Positions 1 through 64,000 of a stretch of DNA of 64,000 bases are shown in pieces. Position 1 is the stretch's first letter. Each line of letters starts with the position of its first letter. Source of the stretch: Octopus bimaculoides (taxonomy: Eukaryota); assembly GCF_001194135.2 (NCBI RefSeq), contig NC_068991.1, positions 75,439,445-75,503,444 of the forward strand. Reading direction: 5' to 3'. The translations under genes and the position numbers were made by a program. The notes beneath the pieces are model-generated. The model was not told the origin of the DNA and ran no database searches. It saw nothing but the letters and a program-made list of their open reading frames with translations.

Positions 1-376
1 ATTTTATTTTTATATCTTTGTAGATATTGGAGTTTACAACAAAACTGATAATGCTATAATTTAATTAGACACTTCTTTTTCCTCCATAACTTTTTGTCGT
101 ATCTATTATTTTTTTTTATCTAAAGATCTATATAATTCATAACAATTTTTCTGTAATAGTGAATATAATGCTACAAGCAATGGCTCATAATTCAAGTATG
201 TTTACTGAAAAATTCCTTACTCTAAAAAATATTATTTCGTCGCTGACATAACAGCTCAAGATCAAATTCCTAAATGTTCAGGTTTTACTTTTTAAACCCT
301 CTTCCTTTTAGAAATCCATTTTCTTTATAACGCTTCTATTTCTTAACATATAAAACTACCATCTCTTATTCTTTCC

Positions 377-510
377 TCGTCGAAGAACCAATGATAGGCG
401 AAACTTTGAAGTAACAGTCAGTCAATGCTCGAAACGTAAAACTACCTTTCTTTCCTTCCTTGAGCGTCTGCTAATACTTTGCATGTACCTCGGCCTCACG
501 TTATTGTTTT
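377..510 (+). mobile_element. Penelope-like terminal fragment with two degenerate minimal hammerhead-like motifs
   Basis: TCGAAGA..CGAAAC (380-404) and GCTCGAAACGTAAAAC (428-443), followed by ttccttgagcgtc..taata..cctc..ttattgttt. The same downstream block follows the motifs at 11377-11404 (-) and 35427-35451 (+). Confidence 0.4.
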
Positions 511-1615
511 TTATTATTGTGTTTGTTTGTTTTTATTTACTATATATATATAAATAGAGATTTTGTGGTGTTAATGTGTGAAGTCTCAAGCTGAATTCTG
601 CGTGTACTGCATTTGACAAAGACAAAACAAAAAAGCATGAGACTTAATGTGAACAAATAGAAATCTATAGTGAATTTTTAAGTAATAAACTGTCACAGAT
701 TAAGTATTAAGACCATTTATAACTAACTGCATCTATTAGATCTGGTGGCTTTATTTTGTCACAGATTTACGATGCCAACAAAACTGGCTTGTTCTTCCGA
801 ACTGTTCCGTAAAATGCACTCTTCTACAATCATGAGAATAACACTCTTGGTCGCAAATTAAATTTGAAGCATTTACTGATGGATAAAAATCGCACAAGCA
901 ACACGAATACATTATAAGACAAAACGGAGAAAAACAAGTGATACATGGAGTCAGACGTTTGAATATATATGACTGAAAAGGCGTAGAAATATAAAGAGGA
1001 AAAGTGAACAGTCAAAGAAGTGTACAATGATGCTAACTATTCCAGAGAAAACAGCAGAAATGAATATCGTTTCGAGTGATAACCTTTACCGAAAAGAAGG
1101 AAAAGGATTAAGAGAAGTGGAAGGAAAAGAAACATATACGGCACCGAATTTAAGGTGCCTTTGTACATAGTGAGTCAAAGGTAAAATGGTAATGGATGGC
1201 TTGCATCGTATGAAGCCAAATATTGAACGGAAATAAAAAAATGCCCACAAACATTAAATGTTATGAATCAGGGATCCGTCATATACAAAAGTTTAAAAAC
1301 CCGTGGTTTACCTCAGATATTTTTCTATTTCTTAAAACATTTATTCTTTGATGTGAATGACTTCCAAACAGACGTTGCGAAGATTTCTAATAACGTAAAA
1401 ACACTTTTACTTTTTGATAATACTATTTAATCATCCAAGCGTTGGGAACTTAGTAGAAATGGCAGAATTAAATCTCTCTTTTCCTTTTCTCATTAAAAAG
1501 TCATAAAAAAAAAAAAGGTTTCCCTGCGTGACCTTCGGTTTAATGGACTTTCGTCATCAGCTGAAACACTGTATTTGGCAGCTAACTGCATTCCGAAATG
1601 TAACATTATACTCAC

Positions 1616-1745
1616 TGCAGCAGATCGCGCACCAGCAATAACGGTACGACGCAAGTGAGAACTGGAACTTCTGAAAGACGATACTCCTGATAAAATCACC
1701 GCTCACAGTATTACATTCAACCGCATACGCGCGCTCATACGCACA

Positions 1746-1786
<41 letters not shown>

Positions 1787-1790
1787 TGGC
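1616..1790 (-). promoter_or_regulatory. Possible CpG-rich first or short exon of a minus-strand transcript next to a (GA/TC)n tract
   Basis: Minus-strand donor-like GCA|GTGAGT (intron would start at 1615), possible acceptor TTTTATCAG|G at 1686, local CpG enrichment, and (AG)n at 1749-1784. The peptide is not recognisable. Confidence 0.25.
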
Positions 1791-1849
1791 AGTTACTAGC
1801 GTAAGTTCTAGGTTAGAGAAATTGATGAAAAAGGTAATAAAAATGATAA

Positions 1850-2700
1850 ATCTGATAAAAACCTATCCGTACGCAGTAACGTCTTACGAATAGTTCTGTA
1901 AGAATATGAATGAATAACGTGAGATTGTTTCTCCGTATCATTGTATGATGGCTATCGAAAGGAAACTGTTTGAAAGGTTTATTGCTCAATGTGATGTTCT
2001 AGTGTTCTTTGGTAAAGATCAATGAGATCTCAGTTCACATGATTCAACGACAGGACTTTGACTTCATATCTCGCTGAAGATTTTCATAAATAAATGCATT
2101 AAATAACTTCAAGTCGACCAGAAAAAGTTTGGCGTCTGCAAAACTAAAATGGTTGCATTCAAAGCAGACTGGTTATTTAGAAAGTTCATGTTTTCAGAAA
2201 CAACCTCTCTTTTGTTTCACACATTTTAGTAAATATGATGATACAAATTATATCAGAACATTTCTCTAATATTCATGATGACATGAGCGACAAATTCATG
2301 GACCTTTAACAGATAAATTGCCTTTCTTCAATTGTTCAGCCATTTCTGTTTAACTGCAAAAATATTAGCTGTCTGGTTAAAATGGAAGCTGGTCAAATTA
2401 ACGATCAAACAAAATAAGGCAAAATAAAGACAGTCATGATAGCACGAAACCGTTCGAGACTTCAAAAGATTTCATATGTGGGTGGATCCCAAACACGTTG
2501 TCAAATATAACGAAATTATTGCACATGTCATTCAGTAAGTGATTTTGGCTCCCTTCAACAACATATTTTGATGAATGTGTCTTCCGCCATAAAATCAAGG
2601 GCGTCTCGACATTTGCGGGGGTCGTGACCTTCGAGCATGAATAAGTTCGATGTTGTCATTCGGTTTTGTAGTTTAGTATCTCTGCTTGTAGTCTCAAGTG
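1850..2700 (+). pseudogene. hAT (Buster/ZBED-like) transposase C-terminal remnant
   Basis: V*WLSKGNCLK at 1943-1975 (VRWLSKGNCL motif with CGA>TGA) and later QGRLDICGGRDLRA*IS, matching the RLDI..GDLR end motif. Many stops and frameshifts. Confidence 0.7.
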
Positions 2701-3002
2701 GGTATTAAATCAGATGGAAGTTTCGCGTTATGAGGATTTCATTATTGCTGTCTGTTGCTTTTGATGATATTCAATAAAGCGCTTTTGGCTTTCATAACAA
2801 CATATTTGAACATTAAATCATATGGAAATTTTACGATCAATTGAAATAAGGACTTCTTTTTTTCATTTGATTGCAATTAATATGAAAAAATCAATTTCAT
2901 AAATTGTTTCAATAATTACCACTGTGAAAGAATAATTATGAAAAAATTATTGGATCGCAATTCAATATGGCGGGGGAGAAGGGAGGAAACACGAAGTAGT
3001 AA

Positions 3003-3062
<60 letters not shown>

Positions 3063-3289
3063 TGATATGGGACTGAGAAATTCTGTTTTCAACGGAGCTC
3101 TGTAAATGCGTGTGTCAACAGTAAACAGCAGAAACAAAAACAGCCACAAAGCTCATCATCATCATCATCATCATCGTCACTACCACTACCCTCCTGCGGC
3201 TCCTCCGCCTCCTCTTCCTCGTCCTGCTCCTCCACAACCTTCTCCTCCTCCTCTTTATTATTATCGCCATCTGAACAGTTCCCAAGGCT

Positions 3290-3640
3290 ATATGATGGCG
3301 GCATACAATGCTCTAGTAATCAGACCAGAATCAACATCTGATTGGCTGCCACAGGGGAAAAACAATATTAATTTACTCAAACAAAGATGGGCAACATTAA
3401 CTCCTTAAAACAAAAATACCAGGGAACCCTAAAACTATAGTGCTATAACTTGATTGCTAACAATATATAAAACGCTTTCAGCTTTAGAGACCAATGGTAT
3501 ATTACTGGAAGAGAAAGAGGCCTACATGAAACGGATTTACGGCTGTAATGAGTAGCTAGTGGTTGTCGGAGTTATAGTAGGAAACAGCAAAATGAAAGGA
3601 CCTAAAGAATGATGAATGTAAAATATTTTATAATAGTCCA
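3290..3640 (+). mobile_element. R4/Dong-like (RLE-type) LINE reverse transcriptase remnant, N-terminal part
   Basis: PESTSDWLPQGK..EP*NYSAIT*LLTIYKTLS..LETNGILLEE..YGCNE*L resembles PDWL.QG..PKNYRPITCLPT.YK.LT..EQKG..YGCKDQL. Confidence 0.65.
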
Positions 3641-3744
3641 TACGTATGTATTCCGGAGACACACAACATAAATAAAGCAGCCTTAATGTTAACAGAATAC
3701 ATAAAGCAGAGTATGTCAAAGTGTAAAACAGCAATACCGCTATA

Positions 3745-4250
3745 AGGTCATCATCAATCGTCAGCCAGGTCCAAATCTCTCTGGCCAAGAATCTCCCTTT
3801 GTCCAGGTCTCTCTTGTCAAGATTCTCCAGTTACCTCTGTGTTGTGCTGCATGCATGCAATCGTCCAAACATTTGTTTCCCATCCATTCTTTGATGTCGT
3901 CACTCCACAGACGTCTTTGATGACCCATGGCTCTCTTCCCTTCGACACTTCCTATCAGTATGGTCTCGGGTAGTGACATGTGCATTGCAGGTCCAAAATA
4001 GGAAAGCTTTGTGGATTTGACTCTCGAAAATAGGCGACATTTGACTTTCAGATTTTCTTGAACTGCATCATTTATTACCCTGTGTTTCCAGCTTATCCTG
4101 CCAAATCTGCAAAAGATCTACATTCCTAAGGCTTCTATCTTTTTCAACATAGCTGTGTGCATTGTTAAAGATTCTGCTCCATAGAGAACAATTGACATAA
4201 TGTACTGGTCTGCTAGCCTCAATTTAAGATACCATGCCTTTGAGGCTTAG
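3745..4250 (-). mobile_element. RTE-clade LINE 3' end (decayed)
   Basis: SIVLYGAESLT..KIEALGM..RISW..KLSYFG..ETILIGSVEGKRAMGHQRRLWSDDIKEWMG..WR, ending in an ACGATTGATGATGA-type tail. Confidence 0.8.
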
Positions 4251-4269
4251 ATTTTATTAGAGAAAGAAA

Positions 4270-4570
4270 AGGTAATCAAAATCAGCCCTTTTCCTATAAG
4301 AAGCAGCATCTTCCAGCGAAACACAGAACTTTCGTATTCTTTTGCTTAGTTCTGACTACATTAAAAATATTTTGAACGAAACCACCAAAGGTTATAGATG
4401 TTACAGACAAACTATTAACCATCGAGATGGAGGACTAGGCATAATATACAACGGGAAATAAAATAGTTCATAATCTCAGTCAAGATAAGAATGATTGAAA
4501 GAGTAGATAAGTGTACCAAAATTGCTATAAGAATATTCAAATTAACTAAAACCGAGCATATTAAATTAGA
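4270..4570 (+). mobile_element. R4/Dong-like LINE RT remnant, continuation after the RTE insertion
   Basis: PIRSSIFQ..FCLVL..ILNETTKGY..INH..VDKC resembles IRRGIFQGDSLSP..FCL..LLN..GY..INHLLYMDD..DKC. Confidence 0.5.
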
Positions 4571-5161
4571 GAAACGTAAAAACTAGAGAATTAATCTAGA
4601 GTTACTGAAACATTTTCTGCATTGGCCAATTCGGTTGACTGAGCTGTTGGAACATTAACCGGCGGGACCGCTTTTGCTGTTTATATCTCTGCTACTGCGA
4701 CTGCCTGTTCTTCTCTAGTTCTTGAGGAAAGAAAGATATTAAGTGACCCCAATTTATGAGTGTAACAGCTGAGGTTTCTGTCCTGAACCTCACTGTGATC
4801 TCATTGCTTTTGGGTTTGCACCAACGAAGGGGCACAACTTCAGAATGACCTTGTGATTCGGAGGAGAATTAAGATTTTCAAGTTTATACGAAACTCTTTC
4901 GACCACATATACTTTTTTAATGCCGTCTGCTCTTACAATCTGTTCACACTGTGCTAAAAAGGTCCAGCGGGTAATGCTACTACCATTGTACTGAATATGG
5001 TCCTTCAGTTGCCTTGTATAGTAATATGCGTCTCTGAGCTGGTATCTTTCGCATCAGTGTTGCCTGTCACTTTGTCTAGTTTCGTTTCTTGTTTGAAGAA
5101 CAGGCAGGAACCCCGTAAATTAAGCTCCCTCTCTCTCTCTCACACACACACACATATACAC

Positions 5162-5217
<56 letters not shown>

Positions 5218-5346
5218 CGTGTATAAGGGATGACCACTAGGTGGACATCCAATATGCTAGAAAGAGGTCATCAACGACCCAACCAAAGAAAAATAATGTT
5301 CTCCAGAAAAACTTCGCAATTTATCACCCTATCTATATAAATAATT

Positions 5347-5385
<39 letters not shown>

Positions 5386-7083
5386 ATATATATATATATG
5401 TATATGTGTGTGTATATATATATATACATATATATATTGCATTTATAACACACATACACACATACGTATGCACGCATACGTATGTGTGCTAACTGTGTGG
5501 GCACAGTGCATAATTTGTAAGCTATGAACTATAGATTAAATACAGAAGAAGAGGCAGCGTTCAAATTACGTCATCAGGGTATTGATGAAACGTGATATAT
5601 ACAAGAAAAATACAGAAAGCGGTTGTCAAAACATGTTAGAAGCAATTAGTTAATAGACAGATTTTATCAAAATGGAACAGAAGTTCTATGAAGCATGATT
5701 ATATAAATCAGAGTGAAAACTATTTTAGTCAGATTAACAGTTATACATTTTAACTGAACGAGACGATGCCGAGTTGACCAAAATAGAATTGATAATATAT
5801 TAGTGTATGGTTGTATTTATATATGTCTCGAGAAAGTGGTATACTGAAGAAAATATGAGGAACATCACGTTTGACAGATGACAATTATAGCTTCATAGCA
5901 AATGTGTGTCTAACGGTGAAGTATTATTTGTTGCTCAAAGTCCGTATACGTTTGACGGTTTAATCACTTTCTTTTACTTTGATTTTTAATCTTTTAGCCA
6001 GGAAGGAAGGCGGTGTCTATAACAAAACCTCGGAGATTGGTGGGGGAAAAACGAGGAAGGTTTTCTAAAACTGGAAGCCTGTCCTGAATGCTTGCAATAG
6101 AATGGACTTCATTCAATGCTTTTAGTGCAGTTCAGTGTGCTATTATTAAATTGGAAACGATTGAATCTATCTCTGAAGCAGGCCACTGCAGGATTTGAAC
6201 TTGGAACGCAAAGTTGGAACAAATATTGCAATGTATTCTGCATTTTTGCCAATCCACCACCCAAGATTGGTGCTTTGCTTATCGATTTCTAACGAATGAA
6301 CAGCTAAGTTTATCTCGGAATAATTTGAGTGCAGACCGCAGAGTAGGAAGAAATATAGAAATATAGTCTTCTATCAGAAAATTCGATCTTGGTTCAGTAA
6401 AATCACCAAACTATATTCCTGTTGCAAATTTTACCGTAATTCATAATTCTATTCCTCCCCTCTAGTTGTTGCTGTTGTGGTGGTTACATAGCTCTTGGTA
6501 ATTATTGATCCAATAGCCCTGTGCTCCATATCATTGCAGATACATCTAGCACTACATCATCTCATGTGTCCTTCTCTGTCATTTGAAATGAGGTGATGAC
6601 TGTTGTAAGATTTGAATGAAATTTGAATGAGATTTGACTGTTATTTCTAGCAAAAATCAAGAGAGCGCCTAATGATTCCGCCTTTCTAGTTGTTGCTTTC
6701 GTTATGGATTTTGAATTTAGGTAAAACGAAATGTGCTTATCCTACGCTTCATTGACCTACAGAATACAATTAATAATGAGTTTATCAAGTCATGCTGAGT
6801 TTCAAAATATGAAACAGAGAATGGATGTGATAAACTTCTCTATTATATTTATTAATAATCTAAATGTATATGGGGATGAGAAAAAAGAAAGAGAAAGAGA
6901 GGGAAAGAGAGAGACAGAAAACAGAGAGAGAGAAATATTTGTTTATATGCGACAAATAGAATCTCATAATTTATCAGAATTTTATTGCTAATTTCCTAAT
7001 GATTGCTTAGCCGCCGGTCAAAGGTATTTCAGCCACGACTATCCCATTCTTTTTCAAATATACTGTACCTAAATCTACATTGT

Positions 7084-7404
7084 GGAGGCACAATGACCCA
7101 GTGGTTAGGGCAGCGGAATCGTGGTCGGAGGATCGCGGTTTCGATTCCCAGGCCGGGCGTTGTGTGTGTTTATTGAGCGAAAACACCTAAAAGCTCTACG
7201 TGGCTCCGGCAGGAGGTGGTGGTGACCCCTGTTGTACTCTTTTGCTCCAACATTCTCTCACTCTTTCTTCCTGTTTCTTGAGTAACGCTGCGATAGACTG
7301 GCGTCCCGTCCAGCTGGGGGGAACGCGTACGCCATAGAAACCGGAAAACTGGGCCCATGAGCCTGGATAGGCTTTAAAAGGGCGCATAATAAATAATAAT
7401 AAAT
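7084..7404 (+). mobile_element. tRNA-derived SINE, family C, tail type 1
   Basis: A box (TGACCCAGTGGTTAGG), B box (GTTTCGATTCC), a body shared with the 37681 and 44698 copies, then a GACTGGCGTCCCGTCCAG tail and (AAT)n. Confidence 0.85.
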
Positions 7405-8538
7405 ACGTATACACTATTCAATGGTTCATTTCCTTTTTAACCTTATAACGTTTAAAGGATGAATATGAAGAAAGTTTTTTATTTATTTATTAGCCCATTT
7501 CAGTATCTGACGTAACAAAAGCTAACACACGAGCACGCGCATACATACGTACATATTTTCGGGCGATTACGGTCCCTGTCATATGTATACAATAATGTGC
7601 TTTGCTAGAAATAAGAGCTGAAAAGCTCTAATGCTGTAGTCAATATCGGTTTTCTAACAACCTAGTTTTATTCAGTGACAGTTATAATTTTCCTTTTTAG
7701 TAAAACATTGCACACAGCTGTCTATATCAATATATATACAATGCGTTATAAAATGCTAAATTGTGGTAAAGATAGTGACCTGGTAGTATTAAGAGAAATC
7801 CAAAGACTAAATTCCAAATTCTTCATCAGAGCTAGGTAGTATGGATGTAGAAAGCCTTTTGTCGAGCGGGCATGGAAGCTGGAAAGACAGACAAGAAATT
7901 GCAACGTAAGAAATGTATTTAAAGTTGTGTGCACAATTACATCATGTAATCAAGTCATATTTATACCCGTTTCGGATAATTGGTGATGTGTGCTATAGCC
8001 ATTCATATTACGTTATGAAGTCCAGCAATATTGTAGGAGCATAAACACTCATAGAATTTGAACTTCATTGGATAATATGCATGTTTGTAGCATTAGTCAT
8101 CATTTATCTGAAACAGCAGTAAAGATAAGATTTGATTATACCATGTAACTGTATACGCAACTTTCCATAAAAATGCATACATTCTTTGCGCTGTTGTCGG
8201 TCTGTCTTTTCTTACACACCCACAAACACACATACACACACGCATATATATATATATATATATACTGGGGTATGCAAGTGAAACTACTTTAAATTAATAA
8301 AAGCATATTTCAACAGAAATATGATAATTAGATCGCTACAGATAATTAGTTTGCTACAGACAAGAATTGAGCTAGGAACAGTTCACAAACGAACGCATTC
8401 TGCATAAAGACGCTTATTGCATAGGGTTAGTAAAACTAATAAAGATCGCTTGATTAGCCAGAACTGGCAGCTAAGTATCCTGAATTCATATTGCCTCTTA
8501 AAACAGAGAATATTGGATATTAGAATCACTCATAAATA

Positions 8539-8839
8539 CGAGGGAGTGCTGAGAACTTCCTGGCTTCGGCTAAAACAAAATACAGGAATATCAGTCAATT
8601 ATGATTTTATTCAACATATTCGCTTCTCAGATTTTCTCTTTTACTTGTTTCAATCATTTGACTGTGGCCATGCTGGAGCACCGCCTTTAGTCGAGCAAAT
8701 TGACCCCACGACTTATTCTTTGTAAGCCGAATACTTATTCTATCGGCCTCTTTTTGCCGAACCGCTAAGTTACGGGGACGTAAACACACGAGCATCGGTT
8801 CTCAAGCGATGGTGGGAGGACAAACACACATACATACAT

Positions 8840-8879
<40 letters not shown>

Positions 8880-9140
8880 GACGGGCTTCTTTCAGTTTCC
8901 GTCTAACAAATTCACACACAAGGCTTTGGTCGGTCTGAGGCTATAGCAGAAGACACTTGCTCAAGGTGCCACGCAGTGGGACTGAACCCGGAACCATGTA
9001 GTTGGTAGGCAAGCTACTTACCACACAGCCACTCCGACTTACCACACAGCCATACACTTATTGCAGCGGTCCTTCAGTTTTTCTAAGCCCACTGAAAGAA
9101 ATCGGAAAGGTGAAGCCAGGAAATTTTCAGCACCTACTCG
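8539..9140. mobile_element. Mariner-type MITE (about 185 bp when empty) with TA target duplication, interrupted by a SINE
   Basis: TA|CGAGGGAGTGCTGAGAA left end and TTTTCAGCACCTACTCG|TA right end. An uninterrupted left part is at 36364-36510. Confidence 0.8.
8633..9035 (-). mobile_element. Full-length tRNA-derived CORE-like SINE, family A
   Basis: Head GGAGTGGCTGTGTGGTAAG..GTTCCGGGTTCAGTCCC, CORE-like CCTTGAGCAAGTGTCTTC, central (TA)n, tail CAGCATGGCCACAGTCAAATGATTGAAACAAGTAAAAGA. Many partial copies in the window. Confidence 0.9.
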
Positions 9141-10844
9141 TAAAAATATGAGACAATCATAGCTGGAACGCCTTTCGCAGTAGAACACTCGTCGAAGCTG
9201 ATATTGGGTCAAACAGTAAGAACAAGACCCACAATATTAAGCGTATGACAGGAGAATTCTATACTTAGGTGTCGGAAAACTTCAGCAGGAATCTATTGAA
9301 TATTACAATGAAACAGTAGAATCTGAGAAAAACGTTGAGAATTTACAAATCGTAGATTACAAAGTAGAATAAATACTTTCGTGCAAAGAGGCACAGTGCC
9401 TTCTCGACTCCATCAGGGGCTGATAGTTCAACGATTAGTGACATTACTGAATGGACAAAAAGCAGCAATCCGTTGAAAGCTGCCCGCAGTCGAAGACTCA
9501 GCAATTCTTTCTTTTTTTTTTTGTGCTTCAATTTCAGACGAAGGCCCTAAGCGTTTGATTATTCAAACCACGCTGTTATTGAACTCAAATGAATTCTTCT
9601 GAAGACGGAGACAGTTTTCAGATTTCGAATTCTATTGTCTCACAAGTCATAAGTCCCTTCTTTCGCTTGCTATGTCCAAACACACACAAATACACCCACC
9701 CACACACACACAAACACACGCATACACATATGAACATATGCATGTGTGTGTGGTGTGTGTTTGGTGGAACGGGCAGTTGTATATACACACATACTTTCAT
9801 GCATATATATATATGCGTAAATGTCGAAATACGTAAATGTCGAAAGCATTGGTGAATAGAACACCGCATCGGTGAATAGAATTTATATATATTTATATTA
9901 TGCATATATCTATATACGTGTATATATATATATATAGTATATATAATATATATATTTATACACATCCACTTTAGTACACTTATGTCTACATGTGATCAGT
10001 TACATGACATGCACACTCCATTTAGTCACACATTCACGCAAACATACACGTGTGTGTGTGTGTATGTGTGCGTGCGCTGTTTGCTTCTGTGTGCGTGTGT
10101 ATTGTTTGTTTTTGCGTGCGTGTGTGCATTTACCTGTACATACAAATGTTCTGTTTATCAGCTATTACGATAGAACAACCTTCAACATGTCACAGACCAG
10201 ATATAGTTATAATTTAAGCAGAAGGTGATTCATTGCGAAATAAATTCAAGGCTATTATCTCGTTACGAGGCAGCTTGAGTGGAGATTTTCTCAGCGTAAC
10301 GAAAATACGAAGAGCTTTCTGATAAAGCCACGTTGATATATACACACGCACACACACATTATATATATATACATATGTATGTATTACGTGTACATGATTG
10401 GCTACGGTTTATCATCTTGTAGTTGTCGTTATCAGATACCTCCTGCCAAGTCTAAGCTAAGCCTAATACCAAAATTTTCTTTATCTTAACGAGAGTAGAG
10501 TTGGTGAAGAACTTTGAAGAAAGTATAAAATAAAGATTGATAATATTATTACGTGTGGTGTGACATGTAATATGAAGGGGAAAAAAGTGTTCGAATCATG
10601 GGCAAAATATTCCACGTACACAAACACTGAGCTGAGCACTCTTGTTTTGGTCATTCAAATGTGAACGAAACATAGGAGTAGCAGTGAGATATACGGCGTA
10701 TTTCGGGCATTTTGAGATCTGGCGGAATCTATCACTCACCAAGCTCTAAGTCTAACTACAGCAAATTTTGTTACTGAAAAAGAAATACAGGCAGAAAGAG
10801 AGGAAAGAAGAACTATTCTCACTAAAGGACTGGTAATTTGTTCA

Positions 10845-10950
10845 TTGCCTCCAAAAGGATGAATGGCAAAATTTACCTCGGCGATGTTTGAACTCGGAAG
10901 GCGAAGAGCCAAAACGATTACCGCAAGGCATTCTAACCGGCGTCTTATCG
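10845..10950 (-). mobile_element. Degenerate SINE family B fragment
   Basis: AAAGGATGAATGGCAAAATTTACCTCGGCGATGTTTGAACTC matches the family B core. Confidence 0.6.
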
Positions 10951-11289
10951 CTAACCTGGTTCATTGACCTGGCATAGAAATCCATGGTATCTATATTTAG
11001 GTGAACAAACCTTCTTTGAAACATATACTGAAACATAACTGTTTTGGTTTCACATTTTATTCTGGGTATTTCATTTCATATTTTTGAATGAATTTCTTAC
11101 AGATTGTTTGAACTATGACCTTCATAAATCCATCTTCTTTGTTTTTAGACTGTGTCGGCCTCATTTTCTGATCCTGGTTGTTACTGCTGCTTTGTCGGTT
11201 GATAACATCGATGTTGCTGGTGTTGATGTTATAACCACATATTGATATTGCATTCGTTGGAATTATTTATATATAAGTTCAAAAAAAGA

Positions 11290-11415
11290 CAAAAAACAAT
11301 AACAAAAAACAACAACGTGAGGACGTGATACGGATAGTGTTATTAGACGCTCGGGAAAGGAAAGAGAGAGAGAGTATGACGTTTCGGGCGGAGCCCTTCG
11401 TCGGAAACAAGGAAG
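11290..11415 (-). mobile_element. Penelope-like terminus with a minimal hammerhead-like motif
   Basis: Minus strand CCGACGA A GGGC TCC GCCC GAAAC GTCA (11404-11377), with a 4-bp stem II. Confidence 0.55.
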
Positions 11416-11811
11416 GTTCAAAGAATGGAAAAACGGAGGAAGAAAAAAAAAATCGGCACCGATGCCCACGAGGTTACATTGTATATATATATATATATAT
11501 ATCGGTATTCAGGGGGGAGTGTTTTTAGTTTAGATTGTGTACAGTTAAAAATCGAATGTTACAAGAAACATATTCTACATGTATAGATATTGAAAATATC
11601 ATATATATATACATACATTCATGTATGCATACATACATGCATGCAAGCACACATAGGCACATACATACATAAACACACACATACATACATGCATGCATGC
11701 ATACATACATACATACACACTCACACAGGTGCGCGCTCATCCACACACAAACAAATTTTAACAGGGAAAGTTGACAGTGACTTCGAAGTTTCAAGTTGCT
11801 CGCCTTCGTGT

Positions 11812-12065
11812 TTCGATTGCGGCCATGCTGGGGCATCGCCTTGAAGTATTTTTAGTCGAAAGAATCGACCGCGCTACTTATTTAGTAAAGCCCGGTATTT
11901 ATTCTATCCGGCATTTTGCCGGATCGGTAAGTTACGGTGACATAAACACACCGACACCGGTCGTCAAGTGTTGATGGGAGACAATCACAAGCACAAACAC
12001 ATACACACACACACACACACATACGACGGGATTCTCTCAGTTATCTTCTACCAAATCCACTCTTA
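11812..12065 (-). mobile_element. SINE family A, 3' portion
   Basis: GCGGCCATGCTGG..AAGTTACGG..ACGACGGG..AAATCCACTC blocks as in the 8633 copy. Confidence 0.75.
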
Positions 12066-12440
12066 CCATACATCCACATCTGCTCCTATATATGTGCGTG
12101 TATGCATGCGATAATGGTTTGTAAGCAGTGTCTTTCAATGTCAAATTGTAGCTCGGAGTAACACTGGAAAAATTTTCCAGGTTTGTCTTCTGAGTAAAGG
12201 ACACATAGCCAAATGCAATCTACTATAATTGAGTTTGTAGGCAGAAAATAATTCTTAAGCATTTGAAATTTTCATTCTAAAACTAGCTTTTACATAACAA
12301 AACCAATGTAGCATTTACACACACGCAAACAGGCACACACTCGCACACACACACTCGCACACATACACACACACATATATACAGAATTCGATCAGTGTGA
12401 TCTGAAAGGGGTCTAACAACGAGACCTAAATTCGCTGCTT

Positions 12441-12625
12441 TATTCTTTTCTACTCTTGGCACAAGGCCTGAAACTTTTGGGGCGTGGCGGGGGAAGGGGC
12501 AGTCGATTAGATCGAAACCAGTATACAACTGGTACTTAATCTATCGACCCCGAAATGATGAACGTAAAGAAAGACCTCTAAGCATTTCACCCGACGAGAA
12601 AACGGTTCTGCCAGCTCGCCGCCTT
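12441..12625 (-). mobile_element. tRNA-derived SINE family B, tail B1
   Basis: Head AAGGCGGCGAGCTGGCAGAA, core TTCGGGGTCGAT..AAGTACCAG, tail GGCCTTGTGCCAAGAGTAGAAAAGAAT. Confidence 0.85.
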
Positions 12626-15249
12626 AAATTCATTGCTTTATTGAATAGTCTGTATATGACTCAATGGTATGATAAAAAAATGTATATTATAATAATGTAT
12701 ATGAATATAATAACAGCTCATAACGTGCCGATACTTAAGAAATAATGTCGAATAGGCAGAAAATTAATCATATTTTTAGAACGTGAGATAGAATGTCAAG
12801 CAGCATTTAGTCCGGTCGTCTGTGCTCTGAGTTCAAATCCCATTGAGATCATCTTCACCCTTCATTCTATCTGGATCGATAATTAGATTATTAGTCTAGT
12901 GCTTGGATCGATTTCTTTTTCTTTCATCCTGTCTTACGATCTTTATATCTAGGAGAATTTGACATGGTGAAACTTAGAAAAGACTAGACTGCGGTAGATT
13001 TTAAATTCCAAGACCTTCCAGATATACGGAAGGCACCTCTAGACTCCGATAAGAGTTGAGGAACCCAAAGTGAGGAAAGATAAATAACTTCCAGCCGTTA
13101 ACCTCGCACCTTTATGTAAACGAGTTACGATTGGTTCGGTCATGTTAGTATTTTCAAAAATAACTCTAGACTCCTTCAACAGATCGGGAAGAAGAAATAA
13201 GTGAATATAGATATATGTATAAACAGCGAAGCTCGTCGTTTCGTTCCTCAATCCAAGATGCTGAGAAAAGAACTGTTGGTCAAACCGCAACACTTAAACG
13301 TGTAACGATATATCTCAGCATACACAGTTGCTTATAACAGAGAGTGCGGTAGTACTTAGTAACTTACGTTTAAATGTTGCTCTTATATCTTTAGTTTCTA
13401 AGAAACCGATCTTGTTCAAGTAAATCCAATGTAAATTTATGCATAAAATGGACTACAAGATGTATCTCTTGGGTTTTGACAATAGTTGAAATGATTTTTG
13501 TTTTTAAAATAATTAGCATACAAAAACAATAAGAGATTAATCAACTATAATATGAACTTGAAATGGCAATAAATGTTTCGACCCCAGCTGGGAATCGGAG
13601 TCTTTTTGCGCTTCCGCTTCATTCTTTTAGTTTTACTGAATTTATGTATTGTTTTGCATAACATATATCTTATTTCGGCGTCCGACGAAGCATCATGGCT
13701 TGCGAGAATTATTCATGTGACAAGGCGTAACTTGGGTTCATTTTATCGAACAAAATATTTTCGATGCTAATCATTACCTTTTCTTTTCCTTTTTTTTTAA
13801 AAATTTTTGATCTTGTTTGCTACAACCACTTGAATACCCAGCGCGTTGATGACAACAGAATGGTGAAATTGTAAATTTAAAATGTCTCTCTATCTGAAAT
13901 GCAACGGTTAATACAATACAAATTATATTCAGTTCAAATACAAATAGTCTTTGAAAGAATTGGAAGGTTATTATGTCTGCCACTATTTTCAGTTCTTTTT
14001 TTAAGTAAATGTTACATTGGGCCGTTTTTAAATGAACGACTCATTAAAATTATCGTTTAATATTTTTTGACCAAAAAGTATTTTAGAAATATTAATTTCA
14101 AATTCGGTATCTCAGTACATATATTGAACAATATTTGTATTTATTTACATGACTTTTCAAGAAGCAATCTTCTTAAACACGATCTTATTTTCATCATGGT
14201 GAATTTGGCCACTTTGAAAGAGATTTGGCTGCTGCTATTTCTAGCAGGATGATAACTTTAGAGAAAGTCTTCACATTTTAAAATCTGTACGAGTATTCGT
14301 ACTATTTTCGGCGGAGGATTATGTCAAAAAACATTATTTTACCATAATTTTCTCCACAATATTACTTAACATGTCTGAAATTGCAATCTATGAGTGAAAC
14401 AGTAAAAATATGCAAGACTTTTCTCAAGTTCCAAATGTGAATTTGTTAACTACAACTCAAAGATAGAGCCTGGTATCTTTGTTGGAAAGCGGCTCCCTCC
14501 TCAGTATAATATTTATAATAATTAAAAAATAGAACACACACACACACACACACACACATCCTATAAACATATATAATGTAAATCACAGAAATATGCTCGA
14601 TACTTCATTTGCAATTATGTATAATTACGTATAATTATCAAGACTACACTTTCGAATTTCAGTTTGTATCTTTGACATATTTTAAATATAGTTATAAAAT
14701 TATTTTTCTGGTGCTGTAATCCTTACCACACAGCCCATCAGTGTAGTTTTCTAGAATATTCCGTTTAGAATTCATCCACTGTTCTATTTAACATACTTAC
14801 AACGACCTCAAATGTGGGGAATAGTAAGTCGATAAAAGGTTTGGTGTACCGACTCGGAGAGATGAAAGGTAAACTTGATTTCGGCAGGATTTTAATTCAA
14901 AACATGGTACCAGCACAAATAAACCAACACCCCGTCGGTTAAAGCCACGAGGGTGTTGTATCGCACGTTCAACGTACGATATAACGGGATAATAACAAGA
15001 TCCTCGCAAATCGTCTGCACAAGACACAGGTAATAACCCTCGACAATGCGCAACTCTCGGCTTTACATAGCTCCAAGGACTCCCTTCTTTATTCGGCACT
15101 ACGGCCGTAACATAGAGGGGGACACTACAGGGATAGACAACACAAAACGTGGGGTATATAAAATGAATGATGAAATACGAGATGAAATATTTCACAATGA
15201 AAAGATGTAATGGCTTATGAGCCCCGCAGAGCTCATTATACATTAATTA

Positions 15250-16379
15250 TCAGTCTTTTTTGTCTGTTATGTATTCCATGAGGTTCTCTAGTTCCATTAC
15301 ATTGGATAAACTTTCATATTGTATATATATCCCGGTAGGTCTAATTCTGGTTCCGAATAACTCCATCAGTCTTTCCTTTCTCTCTTCCTCCAATAAAACC
15401 GCTCCTTCGTCGGGTTCGAACATCTCATCATTCAGTTTGACTCGTATTAGATTTTTCATTTTTGCTAGTTTTTTTTTCTATCTCTACATCCTTATTGTAT
15501 CCTAACACTGTTCTTCTATTTCGTCCAGCAATTTGTCTTGTTTGTGCTACATATTCCTCTCTCCTCCTCACTCTCTCCCTCTACTCATCATACTTCTTCT
15601 CTCTCGCTCTTTCCTCTTCAGTTTTCTTCCTCCTGCTTGTTGTTGGCTCTGGTTCCTGCGTTCGAATCTCCACACTCTTTTTCCATAGTAACTTGTTTCT
15701 TTGTCTCCGCGTTTCTTTTCTTTGGACTTTTTGGCGGAGACGCAACTCTCGTTCTTTTCCAATCTGTCGCAGATTCCTCCTCCTTTTCCTTCCCCGCTTC
15801 TACCACCATTGCTTCTACTACGTCCATCTTCCCCTGTTTCTGGGGACATCTTGCATGCATGTGTCCCCTTTCTCTGCAGTTATAGCATATTGGCGGTCTC
15901 CCCTCCACCACGACTTTCAGTCGGGTCGCATCGGGGAGCACCAACTCCTCAGCCATCTTATGTAGACCTGGCAGGGTTATGCGTATAAACGCTTCGAGAC
16001 TATAACTCCGGCTGATCTCCTTCGACCTCTCCGCCTCTATTATATCCACCTCCTCCTCGAAGTTGCAGATGTTGGCCGCCACCAGCCATGCTTCATCAAT
16101 CTCTGGGGACACCCTCGTTGATCTCGAAGGCCTCGTGGCGTGCCCCCTGCCTCTCCCTCGTTAACGAAGCGCACCTCCACCGTGCCGCATTTCCCTCCTC
16201 TCGAGCAAAATGTTGAAACTTCTCCAATCTCTTGCAAACACTTCTCAACTTCTTCGACCTCCGCCTCCTCAATCTTCTTCGCTTCCATGTTAAATGTTCG
16301 GTATACCACTCTTTCTCCCTCTGCCCCCCTGCAACACGTCGGCTAGTGGTGTCAAGCGGAGGCAATCTCCCTAGTCCAT
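15250..16379 (-). pseudogene. L1/Tx1-type ORF1 gag-like nucleic-acid-binding protein (about 375 aa reconstructed, disrupted)
   Basis: Track ORFs 16040-16309, 15618-16112 and 15250-15459 join through frameshifts: RRM-like GTVEVRFVNE, then LKVVVEGRPPI-CYNCRERGHMHARC (CX2CX4HX4C knuckle), and a charged C-terminus. ATG at 16379 is followed by a stop at codon 3. Confidence 0.75.
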
Positions 16380-16415
16380 TATACCCCTTAAAATCTTTTC
16401 CCTCCGTCTCAATTT

Positions 16416-16915
16416 GCCCCAGCTGCAAAATGTTGGGCGCCGGGCCCCAGCTGCAAAATGTTGGGCGCCGGGCCCCAGCTGCAAAATGTTGGGCGCCGGG
16501 CCCCAGCTGCAAAANNNNNNNNNNNNNNNNNNNNNNNNNNNNNNNNNNNNNNNNNNNNNNNNNNNNNNNNNNNNNNNNNNNNNNNNNNNNNNNNNNNNNN
16601 NNNNNNNNNNNNNNNNNNNNNNNNNNNNNNNNNNNNNNNNNNNNNNNNNNNNNNNNNNNNNNNNNNNNNNNNNNNNNNNNNNNNNNNNNNNNNNNNNNNN
16701 NNNNNNNNNNNNNNNNNNNNNNNNNNNNNNNNNNNNNNNNNNNNNNNNNNNNNNNNNNNNNNNNNNNNNNNNNNNNNNNNNNNNNNNNNNNNNNNNNNNN
16801 NNNNNNNNNNNNNNNNNNNTTGGGCGCCGGGCCCCAGCTGCAAAATGTTGGGCGCCGGGCCCCAGCTGCAAAATGTTGGGCGCCGGGCCCCAGCTGCAAA
16901 ATGTTGGGCGCCGGG
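16416..16915. repeat. GC-rich 28-bp tandem repeat (GCCCCAGCTGCAAAATGTTGGGCGCCGG)n spanning an N gap
   Basis: Exact 28-bp period (AGCTGCAAAA at 16421, 16449, 16477) with identical units on both sides of the gap 16515-16819. Confidence 0.95.
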
Positions 16916-17285
16916 CAACCGCTCGCCACCGCTGCACAGCTGCCGGCTCCCATTACCAACAGTGGGCAGAAAAAACAAACTCAACAACAGTTCAATCAAC
17001 AAATCCAACGACAATATCAACAATTTCAAAATCAATTTTCACAACTCACCACTCTGAAGACTAACACACGACTCCCAGGCTCCAATGACTGATTTCTTTA
17101 CTCGGTACCTATACTCTCTGCGCATGTCCATTTATATTGTGGAACCGTCCACTAGGAACCAACCAATAGGGGTGTTCTATTTCCACGCAACAGAGGGTTT
17201 CTGTTTAAACGATCCCTGGAATAGCCTGCACGTGAAATTAACGTGCAAGTGACTGAGCATTCCACACGTACCCGTTACATAGTGT

Positions 17286-18135
17286 GTGTGTAATTCGACT
17301 GCGTCTGCAAAGAAGTGTGCCGTCTGGCATTATCGTAATGAAAGGCAATGTCCTTACCATTAATAAGTACTGGTCGGTTCTGGTGGATCGCTGCGCTTAA
17401 TTTGTCTAGCTGGTTACAATACACTTCCGAGTTAATGGTCCTGTCTGTGAGAAAAAGCTTGTGAAAGACATCCTTACAATCTCATCAAAATAAAAGCATA
17501 ATCTTCTTCGCGTAAAGCCCTGCTTTGGAGGTTGTTAGTGATGATTCACCGCACTTCCTCCATCACCGTTAGCGCGTCACATTGCTGTAGACGGTCCATT
17601 TTTCGCTCCCTATCACTGTTCTATTAAAAAAGGATTCTTTTCTTCACGTTTCTGCTACGAATCGCAGATGGAAATCATTTGGATGAGGATAGCCTCATTC
17701 AAATGAGGTGGGGCCCTGCTGACGTAAGCAAATTGATGTAGATGGTTTTCAACAATCGATTTGAATAATGGGAGAATATCTACGATCATCCAGGTTGGAG
17801 TTGGTGTTGACTAGCTCTTTAATTTTGTCGCTGGTAATCTCAATCAACCAATGAGTGGTGCATCTTGAACGGAAAAATTTCTCGATCAAAATCTGGAGAA
17901 TCACTTCCGACACAGAGGTTCCATAACAGTCTCCTTTTCGTACAGAACACATATCTTCCTGCAGATTTCCGGCGGTTTCTGTCCGTTTTTTAAATAGAAG
18001 AAAATGTGAGGTATCGATAAAGTTCGTTTCGGCTCTCCATTTTCAGAGCTATCTCAAGCACATAAATTTCATCAAAATACGCAAATTCGCGTCAAACCAT
18101 GTTGAAGTGTCAAATATCTCACGAATGTACCATGG
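17286..18135 (-). mobile_element. Mariner transposase remnant, 3'-truncated at the composite retroelement
   Basis: ATG at 18040. IGSEKWTVYSNV..KKIML..TINSEVYCNQLDKL..RPVL..FHYDNARRHTSLQT corresponds to the GDEKW and HHDNARPH motifs. No YSPDLAP part follows. Confidence 0.85.
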
Positions 18136-18372
18136 GCAAAGGACAGACTAAAGTTTGTTACTTATTCGAGTCCTAGTTTAATGTCGACAGAAACCAGTAT
18201 GTGCATGTATATATGTATGTATGTATGTACACGCGTGTGTGCATGGATGTATGTAGGTTTATGTGTGTGTGTGTGCGAATGTGCGTGTGTGTGTATGTTG
18301 GGGGGAGGGTGCTTACATGCATGTACGCCTGTATTTTTCAGCAATGTATATCAATGAAATGCATAAACACCA

Positions 18373-18487
18373 GCAAGAATTGTATTAACAGTGACTTCAA
18401 AGTTTTGGCCAGCTAAGGCATCATTGAACTGCTCGATGATGGTTTAGCCGGCCGAAACTTCAAAGTCACTATCAACACTATTCTTGT
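18373..18487. repeat. Imperfect palindrome (about 51-bp arms, 9-nt loop) made of two opposed hammerhead-like units
   Basis: Left arm AAGAATTGTATTAACAGTGACTTCAAAGTTTTGGCCAGCTAAGGCATCATT matches the reverse complement of the right arm, which is homologous to 30585-30637. Confidence 0.75.
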
Positions 18488-19058
18488 TAAAAAATAATAA
18501 TTTGTACTCTACCAAATGAATTGAGTAATTCTTCAGTTTAATGTAAAATTGTTTTTATTACATTAAAATAAACATTATAATATATATACGTGAGGAAGTG
18601 TGTGTGTGTATATGTGTGTGTTCTGTATGTATATGAGTGCGTGTATCTATCTATCTATCTATCTATTTACCTACCTACCTGTCTGTTTGTCTGTCTATCT
18701 GTCCGCCTATCTATCTATCTATCTATTTATCAGTCTGTGTCAGTAAATATTGGTTTTAAATTTTGGCATAAGGCCATGTGTGAGTAAGTATTAAATATAT
18801 ATATATTTCTTTCGGCGATGCAAGTTAAGTTAGAATTATTGTGTCGGGGTAGAGGGAAAGGGGAGAAGTGTAGATAGAGGACAAACAAGATATTGCATGT
18901 GATAGTTGATGGCGGCGGCAGTCAAAGCTAGTTTGATTCTATACTAGTCACGGTGAAGTAATCCACCGAACACTTCTATGAACATTTTATCCAGTGGAAT
19001 TGAGCTCCAGGCGTTACAGGTTCAAATTTCAAAGTGTAGATAAGGTACCCAGTATATA

Positions 19059-19260
19059 TTTATTTCTACTCTAGGCACATGGCCTAAATTTTTTTGGGAA
19101 GGGACCAGTCGATCAGATCGACCACAGTACGCAACTGGTACTTAATTTTAATCGATCACGAAAGGATAAAAGCCAAATTCGACCTCAGCGAAATTTGAAC
19201 TCAGAGCGTAACGACAGACGAAATACCGCTAAGCATTCCGCCCGGCGTGCTAACGTTTCT
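19059..19260 (-). mobile_element. SINE family B, tail B1, lacking about 15 nt of head
   Basis: B core plus GGCCATGTGCCTAGAGTAGAAATA tail. Confidence 0.85.
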
Positions 19261-19483
19261 TATTTCTTTATTGCCCAGAAGGGGCTAAACATAGAGGGGA
19301 CAAACAAAGAGATTAAGTCGATTATATCGACGCCAGTGCGTAACTAGTACCTATTTAATCGACCCCGAAAGGATGAAAGGTAATGTCAACCTCGGCGGAA
19401 TTTGAACTCAGAACGTAACGATAGACGAAACACCGCTAAGCATTTCGCCCGGCGTGCTAACGTTTCTGTCAGCTCGCCGCCTT
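19261..19483 (-). mobile_element. SINE family B, tail B2, full length
   Basis: Intact head and TGTCCCCCTCTATGTTTAGCCCCTTCTGGGCAATAAAGAAATA tail. Confidence 0.9.
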
Positions 19484-20249
19484 GAGGTACCTAGCATATA
19501 AACGAAGTGAAGTATTTCTTCACTTCAAGAACTGAAACGCATTCTTCGAGAAGTTAGAGGCCCTAATGAGACGGGCATTGAAAATACGACTTACGACTTG
19601 GCTTGTCAGCAAAGAAATTCGTACATTACATGACTTGCCTGCAGTATGATACAATATAGGTTAATACAATGGTTTCTTTATATTAAATTTTCTAATTGAG
19701 CACAAAATCGCTGGAAGGTCCCAGTTACTTCATTATGTTTCCATCATAGATTTCCGAAAGAGCACGTAACCGTTGCAAAATCCAAAAGATAATTTCTCTT
19801 ATAACTTTCTATAACTCTAATAATAAACACACCAGTAAATACATACATACATGCATATATATATATATATATATATGTTTATATATATATATATATATAT
19901 ACATAGATACATATATACATACATAGATATATACATACATATATGTATGTATCTACGTATATAATTGTGTGTGTGTGCAAGTTTAAATGTATTTCTTTAT
20001 TCTTGGTCTCACTAATGCTTCTTCACTAATATTTAATTATACGGCTTCTATTTGTAGTTGATACTTTTAATTTTGTTGGTAGGATTGTTGTTGTTGTTCT
20101 TCTTCTTCTTCTTGTCATTCTCTCTGGCCATTTACTGTTTAAGAATGTGCTAAGTGTAGTTCTATTTTTGTAGCTTTTGACGCAGCTGTAATATTCTACA
20201 GGGCTTATTAACTGTCGTTTATTTCTCTGGCTCCAAATACAATAAAGGC

Positions 20250-20298
<49 letters not shown>

Positions 20299-20553
20299 AA
20301 CAGACACACATACATTTATGCATTCATATTTCATATATATANNNNNNNNNNNNNNNNNNNNNNNNNNNNNNNNNNNNNNNNNNNNNNNNNNNNNNNNNNN
20401 NNNNNNNNNNNNNNNNNNNNNNNNNNNNNNNNNNNNNNNNNNNNNNNNNNNNNNNNNNNNNNNNNNNNNNNNNNNNNNNNNNNNNNNNNNNNNNNNNNNN
20501 NNNNNNNNNNNNNNNNNNNNNNNNNNNNNNNNNNNNNNNNNNNNNNNNNNNNN

Positions 20554-20594
<41 letters not shown>

Positions 20595-20595
<1 letters not shown>

Positions 20596-20780
20596 CGTGT
20601 GTGTGCTTGCCTCAAGACCGCTTGACAACCGGTGCTGGTGTACTTACGTTCCCATAACTTAGCAGTTTGACAAAAGTGACGAATAGAATGTGCACTAAGT
20701 TTTTAAAAAAATTATACTAAAATTCTTCTAGGAGGTGGCCCAGCATGGCCGCATCTTAATAACTGAAAGAAGTAAAAAAA
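20595..20780 (+). mobile_element. SINE family A, 3' portion
   Basis: CCGCTTGACAACCGG..AACTTAGCAGTT..CCAGCATGGCCGCA..ACTGAAAGAAGTAAAA. Confidence 0.7.
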
Positions 20781-21085
20781 AAAAAATCTAGTGAATAAAA
20801 TACAAAGTGAAAGAGACGTGTCTCTGGAATATATGGAAAATATATAGAGTGGTCCGAAATCAGAGGAAAAGGAAGAAAGCATGCGTGGGCCCTACACTTC
20901 TAATCCATTTTTCGAGCGCCATCTCTTTTTCACTGCATTCTCTCGGCAAACATCACCTTTACATTTTTCCACTCTCACTTAAACAGCGAGAACCAGAATC
21001 GTTAGACTTCTCACTCCTAACGGAAGCCATGCTTACCGACATTTGACGAACTTCGTTTGAAATGGAGACACAGTATTCTTGTCCG

Positions 21086-21358
21086 ATGCTTCTCAAAGTA
21101 TCTGATGTGGCGTACCGGCAGTTTTATTTTTCAATTGTGCCAGGGACCGGTAATATTTCTTAGTAACATTAATATAATAAAAGCTGACAATTTTAAAAAT
21201 CTTTTACTTATTTTATAAACAAATAATACAATATTACATAAACATTTTATAAGCATTTTATAATGTTTCTTTCTTATCCGGAAACTCGCCGCGTTCCGGC
21301 AGCTGATGGTTTCGCAGACCGGCACCGGTCCACGGACCGTCAATTTAAGTAGCACTGT
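21086..21358. mobile_element. hAT-type MITE (decayed)
   Basis: Right end GACCGGCACCGGTCCACGGACCG..TTAAGTAGCACTG and left-end-like TGCTTCTCAAAGT..TACCGGC. Confidence 0.45.
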
Positions 21359-22464
21359 TCTAGTCTATCTAAGAGATTATGCTTATTTCTTCATTTACTT
21401 CTCTAAAGGAAAACAAGTTGTGGAAGCTGTAGGTTGCGTAGGGTCGAAGTTAACAGTGTAACTATGATGTCAGTCTATCGAGCAAAATGTTTTCGGTTCG
21501 AAACTTGTCACCATCTCAGTAATAATCATGGTTGCGAACCTCAATTTCACCATTAATTTAAGGCTGATTAGCTGAAAACAAGCGTTATGATCACAAGAAA
21601 ACGCCAGTAGGTTGTCCTATAATCTAGAAGAAAAAGCTGCCAAAATTCCCTCTTTTCACAACATTATTTTCCTAAACGGCATAGACCCACATCTTTCTAA
21701 ATATAAGGGATGATTACAGATGGAATGCGCCGGATTATATGTATATCAATGAAAAGAGGTAAAAATAACAACTTTAATAAATAACATAGCAGTTTCTCTC
21801 GTGGAGGCAGCGCGTGCGCAGTGAAATAGCCGAATGTCAGTGAAGGAAGTCATTTTCGTCAACTAGGACGAAGAGAATATTCAATTTGTTAGCTAACGTA
21901 ATAAAGAACACCCAAGACATCTCTGGTACTGGTTTAATTGAATATTTCTCAGATATCTTCGTGGTGTATTCTGAAAGCTTTAAATTTACCGCACTTTATC
22001 CCGGGTCTCGCATAAACTTGAAATGAAGGCTAATGTGCTCACCGACCTCAATTCAACGTGAGAATGTAAATGCTTTTCTCGTAATAATCTTTTGTATGAT
22101 TGTATGTTTTAGCCAAAGATAGGCAGCCAACTGGCACAATCATTAGAACATCGGACAAAATGCTTTGCAGTATTTCTTACGTTTGCTTACGTTCTGAGTT
22201 CAAATCGTTAATTTTGATACGATTTGACTTGTCAGTGACGGTGAAACTTCGAAATGTTTAGCTTAAACTGCAACTTGTCATAATGTAGAATCATTTAATG
22301 GCTACTTTCCTAATTCAGCACAGTAATGTTCGGAGATCCAAGTTGCTTTAATGAGTATTGACTATAGATTCCTGAAACAAGTAGAAAGTCATTCCAAATT
22401 CCTTAAGATAATTTCTCTTATAACTTTCTAAGACACTAATAATGAACACATGTGTGTGTGCGTG

Positions 22465-22496
<32 letters not shown>

Positions 22497-22717
22497 CGTG
22501 TGTGTGTGGGTGTGTGTGTGTGTGTGTACATGTGTGTGTGTATATATAAATATATATATGTATGTATGTGTGTGTGCGTATATATATGTGTGTATGTGTG
22601 TGCATATATATACGTATGTGTGTGTATTTATAATATGGGTGACTAATTCGCAATTATACACCGTAAAGGCAGAAATATCTACGTCACAATTTATGCTTAA
22701 ATAACAACTGCTAGAAG

Positions 22718-22876
22718 ATTGCTTTGCAGCCAAGTGGTTTCGAGTTCGGTCCTACAGCACGGAACCTTGCGCATGTCACGTCTACAATAGCCCCGAGCAG
22801 ATCAATAAGTTGTGAGTGAATTTGGCAGTTGGAAACTGTAAGAAAGCGTCCTGTATATACATGTACGTGCGTTTTG

Positions 22877-22909
<33 letters not shown>

Positions 22910-23140
22910 GCGTGTATGTGTGGATGTGGTTGTGCGCGGCTCTTCGTGTTTCTTCTGCCGCCGCTTAACAACCGGTCGCTTTGTTTACATCCTCGTGACA
23001 TAGCGGCTCGGAAGAAATGTATCGTTACACTAAGAACTAAAGGTAAAAAAAGAAATTAGGTAGTTGGTTCGATTTGATCGACTAAACCCTTTAAAACTGT
23101 GTTCTAGGATGGCTGCCGTTCAATCACTGAAATAAGTAAA
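22718..23140 (+). mobile_element. SINE family A, near full length, diverged
   Basis: B-box-like TTCGAGTTCGGTCC, GTGAGTGAATTTGG..GGAAACTG, central microsatellite, CCGCTTAACAACCGG and the family A tail. Confidence 0.7.
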
Positions 23141-37087: not shown

Positions 37088-37441
37088 AAAAACGAATAGA
37101 AATGTCTTTTATGATAATTTTTCCACTTTATTAATTAGATGTTTATAAGTTTACAAAAGTTAACTGTGATAGGAATTTCTCACTTAAAAGCGGATTTCAA
37201 ACTGATATTTTCGAGTTTGTTCATTGTTTAAACAGGGAGTGCTTAATTACAAACACACATACCAACACTGCCCCCCCCCACACATAAACACATATACAGG
37301 AACCCATACATAACCACATATATAGAGAGACGTACACACACATTCATATACACAGATAAACACATAAACACACACAAAAGCAGAGCACCTTACACATACA
37401 TACACACAGAGACACAAACACACTTATATTTATACATATAT

Positions 37442-37479
<38 letters not shown>

Positions 37480-37680
37480 ACACACACACACAAAAGGAAG
37501 AAAGAAAGAGAGAAAGAGAAGTAAGTGGATGAAGAATAAAGAAATGGAATTTTTAGGTGTGGTCATTCTGGTGTGAAATGGTTCTGTAAAACTCTGTTAA
37601 TGACAAAAGTACCTGCCAGCAAATCTATTTACCGATATGGTCACAAACATCTAATTCTCATAAATGGTGTACACATATAC

Positions 37681-38010
37681 GTGGAGGCGCAATGGTGGTC
37701 ATAGGATAGCGGTTTCGATTCCCAGACCGGGTGTTGTGTGTGTTTATTGAGCGAAAACACTCAAAGCTCCACGAGGCTTCGATAGGGGCTGGTAGCGAAC
37801 CATGCTGCAATTTTCTCTCACTTTTTCTTCCTGTTTCTGTTGCACCTGTATTTCAAAGGGCCAGCCTTTTCACGCTGAATCTCCCAGAGAACTACATTAA
37901 GAGTACATGGGTCTGTGGAGTGTTCAGCCACTTGCACGTTAATTTCACGAGCAGGCTGTTCCGCTGATCGGATCAACTGGAACCCATGTCGTCGTAACCG
38001 ACGAAGTGCC
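37681..38010 (+). mobile_element. SINE family C, tail type 2 (small deletion in the head)
   Basis: Family C head and body, then GCACGTTAATTTCACGAGCAGGCTGTTCCG..GTCGTAACCGACG tail. Confidence 0.85.
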
Positions 38011-38014
38011 GTAG

Positions 38015-38054
<40 letters not shown>

Positions 38055-38134
38055 GCAAACACACACACACACGCACACACACAATTAAAACATCATAACA
38101 CAATTAAAACATTATAATGGAGAATTACATATTC

Positions 38135-38335
38135 TTATATCTTTACTTGTTTCCGTCATTTCACTGTGGCCATGCTGGAGCACCGCCTTTTGTCGAACAA
38201 ATTGACCCCAGGACTTATTCTTTGTAAGCGTAGTACTTATTCTATCGGTCTCTTTAGCCGAACTGTTACGTTACGGGGACGTAAACACACCAACATTGGT
38301 TGTCAAGTGATGGTGGGGGAAGATACACAAATACA
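38135..38335 (-). mobile_element. SINE family A, 3' portion
   Basis: GGCCATGCTGGAGCACCGCC..TTACGGGGACGTAAACAC as in the 8633 copy. Confidence 0.9.
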
Positions 38336-38735
38336 TACATTCATACATATATATACATACATATCATCCAGAATAACTTCTAAAAAGATGAACTCTACTA
38401 ATTGCTTCTATTGAAGCTGTTATAGCTCGTCTCTGGTGATGGGATATCATTTATTTCCCTGAAACAGCTGTAAGACCACTTTTCTACTTATAAATGTCCT
38501 AGGAATACTAAAATGGGATACGTTTATGAAAATGTTGCTTTAGCATCTTCTGGTGCTAAATTTTAATCAATCGATAATGAAGACACTAAAAATTAAAAAA
38601 ATGTACGTGCAAGGTTTAAAAAGCAAAATATATCAACGCTTAGACGAATACAGAAGCCTTTCATAATCGCTTTCTCACGTCCACACTGTTTTAGTATTCT
38701 GTCTGTCTCTCTCTCACTATATATATCTCTGTCAG

Positions 38736-38767
<32 letters not shown>

Positions 38768-40029
38768 NNNNNNNNNNNNNNNNNNNNNNNNNNNNNNNNN
38801 NNNNNNNNNNNNNNNNNNNNNNNNNNNNNNNNNNNNNNNNNNNNNNNNNNNNNNNNNNNNNNNNNNNNNNNNNNNNNNNNNNNNNNNNNNNNNNNNNNNN
38901 NNNNNNNNNNNNNNNNNNNNNNNNNNNNNNNNNNNNNNNNNNNNNNNNNNNNNNNNNNNNNNNNNNNNNNNNNNNNNNNNNNNNNNNNNNNNNNNNATAT
39001 ATATATATATATATATATACCTATATAAGAAGACATAGAAAATCTCTAATGTTTAATTTTCTTTGTCTTATTATTTGGATTATTTACTTTTCGCCAAAAC
39101 CGCTTTACAGTGTAATTGTCGTGAAACTTGGATTTTCTAGCCCAGTATTTGGTTCAAGTACTTTTCTGGAAACACCCTAAATATACACCCTACCTGACCC
39201 TAGACTTATACATGTGTATATGTGCATATATATATATTTATATATATTCTTTATTTTACAATATAAAAAACATGTTAGAGCTTAGCTCCTTTCCGTTTCA
39301 AGTTCCCAAAACCATCGGCATTTTTCAGTCTCATCTGACAAGTGATCTGTAATAGAAATAATGATAATGTTTGTAAGGAAAACTCTTGAAATCTTTGTTT
39401 ATTCCTTTTGACTGTTCTGGGAGAAAAATCTTTTAAAATGTTGTTGATAATAATTGTGATCACAGACATAGCTCTACCCCCACCCACCCACACACAAAGT
39501 TCAAAGAACTGCAGCTTTTACGTTGGTATTTCTGAGCTTTTATAGATTAACAAAAACCATTAGTTTTCGATAAACGTTAAAACATTTGGATAAACGCAAA
39601 AGCATAATTTGATAATGAGCAGTGCCGTAACATTAACAATCATTTATCAATAAAATATAGTCTTCTATTTATTGCAAGATTTTAATGTGATATGTAATCA
39701 CGGCTTAGCAAAATACAACATAATATATCGTTAAATAACTTACATTCTTCTCGATGGAATTTTTCAAATTGCATATAATATACTTGCTTTTGGACGTTCC
39801 AATTATTCTTTAGTTTTTCGTTCCTCTTGCAAAACCACACATAATTCTATACTATTAAAATTAGACATATTTTTTAAGATACCAATTCCAATTCTATCAC
39901 TGATGATTGTTCATGTAGCATATGAAACATACAGATTATAAAGTCTCGCGTAAGGAATTCCTATTATAATATACGTACATATAGGTTATATGTTTTCTAT
40001 ATATATGTTTTCTACTATACTTAGATTTT

Positions 40030-40143
<114 letters not shown>

Positions 40144-40549
40144 GTCTTTTATTCTTGTCTATTACTTGTTTCAGTCATTTCACTGCGGCCACGCTGGAGC
40201 ACTGCCTTTAATAAAATAGGGAGAGAAATCTTCAGGCAGGTCTTACCAGGCCAGACAGGTCGAAGGATAAGAAACAGACAAGACCTTAACGACAATAAAT
40301 CGAAGCGTCAGCAGCAGGGTGTGGATTTAGTTATCGGCAGGACCTAAAATATCAGATTCCTGGCTTTGAACTCACAGGATGTCATGCAGAGGATCTTGAA
40401 TATAAGACAATGGATGAGATCCTAATATTCCTAGTTAGATGGAAACCGCGGGACCACATGGAGCAGCGCCCCGTGTCTCCTATAGTATGCGCAACCGAAA
40501 CCTCTAGGCAATAATATCGTTTAGGTTTAATCGCTTTGAATGGAACATA

Positions 40550-41375
40550 CAAGGTCTGATCAATAAGTATCCGGACTGTTGCCATAGTAACGAAGCTAAA
40601 GCACGCAGAATGAAGCCGCTTGGCACAGATTGACCTTGAACTCTGCTGTGCATGCGCACTAAGCTTTAACTTTCTGGTTCATTTCTGTGCTTAGTGCTTA
40701 GCTGGAAGGTGTGTAGCGTGTGATCATCGCATTGACCACGATAGAGAAAGCTGTCATGGTAATACCTTCTCAGTGGTCTACGCAAGATTGCAGAAAGTGT
40801 TTGGAGAGGAGTGTATGAGCCGCACATAAGTGTACGAGTGGTTCAGATGTTTCCAATATGGACGAAAAAATGTTGATATTAACGAACGTTCTGGGAGACC
40901 CGCAACCAGCAAAACTAAGAAAAAAGATCGTAGACATGTGTGTAGGTGTTAGGGGAAATCGTCGAATAACCATCTGTGAGTTATCAGAGGATTTGTAGAT
41001 TAATCACGGTTCAGTTCTGTCCATTATATCTGAAGATTTGGGTATGAGACTTGTGTCAAAACTGCTTTCAGTTGCACGAAATCTCCTTGTCTGTGTCGAG
41101 AACGATGAAAACCTTTTGCAAACTTTGCGTAGGACTCTGAGCAGGTATCGCTAAGCTTTTGGCAAAATTTGATGCAGATTTTCTGTTCAACTTTCTCTGT
41201 CATGGTCAATGCGACAATCACACGTTACACACTTTCCTTCCAAGCACTGCTGTAAAGAGCGGAAGTGAGTTAGAACGTTAAACGTTAGTGCGCTTGCACA
41301 TCAGCGTTCATAGTCAATCTGTCCCAAGCGGTTTCACTCTGCGTGCTTTAGCTTCGTTACCATGGCAACAGTCCG
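40550..41375. mobile_element. Mariner derivative with two inward-facing 5' ends
   Basis: TA|CAAGGTCTGATCAATAAGTATCCGGAC left TIR, with plus-strand transposase N-terminus (VYEWF..ERSGRP..RRITICELSEDL). The right about 240 bp is an inverted copy of the left end, including MTEKVEQKICIKFCQKL. Confidence 0.8.
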
Positions 41376-41949
41376 AGCAATATACGTTATTATCAAAAGC
41401 GTATATTGCAAATAATACGTAATTATAGTTATTATTAAAAAGGACCCATGCATGTCGCTCTTATCCTTAATTTACAGCCTTCGGGTTCGTTTCTAAATTT
41501 ACACACACAACACACGCACGCACACACACACATATATAAATGGTATATATTTGTATATATGCATAGACACGTTCATGCATACATGTTTATATCTGTGTGT
41601 ACACATACATATTTATTTAAATAAGTACCTATGATTGATTCTATGCATAAATATATACTTCTAAGCCTACGTAATTACGTATTGATTTACACGCACTTAT
41701 GTCTTGATATGCAATCGCACTGTTCCCTTCTAAGTGAATAAGTGCACAGCCAATCACACACTGATGTATTTACATAGAAGTACAGACACACACTCAATCG
41801 AAGGTCAACAAGTACATATTTAATACATGCTTATCGAGTTACGGCTGCAGAGCTATATTCTACTTAAACATTTTAGCGCGAACATCCTTACACATATACA
41901 CATGCACGCACGCTTATACATATTCCATCTCGCACATATATGTGTATAT

Positions 41950-42011
<62 letters not shown>

Positions 42012-42794
42012 GCGTGTGTGTGTGTACGTGCGTGTGTTCACGTATCTTCCTAAGATTGAATCTATGTATAAATGTATGCATCCATACAGGTGTAAAGATG
42101 TATGGTTGCATGTTCTCGAGGATTTGCGTACGCTGTATACCTCTTCTGCAGGTCAATAAGTACAAATTTCACTCTCCGTGTGTGCATCTGTATATATATA
42201 TATATATATATAAACACATACATACATTCATATATATATATATACATAAATATATATATATTCATATACATATATATGTGTCTGTATCAATATTTATATG
42301 TGTGTGTGTGTGCCTCTGTGTGTGTGTGTCTGTGTGTGTGTGTGTGTCTGTGTGTGCATAGATATGCATATACATTTGTAGGCGCAAGGTGTGTATACGT
42401 TCATGTGAACCTGTGTCAGCGTGTGTCGTATGTTTGCGTTCCGAGATAAAAGCTCCTTCCAGACGAACGTCGAGGAAACCCAATTTAATTTCAATCACGT
42501 ACATCTACAATATTTGCAGAAATTTCTCCAGAGGAATGTTATTTCTTTAATCAGTAACTCCCTTGATGATCGAAAAGAACCTGTGACCTTCTTCATGGAA
42601 TGCTTTTAGAATATTCTTAAGAAAAACTTCAGGTAAAGTATCGCTACTTTGAAAAGAAGTTTTTGAAGAAATGGTCAGTTTTACATCTTCCGTTCTTCTG
42701 TTTCTTAAAAGTATATTTGGCTCACCTTCCTCACAATAATGTCTAAGATGGCGACTAATGATTTTCTGCATGTGTGTATTCTTAGATTACAATA

Positions 42795-42801
42795 TTGCTG
42801 C

Positions 42802-42877
<76 letters not shown>

Positions 42878-43580
42878 CTTCTTCTTCTTCTTCTTCTTCT
42901 TCTTCTTCTTCTTCTTCTTCTTCTTCTTCTTCTTCTTCTTCTTCTTCTTCTTCTTCTTCTTCNNNNNNNNNNNNNNNNNNNNNNNNNNNNNNNNNNNNNN
43001 NNNNNNNNNNNNNNNNNNNNNNNNNNNNNNNNNNNNNNNNNNNNNNNNNNNNNNNNNNNNNNNNNNNNNNNNNNNNNNNNNNNNNNNNNNNNNNNNNNNN
43101 NNNNNNNNNNNNNNNNNNNNNNNNNNNNNNNNNNNNNNNNNNNNNNNNNNNNNNNNNNNNNNNNNNNNNNNNNNNNNNNNNNNNNNNNNNNNNNNNNNNN
43201 NNNNNNNNNNNNNNNNNNNNNNNNNNNNNNNNNNNNNNNNNNNNNNNNNNNNNNNNNNNNNNNNNNNNNNNNNNNNNNNNNNNNNNNNNNNNNNNNNNNN
43301 NNNNNNNNNNNNNNNNNNNNNNNNNNNNNNNNNNNNNNNNNNNNNNNNNNNNNNNNNNNNNNNNNNNNNNNNNNNNNNNNNNNNNNNNNNNNNNNNNNCA
43401 CCATCATGATCACCACCACCAACACCACCACCATAATCATCGATCATCACCATCACCACCAACAACAACAACAACACCACCACCACCATCATCATCGACC
43501 ACCACCACCAACACCAACAACAACAACAACACCACCACCATCATCATCGACCACCACCACCACCACCACCACCACCATCA
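42795..43580. repeat. (GTT)n-(CTT)n array, N gap, then CAC/CAT/CAA compound repeat
   Basis: Direct reading. Confidence 0.95.
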
Positions 43581-43789
43581 TTCACTTGGCCTTAGTTCAT
43601 GCATTCATTGTGTTACCGAAGCAGCTCTCTCTACTTTGTTTTACGTCCTGTGTTTTTGCATTACTTCTGTGACATTTTGTTTATTGAAAGTGTTCTATAT
43701 ATTATGTATCCAGTGCCTGAAAGCGTTATGTTTTATAAGTTGTGTATATGTGCATAGGCTGGTGTTTTATTTACGTATTTGACGGAATT

Positions 43790-44420
43790 TTCTGTTATCA
43801 TTGCCAAGGCAATAAATTATGGAGCCTTCATCTTTTCACTTCCAAAATTCCGGCCATCTCTATTTTTTGATGCTTATATCTGAATAATGTCTCGATTTCG
43901 TTTAGTGGCGCATTACCGTCAGTTGAAACTCATAAATCAATGATAAAGCATTTCGTTTCCTGATGTTCTTGATGACAATGTCCAGCCGATTAACCTTGAT
44001 CTCCCGATCAATGTAGATTAGTATATTTGAGAGAATGGCACCGTTGAAATTTTCTGCGATCTTTTGTATACTTATCCCAACTAGTTTTGCAGTGAGATTT
44101 TAAAATTTCTGGCATAATTTCCAGTGTATAAAACCCCCAGATACCTTCTTGTAGGTGTATCCTCCCTTCGCTGGTATTCAAATATTTAAAGGATCATAAA
44201 TATTTCTTTTGCAATGATTGTCGTTGATGCAAGAATGATTTTGTTTAACCTCCTGGTGATATTGATCTTCATGCCTCTTTTAATTAAGATGTGAATGGCC
44301 AGCATTACGTTATTTTCCATATTTTGTTGCTATTTCACAATTGGCGTTCATCCTTGGAGGTTGCTTTTATTACGCTACAGGCAACTCTTTTTGAATATTG
44401 TTTTAAAAATTATTTTCATG
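43790..44420 (-). mobile_element. R4/Dong-like LINE remnant (RT end plus restriction-like endonuclease)
   Basis: SKDERQL, GMKIN, RYLGV, then IDREIKVNRLDIVIKN (the TDR.I.ANRPDIV motif) and EIETLFRYK..IE. Heavily frameshifted. Confidence 0.55.
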
Positions 44421-44697
44421 ATTTTGTTATTGAAATAATCATTTCTATCTTCAGAATCGAATTTTCTTAAATATTCTTTATGCTCCTTTCTATTCATATT
44501 CTCGTTTGTTTAGGTTCATTTTTTGTTGATTAGCATTCTGTAATTTGGTTTTCTGTTTTATTATTCACTTTGCTAGCTTTGCACGTGTTGGATCTATCTT
44601 CATACCTTCCGTTTTAAATATTTTCTATTTTCGTTGTTTATTACTGTTCGTTGTGTTTTGTTTTATATGCTTTCTTTTAGATGTTATGTTTCGGTGT

Positions 44698-45061
44698 TGA
44701 CCCAGTAGTTAGGGAGGCAGAATCGCAGTCGTGGGTCGCAGTTTCGATTCCCAGACCGGGCGTTGTGAGTGTTTATTGAGCAAAAACACCTAAAGCTCCA
44801 CGAAGCTCCGGCAGGAGTGGGTGGCGAACCCTGCTTTACTATTTCATCACAACTTTCTCTCTTTCTTCCTGTTTCTGTTGTATATGTATTTCAAAGTGCC
44901 AGCCTTGTCATACTGTGTCACACTGAACTTCTCCGAGAACTACGTTAAGGGTACACGTGTCTGCGGAGTGCTCAGCTACTTGCACGTTAATTTCACCAGC
45001 AGGCTGTTCCGTTGATCGGATCAACTGGAACCCTTGTCGTCGTAACCGATGGAGTGCCACA
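44698..45061 (+). mobile_element. SINE family C, tail type 2, with a 12-bp TSD
   Basis: ATGTTTCGGTGT at 44686-44697 and 45062-45073 flanks the element. Confidence 0.9.
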
Positions 45062-45129
45062 ATGTTTCGGTGTGTTATTTTGTGTTATTTCATTTATTTT
45101 TTATGGGGTTGGGTGTGCTTTGACAATCT

Positions 45130-45790
45130 GTTATCTTAAGTGCGACTGTTCGAACTTTGTCTTACGTCTTAAAACAGGATTATTTTAGCCCCCAATTTTA
45201 ATCGAGAATATTGTCGTTCTTTGGATTAAATTGTTGCTGCAAAACATGTATATAAAATAGAAATGTATTCTGCGACCATTTATACCATTTCTGTTTTATA
45301 AACAGGGCTAAAGGATCGACATCTCACCATTCATATACGTTGCTAAGATATCCGTTGGATACCGGTTTACTAGTTTGTGGTGATGTGAAGTGTTTCACGT
45401 TACATTTTCAGTGCTATTTTTTATGCTTCCGATTAAAATCTCACATATCCCTCTTGGAATGAACAGTGAAAATTTTAATTGATTCATTTATCACTTTTGC
45501 ATTTGAAGAAGATTGATTTGGTCGAACGCATCATTAGTTTGTTAAGACAGAAAACTGAATCAACCTGATGCTTCATCGGCTCGTTTACAAGTAGTATTCG
45601 AAAGTCGGCCAATACGAACATGTGTAATAGGTTATATGAAGTAAATAGTTTATTGCTTAATCAGTTTTCTCCGAGTCCATTTGTTATTTCATTTTTTGGT
45701 TTGATTGGTTTATGTCTAATCGTTGATAGAGAATATAGTTGGTACTATTTGAATAACGGACTATGACAATCGCCCTCTAGTTTCTCGGTC
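45130..45790 (-). mobile_element. Decayed Penelope-like reverse transcriptase
   Basis: GDCHSPLF..SIFFKCKSDK*IN*NF..TSHHHKL resembles PLE RT motifs (MG..LSP, SIKFT.E.E..INFLD, S.HH..K). Many stops. Confidence 0.4.
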
Positions 45791-46293
45791 TCTCGTTACG
45801 TAAGCGTCCCAGATGTTATCATTGTTGTTGTTGTCAGTGTTGTTGATAATTTTTATTGTTGCATTATGATTTTTTATCGCACTATGAGTTTATGATATTT
45901 GCTTTCGACTTTACTCAAATGAACCGTTTATATCGCCTGTTAGTGTCTTGCTGTGGACGTGATGACACTGGTGAGTGCGGAGCCCAATAATTTCCTCATT
46001 TCGGCACACATATGGATTAAAAATGCTCTCAAATATACAAAGTCTAAATTCATCTTGTCATTCAACTAGGTTTTACTGAATTTAAATAGCGATTGCCATC
46101 GGCTTCCCTTCGTATGTAGGAGAAATATTTATCCTCTAAAGAATAACAGATCAGCCATGAAACATTCCAGAACAATCTCTTCTACTTTTGCATGTGCAGA
46201 AAGAATAACAAGACATTAATTCAGTTAATTTCCACAGCGCAGTTGTCATAGCTGTAGGCTGACAACATTAAGTTAGTCTTATACTTCCAATAC

Positions 46294-46869
46294 ACAGTCT
46301 TTGTGCATACATTTTTTTATCATTTATTTATGTTATATTTTGAGAAGTATAGTTTTTAAAATGTTAAAAATATTTACGAAAGCCTTAAACGTGATAAATA
46401 AGCAAATTACATTACACCTCAAATTTTCAACTTCAAAAAATGTTTTCAAAAGCATAATATTTTAATCAAATGTTTGTGTCTGTCCCCGAAGGGCAACTGA
46501 AAAATTTCTCTTTGAAAAGCAGTGAGGGTACTGATTTTTGTTGGCACCTGTCTAACGCTCGCCAGCCAACCTAAATTTTAAGAGCTATTTTTTGCAGAAA
46601 TTTTACAAGTTTAATAACTATTTTCATTGTTATTCCACTTGTAGTATCAAAAGAAAAAAAAAAAGACAAACGAACAAACTAGGATTTGAAATTTTAATCA
46701 GCTGAGGGCGGAGAATTCCGCCACCACTTCTGGTTTTAGAGCAAGATATTTCTCGATTGCCCTTCGAGGCTAGACACGTACTGATGACGTAAATAATAAA
46801 ACTTTAGAAGAGGGTTTGTGAAGTCGGAAATTTAAAATATAAGAGTTATTTTTGCAGTATTAAGACTGT
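46294..46869. mobile_element. Old MITE-like element with long imperfect inverted repeats
   Basis: 46476-46510 pairs with 46743-46777, about 46420-46440 pairs with about 46815-46835, and the ends read ACAGTCTT/AAGACTGT. Confidence 0.35.
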
Positions 46870-46890
46870 CTTACCCCTGTCTACTTGTCT

Positions 46891-46922
<32 letters not shown>

Positions 46923-47127
46923 CTGTATCTCTCTCCCTCTATATCTCTCTCCCTCTCTATCTCTCTCCCTCTCTATCTCTCTCCTTCTCTATCTCTCTCC
47001 ATCACTATCTCTCCCCTCTCTATCTCTCTCCCTCTCTATCTCTCTCCCTCTACATCTCTCTTCCCTTCTCTCTCTCTCTCTCTTTCCACACACACATATA
47101 TAAATATATAGACATACACAAACACGC

Positions 47128-47170
<43 letters not shown>

Positions 47171-47688
47171 NNNNNNNNNNNNNNNNNNNNNNNNNNNNNN
47201 NNNNNNNNNNNNNNNNNNNNNNNNNNNNNNNNNNNNNNNNNNNNNNNNNNNNNNNNNNNNNNNNNNNNNNNNNNNNNNNNNNNNNNNNNNNNNNNNNNNN
47301 NNNNNNNNNNNNNNNNNNNNNNNNNNNNNNNNNNNNNNNNNNNNNNNNNNNNNNNNNNNNNNNNNNNNNNNNNNNNNNNNNNNNNNNNNNNNNNNNNNNN
47401 NNNNNNNNNNNNNNNNNNNNNNNNNNNNNNNNNNNNNNNNNNNNNNNNNNNNNNNNNNNNNNNNNNNNNNNNNNNNNNNNNNNNNNNNNNNNNNNNNNNN
47501 NNNNNNNNNNNNNNNNNNNNNNNNNNNNNNNNNNNNNNNNNNNNNNNNNNNNNNNNNNNNNNNNNNNNNNNNNNNNNNNNNNNNNNNNNNNNNNNNNNNN
47601 NNNNNNNNNNNNNNNNNNNNNNNNNNNNNNNNNNNNNNNNNNNNNNNNNNNNNNNNNNNNNNNNNNNNNNNNNNNNNNNNNNNNNNNN

Positions 47689-47745
<57 letters not shown>

Positions 47746-48102
47746 ATATATATATAACAGAACTAAAAGCCGAAAATACACAAATTAGTCTATCTGATTT
47801 ACTTATAAACGTAACAACAGCAGTTATCTCTAAATACAATTTGGCGGTAGCAATAAAATGTAGAGTAACCAATTGCTGGTGAAACGATAAGGATAAATAG
47901 AAGTGCGTCAACCAGTCGGTCTCATTTTATTGTCCACTGTTAGATTTGATAAACATGACAGACGCTTGCGTTTATCTTATGTATCTAGTAAATACATTTG
48001 ATTTACGAACGGTGTGATGATTAAAATCTGTGGGTATATCTCATAGTATACTTTACTGTAAAAACTAAACACTATTGACACGCCATTAATTCACATGATA
48101 TA

Positions 48103-48840
48103 CAGAATGCATTCCAGAAGTTTTGACACATTTTAAGGAGAGACAGTTATTAATTTCAGAGGACAAATCTCTAATTCCCTTCAAAATAGAATCTTCTGAC
48201 TACAATGCAGATGTTGTGGGGCTCCAGCCACTTTGTAAAGGCTGCATAGAAGTCCTTCAAAGTGAAGGTGTCCTAGACCCAAGCCACAAACTCTTTCAAA
48301 TTCTTCTACAGCTTGGGAAACAGCCTAAATTCATAGGGAGCAGGGTCGGGACAATAAGGAGGGTGAGTGATAATTTTGATGCCTATCTCTGCTGTCGCGT
48401 TGCCTATCTTTGGTTACTGGGATGGAATCGTGCACTGGTGCTGGCGTTCTGGAATTTTGCGACGAAATCTCTATCTCTTCCTGAGTTCCTTCAAAAACCT
48501 TTACAAAGTCCTATTTGTTGACCGTCAGAAAAGAGGGAACACAGTGTCTATGATGTTCTTGCAGCCGAAAAAGTATATATTGATGAGATTCCTGATGGAC
48601 TTACTTTGCCCAGCCTCTTCTGCTCGGCTCATACAAGTTACTTCATAAGAAGTCTGGATCATTTCAAACGTTTCTGTAGTTTTTTTGCCCGGTTTAACAA
48701 AAAACGTTATTGCAAAACGAGCTTCCAAACTGTCTTCACGTCCCGAGAGCATTCTGCAAGCTAATCGGCGGAGAAAGGCAGTGCTTAGTAGGGCGTGTTC
48801 GAAGTGCTGTTACAGGCGCCTCCTTCAATCTGGAATGATA
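48103..48840 (-). mobile_element. Internally deleted mariner
   Basis: N-terminus EARFAITFFVKPGKKTTETFEMIQTSY..MSRA is fused to the mid-region EAGQSKS, followed by HPPYCPDPAP (YSPDLAP-like). Terminus TA|CAGAATGCATTCCAGAAG. Confidence 0.85.
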
Positions 48841-48951
48841 AAAGGTGGCAGGTCAGTTTATTAGATGTTTTGTAATAATATGTAAAAATTACGATAATCG
48901 AAAATGTCACGAAACTCCTGCAATACATACGTGTTTCTATATTATGTACAT

Positions 48952-49003
<52 letters not shown>

Positions 49004-50151
49004 NNNNNNNNNNNNNNNNNNNNNNNNNNNNNNNNNNNNNNNNNNNNNNNNNNNNNNNNNNNNNNNNNNNNNNNNNNNNNNNNNNNNNNNNNNNNNNNNN
49101 NNNNNNNNNNNNNNNNNNNNNNNNNNNNNNNNNNNNNNNNNNNNNNNNNNNNNNNNNNNNNNNNNNNNNNNNNNNNNNNNNNNNNNNNNNNNNNNNNNNN
49201 NNNNNNNNNNNNNNNNNNNNNNNNNNNNNNNNNNNNNNNNNNNNNNNNNNNNNNNNNNNNNNNNNNNNNNNNNNNNNNNNNNNNNNNNNNNNNNNNNNNN
49301 NNNNNNNNNNNNNNNNNNNNNNNNNNNNNNNNNNNNNNNNNNNNNNNNNNNNNNNNNNNNNNNNNNNNNNNNNNNNNNNNNNNNNNNNNNNNNNNNNNNN
49401 NNNNNNNNNNNNNNNNNNNNNNNNNNNNNNNNNNNNNNNNNNNNNNNNNNNNNNNNNNNNNNNNNNNNNNNNNNNNNNNNNNNNNNNNNNNNNNNNNNNN
49501 NNNNNNNNNNNNNNNNNNNNNNNNNNNNNNNNNNNNNNNNNNNNNNNNNNNNNNNNNNNNNNNNNNNNNNNNNNNNNNNNNNNNNNNNNNNNNNNNNNNN
49601 NNNNNNNNNNNNNNNNNNNNNNNNNNATACACAAATTAAATCTTGCCATGGAGGAATGTAGTGGCGGACAAAAAACAAGACAGGAAAACAAACAGAAAAG
49701 GCTTTACGGCCAGACGAGAAAAATTATTTGTGTATGAACGCTGTGAGGCACGAACTTGAAAGGGACGAAGTAGTTACGCGTCTTTGCTCGGCGATAGCCA
49801 AGGAAGAAAAGGATTATTGACCTGAAGCATGTGACCATGCCGGTGTAAGGGGAAGAGAGAGAGTGGTAGAGGGAGAAACAAAGGGAGGAAGTAGAAGAAT
49901 AGGTGAGCAACGAGAGGAAAAGAGAAAGAGAGGAAGTACGAGGAGGAAAAAAGAGATACGTAGAAGTAACAGAGGAAGTAACGAGAGAGGTAAAGCGAAG
50001 AAGAAAGACATGTATATAGGAAAACAGGCATTGTAAATCGAAACTGTAATCAATGAAAAAAAAAGTTGTTTCCGATGTTGCTTCTTCTTCAGGAACAAGC
50101 TGCATTTGGCTGCTTAAACGATTAAGAATCAAATATAATATGGCGTGGTTT

Positions 50152-50203
<52 letters not shown>

Positions 50204-51329
50204 TGAGAGAGAGAGAGAGAGAGAGGGGGGTATAGGAGAAACGGTGACAAAACTGGGAAGCAGTGGTGCATGTCATTTCCTTTCGTTTGCTATTTGTTCT
50301 CTTATGTATTGACGAAGTTTTTCTTTACAATTGTTTTGCTGTCATATACTGCTGGATATTCTTTAACTACAAAAATATACATGATAAATAAATGAAACGA
50401 AATACTATATCTGTTAAATACGAAGAGAGAGATAGAAGAAAGGGACTATAAAGGACTACTAGAACATTCCACACACTGTGTTTAGATGAACAAAAAATAA
50501 AAAATAAAATAAAACAAAATAAAAATATAAGTGGACAAATAATAGATTGCTTTATGTCTGTGAATAATATTTCATGAAAACGGAATATTATTCTTATAAC
50601 AAAGATTTCCAAGAACAAATTTCAATCTGTATTAAGGTATATTGATCTCATTTCTGAGTTTTTTTCCCTCTCTCTTTCGAATGTTTACAGCGGTTCACAC
50701 TATGAAATAAAATAATTCAACAACTTTTCCCAGGAACATGAAATAACGAAGAAAAATCTCTGAACATTTTGAGGCTATTGTTGGTTGAAATCCATACGTA
50801 TTCACGACATTGGGAAAATCCATTTCCATTGCAATCTCCCTTAAGCATTTAGCTTTATTTGAAGCATTTTTTTTTAGATATATTTTTTTTGTTAAAACAT
50901 TACAGAATTAGCTGAGTATTGAAGAAAACTAAAATAAATATAAAATCAATTTTTACTTGAAAACTTGCGACTGAGTAGAGTTTATAGTTAAGAGACGGAC
51001 GTTAAAAATTGCAATTTAATCGGGTTCAAGTTGGCCATTTTACCAGTTTGAATTTTTAATCCAATTGGTTGGAAAGTATAACGATATCATTCTTTCCATC
51101 CAAGGAAACTTTAGAATGAATAAAAAATTAATCAAATTATACCTCGGGCGGAAACTGTAAGTATGAATTTTAACACTGAAAATCTTCTTTCAATCTTATA
51201 AAACCGAAAAATCTTTACTTTCATCACTTGATAATGTATGATATAGCATCACGGATATCGTAAATGTCTACTTTGGGGCCTAAAGGCTCAAGAGGCCAGA
51301 GGTTAACCGAGTTTTCAAGGCATATTTTT

Positions 51330-51545
51330 AAGGCTGAAAGTAAAAACTGCCTCCAACCTGAACGCGACGTCTTTATTAACTCCTCTCCAAGCGCCACTGG
51401 CACTCATTTTCAGCTGAGTGTACTGAAGCAATATGAAATGAAGTATGTTGTGCAATACTCAGCGCAATATCCAATCCTAGTATCGAACCCACGACCTAAC
51501 GATCATGATCCCAATATCGTAGCCACTAAACTACTCACCTCCATC
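51330..51545 (-). mobile_element. tRNA-derived SINE, family E (diverged)
   Basis: Minus strand GGAGGTGAGTAGTTTAGTGG..GTGGGTTCGATACT B box, then TTGCTTCAGTACACTCAGCTGAAAATGAGT core. Confidence 0.6.
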
Positions 51546-52254
51546 ATAGAACACACGTTCATTAAATGCTTTTTGAATAGAGGGAACCTAATCTAGCTAG
51601 TGACTCCTACTGAAAGTTTCTGCTGTTGTTTCCACCTCAATAATCCTTGATAGGAGGCTTCGATATACATTTATTATTTGTTACTGAAGTGCAGTGGTTA
51701 TATATCCACTTAATTGAGCTGATCTGATTTAGCCTAGTTCTTCCGAGTTCTTCATTCAGAAAGAACACATGGGAAATCATTAAATACGATGGCGCTCTAC
51801 CAACTGTAAAGTTATTCTCTGTAATGTCGACTGCCTCCACCATGCTCCAGGTGAAGACATGACATTTAACTCTGTGTACCCCAGTCCATCTAGCTGTAGA
51901 ACCTGTCAGAAAGTTATATACCTATTCTGTTATTAGAAATAATGCATAAATTATATTGTTGAATTTTTCTCAAACTATGGAATTCCGATTTGCAAACTCT
52001 CTCACAGCTAAAACAACCTCATTCACTTCATAACTTTATTTTCATTTCATAACTTTATGGTGCTGTGACGGTTGTAAATTGGAACTACCTGTATCATGAT
52101 TAAGTTTACTTGTACTTTGTCACAATATAAGGTGTCAAGATGCATTTTGGACTTGATAAATTATTCACATGGTTTACCTCACCAGAAGAAAAACAACGAA
52201 TCAGATTTATACAAACTCATGTAAGTTAACTCTGCATTACAATTATCAGGATCT

Positions 52255-52644
52255 TTTTCGGAGGAAGGTGCAGATCGATTGCATTGACCTCAGTACACAA
52301 CTGGTACTTATTTTATCGACCCCCGAAAGGATGAAAGGCAAATTCGACCTCGGTGGAATTTGAACTCAGAATGTAAAAACTGGCGTGCTAACGATTCTGA
52401 CAGCTCGCTACCTTGTGGTATATTAATATTTATTTCTCATTTTGGCACAAGGTCTTAAATTTCAAGGGAGGAGATAAGTCGATCACATCGACCTCAGTGT
52501 TCAGCTGGTACTTGTTTCATCGACTGAAAAAAGTCGAAAAGTAAAGTCGACTTTGGCAAAATTACCACTCAGAACTTAAAAACGGAAAAAATGCCGCTAA
52601 GCATCTTGCTGAAGGTGCTAATGATTCTTCCCCATCGCCGCCTT
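52255..52644 (-). mobile_element. Two tandem SINE family B copies; the second (52431-52644) has a 16-bp TSD
   Basis: GTGGTAT(A/C)TTAATATT at 52415-52430 and 52645-52660. Confidence 0.85.
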
Positions 52645-55377
52645 GTGGTATCTTAATATTAAATGAAGTGATGCTAATAATTAATGACTCATAAGTATCC
52701 ACGGAAACAGTACTTAATTCCATTTTCCCGTAATATCAAGTGAGAAATATACATTTCCCTATAGCTGTATATTGCAGCTAACTTATCTTCGGAGAGGAAT
52801 TGAAGTTGAGTAATACAAGCCAGCAAAACATTCGCCGGATTCACTGTTGTACACCTACATTCACCAATGAACTGTATTACATGTTACCTATTAGAAGTGA
52901 GTGCTTTCATATATTGAGTTAAGTGTTTTAATTACAAACGCAAAGCAGTTGCACGATCAAGGTAAACACCAGCAAATTCGTCGTTCTGTTTTTTTTTTTT
53001 TACGTCCATTAAAATCATTTATCTCAGCCATATTCAGTTCCGGAAGTAATCGTAAGTATGGAAATTATTAATAATGCAAATGGTATTAACACACTATATG
53101 GTGATAAGAAAAACCTTTAATTAATCAAGAATCTATCTGTGTTGGTAGAAGGTAAACATTGAACGAATGATCAAATCTTCCACAAAGAGGTATTGGCGAT
53201 AAGAAGGGGTCGATAACACTAAATATTTAAAAAAAAAAAAAAAAAAGTTCAGAAGAAAGTGGCAGCACGTGAATCTTAAATTATTGAAATTTGTTAAAAT
53301 TGATTACAATTTATCAAAGCGTATGCTGAAGGGGACACGTGATGATGTCGATGTAGTAGTATTTTTTAAAGATGATGGGATAGCGCAATGAGGTGCAGCG
53401 TTGGTGCTTGCAAAGCTCATTCTGATTGCACAGACCTATAAACTTTGTACCCACGGCCATATGTACTATACCTGTGACTAGATTATCAACGTTGTCTTTT
53501 GATTTATTATTGTACAATAATATTCTTTCGTTTTTCAGAAGTATTGGATGTAATTTGAAGGAGATTTGGTTCTTAATTTTAGCAGGTCAGACGACCACGT
53601 ATTTGCTCTGCAAGCTTTTGTTACAGTTAGTCTATATGGTAATGTGATAATTTTGCTGATGATGGTAGCAGTGATGTTGGTGTCAGTGTTCATCACGGTG
53701 GTGCTGATTGTATCAGTGCAATACAATAGATAATTTTTTTGTGTTACAGAAGAGATGTTGTTAATAGTGGTCATCGTTGAGATAATGAAGATGGTGCCGG
53801 TCATTGGTTGGTTAGATCTGTAATTCATCAAAGTATCACAGTGTTCCGACTGGTGACGGTGAGAACAGAATTAAATATAGATGTGTCATGTGATGCAGCT
53901 CTGAGATGTTATGTTAGTGGTGCTATTGCTGCTGTTGTTTAAATGCATATCAGGCTTGATCAAACAGTACCAAGATCAATATTCGTGTTTTTGGTTATTT
54001 CACTTTTTAACTTTCAGGTTTAAAAATAAATGGATATCTGATGGATTCGACGATGAGAATCCAATTGTTCAATCAAGTCGTTAGTAGAGGGGAGAAAAGT
54101 CAGTCTTAAGTCAAATAAAATATACAGCAATGACAGCCAAAAGTGAATGCATAGTACAGAGAATAAAACACAAGAAAAGAAGTGAAAATTAAAAGAACCA
54201 ATAATAGGAAAGGGAACATGGACACATCAAGTGTCATGTAGGCAGATTTTGGAAAGCATGGTATTTTTGAAGGGTGTTGTATCCTGATAACTAATAACAT
54301 ATACGGTAAGTTCATTGCCTGCTTCAACAATTCTGAGCATGAAAACAAATTGATTCTAAAGGTCATGGGCGCTTTTCTTTTTATGGTTTGTTAAGCATGT
54401 TCACGGTTGTTAGAAGTATTGAATTGATAAAGGTGACCAAAGTTGCTGGGAAGATGGTGGATAATCTACTGAGTCAGTTGCAAAATGTCGAAGCTTTAGT
54501 GTGTCGATGCCCAGTGAAGCAAGGTATTCAACATGACTGACCGAGGGTATTTGTCCGTTTGCATGTGTCTGGAAAGCTTCCAGCAGATAAAGTCATTTCC
54601 GCCATGATACCCCCGACCTTTTGCAAATATTTGTGAGTGGATATGCGATGTAATGACGGAAAGAATACGAACTGAAGACTAGTTCAAATATCTGAGAGAC
54701 ATTTCAACCTGTAAAGGATTTTCACATCAGTTTGAAGAAAAACTTTTCGCTTAAAACCAAGAAGGTATCTAGTGTTGATGAAAAGCACTAAAATGTTCGA
54801 AGTGCATCCATGAATCTAAGAGAGAGCGTTTTGATCTAACTATGGTGTTTTAATATATTTTTGTCTTAAGCGAAAATTATTATCTCCATGACAAAGTGCA
54901 GTGAAAAACCTTTGAAACATAATTGAACTGGTTTTAAGTTTGTATCCAGTCCTCTGTTCTATAATGAAACCTTTCATGTTTTTAAGACAATGTGGTGTAA
55001 TTTGCTGTTATATATATAACATTGAGCAGTCACTTTGTATCTCTCCCCACTTCTCGTTGACTCACCAACCATGTAGAAGTTTCCAAGTTGGTGGTTGTGA
55101 TGTTGGTAGTGAAGATAATCACACACTTGGTGTTATGCACTGGTGCATGATAGTGACAACATTATTGCCGATGTTCGTATAACTTGCATACGTTTTGTCT
55201 TCTTTATTAATGTTGTTGTTGGCGACAATAATGCTGTTTTATGTCATCTGTCTGTGAAGCAATTATATATTTTATAGCTGTTTACAACATAATAATTTAC
55301 AGGCACATAAACACGCAGATTCAAGTTATAACGTGTAGAATATGAGTGTGCATGACTATATAAATGTATGCATGTAT

Positions 55378-55460
<83 letters not shown>

Positions 55461-55816
55461 TATATATATATATATTCGTGTTTTTGCATAAATAATAGAT
55501 TAACCGAACAAGTACATATACAGAATAGAAATTTATAAGTTATAATGAGAAACTTTGAAGTTTCACTGGTAATTGATTATTCAAACCAGTGTAAGTTATG
55601 TTAACACTACTCTTGCAACCAACATACTTAATACACACATACATATACATACATACGTGCATAACAGCATGCATATACACGCATACACACACACACAAAC
55701 ATATGTAAATACATCGGTGTATTAACAAAAAATATGAAGGCTCGACAAGTTTTTGGGAAGGTAAATATTTGTGGTAACAGTTTGTGAATTTAACTTGAAT
55801 TACTCAAATTTTAACA

Positions 55817-55972
<156 letters not shown>

Positions 55973-56269
55973 CATATAAGGTAGTGAGATTCAAAATCAT
56001 TTCGGTACAGGCTGTTCGTTAGCCTAAAGCATAGACACGGCTTATATAGGTAACGTGAAACAGAGAATACTCGACCAATAAGGGTTATTAATCAACGTAT
56101 GTTGCACACTTCGTCCCATGTTGAATTAGGTATTCAGATAAGATGATGCCACTACACAACTCAAATATGTAGCAAAAAAAAGTTGGTCTGTGATTATAAA
56201 TCAGTTGGTGTAGGGAATGGTGTCGGTAAAAACAAACTACATATGTTTGTAAGGGAAACAGAACGAAAT

Positions 56270-57345
56270 GTAGGTAAAAGAAAAAAAAACACATAACATA
56301 TTTTCCCAAGGGAAACCCAACGGCGGTTATGCAACTTAAGGTAGTATCAAGCATATATACTTTGCTTCCATTGTTGTTGGTGGAGCAATTTCTTCCAAGT
56401 TCATTGAAATTACTTGTTTTCAACAAAGAACCTGTAAACCAGGGAAACAGAACGGAAGTTATGTAACTTAAGGCATTACGTGTGTGCTCATCTTTCTTCT
56501 TCTTCTTCTTCTTCTTCTTCTTCTTCTTCTTCTTCTTCTTCTTCTTCTTCTTCTTCTTCATTCTTCTTCTTCTTCTTCTTCTTCTTCATTCTTCTTCTTC
56601 ATTCTTCTTCATTCTTCTTGTTCTTGTTCTTGTTCTTGTTCTTGTTCTTGTTCTTGTTCTTGTTCTTCTTGTTCTTCTTCATTCTTCTTGTTCTTCTTCT
56701 TCTTCTTCTTCTTCTTCTTCTTCTTCATTCTTCTTCTTCATTCTTCTTCATTCTTCTTCTTCTTCTTGTTCTTGTNNNNNNNNNNNNNNNNNNNNNNNNN
56801 NNNNNNNNNNNNNNNNNNNNNNNNNNNNNNNNNNNNNNNNNNNNNNNNNNNNNNNNNNNNNNNNNNNNNNNNNNNNNNNNNNNNNNNNNNNNNNNNNNNN
56901 NNNNNNNNNNNNNNNNNNNNNNNNNNNNNNNNNNNNNNNNNNNNNNNNNNNNNNNNNNNNNNNNNTTCTTCTTCTTCTTCTTCATTCTTCTTCTTCTTCT
57001 TCTTCTTCTTCTTCATTCTTCTTCTTCATTCTTCTTCATTCTTGTTCTTGTTCTTGTTCTTGTTCTTGTTCTTGTTCTTGTTCTTCTTCTTCTTCTTCTT
57101 CTTCTTCTTCATTCTTCTTCTTCTTCTTCTTCTTCTTCTTCATTCTTCTTCTTCTTCTTCTTCTTCTTCTTCTTCTTCTTCTTCTTCTTCTTCTTCTTCT
57201 TCTTCCAAGTTCAATGAACTTGGAAGAAATTGCTACACCAACAACAATGGAAGCAGAGTATATATGCTTGATACTACCTTAAGTTGCATAACCGCCGTTG
57301 GGTTTCCCTTGGGGAAATATGTTGTGTGTTTGTTTTTAACTACAA
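56270..57345. repeat. About 120-bp inverted duplication flanking a TTC/TTCTTG/TTCATT satellite with an N gap
   Basis: 56287-56407 is the near-identical reverse complement of 57208-57335. The satellite spans about 56492-57205. Confidence 0.9.
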
Positions 57346-57528
57346 CATTCCATACACACACGTTATACTGTATATATTATGTGTATATAATACATAAACA
57401 TACATAAACACACACACATGTATAATAACGATAATAGAAAATTTAGACAAATACGTATAATTAGATTGGTGTGTTTAAATATTGAGTAGAGCACCGACAC
57501 AGTTTAGGCTACCTTTTGTCATCCCTAC

Positions 57529-57566
57529 CTGAAGAGACCCAAACCGATATGTCGAAACATGTTGTA
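57529..57566 (+). ncRNA. Minimal hammerhead-like motif (Penelope type)
   Basis: CTGAAGA GAC-12nt-GTC GAAAC ATGTT GTA, with palindromic AACATGTT in stem III. Stem I is not evident. Confidence 0.45.
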
Positions 57567-59277
57567 CCTAATAAAAGTCTAATACGAAATCCATCTACTA
57601 TTAATTAATACTATATGTATGTATATATATATTTATATATGTAATATATATACACACGCATATTTATATATGAGTATGTGTGTGTCTTTGCGTGTGTGTG
57701 TGGACAATGATGCAAATAAACAGATAGAACCCTTTTTGGTTCGATATACAGAATATACATACATGTATACATGTAAATTAAGTAAAAGCAAAAACTGAAA
57801 GTTGAAAAAATCAAAAGAGAGAAAAGTAAGGTATTTCAAATCCGACAGCTGTTTCTGGGGGACCGGAGTTGCTGTTGGCAGATGTAGTTCACCAAAAATT
57901 TGCAATCAGTAATGAAAGCAAAATTCATTGGCAAAACCGAGCCTTCTTCCGGGTGGAGAGATTAACTCGGTGTTATTTGAACTCGGAAGGAAAACAGTTG
58001 CCTTAAAGACCGTAAAAACCATTTTTGATTGCAGAAACTCTAACATTCGTTACCTTATATAGCAATAAATGTTATGTTTGTATGTAATATATTGAGTAAA
58101 AAAGCCTCACGCTGGATGGAACAGAAAACGATCGAAGGCTACGTGCGAAATACAAACCTGCATCTTCTATACCCAAGACAGAGTACAAATTGCTTTCTCT
58201 TTTCCCTGGCAAAGGATTTTAAAGGAATATATCACATGCTATTATTTATAGTTGTATCCACTCTGAGACACCCATCACTCTTAAAAGAATTTACGAAGGT
58301 TTTAGTTTGTAAAGGACAGTATTTCGAAATGTGCTAAAAATATTGTCATGATAGATTTGATGGCAAGCTATATTAGCATCTCTGAAAAATTGTCAGTATT
58401 AAAAAACTGTATATTTTATAACGTCGTAAAAATTCAAAATATTCATAAAGTGAAAATTCAACATTTATTTGTTTTAATAAGATATCTATAAAAATTACAG
58501 TGGTATGGTGGCCAGACAAGCGATTTAATCTGAGACCGTGTATTGAAATTAAAACAACTGCAGCGTGTAAAACATATTAACCATTCAAAAATGCACAAAG
58601 GCTGTTAACTTCACTTAAACATTTATTTGGTGTCAAAATTTCTATTGCACTAAGTGCAACCTGGTTATTGACGCGATTCCACTGCATCTAGCTTGTGGTG
58701 AGGTTGTTGGTATATATAGGTTATAAATTTATATTTTTTTTTTGTAAACCAGTCGTTCTGGTTGTGTGTTCATAGCTGATCAGTCAACTTGGTGTTTAGT
58801 TGTATTTCCCGTACCCTCTCTTCTTTCTCGACTTCTCTCTTTATTTGAAGTGGTATACAGTGATTGGGAAGATTAATGACCGCAAAGAAGTGAAGCTACC
58901 AGAACCTACCAGAGAACAGAGACAATAGCAGCAGCAGACGCGACAGTAGCAGCAGTAGTAAAAATTGTATTTTGATTAATACTTAAATTAATTAAGAGTA
59001 TGTATTAGTGGGAAACGAATGACTTATTTCAAAGGGAAATGAAACAAATGTAACCTTTTATTTTTCTCTTTTATCTTTTACTTGTTCCAGTCATTGAATT
59101 GCAGCCATGCTGGGGAACCAACTTGAACTGTTCAACCAAACAAATGAACTCCAAAATATATAAACATATATGCATTTTCTGCGTTGAAAGGAGAAGCGGT
59201 AATGAGTGACAATTTTGTAAACAATAATGATTTCAAATTCTGTAAATAATAATAATTATGACTTTAAAGCTTATAAA

Positions 59278-59479
59278 CGATCACCGTGTATTGGCTAGAG
59301 AAAATAGTATACTATTGGGGTATATGAGCCCTCGGCGGCAAAAAGTGTGTGTTTTTCTGTCGAGGGCTTATATGCCCCAATATTAGACTATATTCTTTAG
59401 CCGATACACGGTGAACGCTTGAATTTGCGCCTGTATCAATGGATTTTGACTCTCAAAATCCATTGATATGATCGCAAAT
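59278..59479 (+). repeat. Two adjacent long hairpins (about 66-bp arms, and 16 perfect bp extending to 57 nt)
   Basis: 59278-59344 pairs with 59352-59417. TATCAATGGATTTTGA-CTC-TCAAAATCCATTGATA at 59434-59468, extended by ATTTGCG/CGCAAAT. Confidence 0.9.
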
Positions 59480-59611
59480 GCAGCGACGTAAAAGCTTTCT
59501 CGAATAAATAGATAAATGAATGAGTGGGAATTGAACCATTAAGCGTGTAATATCAAGACACTATGACTCTCCTCAGATACAAAATATTTTATTGATTTTT
59601 AAAGTCTGATA

Positions 59612-59935
59612 CCGAACCATTAAGTTACGCGGGCGTAAACAAACACCGGTTGTTTAGCAGTGAGGGAAACAAGCAGAAATACACAGATACGTATGCACAC
59701 ACACACACACATACACACACACACACACATTTATATACACATACACGCACAGATGCACGCGTATGTGTACATACGACGGGTTTGCACACATTGGCCGTCA
59801 AGCAAATTCACTCACAGGGCATTGTTTTGTCCTGGGGTATAGTAGAAAACACTTGCCCAAGGTACTATACAATGGAAGCGAACCAGAAATCACATGGCTG
59901 CAAAGCAAGCATCTAAATTACACAGCCATGCTTGT
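59612..59935 (-). mobile_element. SINE family A (head to mid-body), diverged
   Basis: ACGACGGG..AAATTCACTCACA..TATAGTAGAAAACACTTGCCCAAGGT..CACAGCCATGC. Confidence 0.8.
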
Positions 59936-60039
59936 GCTGAAAGAGGAAATGCATTTACAACTTATTACTATTACTATTAAACCAATAACTTAATAAGCTC
60001 TATTAAATATACATTATTGTCTCACAGTCTCAGCTCCTG

Positions 60040-60760
60040 TACTTTCAAGTACACTGGATGACCCGTTGATGCCACTGGTTTCGGTTTAACTGCGGTTTTT
60101 CTATGAATCTGGTTTTGTGATATTGACCTTTCTTATTTCTTTATTGCCCACAAGGGGCAATAAAGGGGACAAACATAGAGGGGACAAACAAGGACAGACA
60201 GGGATTAAGTCGATTACATCTACCCCAGTACGTAACTGGTACTTAATTTATCGACCCCGAAAGGATGAAAGGCAAAGTCGACCTCGGTGGAATTTGAACT
60301 TACAACATAACGGCAGACGAAATACCGCTAACCATTTCGCCCGGCGTGCTGACGTTTTCGCCAACTCACCGCCTTTGATATTGACCTTTCTCCCTTCGGT
60401 TATAAATGTTCTGCGCCATGAACTTTTCGGTTTTATTCTCTCTTTTCGATACAGCGGTGTCAATTTGAAAGCTGTTTTAGAATGGCGTCCTTCTGGTAGC
60501 CGAGTGATGCAGCCTGCTAATTTTAATCTTCGTTCCGTTATGATTTCGCTAAGTGGTCTTGTATTATCAGTCTTTAGAATATGTCCATTGATTATATAGT
60601 CTTGCCAGTTTGTTCTCAGAATCTTTCTCAAGCATCTGTATCAGATATACTTAATTTTCTGTCGATTTCACGGTGCTTTTGCACGTCTCACTGGCGTAGA
60701 GACCTATCGACATCTTTAACCTTTGGCACACTGTAGGCACATCATGTCACCGTATGAGTT
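60040..60760 (-). mobile_element. RTE-clade LINE 3' end, interrupted by a SINE
   Basis: GLYASET..RKILRTNWQDYIIN..ITERRLKLAG..RLPEGR..WRRTFITE, continuing beyond the SINE with QWHQRV. Confidence 0.75.
60134..60375 (-). mobile_element. SINE family B, tail B2, full length, with a 16-bp TSD
   Basis: TGATATTGACCTTTCT at 60118-60133 and 60376-60391. Confidence 0.95.
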
Positions 60761-62115
60761 TTCTACCGAAGCTCAGGGGGAAAAAAATTCTAGAATAAAT
60801 GCAGAAAATACACCTTGAATTTTAACCAACGCTAATTGTATCGTTAATATGCTTTATGCACAATAAAAAATTCCAGGTGAAACCGAATTATGCACCTACT
60901 CATTAAAACATGCAATCTTATTTTGTCTTTTTCCTTATGTTAATACACTGTAGGGTGATGTATTTCTTAAGTTATATTCCAATATATTCACTTATACTAA
61001 CTTACGAAACTTATATTGGTTGATTATATAATGCCATTGTCTCAAGCTATACAAAGTTACTCTAAATAACACGTAGTCCAAACACATATTTTACTAATAT
61101 TAGCCAAACCTGTAAAAGATATTGCTATTTTAAGATAAGTGAGCAATTGTAGTTTTATATTTGTTTAACACGACAAATTTCTCTATGTAACGACATGCTG
61201 TTTACACACATATGTTGCAGCTCTGTAGAAGTCAATATTATTTTAAGATACGCATCCTTCATATACATCACTTTGAACACTTTAACAAGTATAAGATATT
61301 TGTCATCTTATTCAAACTTCTAACCGATATCTACTACTCTTTTAATTTCTTATTTTAATCCACGTTATCAACTTCATATATATATATATATNNNNNNNNN
61401 NAAGTTGATAATATGGATTAAAATAAGAAATTAAAAGAGAAGTGAAATGTAGGTATGTATATGTAAATTTGTATATGTGCATATATATGTCTCTGTGTAT
61501 GTGCGCGCGCGTGTTTTTCTGCTTATATTCCAATGCCATCCATTTTCATTTTATTTGATAAAGTATTTTTTCTTTATGTTGTTAGTATTTGAATAATGCA
61601 TTTGTTTCAATGTACACTAAAATGCTCTCTGTAAAAGCTTATAGTTTATACATATGCATATTATCCATTTGACCCAATCCTGCAAAAGAAAAATGTGCTT
61701 CGCTGAAATGGCAAAACAGGAGGGAAAATACAAAGAAGTATTGATCCATTCAGTTACTGTAAAAGTTAATGTTTGAAATATTAGAATAAAGTTATGAAGT
61801 TAAGACCAAATCTATTTTTAGGCAAAGATTCTCCCTGGGTTAAAAGAATCAGACAACACAGATTCATTTGACTTCAATATTGGGTGCTTTTATAGTAAGT
61901 ACAGAGATATAGCGTATAATATATATTCTAAATACACTACATGAGAAAATTTGCTGCGGAAAGCATTAATCTTTTTAGACATGATGTTCTGGTTATATTC
62001 TAAAATACAATTGACAGTCACGTGCTCTGTTTGCTAGAGGCTGCTGCATAATGGTAGTGAGGGAGAGAGAGGGGGAGGGGGAGACAGGAAAAAGAGACAA
62101 AGAAAAACAAAGAGA

Positions 62116-62174
<59 letters not shown>

Positions 62175-62309
62175 GGTGCTGAAAGGGAGAGAATCACTTC
62201 TAAGCTTTTTTCTCGTGTTTTGTGTTAAAAATTCTAATCGGAATGTGAAAAATGGAGAGAGAATATATATTTCTCATATGATTTTAAAATGAATAATGGA
62301 ATAGTCATG

Positions 62310-62350
62310 CATGTTACCGTTTCACCTTATTTGCGACTCATCAGCACGAA
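62310..62350 (-). ncRNA. Degenerate hammerhead-like motif
   Basis: CGTG CTGATGA GTCGCAAATAAGGT GAAAC G GTA A CATG on the minus strand. Confidence 0.35.
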
Positions 62351-62689
62351 ACAACTCGAGTTTTAAAGTTTTATTTTTATCTTCAGAAAACTCGGCTTGA
62401 AAATGAACCATTACCACTAATTTAAGTATGATAAACTTCCTAGATATTCTCCTCAATTTAACAGCAATGTATAAAAACAATAACCAATAATAAAAAAAAA
62501 CCCACATAAGTATAAACCCAAGCCATTCACTTATATTCTTAAAAAATCTAATAATCTTTCGTCACACATCCTGTGACCTCTTCAGTTACTCTCCAACCCA
62601 CATTCCGAAAGATTTCCAGAGAAAAGACTGGAGAGACAGAATGGACTAAATAGAACAAGAGGAGTCGAGTGGCATGGAGAGTTGTTGAA

Positions 62690-63468
62690 GAGGTCTAACT
62701 AATAATATCAGGAAAAAATATCTTAGCAGTTGTCGAATAAATAAGCGCTTCTAAATTTTCATGTACTATTATAAAGCAATAGAATCTTCACAATTCAAGG
62801 ACAGTACCACATATAACACAAAACCCAATGCAGTCAGAGTTTAAGGAATGATACTGCAGTATTCTCTATTTAACACATTCTTTTCTTTAAGTATTTTGTC
62901 AAATCAACTCAGAATTTTCTAACGTCAATAGATAAGTATTTCCATTTTAAACATTGAGAAAGAAAACTGGCAAATAGAAACAACGTTAAAATGAATTCCA
63001 GATGCACCGGTTATATGAACAACATAAACATATGTAACTCTACTAAATTAATTGAGGTTAAATGTATACGCAGAACTAGAAAGACAAGCTTTCTTAATTA
63101 GTCTCGAAGATCCAAAGAGGTCATGTATGAAACAGAAGTCTCTACTCAAAAGAAACTTCATGTAGTAAACGAACACTACGTAACTATTCTGGAAAATAAA
63201 ATGAAATAAAGAGGAAATGTACTACATTTCAGAAATATGTTTTCTCCAGATGTATAGAAAAGAGTGCAAAAAAGAAAAAAAGAAAAAAAAAAACACATCT
63301 ATTTATGCCTGGAATTTGAAAGAGCAGGCTTCTGGTTTTCAGTATCGAATGGAAGCGATGAAGACCACATCAAAAGGAAACTTAATGATATTGCTGACAT
63401 TAGAAACATACGAATTGATAAACACAAGAACGGAAATACTTAGAAAATGTTACTACATTGATAAGTAA
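62690..63468 (+). mobile_element. Decayed Penelope-like element (RT thumb/linker plus GIY-YIG)
   Basis: FNTFFS (WFNPPFS), FLTSIDKYF, NRNNVKM, VMYETEV, IYAWNLKE and LINTRTEILRKC follow the PLE C-terminal motif order. Confidence 0.6.
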
Positions 63469-63868
63469 CTCTTAAAAATAGGCCGACAACACCTCCAACC
63501 GGTTAAAGAGATCAATAATTAAGTATAACATACGTTCCTTATTTTATAACTTTACGCATTCTAATATTTGTCGATTTTTCGTACGGATCAATATTTTTCT
63601 GCATTTTCCTCTTTTTAATACTTTAATTGATATGATCGAATTCACTGTACCAATTGCAACTCTTTCTACTTTCACGTATACTCCGGCATTAATTTAATTT
63701 TATCTCATCCGACTTTTCTTTTGCCAATACAGCATGTTCGTTATATAATTTTACTTTTAGTTGATTTATGATTTAACAAAGTGTATAAAATTAAACTTAC
63801 AAGAACACAAACACACACACATACACACCCCCACATAACCACACGTACATATAAATACATACGTACAT

Positions 63869-63912
<44 letters not shown>

Positions 63913-64000
63913 GTATATATATATATATATATATTGTTGTACTTGGGGATGGTCATATTGCCAGTTTAGCCAATAAAAACACACGCACTGTATATTTGTT

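What the first reader, a model, noticed from the sequence alone, without database searches (positions are those of the whole stretch)
15085..16379. ORF1-only (half-LINE-like) retroelement in a probable octopus genome
Seen: an L1/Tx1-type ORF1 (RRM-like region plus CX2CX4HX4C) reconstructs to about 375 aa and stops at 15250. A stem-loop plus AATAAAGAA terminus follows only about 160 nt later, leaving no room for ORF2. Established: HAL1 elements are L1-derived and encode only ORF1p. Inference: an independently derived non-autonomous family that makes its own RNA chaperone and borrows RT/endonuclease in trans. I know of no description in cephalopods but cannot search. This copy is disrupted (at least 3 lesions).
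Basis: partly seen in the sequence, partly recalled or inferred. Interest (0 to 1): 0.8.

Follow-up and report, generated by a model that had tools for sequence, protein, structure and literature searches.

The report
ORF1-only LINE derivative in octopus
This is a decayed copy of an octopus jumping gene that keeps only the RNA-binding first gene of an L1-type LINE plus that LINE's 3' recognition tail; other Octopus loci show the same layout, so it looks like a family that borrows the copying enzyme from full-length relatives, as HAL1 does in mammals.

Summary
On the minus strand a broken ORF with a CX2CX4HX4C knuckle ends at TGA-TAA (15252-15247). A hairpin plus AATAAAGAA (15107-15085) lies 165 nt downstream, and no EN/RT homology exists anywhere in the window. 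The element is larger than reported. The ORF starts at ATG 16953, a 28-nt tandem array sits inside its N-terminus, and there are at least six lesions.

Homologues occur only in Octopus bimaculoides, O. sinensis and O. vulgaris. In two O. sinensis loci the same ORF1 family is followed by an L1-like ORF2 (APE endonuclease, RT, zf-RVT) and the same tail, so autonomous relatives exist. Five other units (L001, L004, L005 unit 1, L006, L007) go straight from ORF1 to a short 3'UTR and the tail. The window's whole 3'UTR aligns with that of L004, so this is not a local deletion. One ORF1-only copy has a long flanking direct repeat (a target-site duplication is the favoured reading, not the only one), and two have intact ORFs. 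ORF1-only units fall in three well-supported ORF1 clades.

Verdict: a real, family-level, HAL1/HeT-A-like ORF1-only non-autonomous LINE derivative. Mobilisation in trans, copy number and selection were not tested. It is a new member of a known kind, of moderate interest.

The parts
17079..17108 (-). Upstream copy of a candidate target-site duplication, or a tail-like target (GTACCGAGTAAAGAAATCAGTCATTGGAGC)
   Evidence: It matches 15099-15070 at 23 of 30 positions. Local alignment score is 30 against a shuffle mean of 18.9, and 1 of 500 shuffles reach it. Similarity stops exactly where the 5'UTR begins.
16954..17078 (-). 5'UTR (GT-rich). The 5' end is inferred from the candidate TSD
   Evidence: A ~40-nt stretch (17045-17005) aligns with the 5'UTR of the L003 element just upstream of its ATG, z=7.3. 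Sequence read.
15250..16953 (-). Disrupted ORF1. It starts at ATG 16953 and ends at TGA 15252-15250. At least six lesions (array expansion, several frameshifts, a ~19-aa deletion, in-frame stops)
   Evidence: Three-frame translation. Full-length alignment to Octopus ORF1 homologues. tblastn pieces in three frames. N-terminus compared with L003 and L004.
16416..16916 (-). 28-nt tandem repeat array (unit GCCCCAGCTGCAAAATGTTGGGCGCCGG) inside the N-terminal coding region. It contains assembly gap 16515-16819
   Evidence: TRF finds 3.5 perfect copies on each side of the gap. Gap coordinates. The array lies downstream of the homologous start codon.
15900..16201 (-). Alpha/beta (ferredoxin-/RRM-like) domain region, RGGKCGTVEVRF...KVVVEGR. 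It has a ~19-aa deletion and two frame changes near 16150-16110
   Evidence: Alignment A1. The equivalent region of P0040 folds with pLDDT ~86. Foldseek matches are only generic.
15846..15887 (-). CCHC zinc knuckle CYNCRERGHMHARC
   Evidence: Read directly. Pfam zf-CCHC E 9e-4. C, C, H and C are nearly invariant in alignment A1.
15512..15845 (-). Lys/Glu-rich linker with the SPPKSPKK motif. Frame change near 15620 and an in-frame stop near 15583
   Evidence: Predicted disordered in P0040.
15253..15511 (-). Conserved C-terminal domain (TVLGYNKDVEIEKK...MKNLIRVKL...LMEYITDKKD). Frame change near 15470
   Evidence: It aligns to the C-termini of P0005, P0012, P0014 and P0040. The equivalent domain in P0040 has pLDDT ~90.
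15085..15249 (-). 3'UTR: hairpin GAGCTCTGCGGGGCTC (about 15234-15219), a TCAT-rich stretch, then the terminal tail
   Evidence: It aligns end to end with the L004 3'UTR (10942-11104), 68.5% identity, z=17. The same module is seen in L001, L007, L005 unit 1 and in full LINEs L002 and L005.
15085..15125 (-). Terminal tail GTGTCCCCCTCTATGTT-A-CGGC-CGTAGT-GCCG-AATAAAGAA (hairpin 15107-15094, AATAAAGAA 15093-15085)
   Evidence: The same tail ends SINE-like repeats in the window (19264-19304, 33544-33584, 60137-60186), full LINEs, and other ORF1-only elements. A 4-6 bp hairpin sits at the same place in 15 of 16 tails, with differing stem sequences; the sixteenth (L007) was mis-trimmed in that run but carries the hairpin AGGC-CUUGU-GCCU by eye.
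15070..15084 (-). Downstream copy of the candidate target-site duplication (GGGAGTCCTTGGAGC)
   Evidence: Similarity to 17093-17079 ends at ...TTGGAGC on both sides.

Best explanation
The locus (about 17078 to 15085, minus strand) is an old, decayed insertion of a non-autonomous retrotransposon. It derives from the L1-type (L1-Tx1-like) LINEs of octopods by loss of ORF2. A unit consists of a 5'UTR, one ORF1 and a 125-500-nt 3'UTR. ORF1 encodes an alpha/beta domain, a CCHC knuckle, a Lys/Glu-rich linker and a conserved C-terminal domain. The last ~110-150 nt of the 3'UTR (a TCAT-rich stretch, GTCCCCTCTATGTT, a short hairpin, AATAAAGAA) are shared with full-length LINEs and with an abundant SINE. 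Shown: the ORF1 is homologous to the ORF1 of ORF2-bearing LINEs. ORF2 is absent here and in five other units from two species. The 3'UTR and tail are homologous across ORF1-only and autonomous elements. Inferred, by analogy with L1 ORF1p, HAL1, HeT-A and tail-sharing SINE/LINE pairs: the element is transcribed, its ORF1 protein coats its own RNA, and the ORF2 protein (endonuclease plus RT) of an autonomous relative recognises the shared 3' module. That protein then inserts the RNA by target-primed reverse transcription. This particular copy is dead.
For: (1) The family is a true LINE ORF1. In L002 the homologue (9965-11812) is followed about 40 nt later by ORF2, which starts MANLRIGCLNVRGL. 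In L005, units 2-4 have ORF1 plus ORF2 with Exo_endo_phos, RVT_1 and zf-RVT. The best PDB match of that ORF2 is human L1 ORF2p, E 9e-40. (2) There is no ORF2 in the window, nor after ORF1 in L001, L004, L005 unit 1, L006 or L007 (tblastn). Stop-to-tail distances are 165 nt in the window, about 250 in L004, about 290 in L001 (plus a SINE insertion), 125 in L005 unit 1 and about 500 in L007. (3) The window's 3'UTR aligns with L004's over its full length. L001, L003 and L004 share the sequence directly after the stop codon. (4) The same tail and hairpin occur in full LINEs, ORF1-only units and SINEs. (5) Signs of retrotransposition: a 213-nt direct repeat flanks L004 and starts exactly at the 3' terminus. 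That terminus is independently defined by a ~70-nt 5'-truncated copy with a 17-nt TSD. The window has a candidate 30-nt duplication. (6) An ORF1 tree puts the window with L001, L003, L004 and six O. bimaculoides proteins in one clade (98% bootstrap), with core identities of 42-56%. No member of that clade with readable context has ORF2. (7) Intact ORFs of 463 aa (L005 unit 1) and 379 aa (L007) occur in ORF1-only units.
Against: Only about 210 kb of octopus DNA could be examined. No second copy of the window's own subfamily (more than 80% identical) was found, so its copy number is unknown. All four clade-B copies seen as DNA are broken. dN/dS could not be measured because the copies are too diverged. 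Unsampled clade-B members could still carry ORF2. L003 is uninformative because of a 2.1-kb assembly gap after ORF1. The window's candidate TSD is imperfect (23 of 30). Mobilisation in trans and RNA binding are inferences.
Confidence: 0.7

Rival explanations
1. Recurrent dead-on-arrival products. ORF2-deleted RNAs or copies are produced repeatedly from autonomous LINE masters, for example by aberrant splicing, template switching or internal deletion. They insert once, and there is no self-sustaining ORF1-only lineage.
For: ORF1-only units occur in three separate ORF1 clades. L005 unit 1 groups (92% bootstrap) with ORF2-bearing L005 units, so ORF2 has been lost more than once. All clade-B copies seen as DNA are broken.
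Against: Clade B (98% bootstrap) has 42-56% core identity among members. Yet those members share the same layout, 3'UTR and post-stop sequence, and none seen carries ORF2. That pattern fits diversification after a single loss better than four identical independent deletions. Intact 463- and 379-aa ORFs exist in ORF1-only units.
Confidence: 0.18
2. A one-off deletion at this locus. A full-length LINE inserted here and later lost ORF2 through a genomic deletion.
For: The copy is old and heavily damaged, including a ~19-aa deletion and a 3'UTR about 80 nt shorter than that of L004.
Against: The whole interval between stop and tail is homologous to the 3'UTR of other ORF1-only elements. No EN/RT remnant exists in the window. 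L001, L004, L005 unit 1, L006 and L007 have the same layout.
Confidence: 0.04
3. A retrocopy or pseudogene of a host gene. The CCHC protein would be a cellular or domesticated gene (as L1TD1 is for L1) and this locus a processed pseudogene.
For: Databases list the homologues as ordinary 'uncharacterized' or 'CCHC-type domain-containing' octopus proteins.
Against: The same ORF sits directly upstream of EN/RT ORF2 in L002 and L005. Copies end in the LINE/SINE tail rather than poly(A). The gene models are fragments that splice around frameshifts and SINE insertions. There are many diverged, broken copies.
Confidence: 0.03

Closest known systems
HAL1 (half-L1) elements of mammals
   Same: L1-superfamily derivatives that keep ORF1 and the 3' end but lack ORF2. 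They are presumed to be mobilised by ORF2p of autonomous relatives. ORF2 loss is thought to have happened more than once (own knowledge: Bao & Jurka 2010; HAL1 is referred to in PMC4161310 and PMC5753468).
   Different: HAL1 derives from mammalian L1, whose ORF1p is of the coiled-coil/RRM/CTD (Transposase_22) type, and it ends in poly(A). The octopus ORF1 has a CCHC knuckle and gives no Transposase_22 hit. It ends in a specific hairpin + AATAAAGAA tail shared with its LINE and SINEs. The origin is independent, in a mollusc.
HeT-A and other ORF1-only telomeric retrotransposons of Drosophila (Jockey clade)
   Same: Gag/ORF1-only non-LTR elements with CCHC knuckles that depend on the RT of related elements. 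ORF2 was lost repeatedly, and some ORF1-only lineages gave rise to new ORF1-only lineages (bioRxiv 10.1101/2025.06.09.658640). Head-to-tail arrays mixing ORF1-only and full units resemble L005.
   Different: A different LINE clade: the octopus relatives have L1-like ORF2 with zf-RVT. There is no evidence of telomeric location or host function. L005 lies about 71 Mb into a 110-Mb chromosome.
L1-Tx1 LINE families annotated in Octopus genomes
   Same: The autonomous relatives found here (L002, L005) have APE endonuclease + RT + zf-RVT and an upstream CCHC-type ORF1. They are probably what repeat annotations of O. vulgaris and other coleoids call L1-Tx1. O. vulgaris is reported to have 13 recently active families (PMC13282606; PMC8967140).
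   Different: The window element lacks ORF2. The papers read do not mention ORF1-only members. Assignment of L002 and L005 to the Tx1 subgroup was not tested against reference Tx1 sequences.
SINEs that share the 3' tail of a partner LINE (stringent recognition, e.g. UnaSINE1/UnaL2, ZfL2; PMC4176376)
   Same: Non-autonomous elements that carry the partner LINE's 3' stem-loop tail. An octopus SINE of ~230-250 nt with this very tail is present in the window and other loci.
   Different: SINEs are non-coding, Pol III-type units. This element is ~2 kb and encodes its own ORF1 protein.

Membership tests
ORF1-only non-autonomous LINE derivative (HAL1/HeT-A-type architecture) | Encodes a protein homologous to the ORF1 of an autonomous LINE | tested here: met
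   The window ORF aligns over its full length with the Octopus ORF1 family. The same family precedes EN/RT ORF2 in L002 and L005.
ORF1-only non-autonomous LINE derivative (HAL1/HeT-A-type architecture) | No ORF2 (endonuclease/RT) between ORF1 and the 3' terminus | tested here: met
   There are 165 nt between stop and terminus, all homologous to a 3'UTR. tblastn with ORF2 finds nothing in the window at E=10.
ORF1-only non-autonomous LINE derivative (HAL1/HeT-A-type architecture) | The architecture is shared by independent copies (a family, not a local deletion) | tested here: met
   L001, L004, L005 unit 1, L006 and L007 have ORF1, then a 3'UTR, then the tail, without ORF2. The window and L004 3'UTRs are homologous. 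The copy number of the window's own subfamily was not measured.
ORF1-only non-autonomous LINE derivative (HAL1/HeT-A-type architecture) | 3' end shared with an autonomous partner LINE | tested here: met
   The tail and hairpin are conserved in L002 and L005 units 2-4 as well as in the ORF1-only units.
ORF1-only non-autonomous LINE derivative (HAL1/HeT-A-type architecture) | Target-site duplications on full-length ORF1-only copies | tested here: inconclusive
   L004 has a 213-nt flanking direct repeat starting exactly at the terminus, but a homologous palindrome also precedes L006, so a 5'UTR origin is not excluded. The window has only a candidate 23/30 duplication.
ORF1-only non-autonomous LINE derivative (HAL1/HeT-A-type architecture) | ORF1 kept functional (intact masters, dN/dS below 1) | tested here: inconclusive
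   Intact ORFs of 463 aa (L005 unit 1) and 379 aa (L007) exist in other clades. All four clade-B copies seen as DNA are broken. The copies are too diverged for dN/dS.
ORF1-only non-autonomous LINE derivative (HAL1/HeT-A-type architecture) | Mobilised in trans by a partner's ORF2 protein | not testable with these tools
   This needs a retrotransposition assay or polymorphic young insertions.
HAL1 proper (mammalian L1-derived) | ORF1p of the mammalian L1 type (Transposase_22: coiled coil, RRM, CTD) and a poly(A) tail | tested here: not met
   Pfam finds only zf-CCHC and no Transposase_22. The terminus is hairpin + AATAAAGAA, not poly(A). The host is an octopus.
L1 superfamily LINE (autonomous relatives L002/L005) | ORF2 with an APE-type endonuclease, RT and C-terminal zf-RVT; RT closest to L1 ORF2p | tested here: met
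   Exo_endo_phos 3.6e-15, RVT_1 2.3e-31, zf-RVT 2e-8. Human L1 ORF2p scores 9e-40 against 3e-24 for R2.
Tx1 subgroup of L1 | RT groups with reference Tx1 elements in a phylogeny | not tested
   No reference Tx1 sequences were available. The database names of ORF2 homologues were uninformative. The literature labels octopus families L1-Tx1.
Type I LINE ORF1 (RRM + CCHC) | CCHC knuckle C-terminal to an RRM fold | tested here: inconclusive
   The CCHC is present. The upstream domain is a confident alpha/beta fold (pLDDT ~86), but Foldseek gives only generic ferredoxin-like hits with E above 5e-3 and no L1 ORF1p RRM.
HeT-A/TART-type telomeric retrotransposons | Jockey-clade origin and telomere-specific head-to-tail arrays | tested here: not met
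   The relatives' ORF2 is L1-like. The head-to-tail array in L005 is chromosome-internal. The window copy is solitary.

The most novel reading that the evidence does not exclude
Octopods harbour long-lived, diversified lineages of ORF1-only L1-type retrotransposons. At least three ORF1 clades, spread over O. bimaculoides, O. sinensis and O. vulgaris, would have propagated for tens of millions of years as protein-coding parasites of autonomous L1-Tx1 LINEs. They would insert next to existing tails to build mixed head-to-tail arrays. That would be a mollusc counterpart of the Drosophila HeT-A/TART relationship, outside telomeres.
Probability: 0.3. Interest if true: 0.6.

Novelty: new member of a known kind. 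Interest (0 to 1): 0.5.

Why it matters
Protein-coding non-autonomous LINEs are documented in few systems, chiefly HAL1 in mammals and HeT-A-like elements in flies. An independent case in a cephalopod, with a CCHC-type ORF1 and a specific RT-recognition tail, would show that keeping ORF1 and borrowing ORF2 is a recurrent strategy. It would also give a natural system for asking what ORF1 contributes in cis when RT acts in trans. On the practical side, dozens of octopus 'genes' in UniProt and RefSeq (CCHC-type domain-containing or uncharacterized proteins) are fragments of these elements. Octopus LINE expression studies should therefore separate ORF1-only transcripts from autonomous ones.

Tried and rejected
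- A word-indexed protein search with a 222-aa reconstruction found nothing. Only the exhaustive HMMER search recovered the family.
- A self-BLAST of the window found no second copy.
- The look-up of encoding contigs failed for UniProt-only proteins P0040, P0005 and P0029, and for the window's own 69- and 164-aa ORFs. Closely related copies of the window's subfamily could therefore not be retrieved.
tblastn with an octopus ORF2 was used instead.
- A sequence search against PDB returned only generic knuckles. Foldseek against PDB returned only generic ferredoxin-like folds, so the RRM claim stays open.
- Rfam and ARAGORN found nothing in the window.
- L003 could not be scored for ORF2 because of a 2126-nt N gap right after ORF1.
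- A formal covariation count of the tail hairpin was abandoned. The 5' arm is shifted by one base in the window copy relative to the consensus, so the columns do not pair in register. Each tail was folded separately instead.
- The reading of the 28-nt array as promoter monomers was rejected, because the array lies downstream of the homologous start codon.
- The database names of ORF2 homologues gave no clade label.
- dN/dS was not attempted. The closest pairs with DNA are only 42-56% identical in protein.
Full report
**What is in the window**

Everything lies on the minus strand. Three-frame translation and the ORF list show a reading frame broken into pieces. It contains the knuckle ICYNCRERGHMHARC (15887-15846), a Lys/Glu-rich stretch with SPPKSPKK, and a terminal segment MKNLIRVKL...LMEYITDKKD that ends at TGA TAA (15252-15247).

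Pfam sees only a borderline zf-CCHC. After the stop come 165 nt that end in ...GTCCCCCTCTATGTT-A-CGGC-CGTAGT-GCCG-AATAAAGAA (15125-15085).

**The protein family**

A word-indexed search found nothing. An exhaustive HMMER search with the 164-aa ORF gave 104 hits. The real relatives (P0002, P0004, P0005, P0012, P0014, P0017, P0029, P0040 and others) share one order of parts: an N-terminal alpha/beta region (RG.K.GTVEVRF...), the knuckle, a K/E linker and a ~90-aa C-terminal domain. Several end exactly where the window ORF ends.

All named members come from Octopus bimaculoides, O. sinensis or O. vulgaris, which supports an octopus origin. AlphaFold on P0040 with the family alignment gives two confident domains (residues 40-140 and 295-386, pLDDT 86-90) joined by disorder. 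Foldseek returns only generic ferredoxin-like folds. 'RRM-like' is therefore plausible but not shown.

**True extent and damage**

Comparison with the L003 and L004 copies shows that the ORF begins at ATG 16953. MGAGSCAAVAS aligns with METQPAISYAAATG and MEKAPVGGLSYAATTG, at both protein and DNA level. The perfect 28-nt tandem array at 16416-16916, interrupted by an assembly gap, therefore lies inside the N-terminal coding region and is not a promoter.

Lesions, from 5' to 3':
- the 28-nt array expansion;
- two frame changes and stops between about 16400 and 16300;
- a ~19-aa deletion with two frame changes near 16150-16110;
- a frame change near 15620;
- an in-frame stop near 15583;
- a frame change near 15470.

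A 30-nt stretch at 17108-17079 resembles 15099-15070 (23 of 30 positions; 1 of 500 shuffles reach the score). The similarity ends exactly at the proposed 5' end and just past the tail. This is a candidate target-site duplication whose first half looks like the tail itself. That places the element at about 17078-15085.

**Is it a LINE ORF1?**

Yes. In locus L002 (O. sinensis) the homologue (9965-11812) is followed after ~40 nt by an ORF2 that starts MANLRIGCLNVRGL. That ORF2 has an endonuclease, an RT (YADD) and a CPKC...H...C C-terminal domain, and stops at 15113.

In L005 (O. sinensis), three consecutive units each have ORF1 plus a near-intact ORF2. Pfam finds Exo_endo_phos, RVT_1 and zf-RVT, and the best solved relative is human L1 ORF2p (E 9e-40). 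Octopus repeat annotations list L1-Tx1 families (PMC13282606, PMC8967140). I did not test the Tx1 assignment directly.

**Is the missing ORF2 local or a family trait?**

tblastn with octopus ORF2 finds nothing in the window. It also finds nothing downstream of ORF1 in L001 or L004 (O. sinensis), L005 unit 1, or L006 or L007 (O. vulgaris). In each of these, ORF1 is followed by a short 3'UTR and the same tail:

| Unit | Stop-to-tail distance | Notes |
|---|---|---|
| Window | 165 nt | decayed ORF |
| L004 | ~250 nt | broken ORF |
| L001 | ~290 nt | plus a SINE insertion |
| L005 unit 1 | 125 nt | intact 463-aa ORF |
| L007 | ~500 nt | intact 379-aa ORF |
| L006 | not measured | degenerate end |

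The window's whole 3'UTR aligns with that of L004 (15250-15085 against 10942-11104; 68.5% identity; z=17). L001, L003 and L004 also share the sequence immediately after the stop. L003 is uninformative because of a 2.1-kb gap.

**The tail**

The motif CTCTATGTT-N(8-22)-AATAAAGAA occurs three times in the window against 0 expected. Sixteen tails were aligned, from ORF1-only units, full LINEs and a ~230-250-nt SINE present several times in the window and other loci. They share GTCCCCTCT.TGTT, a 4-6-bp hairpin with a 5-6-nt loop, and AATAAAGAA.

Stem sequences differ between copies while the hairpin persists: CGGC/GCCG here, GCCC/GGGC in most, and GGGC/GCUC, GAGC/GCUC and AGGC/GCCU elsewhere. Each hairpin alone is too short to be significant. 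The argument rests on conservation of position with changing stems.

The ~100 nt upstream (a TCAT-rich stretch, TTTCATTGTAA) is also shared with the full LINEs. Taken together, the tail and the stretch upstream of it match what is expected of a 3' module recognised by the partner's reverse transcriptase, as in tail-sharing SINE/LINE pairs (PMC4176376).

**Evidence of transposition as an ORF1-only unit**

L004 is flanked by a 213-nt direct repeat (8910-9122 and 11117-11325; 92.5% identity). The repeat begins exactly after ...AATAAAGAATAAAGCTAGCAAAGAC. The same terminus is defined independently by a ~70-nt 5'-truncated copy nearby, which has a 17-nt TSD.

There is a caveat. The repeat belongs to a palindromic sequence that also lies just upstream of the L006 element. 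It could therefore be a preferred target or part of a 5'UTR. This is unresolved.

**Phylogeny**

A neighbour-joining tree of the core (alpha/beta domain plus knuckle) gives three groupings:
- The window, L001, L003, L004 and six O. bimaculoides proteins form one clade (98% bootstrap; 42-56% identity).
- L006, L007 and P0045 form a second clade (100% bootstrap).
- L005 unit 1 groups with the ORF2-bearing L005 units and P0040 (92% bootstrap).

ORF2 loss therefore happened more than once. Within the window's clade, the shared layout and 3'UTR argue for diversification after the loss.

**Mechanism and rivals**

- Best explanation (0.7): a HAL1/HeT-A-like non-autonomous element that encodes its own ORF1 protein. 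It is inserted by the ORF2 protein of autonomous octopus L1-type LINEs through the shared 3' module. This copy is long dead.
- Main rival (0.18): ORF2-less copies are repeatedly generated dead-on-arrival products without their own lineage.
- Local deletion (0.04): contradicted by the shared junction.
- Host-gene retrocopy (0.03): contradicted by the ORF2 linkage and the LINE tail.

**Comparison and novelty**

ORF1-only LINE derivatives are known: HAL1 in mammals and HeT-A-type elements in Drosophila. In Drosophila, repeated ORF2 loss and ORF1-only lineages that spawn new ones have been described (bioRxiv 10.1101/2025.06.09.658640).

The octopus element works the same way but is not a member of either family. 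It has a different ORF1 type, a specific tail instead of poly(A), an L1-like rather than Jockey-like partner, and a mollusc host. I found no cephalopod description in the searchable literature. Repbase and Dfam could not be checked. I rate it a new member of a known kind, with interest 0.5.

**Limits**

- Only about 210 kb of octopus DNA was available.
- The copy number and age of the window's own subfamily are untested.
- Selection on ORF1 is untested.
- Mobilisation in trans is untested.

Noticed in passing
window 19253-19483 (-), 60126-60375 (-), 33541-33592 (+, tail only); also L001 465-693 and 10446-10674, L005 417-649: A ~230-250-nt SINE-like repeat ends in the same ~50-nt tail (GTCCCCTCTATGTT, hairpin, AATAAAGAAATAAG) as the ORF1-only element and the full LINEs. 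One copy sits inside the ORF1 of the L001 element. ARAGORN and Rfam recognise no tRNA-like head in the window copies.
   Followed up: partly
L005 1-20850 (O. sinensis CM016867.1, about 70.97 Mb): A head-to-tail array of at least five units, each ending in the tail. Unit 1 is ORF1-only with an intact 463-aa ORF. Units 2-4 are full ORF1+ORF2 LINEs of differing subfamilies, and unit 5 begins at the locus end. Units 3 and 4 start with ACTGAATACTCGTCAT directly after the previous tail. This could reflect insertion at existing tails or old tandem duplication.
   Followed up: partly
L004 8763-9175 and 11117-11325; L006 9315-9887: A palindromic repeat (arms 8763-8900 and 9039-9175) lies directly upstream of the ORF1-only element in L004, and a homologous one lies upstream of the element in L006 (another species and another ORF1 clade). 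In L004 its right part is duplicated (213 nt, 92.5%) immediately after the element's tail. It may be a long TSD in a preferred target or part of a 5'UTR; this is unresolved.
   Followed up: partly
window 16416-16916 (-): A perfect 28-nt tandem array (3.5 copies visible on each side of an assembly gap) has expanded inside the N-terminal coding region of the element. The unit length is not a multiple of three.
   Followed up: yes
window 17275-17424 (-): A fragment of a mariner-type transposase (...DIAFHYDNARRHTS...) lies just upstream of the element.
   Followed up: no
L001 10001-11007; L002 10001-16928; L003 10001-10657; L004 10001-10616; L006; L007: Annotated octopus 'genes' are fragments of these retroelement ORF1s. 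Examples are XP_036360159.1, XP_036364761.1, XP_014783152.1, XP_036367384.1, CAI9718385.1, CAI9737598.1 and many UniProt A0A0L8... entries. Some models splice around frameshifts or SINE insertions. A0A0L8FRC8 (P0027) fuses an RGS-like region to an ORF1 fragment.
   Followed up: partly
L002 13308-13487 vs 13920-14092: The ORF2 of the L002 LINE carries an internal inverted duplication of part of the RT region as well as frameshifts, so this 'autonomous' copy is itself dead.
   Followed up: no
L004 11973-12039: A ~70-nt, severely 5'-truncated copy of the same tail (96% identical to the tail of the neighbouring ORF1-only element) is flanked by a 17-nt TSD, ACTTGAACTTGCACCAA. It defines the exact 3' terminus ...AATAAAGAATAAAGCTAGCAAAGAC for that subfamily.
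   Followed up: yes
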